Assembly: GCA_046342165.1 (NCBI GenBank)
Contig: JBKDPX010000013.1
Location: forward strand, 1-32,110
DNA from: Phycisphaerales bacterium
GTDB lineage: Bacteria; Planctomycetota; Phycisphaerae; Phycisphaerales; UBA1924
Direction: 5' to 3'
Length of the DNA stretch: 32,110 bases
The translations under genes were made by a program, and so were the position numbers. Shown piece after piece: positions 1 to 32,110 of the stretch. How positions within the stretch are numbered: position 1 is the first letter of the stretch; the number at the start of each line of letters is the position of its first letter. The notes beneath the pieces were generated by a model that saw nothing but the letters and a program-made list of their open reading frames with translations, did no database searches and was not told where the DNA came from.

Positions 1-13
1 GATGTGATCCAGC

Positions 14-3000
14 GTGCGCGTTCTTCATGCAAATTGGTCCGACGGCTACCTGCATCTCTGGGCGGAGCGGTGCGAATGGACCGCCGACTCATCGAAACAA
101 CCAGCGGATTCATTTAGCGCCGACGCCGGAGAGATCCGCGAACTGCTTGCACTGGCCGGCATCGATTGCACATCGACAGAATCTGCTTTGGATCTGCGGC
201 TGCCTTGCATCAATCGTGTTCCGATTTCTTCGCTGGGTGCCGTCGACGCACCCGATCCCTCGGGGATCTCAATCGAAACCATCCGAGTCAACACGCTTGC
301 ATTTCAGCCGGCCGCGGCGGCGTCGCTCCTGCTCGAACTGATGGATCATGAAGCCGTTCGCAATTGCGCGACATGGCATGTCGGCTCTGGCTTTCAGTAC
401 TTCCGCGAAGCCGCGAGATTGGCGCGGCATGTGCTCGCGCAGCAGCGCTTCGTCCCGATGCTGGTCCAGAACGTCGCAGGTGAATTGCACGGCTGTTGGT
501 ATCCGTGGCTGAGTGACACGCTGACCGCTGATCGAGTATCCAAGCTTGTTTCGTCGATGCCCGCCGCTGCGCGCTGCGTTGAGGATCATCATCGCCACTC
601 GGCGGGAACGGTCACGGAGGACTTCATCGCCGCTGTCGTCGATGAATGCTGCCGCACATCGCTGATCCGCGAAGATTTCGGTGCTGCACTGGATGAGCGC
701 GATCCCGAGGCTGATCCGCACGTCGCATGGCTCGCGACACTGCTCGCCGCTTCCCGTCGCGTCACGGGTTCGCCCGCACTTCGGCAAGAACTCGTCAAGA
801 GAGTCAAGGGCTGGATTTCGCTCCTTGAAGATCGCGGCGCGAGTTCAGCATGGCGATTGATGTTCAAACTCGCGGAACCGCCGAGCGTGAATCTCAAGCC
901 GCACGAGACGCCTGATCCGTCGGATCCGCTCTGGACCCTCAGCTTCCATTTACAGTCGCTCGAAAAGGCATCTCTGATCGTTGACGCCGACGATCTGTGG
1001 CTCGTCAGCGGTGACAGCGTGACTGTGCAGGGGCGTCGCATCGATCGTCCCCAGGAGTTGTTGCTCGGCGAACTCGGTCGCGCCATTCGTCTTTATCGAC
1101 AAATCGAATCGGTGCTCGAAGATTCCGAGCCGACCAAGATCGAACTGAACACCAAGCAGGCTTACGAGTTTCTCCGAGAGATTCGTCCTCTTTTGATCGA
1201 ACAAGGCTTCGCCGTTCAATGTCCGGAATGGTGGGACACGCCCGGTGCGCGACTGGGCGCGCGTTTGCGTTTGGATTCCCCGGACGGCGACCCCGCGGAG
1301 ATGCTCAAGCCGTCTTTCGCCGCGGCTGCGCAAACGTCGTTGGGCGTTGGCGCCCTCGTGAACTACCAATGGGAAATCGCAATCGGCGACACCACCATCT
1401 CGTTGCATGAGTTCGAGCAACTTGCGGGTCGCAAAGTGCCGCTGGTTCGGGTGAACGGGCGTTGGGTCGAGATCCGGCCCGAGGATGTACAGGCTGCGGT
1501 GAAGTTCATCCGTGAAAATCCGGGCGGCAAGATCCAACTTGCCGACGCGATGCGCCTCGCCTTCAACTCGGATCTGCGCGAAACCGGAATCGGCGTCGTC
1601 GGCGTGGAAGCCCGCGGCTGGCTCGGCGCGTTCTTGAATAGTGAATCGACCGGCGCAACCTTGCTCGAGGTTGAAACTCCGCTGAACTTCAAGGGAACAC
1701 TGCGCCCGTATCAAACCCGCGGCGTCTCGTGGTTGGTTTTCCAAGAACGACTCGGCTTTGGCGTATGCCTTGCGGACGACATGGGTCTCGGCAAGACGAT
1801 TCAGTTGCTCGCGCTGCTCGCCTGGGAGCGTGAATTCGCAAAGGCCGTTGCTGAGCACGCCGGACCTGACGCGCCTCCTCATCACCCGACGATTCTCGTC
1901 GTGCCCATGTCCGTCGTCGGAAACTGGATTCGCGAGACCGCGAGGTTCTGCCCCGATCTTCGGGTTCTTTTGCACCACGGTCAATCTCGACTCACCGGCC
2001 CGGAGTTCGAAGCGAAGGTTCATGAATATGACATCGTGATCACCACTTACGCGCTGTGCCATCGGGATCGTGAACTGCTTTCGGGAGTGAAGTGGGGACG
2101 CGTCGTGCTTGACGAAGCCCACTACATCAAGAACCCGGCATCCAAGCAGTCACAGGCCGCGCGATCGCTTCAGGGACTCCACCGCGTCGCACTGACGGGC
2201 ACGCCCGTTGAGAACCGATTGTCGGAATTGTGGTCCATCATGGACTTCCTCAATCCGGGGTACCTCGGAAGCGCCGGCGGCTTCCGGCAAAAATTCGTAC
2301 TTCCGATCGAACGTCATCATGACCGTGCGAGACGCGATCAGTTGCGGGGTTTGATCCGGCCGTTCATTCTTCGGCGACTCAAGTCCGATCCGTCGATCGC
2401 GGCGGATCTCCCGGCCAAGAGTGAAACCAAGGACTACCTGCACGCGACGCAGGAACAACGCGTTCTGTATCGCGAATGCACCGATCGAATGCTCCGAGAC
2501 GTCGAGGATGCGGATGGCATCAAGCGCCGCGGCATCGTGCTTGCAATGCTCGTTCGTCTCAAGCAGATCTGCGACCATCCTGCGCTGTACCTCAAGGAGG
2601 AAAAGAACCTCGTCTCGGCAACGGATGCGTCCCGTTCAGTCAAATGCATGCGACTGCTCGAGAAGTTGGATGAAATCGTCGGCAACGACCACCAGGCACT
2701 CGTCTTTACACAGTTCCGTGAAATGGGCGAGTTGCTGGTGCCGATGATTCAACAATCGCTGCAGCGCAATGTGCTCTTCCTTCACGGCGGTACGTCGCAG
2801 ACCCAGCGAGATGCGATTGTCGAACAGTTCCAGCGTGCGGACGGCAGTGCGCCGGTTCTCGTGCTCAGTCTGCGCGCAGGCGGCGTGGGTTTGAATCTCA
2901 CGGCGGCCACCCATGTGTTTCACTTCGATCGTTGGTGGAATCCCGCCGTCGAGAATCAAGCCACGGATCGCGCCTATCGCATCGGGCAGACGCGAAATGT

Positions 3001-3184
3001 GCAGGTGCACAAGTTCATTCTCTCCGGAACGCTCGAGGAGAGAATTGATCAGTTGATCGAGGAAAAGTCCGAGTTGGCCGAGACAATCGTCGGAGCGGGC
3101 GAAAACTGGCTCGCGGAGTTGAACACGGAGCAGTTGCGTGACATTCTGACCCTCCGCAACGACGCGATTGATGACGAAATCTGA
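14..3184 (+). CDS. SNF2-family DEAD/DEAH-box helicase with a long (~560 aa) N-terminal SNF2-associated region
   Basis: Uninterrupted 1056-aa ORF. Helicase motifs lie in the C-terminal half: LADDMGLGKT (motif I), VLDEAHYIKN (DEAH, motif II), ALTGTPVEN (III), and SLRAGGVGLNLTAATHVFHFDRWWNPAVENQATDRAYRIGQ (V/VI). The GTG at 14 is the first start after an in-frame TGA at 5-7. The N-terminus MRVLHANWSDGYLHLW resembles bacterial SNF2-associated-domain proteins. Confidence 0.9.
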   Translation: MRVLHANWSDGYLHLWAERCEWTADSSKQPADSFSADAGEIRELLALAGIDCTSTESALDLRLPCINRVPISSLGAVDAPDPSGISIETIRVNTLAFQPAAAASLLLELMDHEAVRNCATWHVGSGFQYFREAARLARHVLAQQRFVPMLVQNVAGELHGCWYPWLSDTLTADRVSKLVSSMPAAARCVEDHHRHSAGTVTEDFIAAVVDECCRTSLIREDFGAALDERDPEADPHVAWLATLLAASRRVTGSPALRQELVKRVKGWISLLEDRGASSAWRLMFKLAEPPSVNLKPHETPDPSDPLWTLSFHLQSLEKASLIVDADDLWLVSGDSVTVQGRRIDRPQELLLGELGRAIRLYRQIESVLEDSEPTKIELNTKQAYEFLREIRPLLIEQGFAVQCPEWWDTPGARLGARLRLDSPDGDPAEMLKPSFAAAAQTSLGVGALVNYQWEIAIGDTTISLHEFEQLAGRKVPLVRVNGRWVEIRPEDVQAAVKFIRENPGGKIQLADAMRLAFNSDLRETGIGVVGVEARGWLGAFLNSESTGATLLEVETPLNFKGTLRPYQTRGVSWLVFQERLGFGVCLADDMGLGKTIQLLALLAWEREFAKAVAEHAGPDAPPHHPTILVVPMSVVGNWIRETARFCPDLRVLLHHGQSRLTGPEFEAKVHEYDIVITTYALCHRDRELLSGVKWGRVVLDEAHYIKNPASKQSQAARSLQGLHRVALTGTPVENRLSELWSIMDFLNPGYLGSAGGFRQKFVLPIERHHDRARRDQLRGLIRPFILRRLKSDPSIAADLPAKSETKDYLHATQEQRVLYRECTDRMLRDVEDADGIKRRGIVLAMLVRLKQICDHPALYLKEEKNLVSATDASRSVKCMRLLEKLDEIVGNDHQALVFTQFREMGELLVPMIQQSLQRNVLFLHGGTSQTQRDAIVEQFQRADGSAPVLVLSLRAGGVGLNLTAATHVFHFDRWWNPAVENQATDRAYRIGQTRNVQVHKFILSGTLEERIDQLIEEKSELAETIVGAGENWLAELNTEQLRDILTLRNDAIDDEI

Positions 3185-3270
3185 ACCCCGACGCTGTCCC
3201 CTTCGAATTTCGTGGAACACATGGGATGACGGGGGGTCATATCCTCTAAGGCACTCTCAGGAGCCACTCC

Positions 3271-4686
3271 ATGCCCGAGTTCCGTGTTTATATCGCCATG
3301 ATCGCGGCACTCGCGATATTCGGCCCGATCGACGTCGTTGAAGCGCAGTCCCGACGCCCGCGAGTTCCCACCCAGGCCGATCCTGCCGCCCCTGCGGGCG
3401 AGCCCGACTCGGGAGTCGATCTCAATGCGCCGGAAATCGGGCCCTACCTTGAGCGCGAAGGACTCAAGGAGTGGGTGCTGACGTATCGCGTCAGTGTCTT
3501 CTCCGATCGCCCCGATCAGTCGATCGAAGTCACCGAGCCTGGTACCAACAAGCGCGCTCGAACGCCCAAAATTACTCCGTTCTCATTCGAAACGGTCGGC
3601 GTGGTGTTCCCGCGCGTGCCCCGCACCGGCTCGAGCGAAAGCGGCGATGCTGCGATCGATGAGAAGTCCGCCGATGCGGAGAGTTTCAAGGGGACGCTGC
3701 GAATCGATGGTAATATCGCTGATTCTCATCCAGAGATGCTCCGTGGATTTCCTTTCGGAGTGGAGCTTGGACGTTGGGACATCGGCGAGCGCGGCAAAAC
3801 CACTGAGGCGCGCCAGATCCAACTTGAGGTATCCATTCCGGTTCGGGCGTGGAAGGTGAAGTACAACGAAGCCGCCGCGTTGAAGGTCCCGTGGCCGCAA
3901 ACCTGGCCGGCGACTGCGCAGCAGGGACTCGAATCTCAGCTCTTTGTGGAACAGGGTTTCGATGCCAAAGGCAAGCTCGTCAAGTACGACTTCCAGCAGG
4001 TCGACCGAATGCTCGAGTTGTGGAAGAAAGAGTGGAAGATCAGCGATTTCAAGTCTGTGAATCCCGCCGCGCTTGCCAAGCTCGTGACCTCAAAGGTTTG
4101 GTCGGAGGTGCAGCCCTCCGGTGACGGCATCGGCATTCGCCCCAGAACCGGCGAACTGATGGGTGTCGAACTGCAAAATCCCGCCCGCACATTGACGACC
4201 GGAAGGGGAAGCGAGCATGACATCGTGGTGCTGACGGTTGCGCTTTTACGCAAGGTGGGAATCCCCGCTCGCACGGTGATCGGATATGACGCCGGTGATA
4301 AGAGCGATCGCTGGCTCGATAAAGGCACCAAGTCCAGCAAGCTCCGGAGTTGGGTTGAGTTCTGCTTGTACGACGAGGCTCGAAACACGGTGAATTGGAT
4401 CCCGATCGACATTCTCAAGCTCCGCCGCCTCAGCAATCGGCCAGTCCCGATCGACAAGGAATGGCGCTACTTCGGTACCAATGACGATCTCGATCGGATT
4501 CTGCCCTTCACCTTTCACTTCCATCCCCCGACCGATGTGATCAGTTATGGCGTTCCCGGGTTCTGGGGTTGGTTCATGACCCCCAAGCCCATTGATTCCG
4601 CGGAGCAATCGATCACGATGAGCGCTACTTCAAAGGCAATGCGCGGCGGCGAGAAAGAAGACCCACGGCCTGCCCGGGGCAAATGA
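3271..4686 (+). CDS. Secreted transglutaminase-like-fold protein, with the catalytic Cys and His positions both Ser (probable pseudoenzyme)
   Basis: AGGAG lies 8 nt upstream of the ATG. The N-terminal signal-like segment is MIAALAIFGPIDVVEAQ. The core GRGSEHDIVVLTVALLRKVGIPARTVIGYD ... RSWVEF ... NWIPID aligns to the transglutaminase-like pattern GxCxxFA...LLRAxGIPARxVxGY ... HAWxE ... WxxxD. Confidence 0.65.
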   Translation: MPEFRVYIAMIAALAIFGPIDVVEAQSRRPRVPTQADPAAPAGEPDSGVDLNAPEIGPYLEREGLKEWVLTYRVSVFSDRPDQSIEVTEPGTNKRARTPKITPFSFETVGVVFPRVPRTGSSESGDAAIDEKSADAESFKGTLRIDGNIADSHPEMLRGFPFGVELGRWDIGERGKTTEARQIQLEVSIPVRAWKVKYNEAAALKVPWPQTWPATAQQGLESQLFVEQGFDAKGKLVKYDFQQVDRMLELWKKEWKISDFKSVNPAALAKLVTSKVWSEVQPSGDGIGIRPRTGELMGVELQNPARTLTTGRGSEHDIVVLTVALLRKVGIPARTVIGYDAGDKSDRWLDKGTKSSKLRSWVEFCLYDEARNTVNWIPIDILKLRRLSNRPVPIDKEWRYFGTNDDLDRILPFTFHFHPPTDVISYGVPGFWGWFMTPKPIDSAEQSITMSATSKAMRGGEKEDPRPARGK

Positions 4687-4748
4687 ATCCAAGACCCCGG
4701 CCTGGCGTTATAATCCGGAGCCCGCAGTTTGAAATACGGAGTAGTGGC

Positions 4749-5705
4749 ATGAGATCCAGCAGAAGTTCCTCCCCGGCATTCACGTTGATCGAACTTCTGA
4801 TCGTTGTCGCGCTCATTGCGGCGCTGATCTCCATCACGGTCGTCGTTGGCGGGAAGGTGATCGCTTCCGGCAAGAGAAGCACCACCGAAAATGTGATTCA
4901 GATTCTCGATATCGCGCTTCAGTCGGTCTCGGATGGTTCGAAAGGCATTCCCGCGACCGTGACGATCCCGGAATTTGAAGTCGCATCCGGAGTGAACGTC
5001 GGACAGACACCCCGCGAGATCGTCTGGCCGATGTCCGATCTTCGTAACTGCGACTATATTGTGGCGAACGATCCCGCATCCCCGCACATGATCAACAGCG
5101 TGGGGTTGTTCATGTATTACGTTTCGAAGAGCGGGAACGAAACCGCAAAGGCCGCATTAAGCAAACTGCCTCAAAAGCTGACCGGACTTTACGATCCCGA
5201 TCTCGGACCCAACGGCCCGACGATTATGAGAGTCGTGAACTCTTCAGGCGAGATACGGACCTGGGATGGATCGCAGTTCGAATTGATGACTGCCTTCGAT
5301 GGCTGGGGTCGTCCGATCCGCATGGCACACCCCGCGCTCGATGGCATCATCGGACTGGGGAGCATGTCTTCGGCGCTTCGCATGCGTCCGACCAAGCTCA
5401 CGGAGCCTGAGTTCAGCGGTATCCGAGTGAATGTGTCCAGCCCCAATTGGATCTGGGGTAGCCTGCAGGTTCGCCGAGACTTCCGCTCCGGGTCCGCCGC
5501 CGACGCGGCAAACGGAGGTGGAGATCCCTCCGCCGACAGCGACTGCGGACAGTGCGAGGGGGCGACGCCGTACTTCTACTCCGCCGGCGCGGATGGTAAA
5601 GTCGGCTTCGAGGGCGAAACCAATAACGACGAGGACAACGTTTACACTCGCCTACCCAAGTATCCCAATGCGCGGAAAACCTATTCCCCTTCGAATAATC
5701 CTTGA
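4749..5705 (+). CDS. Prepilin-type N-terminal cleavage/methylation domain protein, GspG-like pseudopilin
   Basis: I moved the start to the ATG at 4749, with GGAG at 4738-4741, instead of the track start at 4683. The N-terminus is [29 protein letters not shown], and a C-terminal FYSAGADGKVG resembles the SxGxDG motif of major pseudopilins. Confidence 0.75.
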   Translation: MRSSRSSSPAFTLIELLIVVALIAALISITVVVGGKVIASGKRSTTENVIQILDIALQSVSDGSKGIPATVTIPEFEVASGVNVGQTPREIVWPMSDLRNCDYIVANDPASPHMINSVGLFMYYVSKSGNETAKAALSKLPQKLTGLYDPDLGPNGPTIMRVVNSSGEIRTWDGSQFELMTAFDGWGRPIRMAHPALDGIIGLGSMSSALRMRPTKLTEPEFSGIRVNVSSPNWIWGSLQVRRDFRSGSAADAANGGGDPSADSDCGQCEGATPYFYSAGADGKVGFEGETNNDEDNVYTRLPKYPNARKTYSPSNNP

Positions 5706-5813
5706 TGGTCCCGGCCGCTTTCACCGAGAATAGAGCTTGTCGAAACTGTGTGCCTATACTCGTGGCGGCTTGCGGAACACTGCAAACCGAGTGTTCGAGT
5801 AGGTGATGGATTC

Positions 5814-5887
5814 CGGGGTGTAGCGCAGCTTGGTAGCGCGTTTCGTTCGGGACGAAAAGGTCGCTGGTTCAAATCCAGTCACCCCGA
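5814..5887 (+). tRNA. tRNA-Pro (anticodon CGG), no encoded CCA
   Basis: I folded the cloverleaf by hand. Acceptor is CGGGGTG/CACCCCG, D-stem GCGC/GCGC, anticodon stem TTTCG/CGAAA with loop TTCGGGA (anticodon CGG, G37). The variable loop is AGGTC, the T-arm is GCTGG-TTCAAAT-CCAGT, and the discriminator is A. Total length is 74 nt. Confidence 0.95.
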
Positions 5888-5899
5888 CTTGCAGAAATC

Positions 5900-5927
5900 C
5901 CCCTCAGGGCTCACCCTGAGGGGTTTT
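5900..5927 (+). terminator. Rho-independent terminator after tRNA-Pro
   Basis: Perfect 10-bp stem CCCCTCAGGG (5900-5909) / CCCTGAGGGG (5914-5923), with loop CTCA, followed by TTTT. Confidence 0.8.
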
Positions 5928-5958
5928 CACTTTTCGAGTCCTTCATGCAGGAGTGGCG

Positions 5959-7017
5959 ATGCATCAAGTCAGTGCATTCGGCGCGACCGGACCGACCTCA
6001 CCGATCGATCGTTTGATGGTGCCCCGCCGTGATGTCGGTCGCCATGACATTCGAATCTCGATCCTGTTCTGCGGGATCTGTCACTCGGATTTACACACCG
6101 CAAGAAACGAGTGGGCCGCGGTCATGCCAACGGTGTATCCATGTGTCCCGGGACACGAAATCGTCGGATGTGTGACGCAGGTGGGCGCGGCGGTTACTCG
6201 ACACAAAGTGGGAGATATCGTCGGTGTCGGCTGCTTAGTTGATTCCGACGGTTCTTGCCCGAATTGCAAGGATAACCTCGAGCAGTTCTGCCCAAACGCC
6301 ACCTACACGTACAACTCAGTGGACCGACATGGAACTGCTCCGGTCACATACGGCGGATACTCGCAGAGCATTACCGTGCACGAGAATTTCGTTTTGCGAG
6401 TTCCTCCGAATCTGGATCCGGCGGGTGTCGCGCCGCTGCTTTGCGCCGGGATCACCACCTATTCGCCGATGAAGCGCTTCGGAGTTCGTGGCGGTATGAA
6501 AGTCGGAGTCGTCGGTCTGGGCGGTCTTGGACACATGGGTGTGAAGTTCGCTCGCGCGTGTGGAGCACACACCGTCGCTTTCACGACATCTCCGTCGAAA
6601 TCAGATGATGCGATTCGATTGGGCGCTCATGAAGTGGTGATGTCCCGTGATCAATCCGCTATGTCCTCGCATGTCGGCAGTTTCGATTTCATCCTTGACA
6701 CCGTTTCCGGCGACCATGACATCAATTCGTACCTCGCACTGCTCAAGCGGGAAGGAACGATGTCATTGGTCGGAGCCCCCGAGCGCCCGATGCAACTCTC
6801 GTCTTTCAGTCTGATTTTCGGGCGCCGCAATCTCACCGGTTCGCTCATCGGCGGCATCGCGGAAACTCAGGAAATGCTGGATTTCTGCGGCAAACATTCG
6901 ATCGTATCAGAGATCGAAACAATCACGCCTGCGTACATCAATCAGGCCTATGAGCGAATGCTGAAAGGCGATGTCAGATATCGTTTCGTGATTGACATGT
7001 CTCGCCTTGGTGACTGA
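5959..7017 (+). CDS. Zinc-dependent NAD(P) alcohol dehydrogenase (cinnamyl-alcohol dehydrogenase / YahK-like family)
   Basis: ATG at 5959 is preceded by GCAGGAG (5948-5953). Motifs present are CGICHSDLH, GHEIVG, the structural-zinc cysteine cluster CPNCKDNLEQFC, and the dinucleotide fold GVVGLGGLGHMG. Confidence 0.9.
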   Translation: MHQVSAFGATGPTSPIDRLMVPRRDVGRHDIRISILFCGICHSDLHTARNEWAAVMPTVYPCVPGHEIVGCVTQVGAAVTRHKVGDIVGVGCLVDSDGSCPNCKDNLEQFCPNATYTYNSVDRHGTAPVTYGGYSQSITVHENFVLRVPPNLDPAGVAPLLCAGITTYSPMKRFGVRGGMKVGVVGLGGLGHMGVKFARACGAHTVAFTTSPSKSDDAIRLGAHEVVMSRDQSAMSSHVGSFDFILDTVSGDHDINSYLALLKREGTMSLVGAPERPMQLSSFSLIFGRRNLTGSLIGGIAETQEMLDFCGKHSIVSEIETITPAYINQAYERMLKGDVRYRFVIDMSRLGD

Positions 7018-7029
7018 AAAGAACTCAGT

Positions 7030-7878
7030 TCACTCCTTCGGCTCGCTCGGTTCCGCGACCTTGCGTGCATGTTGCTTGAAGAACGCGACGATCATCTCCG
7101 GTGCTTCATTCGGAAACTCGTGGCCGCCGTCAAACACGTACTCCACGCAAGGGTTCCCCGACGAAGATACGTATTCGCGGCAACCATCTTTGCGCAATTT
7201 CCCCTCGCCCTTGCATCCGTTCAATTCGCGCACCCGTTGCATCATCTTGCTTTGAAGCATGAAAGAAACGAGTTTGTCCTTCTTTCCTGCAATATGGATC
7301 GCGGGAAGCGGCTTGATCTTGCCCGCATGACGCAGGCCTCCCCCGGCGGAAGGCGCGACCGCGGCGAACACGTCGTCTCTGACGGCCCACAGCAGATAGG
7401 TGAATCCTCCGCCGTTGGAATGACCCGTCACGTACACACGCGCGGGGTCCATTCGACCTTCGGTGCGCAATGATTCCAGCACCGTATCAAAAAACTTCAA
7501 ATCGCGATCTTCATACTCGCCGGTTTGCTTTTGCCAACCGTTCTTCTTGCCTTCGGGATCCGTGATGCCTTTGGTCGGCAGTCCTTCCATGTACACACAG
7601 ATCGCCTCCGGCCAGATCTCGTGATATCCGAAATTCTTCGAAGCGCTCTTCGCCGAACCTCCGTGGCCATGGAACGCGAAAACGACCGGGCGAGGGCCTT
7701 CGATCGTCTGTGCAGGCATCCAGACGGACGCCACCCGTTTCGTATCACCCATCATCCATTCGCGCCGGACGAGTTCACCGCGCGAGGACTCGATTCGTGC
7801 GGGAGTTGCCGTTGCATCCTTCGGTTTTTCGGGCTGGATTCCCACGAGCACAAACAACATGGCAATAACAGAGAGCAT
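7030..7878 (-). CDS. Secreted or anchored alpha/beta-hydrolase esterase (PHB-depolymerase / carboxylesterase-like)
   Basis: I chose the start at 7878, where the minus strand reads GGAGGTCAGATG (strong SD); the longer track ORF runs into the divergent gene. The N-terminus MLSVIAMLFVLVGIQ is hydrophobic. The nucleophile elbow is GHSNGG, with HGHGGS upstream. Confidence 0.7.
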   Translation of the reverse strand: MLSVIAMLFVLVGIQPEKPKDATATPARIESSRGELVRREWMMGDTKRVASVWMPAQTIEGPRPVVFAFHGHGGSAKSASKNFGYHEIWPEAICVYMEGLPTKGITDPEGKKNGWQKQTGEYEDRDLKFFDTVLESLRTEGRMDPARVYVTGHSNGGGFTYLLWAVRDDVFAAVAPSAGGGLRHAGKIKPLPAIHIAGKKDKLVSFMLQSKMMQRVRELNGCKGEGKLRKDGCREYVSSSGNPCVEYVFDGGHEFPNEAPEMIVAFFKQHARKVAEPSEPKE

Positions 7879-7962
7879 CTGACCTCCGATATCGGGGAAG
7901 AACGAGCCAAAGTTCATGGTATTGCGCGTCAGATATCGCACGTTCGAGGTTACACTGTCTGC

Positions 7963-8442
7963 ATGATGGATCTGACGCCGATCGAATTGACTGAACTCCC
8001 CGAAATGCAGGTCGCCGCGGTTCGACTGTTGATTCCGCGTGCCCGTATCGGCGAAGTGATGGGGCCGGCGATCGGCGCGATTTTCCGAACGCTCGCACAG
8101 CAGTCTGTGCGCGCAATCGGACCGGTCTGCACCCATCATTTCAGAATCGATCCTCTGGTGTTTGATTTTGAAGTCGCCGTTCCCGTGAACGCGGCAATCA
8201 CGCAGGATGTCGATGTGCAGCCATCGATCATCCCCGCCTTTCGAATCGCGCGAACCATTTACTCCGGCCCATACGAAGGGCTAGGTGCCGCATGGCAACA
8301 GTTCGAGTCACAACTTGATTCGATGCATCTGATTCGCAGGCCGAATCTCATCGAGCGATACCTCCGTGGCCCCGAATCGGAGCTCCCGCCGACGGAATGG
8401 ATGACGGAACTCTGTCACGTCCTCGCTACGGACGCCGGTTGA
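7963..8442 (+). CDS. GyrI-like small-molecule-binding domain protein
   Basis: Only the C-terminal 159 aa of track ORF 7525-8442 look coding; upstream of that it is antisense to the esterase. The sequence MMDLTPIELTELPEMQVAAVR...YSGPYEGLGAAWQQF...PPTEWMTELCHVL fits the GyrI-like / AraC effector-binding fold pattern. Confidence 0.6.
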   Translation: MMDLTPIELTELPEMQVAAVRLLIPRARIGEVMGPAIGAIFRTLAQQSVRAIGPVCTHHFRIDPLVFDFEVAVPVNAAITQDVDVQPSIIPAFRIARTIYSGPYEGLGAAWQQFESQLDSMHLIRRPNLIERYLRGPESELPPTEWMTELCHVLATDAG

Positions 8443-8855
8443 ATCACCAGCAGGCGGGATCGAACCGCATCGGTCGGCATTCCGCACGCGCGGCTTCCGA
8501 GTCGCTTGCGAAACTTTGCGATCAGGCCGTATAGCGAATCTCGAATCATGCGAGGCAGATACTTCGCGATCGCTGCGTATCGCCACGGCTTGCCCAGATT
8601 CGAAGCCACGCCGATCACGGCGTCCGAATGACTGAGCGCTCGCCACGATCCGTCGTGAACAACAAAGATCATGCTCTCTGGGCCGGCGCCATCGATGCCG
8701 CAAAGCCGCAATACATCGCGGCCTTCAGCCGAGAGGCGTGGCGCAAAGCGAAAGCGATTCTCACGATCATGAGCCGCGATCCATGCTACTTGACGCGCGC
8801 AAAACGCGCACTCGCCGTCAAACAACACGATGAAGAGATTCGTTGAAAGTTCCAC
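8415..8855 (-). CDS. Thiol-disulfide oxidoreductase DCC family protein (DUF393)
   Basis: The DGECAFC motif lies near the N-terminus, as is typical of DCC proteins. I chose the GTG start at 8855, preceded by GAGAGG on the minus strand; no ATG lies closer to the motif. Its 3' end overlaps the convergent GyrI-like gene by 28 nt. Confidence 0.65.
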   Translation of the reverse strand: MELSTNLFIVLFDGECAFCARQVAWIAAHDRENRFRFAPRLSAEGRDVLRLCGIDGAGPESMIFVVHDGSWRALSHSDAVIGVASNLGKPWRYAAIAKYLPRMIRDSLYGLIAKFRKRLGSRACGMPTDAVRSRLLVIQPASVART

Positions 8856-8967
8856 GCAAATCCTCTCGCAGTGTTTTCGACTATGAAACTCGCACGGATT
8901 CGTCGCACGAGACGAACCGTTGTCCGAAACCCTCACAGCTTCGACTGACTTGGTGTATATTGCGCAT

Positions 8968-11157
8968 ATGAATGACCGCTGCATCTTTCGCTGGTTCGTG
9001 ATCGTACTGACGCTCTCCATGCCCGCATGGGTGAGCGGCGCATCGGCCCAATCCCCGGCACACACGATTCTTGATGGGGTTCAATCGGTATCGGCGGCGG
9101 GAGTTCCCGGCCCCTTGGCTGTGTTCGGAGAACAGTCTTGCGCGGTTGTGGTCGGGCAGTTGGACAAGTCTTCCAAGCTCCCGGTCGTCGCTGCGGCGCA
9201 GTGGGGGCGTGGCCGCGTGTTGGCGTTCGGCCATGGAGGAATGATCGAGTCGGAAGCGCTCAAGAGAGCGGATAGTGCGAAGTTGGTCGTCAACGGCGTT
9301 CACTGGCTTCTTGCCGATTCCACCAAGCCGATCGCGGTGATCGCCAACCCCGCGATGGCCCAATGCCTGACTTCAGCGGGACTTCAGGTGGTACAACCCG
9401 ATGAATCGTGGTTGAATCGGCTCGAGGACTACTCCGTTGTTGTGTGCGACGCTCATCGTTTCAAGCCTGACACGAACGCCGCGCTCGGCCGTTTCATTCA
9501 AGACGGCGGCGGACTTCTGACCGCCGGACTCGGATGGGGTTGGCTGCAGTTGAATCCCGGCAAGTCGATCGCGGATCATCCCGGGAATCGATTGCTGAAT
9601 GCATGCGGCATCGCGTGGTGCGACGGAACACTGGAAGCAGGTGCCAATCGCATGTTCTCCGTCATCGAAATCTCTCCGGATTTTCATGCGGCGAACGCGC
9701 TTCGCCATCTTGAGGAATCACGAAACACCGGCGTCAAACTATCCAATCAGGCCGCGGCAACTCTTATCTCCGCTCTCCGTGTGATTCCTGTGAATCACTC
9801 GATCTATCAAACCGCCAAGCGACTCACGGAGTCGAATGAGTCACCGATCGTGGTCAGCCAGGCATCTCCGCTGCGTGCGAAAGACGGCGCGGAGCGTGTC
9901 ATCATCGCGCTTCAGGTCGATCTCGAAAAGCGAGCCGCACCTTCCGAAGTTCGCGCGCATCCGTCAGCGGCGGGATTCCCGGGTGTGGTAAGGTCGGATG
10001 CCGCTCGGACTTCGAAGAGCATCGAGATTGATCGAGCGATTCCCGGCTGGCATGGGACAGGTCTGTATGCCGCGCCGGGAGAGATGATCCGCGTACGAAT
10101 CGAGGGTGAGTCTTCCGGTATGAAGGTGCGCATCGGATGTCACACCGATGAACTGTGGCATCATGATCGTTGGAATCGTGTGCCCGATATCGCTCGAGAG
10201 TTTTCGATTCGTAACGGTTTCGCCGAATGCGCGAGCGCGTTCGGGGGACTGGTCTACATCGACAATACCAAACCGAAGGTCGGCCGTAGTTCCGTCATGA
10301 TCGAAGGTGTCGTAGAGGCGCCGCGTTTCGTGCTTGGAGTGACGACGAACGAGCAGTGGAAGGTATTGCGTGGCAATCCCGCGCCGTGGGCGGAACTCGA
10401 ATCCAATCGCGTGATCGTCAGCGTGCCTTCCGCATCCATTCGAACTTTGGATGATCCCGAGAGTTTGATGACATTCGGGAATGCGATCAGCGACGCCCAC
10501 GCGACGCTCGGCGGCGTACAAGCGCCGCCTGATCGCCCTCACCGTTTCGTAGCGGATATCCAGATCAGCGCGGGCTACATGCACAGCGGATACCCGATCA
10601 TGACGCATCTCGATGCCGCAGCGTTCATGACATCGCTCGAAACACTGAAGGCGGGATCGTGGGGCCTCCTGCATGAACTTGGGCACAACCACCAAGTCGG
10701 AGACTGGACATTCGAGGGAACCGGTGAAGTCACATGCAATCTCTTCGCGTTACACGCCATCGACACGATCTGCACGCCCGCGAGCGGAGATCGGGGACAT
10801 GATGGAGTCAACACGCCGCCGTCTCTCGAAAAGTACTTGGCGGGCGGTGCTGATTTTCAGCAGTGGAAGCGTGATCCGTTTCTCGCGCTTCACATGTATG
10901 TGCAACTCGAGCGTGAATTCGGCTGGGACACCTACAAGCGCGTCTTCGCGGAGTACCGCGATCTCAAGCGTTCGGAGCGCCCGAAGAATGACGCGGAACG
11001 CCGCGACCAGTGGATGCTGCGCTTCAGCCGTGCATGCGGCAAAAACCTTGGGCCGTTCTTCGTGAAGTGGGGCGTTCCTGTGAGTGACGATGCGCTCAAG
11101 TCAATCTCGGAATTGCCCGTGTGGTTTCCCGCGGATTGGCCGCAGGCGCACAGGTGA
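8968..11157 (+). CDS. Secreted peptidase M60-like (enhancin/TCAF-like) zinc metallopeptidase with an N-terminal GATase1-like module
   Basis: Start is the ATG at 8968, giving the signal peptide MNDRCIFRWFVIVLTLSMPAWVSGASAQS. The zinc motif is HELGHNHQ, followed by FEGTGE. The N-terminal half (RVLAFGHGGM, VVVCDAHRF, IQDGGGLLTAGLGWGW) resembles the TCAF-type N-domain. Confidence 0.8.
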   Translation: MNDRCIFRWFVIVLTLSMPAWVSGASAQSPAHTILDGVQSVSAAGVPGPLAVFGEQSCAVVVGQLDKSSKLPVVAAAQWGRGRVLAFGHGGMIESEALKRADSAKLVVNGVHWLLADSTKPIAVIANPAMAQCLTSAGLQVVQPDESWLNRLEDYSVVVCDAHRFKPDTNAALGRFIQDGGGLLTAGLGWGWLQLNPGKSIADHPGNRLLNACGIAWCDGTLEAGANRMFSVIEISPDFHAANALRHLEESRNTGVKLSNQAAATLISALRVIPVNHSIYQTAKRLTESNESPIVVSQASPLRAKDGAERVIIALQVDLEKRAAPSEVRAHPSAAGFPGVVRSDAARTSKSIEIDRAIPGWHGTGLYAAPGEMIRVRIEGESSGMKVRIGCHTDELWHHDRWNRVPDIAREFSIRNGFAECASAFGGLVYIDNTKPKVGRSSVMIEGVVEAPRFVLGVTTNEQWKVLRGNPAPWAELESNRVIVSVPSASIRTLDDPESLMTFGNAISDAHATLGGVQAPPDRPHRFVADIQISAGYMHSGYPIMTHLDAAAFMTSLETLKAGSWGLLHELGHNHQVGDWTFEGTGEVTCNLFALHAIDTICTPASGDRGHDGVNTPPSLEKYLAGGADFQQWKRDPFLALHMYVQLEREFGWDTYKRVFAEYRDLKRSERPKNDAERRDQWMLRFSRACGKNLGPFFVKWGVPVSDDALKSISELPVWFPADWPQAHR

Positions 11158-11175
11158 TTGTGATTCGGAGGGGGA

Positions 11176-12783
11176 ATGGACAATTTGGGTGAATGTGACA
11201 TCGTGCTCAAAGGCGGCATGACGAGCGGTGTCTTGTATCCGGCATTGCTTGCGAAACTCTCGACGCGATTTCGGTTTCGCGGGCTCGGCGGATCATCGGC
11301 GGGTGCGATCGCCGCGGCGCTCGGTGCCGCTGCGGAGTACGGTCGTCGGCATTCCAATCCGCATGCATTCAAGCAGTTGGGCTCCATCTCCGACGAGTTG
11401 CGGAATCCCGAAAGAGTCTCATCTCTGTTCGAGCCAGACGCACAGACCCGTCCACTGTTTGAGAAGATCAATCTCGTACTGAGCCGAGAAGAGGGATTCC
11501 GCCCGCTTCGCGCATTGAAGAGATTTCGTACGGCCGTGAACTTCGTAACGGATGATCGTGCGTTTGAGCCGTGGTTGCGCAACGGCATGGGGCTTTGCAC
11601 CGGAATGGCGCAGGGGCGTTCCGGCATCGCTTTGGTTCCATGGATTCACGCACATCTCAACGCACTCGCGGGTATTCGATCGGATGATGTTCTCTCCTTC
11701 GGAATGCTTCGAAATCATGAACGGCGTATTGATCTCAAGCTCGTGGCCACAGCACTCGAGATTGCGACAAGAGTTGATCTGCCTCTCCATGACGCACGCT
11801 GGGGGTTTGACCCGTCAAAGTGGCGCCGGATCTTTCCCAAATCTGTCATCGATTTCATGATTCAACGAGCGGCGCCGCGAACCGTGTCGTACATGCCAAC
11901 CGAATTGATTCCGTTTCCGGCAATCGACGATCTTCCCGTGATTGTCGCCGTGCGAATGAGCATGGCGTTCCCCGGTTTGTTCACGCCTGTTCCGGTTGCG
12001 ATTCCCGATCCCTCTCGGCGCGGCGAATATGTGAACATCCATCTGGCTGATGGAGGAATCACAAGCAATCTGCCGTCAACCCTCTGTGACGAACCGATTC
12101 CCGAGCATCCTGTTTTTGTCGAGAATCTGCGATACGGCTCCGCGCCCGGACGCCGTAGTCGCCGCGGGGTTGATTCCTCCGGAGTGTGGATGCCACGCAG
12201 CGCCGGAGACGGAAACCTGGATCTCGTCGAGACGATCGAAAGCAGATGTTCGCGGCAAACCGTGATCAATCTCACCGCTTCGGTGATCACGGCGGCGCGA
12301 ACTTGGACTGACAATCGGTGGCTTCGCATGCCGGGATATCGTGAGCGAATCGTTGAAGTATGGCTTGATCCCGATGAAGGCGGATTCAATCTTCGCATGA
12401 ACGAGCGATCCTCCGACAAGCTCATCAGCAAAGGTGAACGCGCGGCAGACATGTTGATCCATCGATACGCCGCAGATGCAAACGGTCGAAGTGATGGTTT
12501 CCTGAGACATGCTCGTCACCGAAGGCGCATATTGACCAGATCGATGATCCGCTTCGCGAATCGATGGTCTCGCAACTCGCTCAAAAGCGCATGGAGCGAA
12601 GCAACATCCGAAGCGACATGCCACAATGTCCTGGCGGTTGAGGATGCGATTCGACGCATCAATGCCGTCAACACCGAAGCGAAGTGCACGTCGCGTTGTC
12701 GATGCTGCGGTTCGCGCGGTGGTGTTCCAAGGCTCATGTTCAACGGGGACTTGGAAGATGTAACCGATGATCACAGCCGATGA
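11176..12783 (+). CDS. Patatin-like phospholipase with a ~200-aa uncharacterised C-terminal region
   Basis: GGAGGGGG sits immediately upstream of the ATG, 18 nt after the M60-like stop. The glycine-rich oxyanion motif is KGGMTSG, the GxSxG nucleophile is GGSSAG, and the catalytic-dyad Asp lies in LADGGITSN. There is no signal peptide. Confidence 0.8.
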   Translation: MDNLGECDIVLKGGMTSGVLYPALLAKLSTRFRFRGLGGSSAGAIAAALGAAAEYGRRHSNPHAFKQLGSISDELRNPERVSSLFEPDAQTRPLFEKINLVLSREEGFRPLRALKRFRTAVNFVTDDRAFEPWLRNGMGLCTGMAQGRSGIALVPWIHAHLNALAGIRSDDVLSFGMLRNHERRIDLKLVATALEIATRVDLPLHDARWGFDPSKWRRIFPKSVIDFMIQRAAPRTVSYMPTELIPFPAIDDLPVIVAVRMSMAFPGLFTPVPVAIPDPSRRGEYVNIHLADGGITSNLPSTLCDEPIPEHPVFVENLRYGSAPGRRSRRGVDSSGVWMPRSAGDGNLDLVETIESRCSRQTVINLTASVITAARTWTDNRWLRMPGYRERIVEVWLDPDEGGFNLRMNERSSDKLISKGERAADMLIHRYAADANGRSDGFLRHARHRRRILTRSMIRFANRWSRNSLKSAWSEATSEATCHNVLAVEDAIRRINAVNTEAKCTSRCRCCGSRGGVPRLMFNGDLEDVTDDHSR

Positions 12784-12818
12784 CCCGCATGTCGAGCGGC
12801 GACTTCCGAATCGTTCGC

Positions 12819-12847
12819 TTGACTTGTGAGAGAAGCACGCCAATATT
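12819..12847 (+). promoter_or_regulatory. Sigma-70-type promoter of the riboswitch-led met/asd operon
   Basis: TTGACT (12819-12824), 17-nt spacer, AATATT (12842-12847). The predicted transcription start near 12854 lies 2 nt before the first aptamer helix. Confidence 0.55.
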
Positions 12848-12855
12848 GAGCCGAA

Positions 12856-12956
12856 GCATCAAGAGTTCCGGAGCGCCTCGACGTTCCGGACGGCAACCGA
12901 GCTCGCCACGCGCGTGCCACGGTGCCGAGGCCAGCCCCCGGCGTGGGGAACGATGC
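12856..12956 (+). promoter_or_regulatory. SAM-I-clan riboswitch aptamer (SAM-I-like core with a continuous P2 and no obvious K-turn)
   Basis: Elements in order: P1 GCATC (12856-60) / GATGC (12952-56); J1/2 AAGAG; P2 TCCGGAGCG (12867-75) / CGTTCCGGA (12882-90) with loop CCTCGA. P3 is GGCAACC (12892-98) / GGTGCC (12921-26), the conserved SAM-I strings. J3/4 GAGG (12927-30) is complementary to the P2 loop CCTC (pseudoknot). P4 is CCCC (12935-38) / GGGG (12945-48), followed by AAC before the P1 3' strand. It lies upstream of a methionine-pathway operon. Confidence 0.75.
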
Positions 12957-13027
12957 GGATGACACTCGATTCGGGTGGTCATCAAAAATCAGCGGCGACG
13001 TTCGCCGCGCCACGCCGAGTATGTCCG

Positions 13028-13056
13028 CTTGATGCCGTGAAGGAGCTCACGGCATG
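13028..13056 (+). promoter_or_regulatory. Riboswitch expression platform: hairpin sequestering the SD and start codon, plus the anti-sequestor target
   Basis: ATGCCGTGA (13032-40) pairs perfectly with TCACGGCAT (13047-55). The 6-nt loop AGGAGC holds the SD, and the stem includes the A and T of the ATG at 13054. CTTGATGC (13028-35) is the exact reverse complement of GCATCAAG (12856-63), the aptamer P1 5' strand plus J1/2. Confidence 0.65.
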
Positions 13057-14256
13057 TCGACGTCATTCGTTTCTCTCGATCATTCCACACTCTGCGCGCA
13101 GGCGGGATCCGGCACGAACAGCGGTGATCCGCTTCGCCCGCCGATCATCCAGTCCACGACCTTCCGTCGCACCGATCTCGATGTGTCCTCGCCGCATGCG
13201 TATTCGCGAGTGTCGAATCCCACCGTTGCCGCCCTTGAAGCCGAACTCGGTGCGCTCGAACAGGCGCCTCCCTCGGTGTGTTTCAGCACGGGTCTCGCGG
13301 CGGAAACCGCACTTTTTCTTTCCATCCTCGCGGCAGGTGATCACATCATCTGCGGTCGCTCGGTCTACGGCGGAACAACGAGATTGATCACGCGCATCCT
13401 CTCGCGGCTTGGAGTTGAGAGCACATTCGTCGATGCAACGGATTTGCCGCAAGTTGCGAGTGCGGTGAAAAGAAATACAAAACTTATATTTATCGAATCC
13501 CCGGCGAACCCCACGCTGGAACTCACCGACATCAGCGGCGTCGCATCGATCGCGCGCGCCGCAGGCGTGTTGCTCGCCGTTGATAACACCTTCCTGACGC
13601 CGATCTTCCAACAACCGCTGGACCTCGGCGCCGACATATCCGTCTATTCCACTACAAAGCTCATAGACGGACATTCCGCCGCGCTCGGCGGTGCGTTGAC
13701 TTCAAGAGACGAGAAACTGCTCGATGAAATCCGTTTCATCCGTAAATCGACGGGCGCGATTCAGACTCCTCAGAACGCATCGCTGACCCTGCAAGGGGTG
13801 AAAACACTCGCTCTTCGGGCGAAGCGACAGGCTGAAAATGCCGATCTCATCGCTCGGTGGCTCCGCGATCGCCGGGAGATACGGACCGTGTCGTACCCGT
13901 CTCTGGCGAGTGATCCGAATCAGCGTCGGATCGCCGCGGCTCAGCACACCGGCGGACACGGCTCCGTGATCGGGCTGGAATTGCAAGGCGGACTCGCTTC
14001 GGCGAGGGAGTTCATGCGCGGACTGAAGCTTTGCAAACTGGTCGAACACGTCGGTTCCGTTGAAACGTTGATCACGCACTCCGCAAGCATGACGCATGCG
14101 GATGTGCCGCGAGAGGATCGGCTTAAGGCTGGAATCACGGATGGATTCCTGCGCATTTCGGTCGGAATCGAATCGTGCGAAGCGATCATCGATGATCTTC
14201 GTGCAGGGTTGAGAGAAGTGACGTTGTGTTGTGGTGAGGAGGTCGGGTGTGTCTGA
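13054..14256 (+). CDS. Cys/Met-metabolism PLP-dependent enzyme (cystathionine gamma-synthase / O-acylhomoserine sulfhydrylase family)
   Basis: YSRVSNPTVAALEAELGALE, DNTFLTPIFQQPLDLGADISVYSTTKLIDGHSAALGG (PLP lysine in STTK) and HSASMTH are hallmarks of the trans-sulfuration family. The exact reaction cannot be assigned from sequence alone. Confidence 0.88.
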   Translation: MSTSFVSLDHSTLCAQAGSGTNSGDPLRPPIIQSTTFRRTDLDVSSPHAYSRVSNPTVAALEAELGALEQAPPSVCFSTGLAAETALFLSILAAGDHIICGRSVYGGTTRLITRILSRLGVESTFVDATDLPQVASAVKRNTKLIFIESPANPTLELTDISGVASIARAAGVLLAVDNTFLTPIFQQPLDLGADISVYSTTKLIDGHSAALGGALTSRDEKLLDEIRFIRKSTGAIQTPQNASLTLQGVKTLALRAKRQAENADLIARWLRDRREIRTVSYPSLASDPNQRRIAAAQHTGGHGSVIGLELQGGLASAREFMRGLKLCKLVEHVGSVETLITHSASMTHADVPREDRLKAGITDGFLRISVGIESCEAIIDDLRAGLREVTLCCGEEVGCV

Positions 14257-15919
14257 CATCAAAACGATCGTCCTGAAGTTCGGCGGCTCAGTCCTTGCGG
14301 ACGAGCAGAGCCTGACACAGGCCGTGCATGAGATCTATCGCTGGAAGCGTGACGGCTGGCGTGTTGTTGCGGTCGTCTCGGCGTTCGCCGGCAAAACGAA
14401 TGCGCTCATCGCGGCGGCCGCGAAATCATTTGATCGCGCGTTGCCTGCGTCTGTCGCGCCCGTCGTCGCCGGCGGCGAACTCGAGAGCGCCGCGTTGCTT
14501 GGCGTTCTGCTCGATCGAGCGGGCATTCCCGCTTCGGTGATCTCACCGATGGCGTTGGGCCTTCTCGCGCGAGGCGATGCGCTCAACGCCGTGCCGTGTG
14601 AACTCAACACGAAACTTCTCGAACGCGCACTCGAAGCGGATGGCGTCGTGGTCGTTCCCGGCTTCATCGGCGTTGATGATTTCGGCAGAACCGTGTTGCT
14701 CGGTCGAGGCGGTTCGGACCTCAGCGCGTTGTTCATCGCTTCGAAGATTCGCGGCGCGCGATGTCGGCTCGTGAAAGATGTTCACTCGTTCTACGACCGT
14801 AATCCGAATCTGCCCGGGCCGCCCGTGAAGCGATACGTGCGTTCATCTTGGAACGATGCGCTCTCGACCGACGGGAAGGTCATCATGCATCAGGCCGTCA
14901 AACTGGCGCAGGATGCGGGACTTCATTTCGAACTCGGTTGCGTGAACTCGGCCGATCCGTCCGTCATCGGCGGTGATCGTTCTGAATTGGTGATCGCGAA
15001 GATGGAGCATCGCCCGCTTCGGGTCGCATTGCTCGGACTCGGAAGCGTCGGTCGCGGCGTCTTCGATCATTTGCGTGCGCAACCCAAGCGATTTGAAGTT
15101 GTATCAGTCGTCGCGCGTGATGTTGAAAGACATGTCGCCGCCGGTGTGCCGCGAGAGTTGTTCGTTGATCCGAAGAATTCTTCGTATGATGTTCTGGTTG
15201 AAGCGGTCGGAGGCATCGAGCCCGCGCTGACATTCGTTCGCGGCGCGCTCGAGGCCGGACGTCATGTGGTGACGGCGAACAAAGCACTCATCGCCGCGCA
15301 TGGTGATGAGTTGCGCGCGTTGTGCAAGCGAACCGGCGCGACGCTTCGCTATTCGGCGAGTGTCGGCGGCGGATTGCCCGTGATCGAAACGGTCAGACGC
15401 ATTGCGTCCCGGGGCGTCGTTTCGATTGAAGCCGTGATGAACGGAACATCGAATTTCGTGTTGGATCTCGTGCGCTCTGGGAAGAGTCTCGCTGATGCGG
15501 TCGCGGAAGCCCAGCGACTCGGTTTCGCCGAAGCCGATCCGTCACGCGATCTTGACGGTCGTGATGCGGGCGACAAAGTGACTGTGATAGCGCAGGAACT
15601 GGGCGTCAAGATCGGCGAGATCCGGCGTGTCGGAATCACTGCCGAGTCCGCTGCTGCCGCATTGGCCGGCGGAACCAGGGTTCCTCGCCAGGTCGCTCGT
15701 CTGAATGTCAAGACGGGTGAAGCGAGCGTTGCGGTCGAAGGTGTGGATCCTTCGCATCCGTTGGCACTGTTGCGCGAAGAGCAGAACGGTGTGATCTTCA
15801 CGCTTGCGGACGGTTCGAAGGTTCACCTGATCGGTCGCGGCGCGGGCCGTTGGCCCACGGCGGAGTCGGTGATGGCGGATGTATTGGAAATCGCCAGAGA
15901 GTCGGAGGTGCGTTCATGA
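14249..15919 (+). CDS. Compact bifunctional aspartokinase / homoserine dehydrogenase (no ACT domains evident)
   Basis: The GTG at 14249 is preceded by GAGGAGG (14236-42) and overlaps the upstream stop (GTGTCTGA). The N-terminal ~245 aa carry kinase motifs VLKFGGS and LGRGGSDLSA. From about nt 15011 the sequence is homoserine dehydrogenase: RVALLGLGSVGRGV, ANKALIA, MNGTSNFVL, GFAEADPSRDLDGRDAGDK. Confidence 0.85.
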   Translation: MSDIKTIVLKFGGSVLADEQSLTQAVHEIYRWKRDGWRVVAVVSAFAGKTNALIAAAAKSFDRALPASVAPVVAGGELESAALLGVLLDRAGIPASVISPMALGLLARGDALNAVPCELNTKLLERALEADGVVVVPGFIGVDDFGRTVLLGRGGSDLSALFIASKIRGARCRLVKDVHSFYDRNPNLPGPPVKRYVRSSWNDALSTDGKVIMHQAVKLAQDAGLHFELGCVNSADPSVIGGDRSELVIAKMEHRPLRVALLGLGSVGRGVFDHLRAQPKRFEVVSVVARDVERHVAAGVPRELFVDPKNSSYDVLVEAVGGIEPALTFVRGALEAGRHVVTANKALIAAHGDELRALCKRTGATLRYSASVGGGLPVIETVRRIASRGVVSIEAVMNGTSNFVLDLVRSGKSLADAVAEAQRLGFAEADPSRDLDGRDAGDKVTVIAQELGVKIGEIRRVGITAESAAAALAGGTRVPRQVARLNVKTGEASVAVEGVDPSHPLALLREEQNGVIFTLADGSKVHLIGRGAGRWPTAESVMADVLEIARESEVRS

Positions 15920-16959
15920 GTCTCGAAGTGTTCACGACAATCGCCATCGTCGGTGCCACGGGCGCCGTGGGGCGTGAAGCGTTGGCGATTCTCGCCGCGC
16001 GCGGCGTACCGAAGGAGCGCATCGTTCCGCTCGCCTCGGAGCGATCAGTCGGTATGTGTTTGCCGTATGGAGATGATGCGGTGATCGTCCGCGCGTTGAC
16101 GCATGAAGCGGTTGAAAGCTGTGATGCCGCGATCTTCGCAGCCAGCGCGGATATCGCAAAGGAATACGGGCCTCGTGCCGCTGCCAAGGGGGTTGTCGTC
16201 GTTGATAACTCCTCAGCGTTCCGCGCGCATCCTGATGTGCCGCTCGTTGTGCCGGAGATCAACGCGCAGGGAATCGAAGGTTCGAATCTGATCGCGAATC
16301 CGAATTGCTCGACGATCATCATGCTGCTTGCGCTGGAACCTTTGAAGCGCGCGTTCGGAGTGCGCGAGATCACGGTGTCGACGTATCAAGCGGTGTCGGG
16401 CGCGGGCATCGAAGCCGTCGGCGAGATGTACAACCAGTCGCGCGAGAAGCTTGATGCGAAGAAACTTATATCTCGCGTCTTTGCGGAGCCGATCGCGTTC
16501 AACGTGTTCCCGCATGAGTCGACGATGGATCCCGACACAGGACTCAACGGCGAGGAGTCCAAGATGATCAGCGAGTCGCGCCGCATCTGGGCCGATCCGT
16601 CGCTGCGGATCTTTCCGACCTGCGTGCGCGTGCCCGTGGAGCGCGCGCACAGTCAGGCGATCATCGTCACGCTCGGCGAGAAAGTAACAAAGTCGCAACT
16701 TGTAAACGCCTACGAAGGCGCGGCGGGTGTATCGCTCGCGGATCTCAAGTCCGGTCCGCCCACGCCCCTCAAGGCCTCAGGGCGCGACAATGTTCTCGTC
16801 GGACGCTTGCGCATGGACCCTTCCGGCGATCCCTATCGCATCGGTCTGTGGGCCTGCGGCGATCAGCTTCGCAAGGGCGCGGCATTGAACGCGATTCAGA
16901 TTCTGGATCGCAAGGGGCTCTCGGGTCACTCGACCAGGTGTCTTCGAAACGCCTCCTGA
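15916..16959 (+). CDS. asd: Aspartate-semialdehyde dehydrogenase
   Basis: The ATG at 15916 overlaps the upstream stop (ATGA). Motifs are IAIVGATGAVGRE (NADP fold), the active-site NPNCSTI, and QAVSGAG. Confidence 0.93.
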   Translation: MSLEVFTTIAIVGATGAVGREALAILAARGVPKERIVPLASERSVGMCLPYGDDAVIVRALTHEAVESCDAAIFAASADIAKEYGPRAAAKGVVVVDNSSAFRAHPDVPLVVPEINAQGIEGSNLIANPNCSTIIMLLALEPLKRAFGVREITVSTYQAVSGAGIEAVGEMYNQSREKLDAKKLISRVFAEPIAFNVFPHESTMDPDTGLNGEESKMISESRRIWADPSLRIFPTCVRVPVERAHSQAIIVTLGEKVTKSQLVNAYEGAAGVSLADLKSGPPTPLKASGRDNVLVGRLRMDPSGDPYRIGLWACGDQLRKGAALNAIQILDRKGLSGHSTRCLRNAS

Positions 16960-16988
16960 AAAATTCGCTCTGTTAGTGTAAAAAACTG

Positions 16989-17023
16989 TTGACGATCGTA
17001 TTTCGTTCGGTAATATCCGAACG
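16989..17023 (+). promoter_or_regulatory. Promoter with overlapping palindromic operator upstream of imuA (candidate SOS/LexA-type operator)
   Basis: TTGACG (16989-94), 16-nt spacer, TAATAT (17011-16). A perfect inverted repeat CGTTCGG (17004-10) / CCGAACG (17017-23) uses the -10 hexamer as its 6-nt spacer. The imuA ATG is at 17026. Confidence 0.55.
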
Positions 17024-17025
17024 GA

Positions 17026-18174
17026 ATGCGATCGTCTTCGTTTCCAGAGGGGTGTGACCGTTTGGCGCGGGCTCGCGAAGTGCTCGAGCGTTGCCGCGAC
17101 GTTGAGGGAGTGGTGGGCGAGGAGCAAGACGGGGGCGCGGGCGAGCGCAAGGCGGGCCGAAGAGGGGTGGTCAGAACAGGATGGGCGCCATGGGGCGCTC
17201 GTGAGCCCGGAGCCAAGTCCGATGACGGGCTTGGTGTCGGGGCTTTGGAGGTCGGGGGGGTGCACGAATGGTTTGAGATGACGGATGAGACCGCCGGCGA
17301 AGCGCGCGGGCATCCATGGCATCCGCCGCTGGCGATCGTGATGCATGTGGTGCGCCAAGCGATGGTTCGGGTGCGTGGCGCGGGCGCGGTGGTATGGATC
17401 GGACGACGATGTTGGCCTCATCCCATCGCGTTGGCGCAAATGCGAGGTGTTGTCGCTCCCCAAGTGGACGATCTGCTTCGCGAGGCGCATCGATCGGCGA
17501 TTCGAAGCGGTGTTCGCGGCGGAATCAGACTCGCAGGACGATCGCGGAGCACGCAAGAAGATCAGGCGCCTCCCTCGGAGGTCGAATCCCAAGGTGTGGT
17601 GTCCGGAGATGTACTGCGTGAGATGCCGTGGGTCGGGCGTGGCGGAGCGTCGGAGCGTTCGAAATCCAAAGCGCATGAGGAGCAGTCGTCGCATCGCGTG
17701 GAATCCGATGAAGCATCGATTGATCTCGCGGCGTCTTCGCTGTTCGTTGATGCGCACACACACGAAGAGCGCGTGCGTGCGGCGGAGTTGGCCCTGCGTT
17801 GCGAGTCCGTCGCCGCAGTTGTCATGGATGGATCGAAACTGCAGATGTCAGAGTCGCGCAGGCTTCAGATCGCGGCGTATGCGGGTGGCGGAATCGGATT
17901 GATCGCAAGGCCGCGATGGGAATTGCGTGAGTTGTCCGTCGCTCGCTCAAGATGGGCGGTGCGCGCGATTTCTTCAGCGTCCGACGAGATGCGGTGGAGT
18001 GTTGAAGTGTTGCGGTGTAAGGGCGGGGGATCGTTGGTTGTCGGAGGGGGGCATCGTGTCACGGTGCGCAGGGATCATGAAACGGGCGTTGTCGGTGTGG
18101 TTGTCGAATCCGGCCGCGGATCTGGAAATCCGGAGGGAGAGCCGCAGGTTGCGAAGTCTTGCTTCGTCGCCTGA
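17026..18174 (+). CDS. imuA: ImuA-like (RecA-fold, SulA/ImuA family) component of the mutagenesis cassette
   Basis: It sits directly upstream of imuB-dnaE2. ImuA-like strings are GVHEW near the N-terminal third, SESRRLQIAAYAGGGIGLIARP, and the C-terminal MRWSVEVLRCKGGG. Third-position G/C bias favours this frame over the antisense ORF 16777-17763. Start and stop are uncertain; the tail overlaps imuB. Confidence 0.65.
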   Translation: MRSSSFPEGCDRLARAREVLERCRDVEGVVGEEQDGGAGERKAGRRGVVRTGWAPWGAREPGAKSDDGLGVGALEVGGVHEWFEMTDETAGEARGHPWHPPLAIVMHVVRQAMVRVRGAGAVVWIGRRCWPHPIALAQMRGVVAPQVDDLLREAHRSAIRSGVRGGIRLAGRSRSTQEDQAPPSEVESQGVVSGDVLREMPWVGRGGASERSKSKAHEEQSSHRVESDEASIDLAASSLFVDAHTHEERVRAAELALRCESVAAVVMDGSKLQMSESRRLQIAAYAGGGIGLIARPRWELRELSVARSRWAVRAISSASDEMRWSVEVLRCKGGGSLVVGGGHRVTVRRDHETGVVGVVVESGRGSGNPEGEPQVAKSCFVA

Positions 18175-19621
18175 GTGTTCGGCCTCATCGCGGATCGTGT
18201 TGATCGTGGCCGATGAACGTGCGCGGCGCATCGTGCGTGCATGCTGTGATCGCGCGCGCAGTCATGGCGTGCGGCCGGGCATGACCTTCAGCCAAGCCGC
18301 GGCGCTTGTGCCGCGCGTCTCGCTCCATGTGGTTCAGCACGATCCTGATCGTGACGCCCGGGCATTGCGTGCGCTTGCGATTTGGGCGCATCGCTATTCG
18401 CCGACGGTGATGCCAGATCCGCCCGACGGTCTGTTGATCGATGTATCGGGTTCGGAGCATCTGTGGGGAGGTGAACAAGCGCTTGCAAACCTTGTTCGCC
18501 GCGATCTGCATGCACTCGGTTTGTCTTCACGCGTTGCGATCGCGCCGACATTCGCCGCGGCATGGGGATGCGCGCGATTCGGATCAGTCGAAGAGATCGT
18601 GATTCGTGATTCGGAATTGCGTCAACATGTTTCGGAACTGCCGATTGAGGCGTTGGGCATCGAGTCAAAAGTCGCGGCGGAACTTCGTGAAGTCGGCATC
18701 GTCAAGGTTGGGCAGGTGATGGGATTGCCGCGTCGACTATTGCCGGCGCGATTCGGTGATGATCTGATGTTGCGCGTGGATCGGATGCTTGGAAGCGGAA
18801 TCGAAGTGTTGGATCCGCTTCGCGCGCGAGAAGCCGTGTCCGTCTCCTGGGTTCTCGACGGGCCGACGACAAGGCTCGAAGATCTGCGCGTGATCGTGAC
18901 CAAGCTCATCGATTCGCTTTGCGCGCGATTGGAGGAATTGTCATGCGGCGCGCGCGAAGTCGAGGTCGTTCTCAAGCGAGCGGATCTCGAAGCCGCGGTC
19001 ATTCGCGCCACCTGTGTCAGACCGATGCGAGTCCCGCGTCATCTTGAGCGTCTGATTCTTCCGAAGCTTGATCGGATTCATCTCGGATTCGGCGTCGAGG
19101 CCGCGACGATTCATGTGAAAGATCCGGGACGCGTGGGGCATCGAGGGATGCGTCTCATCGAGTCCTCGAATCGTAAAAGCGCCGCGGAGCGCGAGCACGA
19201 ACTCGGCGTGTTGATCGACTCGATTTCGAGCGTGATCGGCGCGGGTTCGGTCCTGCGCGCTCAGGTCGTGCCATCGCATATTCCCGATCGCGCGTTTGTC
19301 TTCACGCCCGCGGATCCGGAACTCGCGCCCTCATCGATTGACTGTGCGCGAAGCGATCGTCCGACGTTGCTCTGTGATCACCTCATGCCGATCGAAGTCG
19401 TCGGTTCCACGCCTCGCGGCGCACCATTGAGCGTGCGATGGAAAGGGGATCTGATTCCGCTTCGCAATGTCTCGACCCCCGAACGAATCGATGGCGAGTG
19501 GTGGAAGGGTGATCGATCTCCGTCGGAGTATTACCGAGTGCAGTTGGAAGACGGTCGATGGTGGTGGCTGATGCGCGATGCGGCGGCCGATCGATGGTTC
19601 GTCAAAGGAATGTGGGTGTGA
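18077..19621 (+). CDS. imuB: ImuB, Y-family-polymerase-like protein of the mutagenesis cassette
   Basis: I placed the start at ATG 18077 (MKRALSVWLSNPAADLEIRR), which matches the usual ImuB N-terminus. The Y-family-like region is VLIVADERARRIVRACCDRARSHGVRPGMTFSQAAAL. It stops 3 nt before dnaE2. Confidence 0.8.
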   Translation: MKRALSVWLSNPAADLEIRRESRRLRSLASSPECSASSRIVLIVADERARRIVRACCDRARSHGVRPGMTFSQAAALVPRVSLHVVQHDPDRDARALRALAIWAHRYSPTVMPDPPDGLLIDVSGSEHLWGGEQALANLVRRDLHALGLSSRVAIAPTFAAAWGCARFGSVEEIVIRDSELRQHVSELPIEALGIESKVAAELREVGIVKVGQVMGLPRRLLPARFGDDLMLRVDRMLGSGIEVLDPLRAREAVSVSWVLDGPTTRLEDLRVIVTKLIDSLCARLEELSCGAREVEVVLKRADLEAAVIRATCVRPMRVPRHLERLILPKLDRIHLGFGVEAATIHVKDPGRVGHRGMRLIESSNRKSAAEREHELGVLIDSISSVIGAGSVLRAQVVPSHIPDRAFVFTPADPELAPSSIDCARSDRPTLLCDHLMPIEVVGSTPRGAPLSVRWKGDLIPLRNVSTPERIDGEWWKGDRSPSEYYRVQLEDGRWWWLMRDAAADRWFVKGMWV

Positions 19622-19624
19622 CCG

Positions 19625-22600
19625 ATGCCGCAGGAACCCTCTCCAAAACCGCACCGACATCCCTTCCGCGATACGGGTGATGATCGTGAAGCGCGCCCAA
19701 ACGATGAGACTTCGACGCGTTGTTCCATCGGATTCGCCGAACTCTGCGTGACGACCAACTACACGTTTCTCACCGGCGCGGGACATCCCGAAGAGATGGT
19801 CGAGCAAGCCGCGGCGATCGGACATCGTGCGTGCGCGATCGCGGATCTCAACACGCTCGCCGGCATCGTGCGCGCGCATGTCGCGGCGGAGAAACTCGGG
19901 ATCCCGCTCGCCGTCGGATCAAGAATTCGTCTGTCGTCCGTCGGCTCCGACGGCTCCGCACATCCTGATGTGCTGTTGTTCGCCGCATCCCGCGCCGGGT
20001 ATTCACGACTCTCGCGCTTGATCACGCTGGGCAAACGACGCGCTCCCAAAGGTGAATGTGAGATCACGCTCGACGATCTGCTTGCGCATCACGAGGGACT
20101 CTTGGCCGTTGTTCCGCCGGATCGGGAAGTTTCAATCGGTTTGGCCGAGTGCGTCGGCGCGTTGCGTGATGTGTTTGATGATGACAGGCTCAGTATCGCG
20201 GTGCGGCGGCTCTACACGCAAGATGACGATGCAGTGCTTGCGCGATGGATCAAGTTCGCGTCCTCGTACGGTGTTCCGCTCGTCGCATCAAACGATGTAA
20301 GGTATCCCGTAAGTTCCAAGCGCGAGTTGCATGATGTCTTGGCGTGTATTCGCGCCGGTTGCACGCTTGATGAAGCCGGATGGCGCTTGTGTCCGCACGG
20401 ACAAGCGTATTTGAAAGATGAGTCTCGGATGCGAGCCATGTTTCCCGGGCTTGATCATGCGATCGCGCGAAGCGTCGAAGTCGCGCTGAGAGCCGCGGCG
20501 TTCTCGATGAACGAATTGAAGTATGAATATCCCGCGGAAGTCTGTCCGACGGGAATCACGCCGACCGAATATCTCAAGCGACTGACCTACGAAGGCGCCG
20601 CGAGTCGCTACGGGCGCTCGATCCCTGAGCCCGTGCGCGCGCAGATCGAATACGAACTGAAATTGATCGCCGAACTTCAGTACGAGGCGTATTTCCTGAC
20701 TTGTCAGGACATCGTCGCTTTCGCGCGCGGTCGTGGGATTCTGTGCCAAGGTCGAGGCGGCGCGGCGAACTCCGCGGTGTGCTATTGCCTCGGCATCACC
20801 GAAGTCGATCCGCATCGATTCAATATTCTGTTTGAGCGCTTCATCAGCCGCGCTCGCAACGAACCGCCCGATATCGATATCGACTTCGAACACGAGCGAC
20901 GAGAGGAGGTCATCCAATACATCTACGCCAAGTACGGTCGTGAACGCGCGGCGCTCGCGGCGGCGGTGATCTCGTATCGAGGCAAAAGCGCCGTGCGCGA
21001 GGTTGGCAAGGCGCTTGGATTCTCGCTTGATGCCGTCAATCTGCTCAGCAAGCAACTCGGGCACTGGTCGACTTCGATCGACCCCAAACGCATCGCCGAA
21101 GCGGGATTTCGAACGGACGATCCGAATATCGAGCGCTTGCTCAGGCTCTCGAATGAGATCGCCGGATTTCCGCGCCATCTCTCTCAGCATGTCGGCGGAT
21201 TCGTCATCACCAAGTCCCCGTTGGCGGATCTTGTTCCCATCGAAAACGCGGCGATGGAAGATCGCACGGTGATCGAATGGGACAAGGACGACATCGATGC
21301 GATGGGGATGCTGAAAATCGATGTGCTCGGACTTGGCATGTTGTCGTGCATTCGAAAAGCGATCGATCTCGTGAATGAACGACGAAAACGAAAGTGCGGC
21401 AGTGTCGTCGGTGAGATCGAGGATCCCGCGTTGCGGCCGCAATCCGGTGTGCCGCTGACACATCAGAGAATTGCGCGCAATCCCACGGATCCGCGCGTGT
21501 ACGACATGCTGTGTCGAGCCGACAGCGTGGGCGTGTTCCAAGTCGAATCGCGTGCGCAGATGTCCATGCTGCCGAGATTGAGGCCTCGGTGTTTCTACGA
21601 CCTTGTGATCGAGGTGGCGATCGTTCGGCCCGGGCCCATTCAAGGCGACATGGTGCATCCGTACCTTCGGCGACGCGCGGGTGAGGAAAGCGTGGTGTTT
21701 CCGAACGAGGACGTGAGACGAGTGCTGGGTCGCACGCTCGGTGTGCCGCTCTTTCAGGAGCAGGCGATGGAGTTGGCGATCGTCGCCGCGGGATTCACCC
21801 CGGATGAGTCGGACGCTTTGCGAAGAGCGATGGCGGCGTGGAAGCGCAAGGGGAAAGACATCGAGCGATTCGGTGTGAAGTTGATCGAAGGAATGACGGC
21901 GCGGGGATACGCCCCGGAGTTCGCGCAAAGATGTTTCGAGCAGATCAAGGGGTTCAGCGAGTACGGATTCCCTGAATCCCATGCCGCGAGTTTCGCGATT
22001 TTGGTGTATGTGTCTTCGTGGTTGAAGTGTTTCGAGCCGGCGGCGTTCGCCGCGGCGTTGATCAACAGTCAACCGATGGGGTTTTACGCACCTGCGCAGA
22101 TCGTTCGCGATGCGATGGAGCACGGCGTGGAGATCCGTCCTGTGGATGTGTCGCACAGTCGGTGGGATTGCACGCTTGAAACTCCGATGAAAGGGCATTC
22201 GTGCCTGAGACTTGGAATGCGATTGGTCAAAGGCTTGCGTGAGGATGAAGCCAATCGCATCAGTGATGCGATGCGCAACGCCAAGCGACCGATCACGAGT
22301 GTGGAGCGATTGTGGAAAGAGAGCGGCGTTTCGACGGCGACCTTGCGCACGCTGGCGAAAGCCGATGCGTTTACAAGCATGAATCTCGATCGAAGGCGGG
22401 CGCTGTGGGAGATCAAGCCGCTACGCGAGGAGGAGTTGCCGTTATTCGGTGGCGCAACAGTTGAAGAAGAAGCGGTGCAGTTGCCGCAAGCCAAGCCGGG
22501 ACGGCGCGTGCTCGATGATTACGAGAGCGTCGGGCTTTCCCTCAAAGCTCATCCGGTTTCTTTTTTGCGTCGACAACTCGAAGCGCGCGGCGTCGTTCCG

Positions 22601-22921
22601 TGTGCGGCGTTGAAAAACGAAATCCAAATGCCAAGCGGTCGATATGTCTCCGTCGCAGGGATCGTGTTGGTTCGTCAGAGGCCGGGAACGGCGTCCGGCG
22701 TCGTGTTTTTGACTGTGGAAGATGAAACGGGAATCGCGAATCTGATCCTGTGGAGTTCGACGTTCGAGCGGTTTCGCAGTATCGCGCGTTTGAGCACTTC
22801 GGTGATGGCGTACGGGCGAGTCGAGCGCCGACACGACGTGGTTCACGTGCACGTGGAGCGGCTTGAGTGCATGGACGGCATGATTCCCGGCATCGAATCG
22901 ATATCGCGGGATTTTCATTAG
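19625..22921 (+). CDS. dnaE2: Error-prone DNA polymerase III alpha-subunit paralog DnaE2
   Basis: 1098-aa ORF. PHP-domain start FAELCVTTNYTFLTGAGHPEEM. Polymerase core strings are PDIDIDFEHERREEVIQYIY, GFPRHLSQHVGGFVI and FQVESRAQMSMLPRL. The C-terminal OB-like region is VAGIVLVRQRPGTASGVVFLTVEDETG. Confidence 0.93.
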   Translation: MPQEPSPKPHRHPFRDTGDDREARPNDETSTRCSIGFAELCVTTNYTFLTGAGHPEEMVEQAAAIGHRACAIADLNTLAGIVRAHVAAEKLGIPLAVGSRIRLSSVGSDGSAHPDVLLFAASRAGYSRLSRLITLGKRRAPKGECEITLDDLLAHHEGLLAVVPPDREVSIGLAECVGALRDVFDDDRLSIAVRRLYTQDDDAVLARWIKFASSYGVPLVASNDVRYPVSSKRELHDVLACIRAGCTLDEAGWRLCPHGQAYLKDESRMRAMFPGLDHAIARSVEVALRAAAFSMNELKYEYPAEVCPTGITPTEYLKRLTYEGAASRYGRSIPEPVRAQIEYELKLIAELQYEAYFLTCQDIVAFARGRGILCQGRGGAANSAVCYCLGITEVDPHRFNILFERFISRARNEPPDIDIDFEHERREEVIQYIYAKYGRERAALAAAVISYRGKSAVREVGKALGFSLDAVNLLSKQLGHWSTSIDPKRIAEAGFRTDDPNIERLLRLSNEIAGFPRHLSQHVGGFVITKSPLADLVPIENAAMEDRTVIEWDKDDIDAMGMLKIDVLGLGMLSCIRKAIDLVNERRKRKCGSVVGEIEDPALRPQSGVPLTHQRIARNPTDPRVYDMLCRADSVGVFQVESRAQMSMLPRLRPRCFYDLVIEVAIVRPGPIQGDMVHPYLRRRAGEESVVFPNEDVRRVLGRTLGVPLFQEQAMELAIVAAGFTPDESDALRRAMAAWKRKGKDIERFGVKLIEGMTARGYAPEFAQRCFEQIKGFSEYGFPESHAASFAILVYVSSWLKCFEPAAFAAALINSQPMGFYAPAQIVRDAMEHGVEIRPVDVSHSRWDCTLETPMKGHSCLRLGMRLVKGLREDEANRISDAMRNAKRPITSVERLWKESGVSTATLRTLAKADAFTSMNLDRRRALWEIKPLREEELPLFGGATVEEEAVQLPQAKPGRRVLDDYESVGLSLKAHPVSFLRRQLEARGVVPCAALKNEIQMPSGRYVSVAGIVLVRQRPGTASGVVFLTVEDETGIANLILWSSTFERFRSIARLSTSVMAYGRVERRHDVVHVHVERLECMDGMIPGIESISRDFH

Positions 22922-22975
22922 CGTTCGGCATGGAGAAAGAGGTTCGGTTGGGAAGAGGGGGTCGTATGATCAGGC

Positions 22976-23647
22976 ATGTGCGGTCGGTTTCATCGCGAAC
23001 TATCTTGGCGACAGGTGCACGAGTTTCTCGATTTGAGATTCCCGACGACCCTTGAGGACGGTGCGGATGTTCCTCCGAGTTCGAACGTCGCGCCGACGCA
23101 TTTCACTCCGGTGTGCACTTTGAAGGACGGAGTGGAGCGAGCGATTGGAATGATGCATTGGGGCATCGTCCCGCCGTGGTCCCGTGATGGGCGCATGTTG
23201 ATCAACGCGCGAAGCGAGACCGCGCCGACTGGTCCGGGATTCCGCGAAGCGTGGACGACAAGAAGATGCATCGTGCCGGCGACAGGGTTCTACGAGTGGA
23301 AGCAGGAGGGGACTCGCAAGGTGCCGATGCTGTTCACGGTTCCTGATGAACCGATCTTCGCTTTTGCGGGGTTGTGGGAGCCTGAACGCTCGACGAAACC
23401 CGCGGGTGTGGTCATCCTCACCATGGCACCGAATGAGTTGGTCGCTTCAGTCCATGACCGCATGCCGGTGATGTTGAGGCGAGGGGACATCAAGCAATGG
23501 TTGCAGGATGGGCAGGGAGACTTTCTTCGAGCGCCGATTCCCGCTGAGGAGATGCGCATGTCTCCCGCAGCCGGTGATTTGAACACCGCACCCGCACGAC
23601 GAAAGGCGCCGCCCAAAGAGGATTCGCAGCCGGGATTATTCGGGTGA
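22976..23647 (+). CDS. SOS response-associated peptidase (SRAP / YedK-HMCES family) abasic-site processing protein
   Basis: The N-terminus is MCGRF (catalytic Cys2). Further motifs are HWGIVPPW, NARSETA, RRCIVPATGFYEW and HDRMPVML. Confidence 0.9.
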   Translation: MCGRFHRELSWRQVHEFLDLRFPTTLEDGADVPPSSNVAPTHFTPVCTLKDGVERAIGMMHWGIVPPWSRDGRMLINARSETAPTGPGFREAWTTRRCIVPATGFYEWKQEGTRKVPMLFTVPDEPIFAFAGLWEPERSTKPAGVVILTMAPNELVASVHDRMPVMLRRGDIKQWLQDGQGDFLRAPIPAEEMRMSPAAGDLNTAPARRKAPPKEDSQPGLFG

Positions 23648-23785
23648 AAGATCGGTCAGCGGAGCGGTTCGCGCGACACTCCCGAGTATAAAAATCGTGC
23701 TTCGTTCTCGAAATGTGACCCCCGGACGTGCGGCGGAAATGTGAGCGTGCTATGCTTGGTATCCGTTGGGGTCAGGAGTGTTTGA

Positions 23786-24151
23786 ATGCAGGGTGCAAAG
23801 CCGTGGCAGATCGCAGTGATCATCGTCGGATTGCTCGGAGCGATCGTCGTGGCGTTTCTGAGCACGATGGGCAGTGAGGAGCCGCAGTTCGCGGATTCGA
23901 TGACTGTTGCGGATGTTCAGACCGGTGAACTGTTCACGGTGGAGTTCGGCAAGAAAGCCATCGTGCTTCCGATGACCCGCAAGGGCAATTCAGTCGCCAC
24001 CCTGTATCCCGTGTATCAGAAGGAAGGCCAATGGGTCGTTGAAGAGCGATATCGCGAAGTCAACGCCGCCGCCTTCAAGGACTCGAAAGTGTACAACCCC
24101 TCGTCCGGCGCGATCGCCGTGACAGGTGAACCCAAGGATCTGGACGAGTGA
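23786..24151 (+). CDS. Small N-terminally anchored hypothetical protein
   Basis: AGGAG (23774-78) lies 7 nt upstream of the ATG. There is one N-terminal TM helix, [19 protein letters not shown]. The stop overlaps the next gene's GTG (GTGA). No recognisable motif. Confidence 0.5.
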
Positions 24152-25230
24152 GCCGCAACATGGACAACCATATTCGTTTCGTCAGGAACCGCGCGTTCAC
24201 GTTGATCGAGTTGCTCGTGGTGATCGCGATCATCGCGCTGTTGATCAGCATTCTGCTTCCTGCGATGGGCAAGGCCCGCGAAGCAGGACGCTCCATCGTC
24301 TGTCAGTCGATGTTGCGAAACATCGGCCAGTTCCAGCTGTCGTACGCGTCATCCAACAAGGATTTCATTTCGTCGTACATGACTTCGGGCGCGGAGTATG
24401 CGGCACGCGGCGCTTCCACCATGGAAGGCGACAAGACCCCGACGACTCCCACGAGCATCTATGACTGGATGAGCCCGATCCTCGGCGACAGCGTGAATCT
24501 CTCGCCGAACCGCGCTCGCCGCACTCTTGAACTGTTCAACAACTGGGGATGCTCCGCCGCCATTCGTCGCAACGACATCGTGTGGGGCGGTAGCTCGGGT
24601 TCGGATCTCGCGGACTTCTCCGCCGCGCAGACTGACTTCCAGTATCGCCAAGTCAGCTACTTGATGCCCGTCGGCTTCGCATTCGCAAGCCGAATGGAAC
24701 GCAATGTTCCGGGCAATCCTGAAACCGGAAGAACTCCGCCGGCGCTGTATCAGTTCCGTCCGCGCGAGAACCCCAACGCCGTGATCCCTCTCGCGCGCCA
24801 GTACTTCAGCACGCCGGTTGATACCTACTTCCAGTACAACGGCAACCTCGCTCGCGCGGGACTTCAACTGTCTAACAAAGTGCTCGCGATGGACGGTACT
24901 CGCTTCTATGACCCCAATGGTCGTCGCTTGGATTTCGACGCGTCCCCCGCGCCGACGTACTACGGCTCGTTCCTCGACAATCCGTGCTACAACGACTCGG
25001 CGGCGTATGGTCGAGTTCGCGGCGGTTCGAACACCACGAACCAGCAACTCTCCTTCCGCCACGGCAAGAATCTGAACGCATCATTCTTCGACGGAAGCGT
25101 CCGTAAGTTGACGCAGGATGAAGTCTATCGCCGCCCGGATTACTTCTTCCCGTCCAAGAGCATGTTCTACCACACGGATGCAAACGCGGAAGCGCAGCAG
25201 CAATACGCGAACATCACCATGCTCCCCTGA
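24148..25230 (+). CDS. DUF1559 / H-X9-DG prepilin-type N-terminal methylation-domain protein (planctomycete pseudopilin-like family)
   Basis: [47 protein letters not shown] is the typical family N-terminus. The C-terminal [12 protein letters not shown] fits H-X9-DG exactly. The start could be the GTG at 24148 or the ATG at 24160. Confidence 0.85.
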
Positions 25231-25250
25231 GCGCGGAGTGATCGGATTTC

Positions 25251-25285
25251 ATCGGGCTCCCTTCGGGGGCCCGATTTCATTTTTG
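25251..25285 (+). terminator. Rho-independent terminator
   Basis: An 11-bp stem ATCGGGCTCCC (25251-61) / GGGGGCCCGAT (25266-76) with one G-T wobble and loop TTCG, followed by TTCATTTTT. Confidence 0.8.
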
Positions 25286-25329
25286 GTGGCTGGATGCGCT
25301 ACGCTTTTGGCAACAACGGAGTGAACATC

Positions 25330-26760
25330 ATGTCGATCGAGAATCAGCTGGGGTGGGTCGCTACGAACGAAAATGCATGTATTGATCGTTTGGTGGAATG
25401 GCTGCGAATCCCCAGCATCTCGACGGATCCCGCATACAAAGATCACTGCCGCGCCGCGGCGAATTGGGCGAACGATCAACTCAACGCACTCGGTCTGCAA
25501 TCCAAAGTCGTTGAAACGCATCATGAAGGCGGCGCCGGGCATCCGATCGTGTTGGCGCACTCGGTTCCGTCCGCGGACTACAAAGGCCCGCATGTGCTGT
25601 TCTACGGACACTACGACGTGCAACCCGTCGATCCCGTTGATTTGTGGGAGAGTTCGCCGTTCGAGCCCGTGATCCGTGAAGCGCGATCCGGTGAAGATGG
25701 TGGTCGCCGAATCGTCGCGCGCGGCGCCGTCGATGACAAAGGACAGGTGATGTCCTTCATCGAAGCGATGCGTGCATGGAAAGAGCTGACCGGACACCCG
25801 ACAGGCGGCGCCGCGTTCACGATTCTGCTCGAAGGCGAGGAAGAGAGTGGCTCTGTTTCACTCGGTAACTTCGTGAACGATCACAAGAAGATTCTGAGTA
25901 AGACCGATGTCTGTCTGATCTCGGACACCGGAATGCTCGGGCGAGGTAAGCCGGCGATCACGTACGGTGTTCGCGGCCTTGCGTACACGCAGATCACCCT
26001 GCATGCTTCCAACCAAGATCTTCACTCAGGCTTGTGGGGCGGTCGTTGTCCGAATCCGATCACGGAACTCACTCGAGTGCTCGCGCAATTGCACGACAAG
26101 AAACGCCGCGTGACGATTCCGGGTTTTTATAACGATGTCATGCCGCTGACCAAGAAGGAGCGAGCGAACTGGAAGGCCCTTAAGTTTGACCACAAGAAGG
26201 CGCTGAAGGGCATCGGACTTCCGCCTGCCGCTGACATCGGCGAGGCCGGCTTCACGGCGCTCGAGAGAGAGTGGGGACGTCCGACCGCCGAAATCAACGG
26301 CATCTGGGGCGGCTACATCGGTGAGGGCGCCAAGACCGTCATCCCTGCGCATGCAAGTGCGAAAGTGTCGTTCCGACTGGTGGCCAATCAGGATCCCGCG
26401 AAGGTGACCAAGGCATTCTTCAAGTGGTGTAAGGATCACACTCCCCCCGGATGTCGTTGGGAGTTCCTTGATCACCACGGTGGCTTCGGCGTGACAGTTC
26501 CGATTGAATCGCCGTACCTCGCCGCGGCGACGAAGGCGATTCATCGCGCGTCCGGCAAGAAAGCGTCATTGATCAAGTCAGGCGGTTCGATTCCGGTGGC
26601 GGGCATGCTCAAGAGCAAGCTCGGCATCGACACGATCTTCATGGGATTTGGATTGTCCGATGATCGTGTTCATTCGCCGAACGAGAAGTTCGAGATCGAC
26701 TGCTACACACTCGGCATCAAGTCCCACATCGCGTTCATCGGCGAACTGACAGGACATTGA
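25330..26760 (+). CDS. M20-family metallopeptidase / dipeptidase
   Basis: The ATG at 25330 has GGAG 8 nt upstream. M20 motifs are LFYGHYDVQP, RGAVDDKG and LLEGEEESGS, plus a C-terminal HSPNE. Confidence 0.85.
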   Translation: MSIENQLGWVATNENACIDRLVEWLRIPSISTDPAYKDHCRAAANWANDQLNALGLQSKVVETHHEGGAGHPIVLAHSVPSADYKGPHVLFYGHYDVQPVDPVDLWESSPFEPVIREARSGEDGGRRIVARGAVDDKGQVMSFIEAMRAWKELTGHPTGGAAFTILLEGEEESGSVSLGNFVNDHKKILSKTDVCLISDTGMLGRGKPAITYGVRGLAYTQITLHASNQDLHSGLWGGRCPNPITELTRVLAQLHDKKRRVTIPGFYNDVMPLTKKERANWKALKFDHKKALKGIGLPPAADIGEAGFTALEREWGRPTAEINGIWGGYIGEGAKTVIPAHASAKVSFRLVANQDPAKVTKAFFKWCKDHTPPGCRWEFLDHHGGFGVTVPIESPYLAAATKAIHRASGKKASLIKSGGSIPVAGMLKSKLGIDTIFMGFGLSDDRVHSPNEKFEIDCYTLGIKSHIAFIGELTGH

Positions 26761-26761
26761 T

Positions 26762-27025
26762 TCAAGCGGCTTCGCGGCTTTGTGATGCCGGTTCGTCTTC
26801 GACGATCTCGAAGCCGCCGTCCTCTTCCGTCTGGAGTTTCCTCAGGCGCGAGACGCGTTCAAGGCGAAGCGAGTTCACCCGAATTCGCAGGCTGTGGATC
26901 TGCTTGTGATGTTCCAGCGTCCCGGCGATGACATGGCACATGCCAAGGCTGACAACCGCCAAGCCCAGCGCCGCAAAGACCCAAGAACTGTCGGTCAATC
27001 CCATCATCTTTTGTGTCATCGACAT
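26762..27025 (-). CDS. Hypothetical small bitopic protein (one TM helix followed by an Arg/Leu-rich helical segment)
   Basis: This is the only ORF covering this interval. It has a TM helix WVFAALGLAVVSLGMCHVIAG, then HSLRIRVNSLRLERVSRLRKLQ. No clear SD. Its stop lies 1 nt from the convergent M20 stop. Confidence 0.4.
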   Translation of the reverse strand: MSMTQKMMGLTDSSWVFAALGLAVVSLGMCHVIAGTLEHHKQIHSLRIRVNSLRLERVSRLRKLQTEEDGGFEIVEDEPASQSREAA

Positions 27026-27182
27026 TCATGCAGACGCGCTTTACCCTTTATAGAATGAAGGTCGGGTAATCTGACCCCCTCAAAGCGGTATCGGGCGGTC
27101 TCAGCTTCGCTTTCGTTGAACTCTCGGACGCACGGCGCACTCTCGCATTAATCGGTTCGGAGAAATACTCGGCTTCCTGCTC

Positions 27183-29672
27183 TTGGCTGTGATGTTGTGC
27201 TTCGGCGCGCCGTCTGTCGCTCAAGACTCATCTTCGCGGCAATCGACCGGAGAGGTGAAGATCGAGGTTGATCGTTTCGGTGTCGGCAACATCGCGCGCC
27301 GGGGTGAGTGGGTCGGCATTCGCTTGAATCTGACGGATTCGTCCGACTCGCCGCGAAACGTGATCGTTCAGGTTTCATCTCGTGATCCCGACGGGGATAC
27401 CGCGATTTCGGAGCGAGCGATTGCGTTGAATGGGGGCGAGAAGCTTTCCGTTTGGATGTACCACCGGCTCGGGTTCAACACCGGCGGGGGTATGAGTATC
27501 TCGGTGTTCGCCGCCGCGGACGGAGTGATTCGCGACGGTGCGGATCGAGATCTCCCGAGTGTGGGTGCGCGAGTCGGATTCCTTGAAATCGCTGATATCG
27601 ATGACACAGGCAATTCATCGAAGATCGCCCCCGCCGGAGTCGGATTGCTGGGACTTGTCGGGACCGCGGATTTTGATCTGCAGTCGTTCAGCAATCAGTC
27701 TGCGCCGACGGCGCCATACCTGCCGTTCGGTCATGAGATGATGGAGTTGGCGCGATCACTCACTCCGGCGGAGTTCCCGGATCGATGGCACGGGTTGGCG
27801 GGCTTCGACACGATTGTCTGGGGCAGCGGCGAGCCCGCGGAGTTGCGGACGGACAGTCGCCGCGCGCTTCGAGATTGGATCGAACGCGGCGGCCACCTCA
27901 TCGTCATTCTTCCCGCAGCCGGTCAGACATGGACGAATGAAAATCTCTCGGATCTGTACGATGCAATGCCGTTGGTATCGGTCAAGAAAGTTGAGGGGGT
28001 TGATCTTGCCGCCTCGAAGTACCTCTTCACGCATCGTGCGGGCAACCCGATGCCGAAGGATGCCACCATTCATGTGCTGACCCCCATGCAGGACACCAAG
28101 CCCGGTGAAGCCTCCGTCATTCTTCAAGATGCGGATGGTCGCCCGATCGTCGTTCGAAGAGCGATCGGCTCCGGGATGGTGACGTGGATCGGCGTGGATT
28201 TGAACCAGCGAAGTCTCGAGCGAACGGTCGAAGCGGACATCTTTTGGAATCGCATCCTCGGGCGGCGCGGCAGCACGCTCGGCGAGGCCGATCTTGTCGC
28301 CGGAGAAGACGGGACATCAAACACGACGCAAGAGGGAACTCGATTCGCGATTCGCGCACCAGTGCGCATGGATTCGAAGCTTGATATTGGAATCACAAAT
28401 CTTATATCGTTGCGGCGCGATTCGCTTCAAGGTTTGCTGATCGCTTTCGTCCTCTTCGTCGTGTATTGGATCGTCGCCGGACCCGTCGGTTATGCGATCC
28501 TGAAGTCGCGTGATCTCGGCAAGCACGCTTGGCTCGGTTTCATGGCGTGTTCCATCGTGTTCACCGCCATCGCATGGGGCGGGGCGACCTTGTTGCGCAA
28601 GCAATCCGTCGAGGCGCGGCACATCTCGATTCTCGATCATGTGTACGGACAGCCGGTCCAACGAGCGACCATGTGGGCCGGTGTCCTGATTCCTCGATAC
28701 GGCGAGGCCGGCATTCGAATCCGCCAGCAGTTCGAAACCGATCGATCGGGAAACTCAATCAGCGCTTGGGCGGACTCGCTTGAATCTGTTTGGATCACCT
28801 TCCCGGATTCCCGCGGCTATCGAACACCGGTAAGCGATCGCGTTGCGTTGTCCGTACCTGCGCGCCAGACGATCAAGAACATTCAGGTTGAATGGGCGGG
28901 CGGGCCTCCGTGGGCGATGCCGCTCCCCATGGCGCCGCCGGGCGCGACGGAAGCGGGTTCCATTCAGTTGCTTGATGAAGGAAAGTGGCGAAAGGATCGC
29001 CCGGTGTTGTCCGGCGTGCTCAAGCACAGATTTCCCGCTCCGCTTCGTAACATTCAGATCATCGTCAATAAAGGACAGTCACCGATTCGTCGGTACACCC
29101 AGTTCACGCAGCGTCGTGACGAACCGGTGTTCGATGGCTATGTGTTCAGTTATCCGAACGAATGGCGGGCCGACGAAGAGTTGGACTTGCAACTCGTGAC
29201 GCAAGCGTCCGCGATTCCCGATCTTGTGCCGTGGCTGAACTCTCTGCGTCCGAGATCGGATCGCGAATTGAGGCCGATGGATCTCGATGGCGCACAGATC
29301 ATGCAGAGTCTTCGCGGCCTGACCTTCTTTCATCATTTGCCGCCCCCTGTCGAGGAGTTGAACCAAACCGAGGTGTACGCAGCGCAGAGACACTACACGC
29401 ATCGTCTGGATCTGAGCGCATGGTTGACGCAACCGTGCGTGATCATTCTCGGTGAGGTGGGGGGTGATGCCGAGTTCGCCGCGGAATCGCCGATCGGTTT
29501 GTCAGTTGATTCGGAGGACAGCAATGCGACGGGCGTTACATTCATTCGATGGGTGTACCCGCTGCCATCGCGTCCGGCTTCGTTCGCACAGCGTTTTGAT
29601 CCGGCAAAGAGAGAGTCGACACCGTCTGACGCAAAGAACGAGTCAGACAATCGTGAGGAATCTCCGAAGTAA
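27183..29672 (+). CDS. Large hypothetical membrane protein: two large predicted extracytoplasmic domains joined by a TM hairpin, with a GATase1-like module in the N-terminal domain
   Basis: 829-aa ORF. Two predicted TM helices lie near nt 28428-28595 (LLIAFVLFVVYWIVAGPVGYAIL and LGFMACSIVFTAIAWGGATLL). The segment FDTIVWGSGEPAELRTDSRRALRDWIERGGHLIVILP resembles ThuA/GATase1-like modules. The true start is probably upstream of 27183 (see the finding at 27120-27194). Confidence 0.7.
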   Translation: MAVMLCFGAPSVAQDSSSRQSTGEVKIEVDRFGVGNIARRGEWVGIRLNLTDSSDSPRNVIVQVSSRDPDGDTAISERAIALNGGEKLSVWMYHRLGFNTGGGMSISVFAAADGVIRDGADRDLPSVGARVGFLEIADIDDTGNSSKIAPAGVGLLGLVGTADFDLQSFSNQSAPTAPYLPFGHEMMELARSLTPAEFPDRWHGLAGFDTIVWGSGEPAELRTDSRRALRDWIERGGHLIVILPAAGQTWTNENLSDLYDAMPLVSVKKVEGVDLAASKYLFTHRAGNPMPKDATIHVLTPMQDTKPGEASVILQDADGRPIVVRRAIGSGMVTWIGVDLNQRSLERTVEADIFWNRILGRRGSTLGEADLVAGEDGTSNTTQEGTRFAIRAPVRMDSKLDIGITNLISLRRDSLQGLLIAFVLFVVYWIVAGPVGYAILKSRDLGKHAWLGFMACSIVFTAIAWGGATLLRKQSVEARHISILDHVYGQPVQRATMWAGVLIPRYGEAGIRIRQQFETDRSGNSISAWADSLESVWITFPDSRGYRTPVSDRVALSVPARQTIKNIQVEWAGGPPWAMPLPMAPPGATEAGSIQLLDEGKWRKDRPVLSGVLKHRFPAPLRNIQIIVNKGQSPIRRYTQFTQRRDEPVFDGYVFSYPNEWRADEELDLQLVTQASAIPDLVPWLNSLRPRSDRELRPMDLDGAQIMQSLRGLTFFHHLPPPVEELNQTEVYAAQRHYTHRLDLSAWLTQPCVIILGEVGGDAEFAAESPIGLSVDSEDSNATGVTFIRWVYPLPSRPASFAQRFDPAKRESTPSDAKNESDNREESPK

Positions 29673-29684
29673 CGGGAACCGCAG

Positions 29685-30650
29685 ATGCCAATCGTTGAAA
29701 CCATCAACCTCACGAAGCGTTACGGCGATCTCGTCGCGCTCAACAATCTGAACCTCACCATCAATGAAGGTGATTGTTTCGGATTCATCGGCCCAAACGG
29801 TGCCGGCAAGACGACCACGATCAAAATCCTCGCCACGCTGCTCAAGCCCTCTTCCGGGCAAGCGCAGATCGCAGGGCTCACCGTCGGATATCAGAATCGT
29901 CAGATCCGTCCATTGATCGGCTATGTGCCGGATGTCATGGGCGCGTACGAAGACATGGTGGTCACGGAATATCTTGAATTCTTCGCCGCGGCGTACAACA
30001 TCCACGGGCCGCAGCGTCGCAAGGTTGTCCGCGATGTGCTTGAACTCACGGACCTCGGATACAAGTCGACCGCTGAGGTCAATTCGCTCTCCCGCGGCAT
30101 GCAGCAACGACTCAGCGTCGCGCGCGTGCTGCTGCATGATCCGAAAGTTCTCTTGATGGACGAGCCCGCTTCGGGTCTCGATCCGCGCGCTCGCATCGAG
30201 ATGAAGGAGTTGCTCAAAGAACTCCGCCGCATGGGAAAGACTATTTTGATTTCAAGCCACATCCTTCCTGAACTGGCCGAGATGTGCAATGTCGTCGGAA
30301 TCATCGAGCGCGGCCAATTGATCTTCAGTGGAGGCGTCGACGAAATCGTGCGTCGAGCGAAAGTGGGGCATGTCATTCACATCGGAGTGATGGATCGAAC
30401 CGAAGAGGCCGCGAAGGTTGTTCAAAAGCTGCCTGCCGTAAAGAAGCTCTCGATCGTCGCCGACGGTTCCGCGGATGGTGCGGGTGATGGCAAGTTGATC
30501 CATGTCAATCTTGATGATGCGTCCGCCGCGACGCTGAGCGACATACCGAATCTGCTGGTCAACGCGGGATTCCGAATCACCAAATTCACCGATGAGCCCG
30601 TGAACCTCGAAACGGCGTTCATGAAGTTGACCAAGGGGTTGGTGCAGTAG
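29685..30650 (+). CDS. ABC transporter ATP-binding protein (ABC-2/CcmA-like, with a C-terminal extra domain)
   Basis: Walker A GPNGAGKTT, signature LSRGMQQRL, Walker B LLMDEPASGLD, H-loop SSHIL. It starts 12 nt after the upstream stop. Confidence 0.9.
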   Translation: MPIVETINLTKRYGDLVALNNLNLTINEGDCFGFIGPNGAGKTTTIKILATLLKPSSGQAQIAGLTVGYQNRQIRPLIGYVPDVMGAYEDMVVTEYLEFFAAAYNIHGPQRRKVVRDVLELTDLGYKSTAEVNSLSRGMQQRLSVARVLLHDPKVLLMDEPASGLDPRARIEMKELLKELRRMGKTILISSHILPELAEMCNVVGIIERGQLIFSGGVDEIVRRAKVGHVIHIGVMDRTEEAAKVVQKLPAVKKLSIVADGSADGAGDGKLIHVNLDDASAATLSDIPNLLVNAGFRITKFTDEPVNLETAFMKLTKGLVQ

Positions 30651-30857
30651 GGGAGTAGGCAATGGGGAATGGGGAAGGGGCAATGGGGAGAGGCCAAAGG
30701 CCTTGGGCCTTAGGCCATCGATGAAGGCGAAAGAGAAACACCTGGCGCAGTTACGGCCTGGAGCCGCTTCCCTCTCCCCTACGACCTATGCCCTATTGCT
30801 TCTTCCCTATGCCCTATGCCCGTTCCCCTATCCCCTCTTCCCCGCATACTCTTCCCC
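30650..30857. repeat. Intergenic G-run / C-run inverted element with G-quadruplex-type motifs
   Basis: The left arm has five GGGG runs (30650-30688), including GGGGAATGGGGAAGGGGCAATGGGG. The right arm has ten C3-4 runs (30770-30857), including tandem CCCTATG copies. There is an exact 9-bp inverted repeat GGGGAGAGG (30685-93) / CCTCTCCCC (30771-79). In the centre, AGGCC-type heptads repeat four times (30691-30716). Confidence 0.7.
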
Positions 30858-31983
30858 ATGCACTATGACGCACATCAGCCCGTGATCAATGATCTCGAGG
30901 CGCGGATTTTGACGATCCGCGACTCTCTTTAACTACCCACAGAAAACCGCGAAGCTCCGCGAACTCGAAGAGCAAATGAACTCGCCGGAGTTCTGGAACG
31001 CGCAGGACAAAGCCCGCAAGATCGTAAATGAAAAGCGCGCGTTGTCGGCGTTGATCGATCCGTTGACGAAGGTCATCGGTCAATTCGAAGAAGCGAAGCT
31101 CGCTTATGAAATGGCGAAAGAAGCCGGCGACAAAGATCTGCTCGCCGAAGCCGATCAGTCGCTGTTCGATCTCGTCGGCATGATGGAGAAGGTCGAACTC
31201 CAATCGCTGCTCTCGGGCAAGCATGACGCGAAGAACTGCTTCCTCACGATCTCCGCCGGCGTCGGTGGCACCGAAGCCAACGACTGGGCGGACATGCTGC
31301 TGCGCATGTACATCTTCTACTGCGAGAAGATGGGCTTCGAAATCGAAGAGGTCGAAAAGTCGTACGGCACCGAAGTCGGCATCGACTCCGTGACGCTACT
31401 CGTGAAGGGTGCATTCGCGTTCGGCTACCTGCAGTGCGAGCGCGGCAGTCATCGTCTTGCTCGCGTGTCGCCCTTCAACGCGCAGGGCAAGCGTCAGACG
31501 AGCTTCTGCACCGTCGAGATCACGCCGGAGTTGGATGATGTGAACGTCGAGATTCCTGATAAGGACATCGAAGTCACGCCGTTCGTTCGCGCATCCGGTC
31601 CCGGCGGTCAGAACGTCAACAAAGTCGCATCCGCGATTCGAATCGTTCACAAGCCCACCGGCATCATGGTGGTCGCATCGACATATCGAGATCAGCCCCA
31701 AAACAAAAAGCAGGCGTTGGCGGTTCTTCAGGCCAAGCTCGAACAGCTCGCCGATGAGCAGCGCGAGAAGGAATTGGCCGCCGCTACGGGTGGTGCCGTG
31801 GATCGTGGGTGGGGCACCCAGATCCGGTCGTACGTCTTCTACGACAACCGGGTGAAGGATCACCGGACCGGCTACGAGGAAACCGACTACGAGGCCGTCC
31901 TCAGGGGCGAAATCGCGCCGTTTATTGACGCCGAACTGAAAAGACGGCGTGCTGAACGAGAGAAAAGCGCATCCGGCAGGTGA
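30858..31983 (+). CDS. prfB: Peptide chain release factor 2, requiring a programmed +1 ribosomal frameshift
   Basis: Frame 0 spans 30858-30929 and encodes MHYDAHQPVINDLEARILTIRDSL, ending at an in-frame TAA (30930-32). The +1 frame from 30931 reads NYPQKTAKLRELEEQMNSPEFWN..., continuing into track ORF 30976-31983. That ORF carries the RF2-specific SPF motif (RVSPFNAQ) and GGQ (SGPGGQNVN). The junction aligns with the ...RGSL/D... region of RF2 proteins as I recall them. Confidence 0.9.
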
Positions 31984-32003
31984 TTTGGGCCGATCACAAG
32001 GCA

Positions 32004-32027
32004 CCCTCGGGTGAATAGACCCGAGGG
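32004..32027 (+). terminator. Hairpin downstream of prfB (weak terminator candidate)
   Basis: An 8-bp stem CCCTCGGG (32004-11) / CCCGAGGG (32020-27) with an 8-nt loop. There is no following T-tract. Confidence 0.3.
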
Positions 32028-32110
32028 ATCGAGTCGGCCTACTGTTATGGACCTGGTCGGTCGTATGTTCGTCCGGCCCTGCTTCGAATTAAACTGATCA
32101 CACAGTCTGC

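Follow-up and report, generated by a model that had tools for sequence, protein, structure and literature searches.

The leader and the genes that follow it

The window, that is, the whole 32,110-nt stretch of Phycisphaerales DNA that was analyzed, contains an operon of genes belonging to methionine and homoserine biosynthesis, with the leader described here at its head. The genes are:

13054-14256, + strand: Cys/Met-metabolism PLP enzyme (cystathionine gamma-synthase / O-succinylhomoserine sulfhydrylase family; PF01053, 389 bits), the first regulated gene
14231-15919, + strand: fused aspartokinase / homoserine dehydrogenase, operon member
about 15934-16959, + strand: aspartate-semialdehyde dehydrogenase, operon member

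The PLP enzyme scored below all equivalog cut-offs and is assigned at the family level only. The rest of the operon spans 14231-16959, and the TTG start listed at 15850 for aspartate-semialdehyde dehydrogenase is probably too early.

Of 11 Planctomycetota genomes compared, 10 carry the same leader ahead of their ortholog of the first gene, and metagenomes hold it at no fewer than 120 loci. When downstream genes of the metagenomic leaders were called from the hairpin-defined start codons, the leader preceded the same gene family at 74 of 77 loci. AAA-ATPase genes also belong to the regulon of this set. The comparisons reported below used 56 aligned leaders, 64 fully parsed leaders, 100 unique aptamers and 111 unique upstream regions.

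The leader begins with a promoter:

12819-12847, + strand: sigma-70-type promoter, with -35 TTGACT (12819-24), a 17-nt spacer and -10 AATATT (12842-47)

This TTGACT-N17-AATATT promoter, which the preliminary description had put forward, matches the consensus at 9 of 12 positions; two sites were found against 0.0 expected in shuffles. Comparative support came from the unique homologous upstream regions, 82 of 111 of which contain TTGAC-N17-19-[T/A]AnnnT ending 5-13 nt before P1. Transcription probably starts a few nt before P1.

Aptamer fold

The promoter is followed by these elements:

12856-12860, + strand: P1 5' strand, GCAUC; pairs with 12952-56 in the aptamer or with 13031-35 in the alternative fold
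12861-12864, + strand: J1/2, AAGA, inside the invariant AUCAAGAG core (alignment columns C5-G13 invariant)
12865-12891, + strand: P2, with G12865-C12891, bulged U12866, a 9-bp stem (12867-75/12882-90) and the loop CCUCGA (12876-81)
12876-12879, + strand: 5' strand of PK-1, CCUC in the P2 loop; pairs with GAGG at 12927-30
12892-12926, + strand: P3 with the conserved GGCAACCGAG...GGUGCC core, supported by the RF01725 match, conservation, covariation and RNAalifold
12927-12935, + strand: J3/4, GAGGCCAGC; the P2 loop pairs with its 5' part and, in relatives, segment e with its 3' part
12936-12948, + strand: P4 junction hairpin, CCCC-GGCGU-GGGG; makes a four-way junction with P1-P3; in the RNAalifold consensus
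12952-12956, + strand: P1 3' strand, GAUGC; pairs with 12856-60; supported by the alignment and RNAalifold
12958-12983, + strand: P5 hairpin, GAUGAC...GUCAUC, which follows P1 and is the homolog of the SAM-I/IV 3' hairpin
12984-12988, + strand: A-rich linker, C-AAAA; compare the SAM-I/IV consensus CAAaaaA
12992-13008, + strand: P6 hairpin, GCGGCGA-CGU-UCGCCGC; double changes in 7 of 7 pairs; in the RNAalifold consensus

P1, the P3 core and the P2 features had been placed correctly in the preliminary description. The anatomy that it called complete had missed P4, P5 (12958-83), P6 (12992-13008) and the anti-J3/4-P4 element (13010-17). As had been claimed, P2 is a continuous 9-bp helix without a K-turn: 12867-75 and 12882-90 form nine standard stacked pairs uninterrupted by any internal loop, the one irregularity being a bulged U at the base.

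In the 56 aligned leaders, 92.8% of the cells of the aptamer fold are paired, and 30 pairs show double, i.e., compensatory, changes. None of 500 shuffles was as good, and slid registers were 32-44% paired. RNAalifold, with no structure supplied, gave a de novo consensus identical to the aptamer fold. All five P1 pairs form in 56 of 56 leaders; double changes occur in 7 of the 10 pairs of P2, which is also in the RNAalifold consensus, and in all six pairs of P5. The SAM-clan core (AUCAAGAG and, in P3, GGCAACC...GGUGCC) is invariant in the 56 leaders. Conservation is 90% or higher at linker columns C131 and A132-134, and P4, with very different stems, is present in all 100 unique aptamers.

The leader could in principle be a chance resemblance in GC-rich intergenic DNA, or a coding region, rather than a riboswitch. 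Its Rfam score is below threshold (see below), several ORFs of 60-157 aa overlap the gap, and the single-sequence fold z-score is only -1.7. More than 100 distinct leaders, however, conserve the architecture, with the compensatory changes and shuffle result just given; the leader's position relative to the promoter and start codon is fixed; and loop lengths vary by non-multiples of three, which would be intolerable in a coding region. Judged by the comparative data, the covariation and the RNAalifold consensus effectively refute the chance or coding reading, to which we assign next to no likelihood.

Family assignment

A scan of the whole window at Rfam gathering thresholds reported tRNA only, and not the leader. 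In a permissive local Rfam scan the leader (12819-13056, + strand) matched RF01725 (SAM-I/IV) over the full length of the model (1-99) with 36.9 bits (E = 1.4e-4), the Rfam gathering scores being 41.1 bits for RF01725 and 44.4 bits for RF00162. The leader scores below 41.1 because its long insertions, P4 and the P5 loop, are inserts in the model, and standard annotation overlooks it because the score is just below the database cut-off. The cmsearch check suggested in the preliminary description had a divided outcome: the window fell short, an ortholog leader (L002) passed with 41.3 bits against RF01725, and the comparative evidence overrides the shortfall. None of 20 other sampled relatives reached any Rfam gathering score, their RF01725 scores ranging from 30 to 39.5 bits. 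RF01725 was the best model for the window and for 11 of the 20 relatives, and RF00162 for 5 of the 20, with 28-32 bits in the best relatives against its gathering score of 44.4. For the window the RF00162 match was lower than the RF01725 match and was concealed by the clan filter in the local scan. P5 and the CAAAA linker are likewise covered by the alignment to RF01725.

The leader is confirmed to hold a SAM-clan aptamer, and it is very probably a SAM riboswitch of the known SAM-I/IV family. Its earlier placement in the SAM-I clan, nearer to SAM-I/IV than to classical SAM-I, agrees both with RF01725 being the best model and with P2 lacking a K-turn. SAM is the presumed ligand of the aptamer. 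The P1 helix has tandem A-U/U-A pairs that are invariant in the 56 leaders and would correspond to the sulfonium-recognition site of SAM-I, as reportedly described by Montange and Batey in 2006. These pairs and the methionine-pathway genes downstream lend SAM indirect support.

Pseudoknots

To compare pairing potential among leaders, duplexes formed by segments of the same leader were set against duplexes formed across leaders. The P2 loop against J3/4 (PK-1) gave z = -4.8 (0 of 300 permutations). Alignment columns 24-100 hold CG in 19 leaders and UA in 16, and matched variants include GAGGC/GCCUC, GAGGU/ACCUC and GAGAC/GUCUC. Of 84 unique combinations, 56 allow four or more Watson-Crick pairs and 15 allow none. 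The 4-5 bp pseudoknot proposed earlier covaries among the leaders; in the window only four of its pairs are free, C12926 of the fifth pair already closing P3.

A candidate PK-2 is present in the window, where UCGCC (12903-07) could pair with GGCGA (12994-98), the latter also being the 5' arm of P6. In the 56 leaders the duplex test gave no covariation for the P3 loop against the tail or P6 (z = -0.1 and -1.0). The test had power for a covarying PK-2, because it detected the 4-5 bp PK-1. The covariation of PK-1 despite a P2 without a K-turn, and the absence of a PK-2 signal from the leader set, are mildly distinctive, as is the failure of all 20 sampled relatives to reach an Rfam gathering score. 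If PK-1 truly forms on a straight P2, the accepted view of the K-turn as what enables the pseudoknot would need revision, and the leader set lends itself naturally to asking if a K-turn is required for the SAM-I pseudoknot.

The four-way junction with P4, the covarying P2-loop/J3-4 pseudoknot, the missing PK-2 signal and the preference of five relatives for RF00162 would all suit a classical SAM-I riboswitch (S-box, RF00162) whose post-P1 hairpins were a mere expression platform. This assignment is nevertheless very improbable in our estimation. The K-turn that P2 lacks is a defining SAM-I feature; RF00162 scores stay well under the gathering value, whereas the window and the majority of the relatives fit best the model that aligns P5 and the linker; and an optional junction P4 is already in the published SAM-I/IV consensus.

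Alternative pairing and the start-codon hairpin

Between P6 and the first gene lie the following elements:

13010-13017, + strand: segment d, CCACGCCG; pairs with 12939-46, in the loop and 3' arm of P4, to the exclusion of P4
13022-13026, + strand: segment e, UGUCC, degenerate in the window; can pair with J3/4 at 12929-33, with one mismatch, in the forced anti-P1 fold
13028-13035, + strand: anti-P1, CUUGAUGC; exact complement of GCAUCAAG (12856-63)
13032-13055, + strand: sequestering hairpin of 9 bp (13032-40/13047-55); the loop contains the SD AGGAG (13041-45), and the stem includes the start-codon AU

The alternative fold that these strands can make is mutually exclusive with the aptamer fold; in the 56 leaders it is 89.9% paired and has 31 double-change pairs. 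In the same-leader versus cross-leader duplex test J3/4 plus P4 against d-e gave z = -12.6, with negative controls near 0, and the combinations P2 loop/d-e, P3 loop/d-e, P5/tail and P2 loop/P3 loop were all flat. For segment d and the P4 loop, 5 of 6 loop pairs show double changes in the 56 leaders (e.g., GC in 36 and AU in 12), z ranged from -9 to -12.6, and the anti-P4 helix had P > 0.5 in 45 of 56 ligand-free ensembles. A bound-state pseudoknot between segment d and the P4 loop was considered and rejected: five loop and two stem nt would pair without a linker, and ligand-free ensembles adopt the helix instead of P4. J3/4 alone against d-e gave z = -7.0, and by eye the pairing of segment e with J3/4 is perfect in relatives, e.g., CUGGCC/GGCCAG and GCUAGCC/GGCUAGC. 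Of all parts of the switch, the anti-J3/4-P4 element has the strongest support.

The perfect 9-bp SD/start-codon hairpin that had been described was found in the window and in all 64 parsed leaders, the 3' arm in each ending in GCAU with G next, and it covaries, with double changes in 5 of 9 pairs in the 56 leaders. In the window the full hairpin has a predicted energy of -14.8 kcal/mol vs -5.7 kcal/mol for the remnant left when anti-P1 is paired elsewhere. The 8-mer CUUGAUGC was likewise borne out as the exact complement of GCAUCAAG, and its last four nt are the first four nt of the hairpin's 5' arm. In every one of the 56 leaders the GAUGC core of anti-P1 is paired, and G13031, although outside the hairpin, does not vary. 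Covariation is near nil, with one double change in 56 leaders, because the core is too conserved. That change is in L200, in which a P1 G-to-A change is matched by changes in the P1 3' strand, anti-P1 and the hairpin 3' arm.

In ligand-free ensembles of the 56 leaders the probability of P1 was ~0, and for 47 of the 56 the alternative fold was favored over the aptamer fold, by a median of 5.9 kcal/mol. The SD hairpin was closed in unconstrained folding with a probability of ~0.95 in the window and a mean of 0.75 across the family, so that hairpin opening is not established by thermodynamics alone; the mean probability of anti-P1 in ligand-free ensembles across the family was 0.29. In the window the alternative fold was 1.6 kcal/mol better than a fold with anti-P4 plus the full hairpin, a difference within model error. 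No intrinsic terminator was found on the + strand of the leader. Transcription termination was rejected as the output for this reason, the terminator-like hits on the minus strand being P6 read backwards.

The high pairing of the hairpin top in ligand-free ensembles, and an anti-P1 essentially without covariation, would be expected if the leader were a genuine SAM riboswitch whose SD hairpin stays closed in both states, with no release of the start codon through anti-P1. SAM would then act otherwise, e.g., by changing how well Rho can reach the released d-e strand or how sensitive that strand is to RNase, and GAUGC would match GCAUC as a side effect, since the hairpin has to place GCAU across from the start codon. 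We consider a permanently closed hairpin unlikely. G13031, although outside the hairpin, is invariant in the 56 leaders and always completes GAUGC opposite the invariant C12860. Segments d and e and anti-P1 are collinear and nested, and the strongly covarying d and e helices bring GAUGC beside the P1 5' strand. The concerted changes in L200, the energy difference of 1.6 kcal/mol (bearing in mind the model error) and the lack of a + strand terminator also argue against the closed-hairpin reading.

Proposed mechanism

As far as comparison of leaders can reach, conservation and covariation demonstrate the aptamer fold, the hairpin and the alternative pairing of d and e. We infer that anti-P1 opens the hairpin and raises translation. 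The translational OFF switch through anti-P1 that had been proposed agrees with the data and is demonstrated in part, by the universal GAUGC pairing with its invariant G13031; covariation and the mean pairing probability add little to it. Overall, the leader is very probably a SAM-I/IV-family SAM riboswitch that represses translation of the methionine-pathway operon, i.e., a translational OFF switch.

In the proposed mechanism, a transcript begun a few nt before P1 at the conserved sigma-70-type promoter would adopt one of two states. With SAM bound, P1, P2, P3 and P4 would form the four-way junction, the P2 loop usually pairing with J3/4. The downstream strand 13010-13035 would stay free, and because it is left free, the AUGC at its 3' end would complete the 9-bp, ~-15 kcal/mol hairpin at 13032-13055. 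Its loop would take up the SD and its stem the AU of the AUG, which would block initiation. Without SAM, strand 13010-13035 would invade the aptamer: the loop and 3' arm of P4 would be paired by segment d, J3/4 by segment e, and the P1 5' strand by (CUU)GAUGC. The hairpin would be reduced to a 5-bp, ~-6 kcal/mol remnant, which would free the start codon. The leader set offers a clean case in which covariation backs both states of a probable translational riboswitch, and the leader would explain feedback control of homoserine/methionine synthesis here and in many Phycisphaerae-like planctomycetes.

Relation to known SAM riboswitches

SAM-I/IV is the "SAM-I/SAM-IV variant" of Weinberg et al. 2010 (PMC2864571), defined by the missing internal loop in P2; its SS_cons has an optional P4, a post-P1 hairpin and PK-2. 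The 2010 authors saw no pairing potential between the P2 tip and J3/4 in this family (PMC2864571), and the SAM-I/IV structure has been described as lacking PK-1 (Zhang et al. 2019). We do not claim a new ligand-sensor class, because the SAM-I/IV family and architecture were published in 2010; a new four-way-junction class was also set aside, the 2010 SS_cons already having the optional P4, post-P1 hairpin and PK-2. The leader reveals no new ligand, fold or mechanism.

With SAM-I/IV (RF01725) the leader shares the AUCAAGAG and GGCAACC...GGUGCC core, the tandem A-U pairs of P1, a P2 without an internal loop, a junction P4 that is optional in the family, a hairpin that comes straight after P1 and leads into the CAAA linker, and an SD a short way downstream, pointing to translational control. 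The same GGUGCCGAGGUCAGCCC...GGGG..GAUGCGGC layout is found in JCVI_SCAF_1096628350211, a sequence of the 2010 SAM-I/IV alignment. Unlike SAM-I/IV, the leader has a P2 tip that pairs and covaries with J3/4, its P3-loop/3'-tail PK-2 is without covariation (z = -0.1), and P6 sits in the place of the tail strand; the scores of the window and all 20 sampled relatives are below the gathering cut-off.

SAM-I (RF00162) has in common with the leader the P1-P4 four-way junction, the P2-loop/J3-4 pseudoknot, the ligand-binding core sequence and the control of methionine-biosynthesis genes. It differs in the K-turn of P2, which the leader lacks, and in lacking the conserved extra P5 and A-rich linker after P1. 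The platform of the leader appears translational, with no + strand terminator, in contrast to the terminator/antiterminator typical of SAM-I in Firmicutes. SAM-IV (RF00634) resembles the leader in having the SAM-clan core and a hairpin 3' of P1, and it too is predicted to act on translation, in high-GC bacteria. SAM-IV, however, has no P4, has an internal loop splitting P2 and depends on PK-2 (Zhang et al. 2019), whereas the leaders all have P4, their P2 is unbroken, and PK-2 finds no support in them.

It is possible, although we hold this only tentatively, that the planctomycete leaders are a distinct SAM-clan subclass bridging SAM-I and SAM-I/IV, with a four-way junction, PK-1 without a K-turn, P5-CAAA kept, PK-2 lost, and a three-part anti-aptamer (anti-P4, anti-J3/4 and anti-P1) driving the start-codon hairpin. 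Rfam-based annotation overlooks the SAM riboswitches of this lineage almost completely, as the sub-gathering scores of the window and the 20 sampled relatives indicate, and with a model made for the subclass, over 100 of these elements would be picked up.

Location and genomic context

The leader between a patatin-like gene and a methionine operon is a real SAM-clan riboswitch, which the preliminary description had correctly spotted and essentially correctly interpreted; every sequence string quoted there was found by read-out within 12819-13056. The genes concerned are:

5814-5887, + strand, tRNA gene (RF00005, 66.3 bits)
11176-12783, patatin-like gene, upstream of the leader
13054-14256, Cys/Met-metabolism PLP enzyme (PF01053, 389 bits), first downstream gene
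14231 (start), fused aspartokinase/homoserine dehydrogenase, second operon gene, overlapping the first by 26 nt (14231-14256)
15850-16959, + strand, aspartate-semialdehyde dehydrogenase ORF, third operon gene, with a mechanical TTG start

The downstream genes are a homoserine/methionine pathway operon, the type of target expected of a SAM riboswitch. The TTG start at 15850 is probably too far upstream, since homology runs from about residue 29 on, and the start would then lie just past the preceding gene's stop, 15919.

At gathering thresholds, Rfam gave the tRNA as its sole match in the whole window and nothing in the riboswitch region. In a permissive scan of 12760-13100, with two weaker same-clan matches suppressed, RF01725 (SAM-I/IV) matched 12851-12999 over the full length of the model (positions 1-99). 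The proposed clan membership was thus supported by a full-length match, but one of 36.9 bits (E=1.4e-4), under the 41.1-bit gathering score. The model alignment takes in P1, P2, P3, the hairpin directly 3' of P1 and the A-rich tail, and handles what lies between P3 and the 3' strand of P1 as an insertion. One homologous leader, L002, reached the RF01725 gathering score at 41.3 bits. None of 20 sampled relatives reached a SAM-clan gathering score: the best model was RF01725 for 11 (30-39.5 bits) and classical SAM-I, RF00162, for five (28-32 bits vs gathering 44.4), and four had no match. Given these split, sub-gathering scores, the subclass is intermediate between the two models and invisible to routine annotation.

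Distribution

Relatives of the first gene were sought among one-genome-per-species contigs, and the nearest were from Phycisphaerales, Phycisphaeraceae and Pirellulaceae MAGs (51-63% identity). The riboswitch core string lay at the same upstream position in 10 of 11 Planctomycetota loci, and upstream of the gene in no locus from other phyla. One Planctomycetota MAG locus, L008, has the orthologous PLP-enzyme gene, but its upstream region (2500-3005) has no recognisable riboswitch. A metagenome scan with the pattern ATCAAGAG-N-GGCAACCGAG-N-GGTGCCGAG gave at least 120 loci; L109, among the matches listed, is nearly identical to the window. The total set was 131 leaders with 100 distinct aptamer sequences. 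A Cys/Met PLP enzyme follows 74 of 77 other leaders. In six metagenomic loci (L081, L088, L098, L175, L114 and L188) the same aptamer subclass precedes not a methionine gene but an AAA-ATPase-like protein (Walker A GKHGTAKS) with no evident tie to SAM.

Anatomy of the leader

The elements of the leader, in order, are:

12819-12847, promoter TTGACT-N17-AATATT
12856-12860 / 12952-12956, P1 (GCAUC/GAUGC)
12867-12875 / 12882-12890, P2, a continuous 9 bp
12876-12879 / 12927-12930, PK-1, the P2 loop-J3/4 pseudoknot (CCUC/GAGG)
12958-12983, P5 hairpin, the first element 3' of P1, followed by a conserved CAAAA linker
12992-13008, P6 hairpin
13010-13017, segment d, a complement of the loop and 3' arm of P4
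segment e, complementary to J3/4
13028-13035, anti-P1, with 8-nt complementarity to 12856-12863
13032-13040 / 13047-13055, SD hairpin, a perfect 9 bp

P1, P2, the SD hairpin and the 8-nt complementarity, all described previously, held when checked base by base. For the pseudoknot, which had been put at 4-5 bp, four pairs stand; the fifth would need C12926, which already closes P3. An independent promoter scan agreed with the proposed promoter (9/12 consensus matches), giving two sites in the region vs 0.0 expected from shuffles. Moreover, a TTGAC-N17-19-[T/A]AnnnT sequence whose 3' end lies 5-13 nt (most commonly 7-8 nt) upstream of P1 is present in 82 of the 111 different upstream regions, where chance expectation is about 0.001 per site. 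This conserved position suggests that transcription probably starts at or just before P1.

In all 100 distinct aptamers a P4 hairpin follows J3/4 and precedes the 3' strand of P1, so the core is a four-way junction. P4 stems are highly divergent (CCCC/GGGG, CCUGAAA/UUUCAGG, CCUUGC/GCAAGG, ACUCCC/GGGAGU and others). In L101, L195, L111/L131 and L166 the segment that separates P3 from the 3' strand of P1 has a second hairpin or a much larger P4; in some members a second junction hairpin might make a five-way junction. Relatives have a perfect segment e-J3/4 match (e.g., CUGGCC/GGCCAG, GCUAGCC/GGCUAGC); that of the window is degenerate. All 64 distinct leaders that could be fully parsed have the SD-hairpin 3' arm stopping at precisely the same point in the start codon, ..GCAU|G.

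Covariation supports two folds

Fifty-six leaders were aligned with MAFFT (alignment A1). The aptamer fold (P1-P6, SD hairpin and PK-1) had 92.8% of cells paired, with both-side changes in 30 of 53 pairs. None of 500 column shuffles was equally good, and slid registers were only 32-44% paired. RNAalifold, given no structure, returned the same P1, P2, P3, P4, P5, P6 and full SD hairpin, with compensatory changes in 27 of 48 pairs. The alternative fold, incompatible with the first and made up of anti-P1, anti-P4 and a 5-bp remnant of the SD hairpin, had 89.9% of cells paired and 31 pairs with double changes, again with 0/500 shuffles equally good. Segment d covaries with P4 loop columns (e.g., GC 36/AU 12; UA 41/CG 5). 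A register-independent test compared within-leader with between-leader duplex energy.

Duplex-energy test (region pair; z; permutations as good, of 300)
J3/4+P4 with d-e; -12.6; 0
anti-P1/5' arm with hairpin 3' arm; -9.2; 0
P2 loop with J3/4; -4.8; 0
unrelated region pairs; -2.1 to +0.6; 6-221

The two-state expression platform is well supported. Near the P5 base, A1 columns 164-165/217-218 (window 12959-60/12981-82) hold A·C or C·A mismatches in some leaders (AC 5, CA 5) and U·G or Watson-Crick pairs in others.

Relation to the SAM-I/IV family

The SAM-I/SAM-IV variant motif was defined by the common SAM-I/SAM-IV core and a P2 lacking an internal loop; its consensus has P1, P2, P3, an optional junction P4, a hairpin after P1, and a P3 loop-3' tail pseudoknot, here PK-2 (Weinberg et al. 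2010, PMC2864571). One metagenomic sequence of the 2010 alignment has exactly the layout of the present leader (PMC2864571). Since the aptamer architecture, P4 and P5 included, is already published, the window element is a SAM-I/IV family member. None of four planctomycete reference-genome accession prefixes was present in the 2010 alignment files. The original authors saw no P2 tip-J3/4 pairing potential in SAM-I/IV (Weinberg et al. 2010, PMC2864571), and the solved structure is described as lacking PK-1 (Zhang et al. 2019), whereas here PK-1 covaries (GAGGC/GCCUC, GAGGU/ACCUC, GAGAC/GUCUC). Among 84 distinct combinations, 56 have at least four Watson-Crick pairs and 15 have none at all. PK-2, a SAM-I/IV feature, gave no signal among the 56 leaders in the duplex-energy test (z=-0.1). 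The boldest reading, a separate subclass that bridges SAM-I and SAM-I/IV and whose PK-1 would form without a K-turn, is conceivable, though we think it rather unlikely. The element is useful to annotators and offers a clean case for comparison, but would be no surprise to a specialist.

Switching mechanism

No + strand intrinsic terminator was found in the leader by a terminator scan, which favours translational control. Three terminator-like minus-strand matches (window 12982-13013) are P6 and the A-rich linker in reverse complement; with no gene converging on them, they are a pattern-scan artefact.

The favoured model is translational repression by SAM, an OFF switch. Formation of the aptamer on SAM binding would release 13010-35, and the AUGC at the end of this strand would complete the hairpin that covers the start codon; in ligand-free RNA, P4, J3/4 and P1 would be invaded by d, e and anti-P1, and the start codon would be freed. 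For the window, energies were -82.5 kcal/mol for aptamer plus full hairpin, -86.1 for anti-P1, anti-P4 and the 5-bp remnant, and -84.5 for anti-P4 plus full hairpin, multiloop energies being poorly modelled; the SD hairpin contributes -14.8 kcal/mol when full and -5.7 as the remnant. In 47 of the 56 leaders the alternative fold was the more stable one (median difference from the aptamer fold 5.9 kcal/mol), a gap that SAM binding energy could plausibly cover. P1 never forms in the 56 ligand-free ensembles, and anti-P4 probability exceeds 0.5 in 45. The SAM-dependent OFF switch of the preliminary description fits the data but is borne out only in part: the alternative fold covaries, but opening of the hairpin in ligand-free RNA, while fitting the design, is not established by calculation: mean probabilities were 0.29 for anti-P1 vs 0.75 for the hairpin top, and the window hairpin stays about 95% closed.

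The GAUGC core of anti-P1 is paired in 56 of 56 leaders, and anti-P1 is too conserved for covariation. L200 is the one informative case, with ACAUC, GAUGU, GGUGU and ACAU changed jointly. In A1, G13031 is invariant though outside the hairpin, which is best explained by a predicted pairing with C12860. The platform is laid out differently in four low-GC metagenomic leaders (L083, L091, L110 and L128), where UUUGAUGCCAUAG, the anti-P1 strand, has as its partner a distal CUAUGG..CAUC just 5' of the AAAGGAG Shine-Dalgarno; an extra hairpin lies in between.

Follow-up and report, generated by a model that had tools for sequence, protein, structure and literature searches.

A predicted double SOS operator at the imuA-imuB-dnaE2 promoter of a Phycisphaerae bacterium

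Most major phyla have a known SOS box. The alphaproteobacterial box (Caulobacter crescentus, also Rhodobacter and Rhizobium) is GTTC-N7-GTTC, the LexA box of Verrucomicrobia is TGTTC-N4-GAACA and that of Gram-positive bacteria CGAAC-N4-GTTCG. Several SOS promoters of Escherichia coli (lexA, recN and colicin genes) carry multiple operators, and in Deinococcus RDRM/DdrO sites are found on leaderless damage-response genes, the XRE-type DdrO being cleaved by IrrE. The Caulobacter box GTTCN7GTTC repeats its core in direct orientation (PMC9578287). For Planctomycetota, full-text literature searches found no described SOS box and yielded nothing beyond a statement that the E. coli box is not recognised by planctomycete LexA (PMC3108266); the motif considered here thus appears to be undescribed for the lineage, as an initial annotation of the locus had suspected.

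The promoter under study precedes an imuA-imuB-dnaE2 cassette in a window of 32,110 nt, the whole stretch of DNA that was analysed, and its features are collected in Table 1. The host is a freshwater (lake) member of the Phycisphaerae, Planctomycetota. From the asd stop codon to the -35 hexamer there are 30 nt; the imuA product has an insertion of about 100 aa compared with other ImuA proteins, and the start of imuB was taken from gene calls on a 98%-identical contig. The SRAP gene, which is probably co-transcribed, has no box of its own upstream (PWM <9 bits); the two GTTCGG copies noted earlier at 22923 and 22942 are present there, and were rejected as a box at the same score.

Table 1. Coordinates of the features at the imuA promoter and in the adjoining genes (positions in the window)
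Feature	Coordinates	Strand	Remarks
asd (aspartate-semialdehyde dehydrogenase)	15850-16959	+	Pfam and NCBIfam matches
-35 hexamer TTGACG	16989-16994	+	TTGAYN kept here in most Phycisphaerae imuA and lexA promoters
Inverted repeat, 46 bp	16991-17036		20-nt arms and 6-nt loop; Box A plus Box B
Box A (spacer box)	16992-17015	-	GATC-N7-GTTC on + strand, 16994-17008; PWM 19.7 bits
-10 hexamer TAATAT, also hairpin loop	17011-17016	+	TATGAT in relative L001, TAnnnT kept
Box B (start box)	17012-17035	+	CCGAAC-N5-GCGATC; GAAC-N7-GATC at 17019-17033; PWM 23.8 bits
Predicted transcription start	17023-17025	+	1-3 nt leader; 7-9 nt past -10
imuA CDS	17026-18174	+	Partial NCBIfam ImuA match, homologues, alignment, codon analysis
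T-rich tail TTCGTTTCC	17037-17045	+	imuA codons 4-7; terminator-like match, possible but weak terminator tail
imuB (Y-family, IMS domain)	18206-19621	+	Pfam
dnaE2 (error-prone DNA polymerase III alpha paralogue)	19625-22921	+	Pfam
SRAP (YedK-like) gene	22976-23647	+	Pfam; 54 nt past dnaE2

Relatives of this ImuA were found by an alignment-based scan, a scan with a single ImuA protein having retrieved none, and almost all come from MAGs of Phycisphaerales and other Planctomycetota. Their promoters share a direct repeat of period 11 (family consensus TACCCTAACAnnnnCCTAACA, core xAAC-N7-xAAC, from more than 80 orthologous imuA loci). De novo EM on 74 non-redundant imuA upstream regions returned the motif gaTAcCCTAACAaAATgCgAaCat, i.e., two CC[TG]AAC units 11 nt apart, and the window carries it at the modal offset of -14. 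The core TAAC is commoner than GAAC (T at 23/32 and 26/32 generic sites). Matches of at least 15 bits number 75 in 563 kb as opposed to 1.7 in shuffles, nearly all of them at imuA 5' ends, and a box lies upstream of imuA in more than 70 loci; one extra match (L017:5338) falls on the 3' end of a gene in convergent orientation and is probably due to chance.

Most orthologous imuA promoters have one box only, in either orientation, placed in the -35/-10 spacer or downstream of the -10. Judged from this placement, the box behaves as an operator and not as a promoter element: the occurrence of both orientations and of differing promoter positions speaks against an extended -10 or the signature of an alternative sigma factor, a reading that was rejected. 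Codon 2 of imuA is CGA, CTA, CAA or CAC (R, L, Q or H) across loci with C-N-A constant, and since the residue varies the constraint acts on the DNA. The window and L001, a 79%-identical relative, differ at 3 positions of the 64-nt promoter block versus 9 in 22 nt of the neighbouring intergenic stretch, and imuA codons 1-6 are identical, with 14 synonymous changes in codons 11-60.

The box resembles that of Alphaproteobacteria in its head-to-tail repeat of a tetranucleotide core, with 7 nt between the copies and a period of 11 bp, and in its genes, as the alphaproteobacterial box controls both imuA-imuB-dnaE2 and lexA, which also carry the Planctomycetota box. It differs in its core (TAAC/GAAC), its conserved CC 5' flank and its trailing A (CCTAACA), as opposed to GTTC alone, and the two phyla are unrelated. 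The initial annotation had stated that the site does not fit GTTC-N7-GTTC, a view that needs revision because each arm is one mismatch away (GATC-N7-GTTC; GAAC-N7-GATC). Nonetheless, the alphaproteobacterial type has a GTTC (GAAC) core in both repeats, whereas the window has GAAC plus GATC and belongs to the Planctomycetota; its box works like that family and is not a member of it. With the boxes of Verrucomicrobia—part, like Planctomycetota, of the PVC superphylum—and of Gram-positive bacteria it shares the half-site (GAACA/GAAC) and the mutagenesis cassette as a core regulon member, but those boxes are inverted with a 4-nt gap, in contrast to a direct unit with a 7-nt gap; the inverted arrangement in the window has a 10-nt gap, which is not conserved.

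That inverted arrangement arises because the window carries two boxes. Box A occupies the -35/-10 spacer, from the 3' end of the -35 to the -10 (GATC at 16994, GTTC at 17005), and Box B runs from the 3' end of the -10 to +10, over the predicted transcription start, the ATG and codons 2-3 (GAAC at 17019, GATC at 17030), with its offset of -14 from the ATG recurring in about 30 orthologous Phycisphaerae imuA promoters. Both boxes therefore overlap core promoter elements, the one covering parts of -35/-10 and the other of -10/start, and these positions support the earlier proposal of a repressor operator overlapping the imuA-imuB-dnaE2 promoter. As in E. coli multi-operator promoters, two repressor sites would keep a dangerous or costly function under tight control, although the E. 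coli boxes are tandem palindromes and those of the window two mirrored asymmetric boxes that make up a long, hairpin-capable repeat.

What had been described as a perfect 20-bp palindrome around the -10 corresponds to the inner halves of Box A and Box B, which are oppositely oriented. Its arms, CGTTCGG at 17004-17010 and CCGAACG at 17017-17023, are in place, and the full CGTTCGG-N6-CCGAACG occurs only once in the window. However, TAATAT in the centre lacks self-complementarity, which leaves an inverted repeat of 7 bp separated by a 6-nt spacer; the length of the repeat was also underestimated, since 20-nt arms lie at 16991-17010 and 17017-17036 and complementarity reaches 13 bp beyond the claimed operator on each side. 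A single palindromic operator of this kind (GTTC-N10-GAAC), occupied by a single symmetric repressor dimer with its centre on the -10 and representing a new SOS-box geometry, is very improbable, even though the 7-bp arms are exact, are centred on the -10, and have counterparts in several related promoters, where an inverted GTTCGG/GTTAGG lies upstream of CCTAAC/CCGAAC. The distance from this inverted element to CCTAAC is variable: box offsets range over 20-32 bp in two-box promoters, leaving the inner palindrome without fixed spacing, and in the lexA promoter of L324 the starts of the inner halves are separated by 20 nt, as opposed to 14 in the window. Moreover, most orthologous promoters have just one of the two elements, the information-rich unit conserved across more than 80 of them is the period-11 direct repeat, and a 20-bp operator leaves the extra 13 bp of complementarity per side unexplained.

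The core promoter elements proposed in the initial annotation are all where it placed them (TTGACG, a 16-nt spacer, TAATAT, and the ATG at 17026-17028), but its wording of a near-consensus promoter is generous, as 9 of 12 positions match (5/6 and 4/6) and a 2-kb region holds one match this good versus 0.5 expected. ATG 17026 is very probably the true imuA start, given an in-frame TAA ahead of it (17011-17013), the lack of any other start codon before codon 13, the exclusively synonymous nature of the codon changes between the window and L001 in codons 11-28, and an N-terminal DRLxRARxxLE motif common to the window ImuA and a distant ImuA. The imuA mRNA would probably be leaderless or nearly so, as had been suggested: the preceding CCGAACGGA has no Shine-Dalgarno sequence, and the placement of the -10 is compatible with it. 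The -10 (TAnnnT) of 45 related loci ends 6-7 nt ahead of the start codon; in the window it ends 9 nt ahead of the ATG, versus 6 nt in relatives, which makes the start site less certain here. An operator overlapping the start of a predicted leaderless, damage-induced gene recalls the RDRM of Deinococcus, from which the window differs in regulator (DdrO/IrrE there), in motif (palindromic there) and in phylum.

A link to LexA comes from the relatives, the 32 kb of the window being devoid of lexA and recA. When the matrix trained on imuA only was applied to Phycisphaerae lexA loci picked by LexA homology alone (null distribution: 99th percentile 12.3 bits, 99.9th 14.9 bits), it gave 23.0 and 24.5 bits at the lexA loci of L330 and L331, and two boxes of 20.1 and 15.3 bits at that of L324. 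Scores were weaker at L332 (12.0), L334 (12.2) and L335 (10.7), so that three of the five non-ascertained lexA loci (two of four lineages) have only 10.7-12.2 bits, with an empirical p of about 0.01-0.02 each. L286, which was retrieved by means of the motif, codes for a genuine LexA (TIGR00498, 181.8 bits vs a cutoff of 111). Four lexA promoters, TTGATG-TTAGGTCTTTGTTAGGG-TACACT, TTGAAG-TTAGGGTTTTGTTAGGG-TAGACT, TTGACG-TTTGGATTGAGTTAGGG-TATACT (plus a downstream box) and TTGCGG-TTTGGCCGATGTTCGGG-TACGTT, have one common layout. The window promoter, TTGACG-ATCGTATTTCGTTCGG-TAATAT-CCGAACGGAATGCGATCG, has the same register, Box A being positioned as the box is in the lexA promoters of L331, L286, L324 and L335. 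A box also lies upstream of one DnaE-family polymerase gene (TTGAAA-17-TACCCTAACATATACCTAAC). The search for a similar site upstream of lexA that the initial annotation had proposed is thus positive for the direct-repeat box in relatives' genomes. A metagenome pattern scan was swamped by low-GC contigs (tandem 11-mer arrays, telomere-like repeats), only its high-GC minority being informative; proteins downstream of other high-GC matches (L221, L245, L258, L266, L288) had no family match, and that of L258 is not ImuA-like.

The box shared by imuA and lexA looks like the SOS box of Planctomycetota, and its recurrence in relatives' lexA promoters makes a LexA-related operator probable. At the lexA loci the box is separated from the annotated lexA start downstream of it by 100-490 nt, a stretch taken up by a long leader or a small ORF, and autoregulation accordingly presupposes co-transcription. 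This distance is a point in favour of a true operator read by another damage-responsive repressor that also controls lexA, and such regulators exist in other phyla, e.g., PafBC in mycobacteria and non-canonical S24 repressors in Bacteroidetes (PMC8682763, PMC8565304). We regard this alternative as unlikely. Across 87 loci no regulator gene recurs beside the cassette: E. coli LexA and RecA, used as tblastn queries, gave no match in these imuA loci, indicating no co-located regulator, and neighbour clustering found SRAP as the sole recurrent neighbour, with no box in the SRAP upstream regions. Canonical LexA (LexA_DNA_bind plus Peptidase_S24) exists in Phycisphaerae, the geometry is that of a known LexA box type, and a box at lexA's own promoter and at translesion-polymerase genes is a hallmark of LexA autoregulation.

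The window's promoter has a further property that is confined to its lineage among imuA promoters. Box A and Box B are identical at 19 of 24 positions, above what the matrix requires and above the 12-14 of 24 in other two-box promoters, and operator function alone leaves this identity unexplained. The arms, which take in the 3' portion of the -35 hexamer and, in the 3' arm, the imuA start codon, have 18 of 20 Watson-Crick pairs, the remaining two being U.G wobbles on the + strand, and being almost exact mirror images they would let a read-through transcript from asd fold into an uninterrupted 20-bp hairpin (stem 50% GC). The RNA of 16960-17060 has a predicted fold of -42.8 kcal/mol (z = -6.1; none of 200 shuffles equally stable). 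Among imuA promoters the near-perfect hairpin is a stability outlier, with z of -8 to -10 versus -3.6 to +1.2 in 33 others. The inverted repeat is kept in L001, where the sole arm change leads to a G.U pair. Rfam returned only a generic sub-threshold hairpin (mir-H11, 29 bits vs a gathering score of 70), which was disregarded.

These properties could also be read as an RNA element in the first place, either an intrinsic terminator of asd or a hairpin sequestering the imuA AUG, with the operator resemblance secondary. Besides the stem and its outlying stability, this reading draws on the fact that all three imperfections (window plus L001) are G.U-compatible on the + strand, on the terminator-like match given by the T-rich tail, and on the lack of a second hairpin between the asd stop and imuA. 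It also draws on metatranscriptome contigs, in which asd is expressed and covered up to 16918, imuA is undetected and none spans 16919-18068, although these are low-depth contigs and cannot show absence. Nevertheless, it appears improbable, as the arms are two matrix-defined boxes that are found hairpin-free in dozens of lineages, many of these loci (e.g., L002 and L003) having a divergent upstream gene. Three wobble-compatible changes are expected about once in eight by chance. In addition, the hairpin, which lies 32 nt past the asd stop, is unlike the classical terminators of the window (such as 5900-5923 and 25251-25275): those are short and GC-rich with strong T-tracts, as opposed to a very stable stem followed by a tail that is weak and coding.

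Overall, these data point to a compound (double) SOS/LexA operator on a near-leaderless imuA-imuB-dnaE2(-SRAP) promoter, a prediction that we consider likely. LexA on both boxes would block RNA polymerase; upon DNA damage, RecA-stimulated self-cleavage of LexA would free the promoter, and transcription from about 17023-17025 would yield an mRNA that has 1-3 nt ahead of its start codon and is translated as a leaderless message. A lineage-specific secondary layer may be added to this operator: in asd read-through RNA the hairpin would bury the AUG, possibly with termination, so that mutasome expression would continue to depend on the operon's own damage-controlled promoter. The strong form of this idea is a bifunctional sequence. 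As DNA it would be a double LexA operator, built from an undescribed direct-repeat Planctomycetota box convergent with the alphaproteobacterial one; as RNA, it would form a hairpin by which asd read-through is terminated or translationally silenced, so that leaderless mutasome mRNA arises only from the damage-controlled promoter in the hairpin loop. We hold this form to be possible but doubtful.

If confirmed, the Planctomycetota box, lying outside Alphaproteobacteria, would add a second and probably independent example of a head-to-tail site read by LexA, with implications for the adaptation of LexA dimers to asymmetric operators. The matrix would enable reconstruction of the SOS regulon across a phylum of mostly uncultured organisms. 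At imuA, a DNA-binding site would shape the first codons of a protein, and in the lineage of the window one sequence may act as operator and RNA insulator alike.

All positions given in the initial annotation for the two promoter hexamers, the 7-mers and the imuA ATG are exact when checked against the sequence. The structure described there as a perfect 20-bp palindrome is of a different kind and larger: its centre, TAATAT, is not self-complementary, leaving a 7-bp inverted repeat with a 6-nt spacer, and this repeat lies within two 20-nt arms (16991-17010 and 17017-17036), complementary at 18 of 20 positions, that extend over the 3' part of the -35 hexamer on one side and the imuA ATG on the other. 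Both mismatches are U.G wobbles in the + strand RNA, so the stem is uninterrupted, and RNA folding of 16960-17060 gives -42.8 kcal/mol (z = -6.1). The promoter, with a 9/12 match, is respectable and falls short of near-consensus.

Scanning an ImuA alignment against species-representative genomes retrieved 80 loci, nearly all MAGs of Phycisphaerales or other Planctomycetota; the window sequence is present in metagenomes from lakes and other freshwater. Lined up, the imuA 5' regions share the layout TTGAYN, 16-17 nt, TAYCCT, AACAnn, ATG, with 6-7 nt from the end of the -10 to the start codon in 45 loci, i.e., the geometry of a leaderless mRNA. Strong conservation of TAYCCTAACAnnATGCGAWC goes beyond the -10 TAnnnT, and in other planctomycete lineages the conserved string is seen as a clean tandem, e.g. 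ATACCTAACAcATACCTATCAT. An EM motif search of 74 non-redundant imuA upstream regions gave gaTAcCCTAACAaAATgCgAaCat, two CC[TG]AAC units at a spacing of 11 nt. The resulting position weight matrix reaches 15 bits or more at 75 places in 563 kb, nearly all of them imuA 5' ends, versus 1.7 in shuffles, and scores 23.8 bits in the window at offset -14 from the ATG, the modal position. This specificity and the match at the modal offset indicate that the right arm, GAAC GGAATGC GATC (17019-17033), is the orthologue of a family-wide element, a direct repeat of geometry xAAC-N7-xAAC. The left arm holds the box once more, on the opposite strand (19.7 bits; GATC-N7-GTTC on the + strand). In the few non-planctomycete loci (L065, L071, L078 and L080, with the labels Bdellovibrionota, Deltaproteobacteria or Proteobacteria), the conserved element ~55-75 nt upstream of imuA is another palindrome, CTAGTATA-GAAA-TATACTAG, presumably their own SOS box.

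Genes and boxes of the window, and box-bearing promoters of lexA in related loci
Feature	Position in window	Sequence or arrangement
asd	ends 16959	
Box A	16992-17015	- orientation
Box B	17012-17035	+ orientation
imuA	17026-18174	
imuB	18206-19621	
dnaE2	19625-22921	
SRAP gene	22976-23647	
lexA promoter		TTGATG-[TTAGGTCTTTGTTAGGG]-TACACT, inverted box in spacer
lexA promoter		TTGAAG-[TTAGGGTTTTGTTAGGG]-TAGACT, inverted box in spacer
lexA promoter		TTGACG-[TTTGGATTGAGTTAGGG]-TATACT, inverted box in spacer
lexA promoter		TTGCGG-[TTTGGCCGATGTTCGGG]-TACGTT, inverted box in spacer

The box is found in both orientations and at variable places, in the spacer between the two hexamers or 3' of the -10, which argues for an operator and against a promoter element. 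Some imuA promoters have a + box only, some a - box only (L003, L035, L045 and L055) and about nine have both, 20 to 32 bp apart; this variable offset and the many single-box promoters speak against the GTTC-N10-GAAC dimer site initially proposed. Where the second repeat extends into the gene, codon 2 is CGA, CTA, CAA or CAC (R, L, Q or H) and codon 3 is WCN; since the meaning of codon 2 varies while C-N-A is kept, the constraint is on DNA, not protein.

The true imuA start is very probably the ATG at 17026, because an in-frame TAA occupies 17011-17013 with no alternative start codon before codon 13, all changes from the metagenome relative L001 (79% ImuA identity) in codons 11-28 are synonymous, the N-terminal DRLxRARxxLE aligns with a distant ImuA whose ATG also directly follows its promoter, and no Shine-Dalgarno sequence precedes it. 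Codons 1-60 show 14 synonymous and 7 non-synonymous changes relative to L001. The window ImuA (382 aa) has a charged, serine-rich insertion of ~100 aa (residues ~140-235; 17440-17730), shared only by the close relatives P0001 and P0002 and without counterpart in the 250-300-aa ImuA of other Planctomycetota. A gene for an SRAP (YedK-like) abasic-site-crosslinking peptidase adjoins imuA-imuB-dnaE2 in 18 of 87 loci (the window and 17 others, e.g. L060:2016-2777), just upstream or just downstream, and never has its own box.

Boxes A and B are identical at 19 of 24 positions, including those unconstrained in the matrix, versus 12-14 in other two-box promoters, a mirror image not required of two degenerate boxes. 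The -42..+14 segment folds with z = -8.2 in the window and -9.9 in L001, versus -3.6 to +1.2 in 33 other imuA promoters. L001 retains the hairpin, its sole arm change being A to G opposite U, and its loop reads TATGAT instead of TAATAT, with TAnnnT kept; the two sequences differ at 3 positions in a 64-nt block versus 9 in the adjoining 22 nt, and at none in codons 1-6. No other terminator-like element lies between the end of asd, 30 nt upstream of the -35 hexamer, and the hairpin, and an Rfam search found no family for it. A tentative possibility is an RNA insulator specific to the window's lineage: in RNA read through from asd the hairpin would fold, hide the AUG and perhaps act as a terminator, while an mRNA starting at ~17023 would lack the 5' arm and stay open. 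However, the tail TTCGTTTCC is poor, the window's other terminators combine short length and high GC with strong T-tracts, and three wobble-compatible changes are expected by chance about 1 time in 8. Lake-water metatranscriptome contigs cover asd (15858-16918) and, in one contig with 5 mismatches, the imuB start (18069 onwards), leaving the hairpin and imuA (16919-18068) uncovered; this fits a mutasome operon silent in situ, at a depth too low to conclude.

Both lexA and recA are absent from the window and the imuA loci. Most matches of MCCTAACAWAWNCCTAHCNT in a metagenome-wide scan were unrelated tandem arrays of low GC; the informative high-GC matches include two imuA loci, in one of which (L205) the box stands in inverted orientation within the promoter, and a DnaE-family polymerase gene (L311) downstream of TTGAAA-17-TACCCTAACATATACCTAAC. 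The scan also found a full-length lexA in L286 (TIGR00498, 181.8 bits versus a cutoff of 111), whose LexA homologues carry the NCBI name 'LexA [Phycisphaerae bacterium]'. Five further lexA loci, picked by protein homology alone, form an independent test of the imuA-trained matrix, for which 600-nt windows served as null (99th percentile 12.3, 99.9th 14.9). L324 has back-to-back boxes of 20.1 and 15.3 bits and L330/L331 score 23.0 and 24.5 bits; L332, L334 and L335 reach 12.0, 12.2 and 10.7 bits, below the 99th percentile. What recurs upstream of lexA in relatives, with these three loci at the low end, is the direct-repeat box. The lexA promoters share a design with an inverted-orientation box filling the spacer, and Box A, TTGACG-[ATCGTATTTCGTTCGG]-TAATAT, has the identical register; L324 adds a downstream direct-orientation box, the two-box layout of the window. 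From the boxes down to the lexA start there are 100-490 nt, occupied by a leader or a small ORF.

This region holds a conserved ORF of ~125-150 aa in L324:2120-2500, L332:2110-2500, L334:2120-2500 and L335:880-1317 (Phycisphaerae), with N-terminal LCxxGPGG[DE][FY] and, in L332 and L334, C-terminal PPVIFGSLxAxLAEEY; its reading frame differs from that of lexA, whose ATG it overlaps. It has neither gene call nor family assignment, and presumably shares a transcript with lexA. A lexA-dinB SOS operon is suggested in one Phycisphaerae lineage (L330:2501-5594), where two small ORFs, a DinB_2-family gene and a gene for a Y-family polymerase (IMS/DinB) come after lexA on its strand. In L286, long near-perfect inverted repeats (GGAAAAGGTGCCAGGAACCTTTTG...CAAAAGGTTCCTGGCACCTTTTCC, and a related copy) stand on either side of the region of the lexA promoter, at L286:693-765 and 980-1013, and may be a repeated extragenic element. 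Three mutually related, low-GC IMG/VR viral contigs (L139:5300-5407, L126:1969-2032, L160:5452-5515) contain ATACCTAACAT repeated perfectly in tandem, 8-12 times; this 11-mer is also the imuA operator unit in the Phycisphaera-mikurensis-like loci L079 and L084. The arrays are probably iterons, and their resemblance to the SOS box may be coincidence. Arrays of GACCTAACATAA-like 11-mers, often paired in inverted orientation ~100 bp apart, occur in low-GC metagenome contigs, many from rumen (L217, L219, L259, L262, L270, L303 and many more), and look like origin, iteron or terminal-repeat structures of some element.

The window structure is read as a double SOS operator because its box also stands before lexA itself and before genes for translesion polymerases, a distribution characteristic of LexA boxes. 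Of the reading in the initial annotation, a repressor, a link to SOS and a probably near-leaderless mRNA are supported; its geometry is not. LexA boxes of Verrucomicrobia and Gram-positives are palindromes with a GAACA half-site, which the planctomycete box shares in a different arrangement. Full-text literature searches found no published SOS box for Planctomycetes/Planctomycetota; the one remark they returned (PMC3108266) is that the E. coli motif is not recognised by planctomycete LexA. The geometry xAAC-N7-xAAC is that of the alphaproteobacterial direct repeat (GTTCN7GTTC in Table 1 of PMC9578287); the planctomycete box differs in taxon, in a core that is more often TAAC than GAAC, and in its CC flank. 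The best explanation of the window structure, and a probable one, is a double LexA operator built from SOS boxes of a direct-repeat type belonging to Planctomycetota, the lexA evidence coming from loci of relatives rather than the window's own genome, and the planctomycete element is predicted to work like an alphaproteobacterial-type SOS box outside that family.
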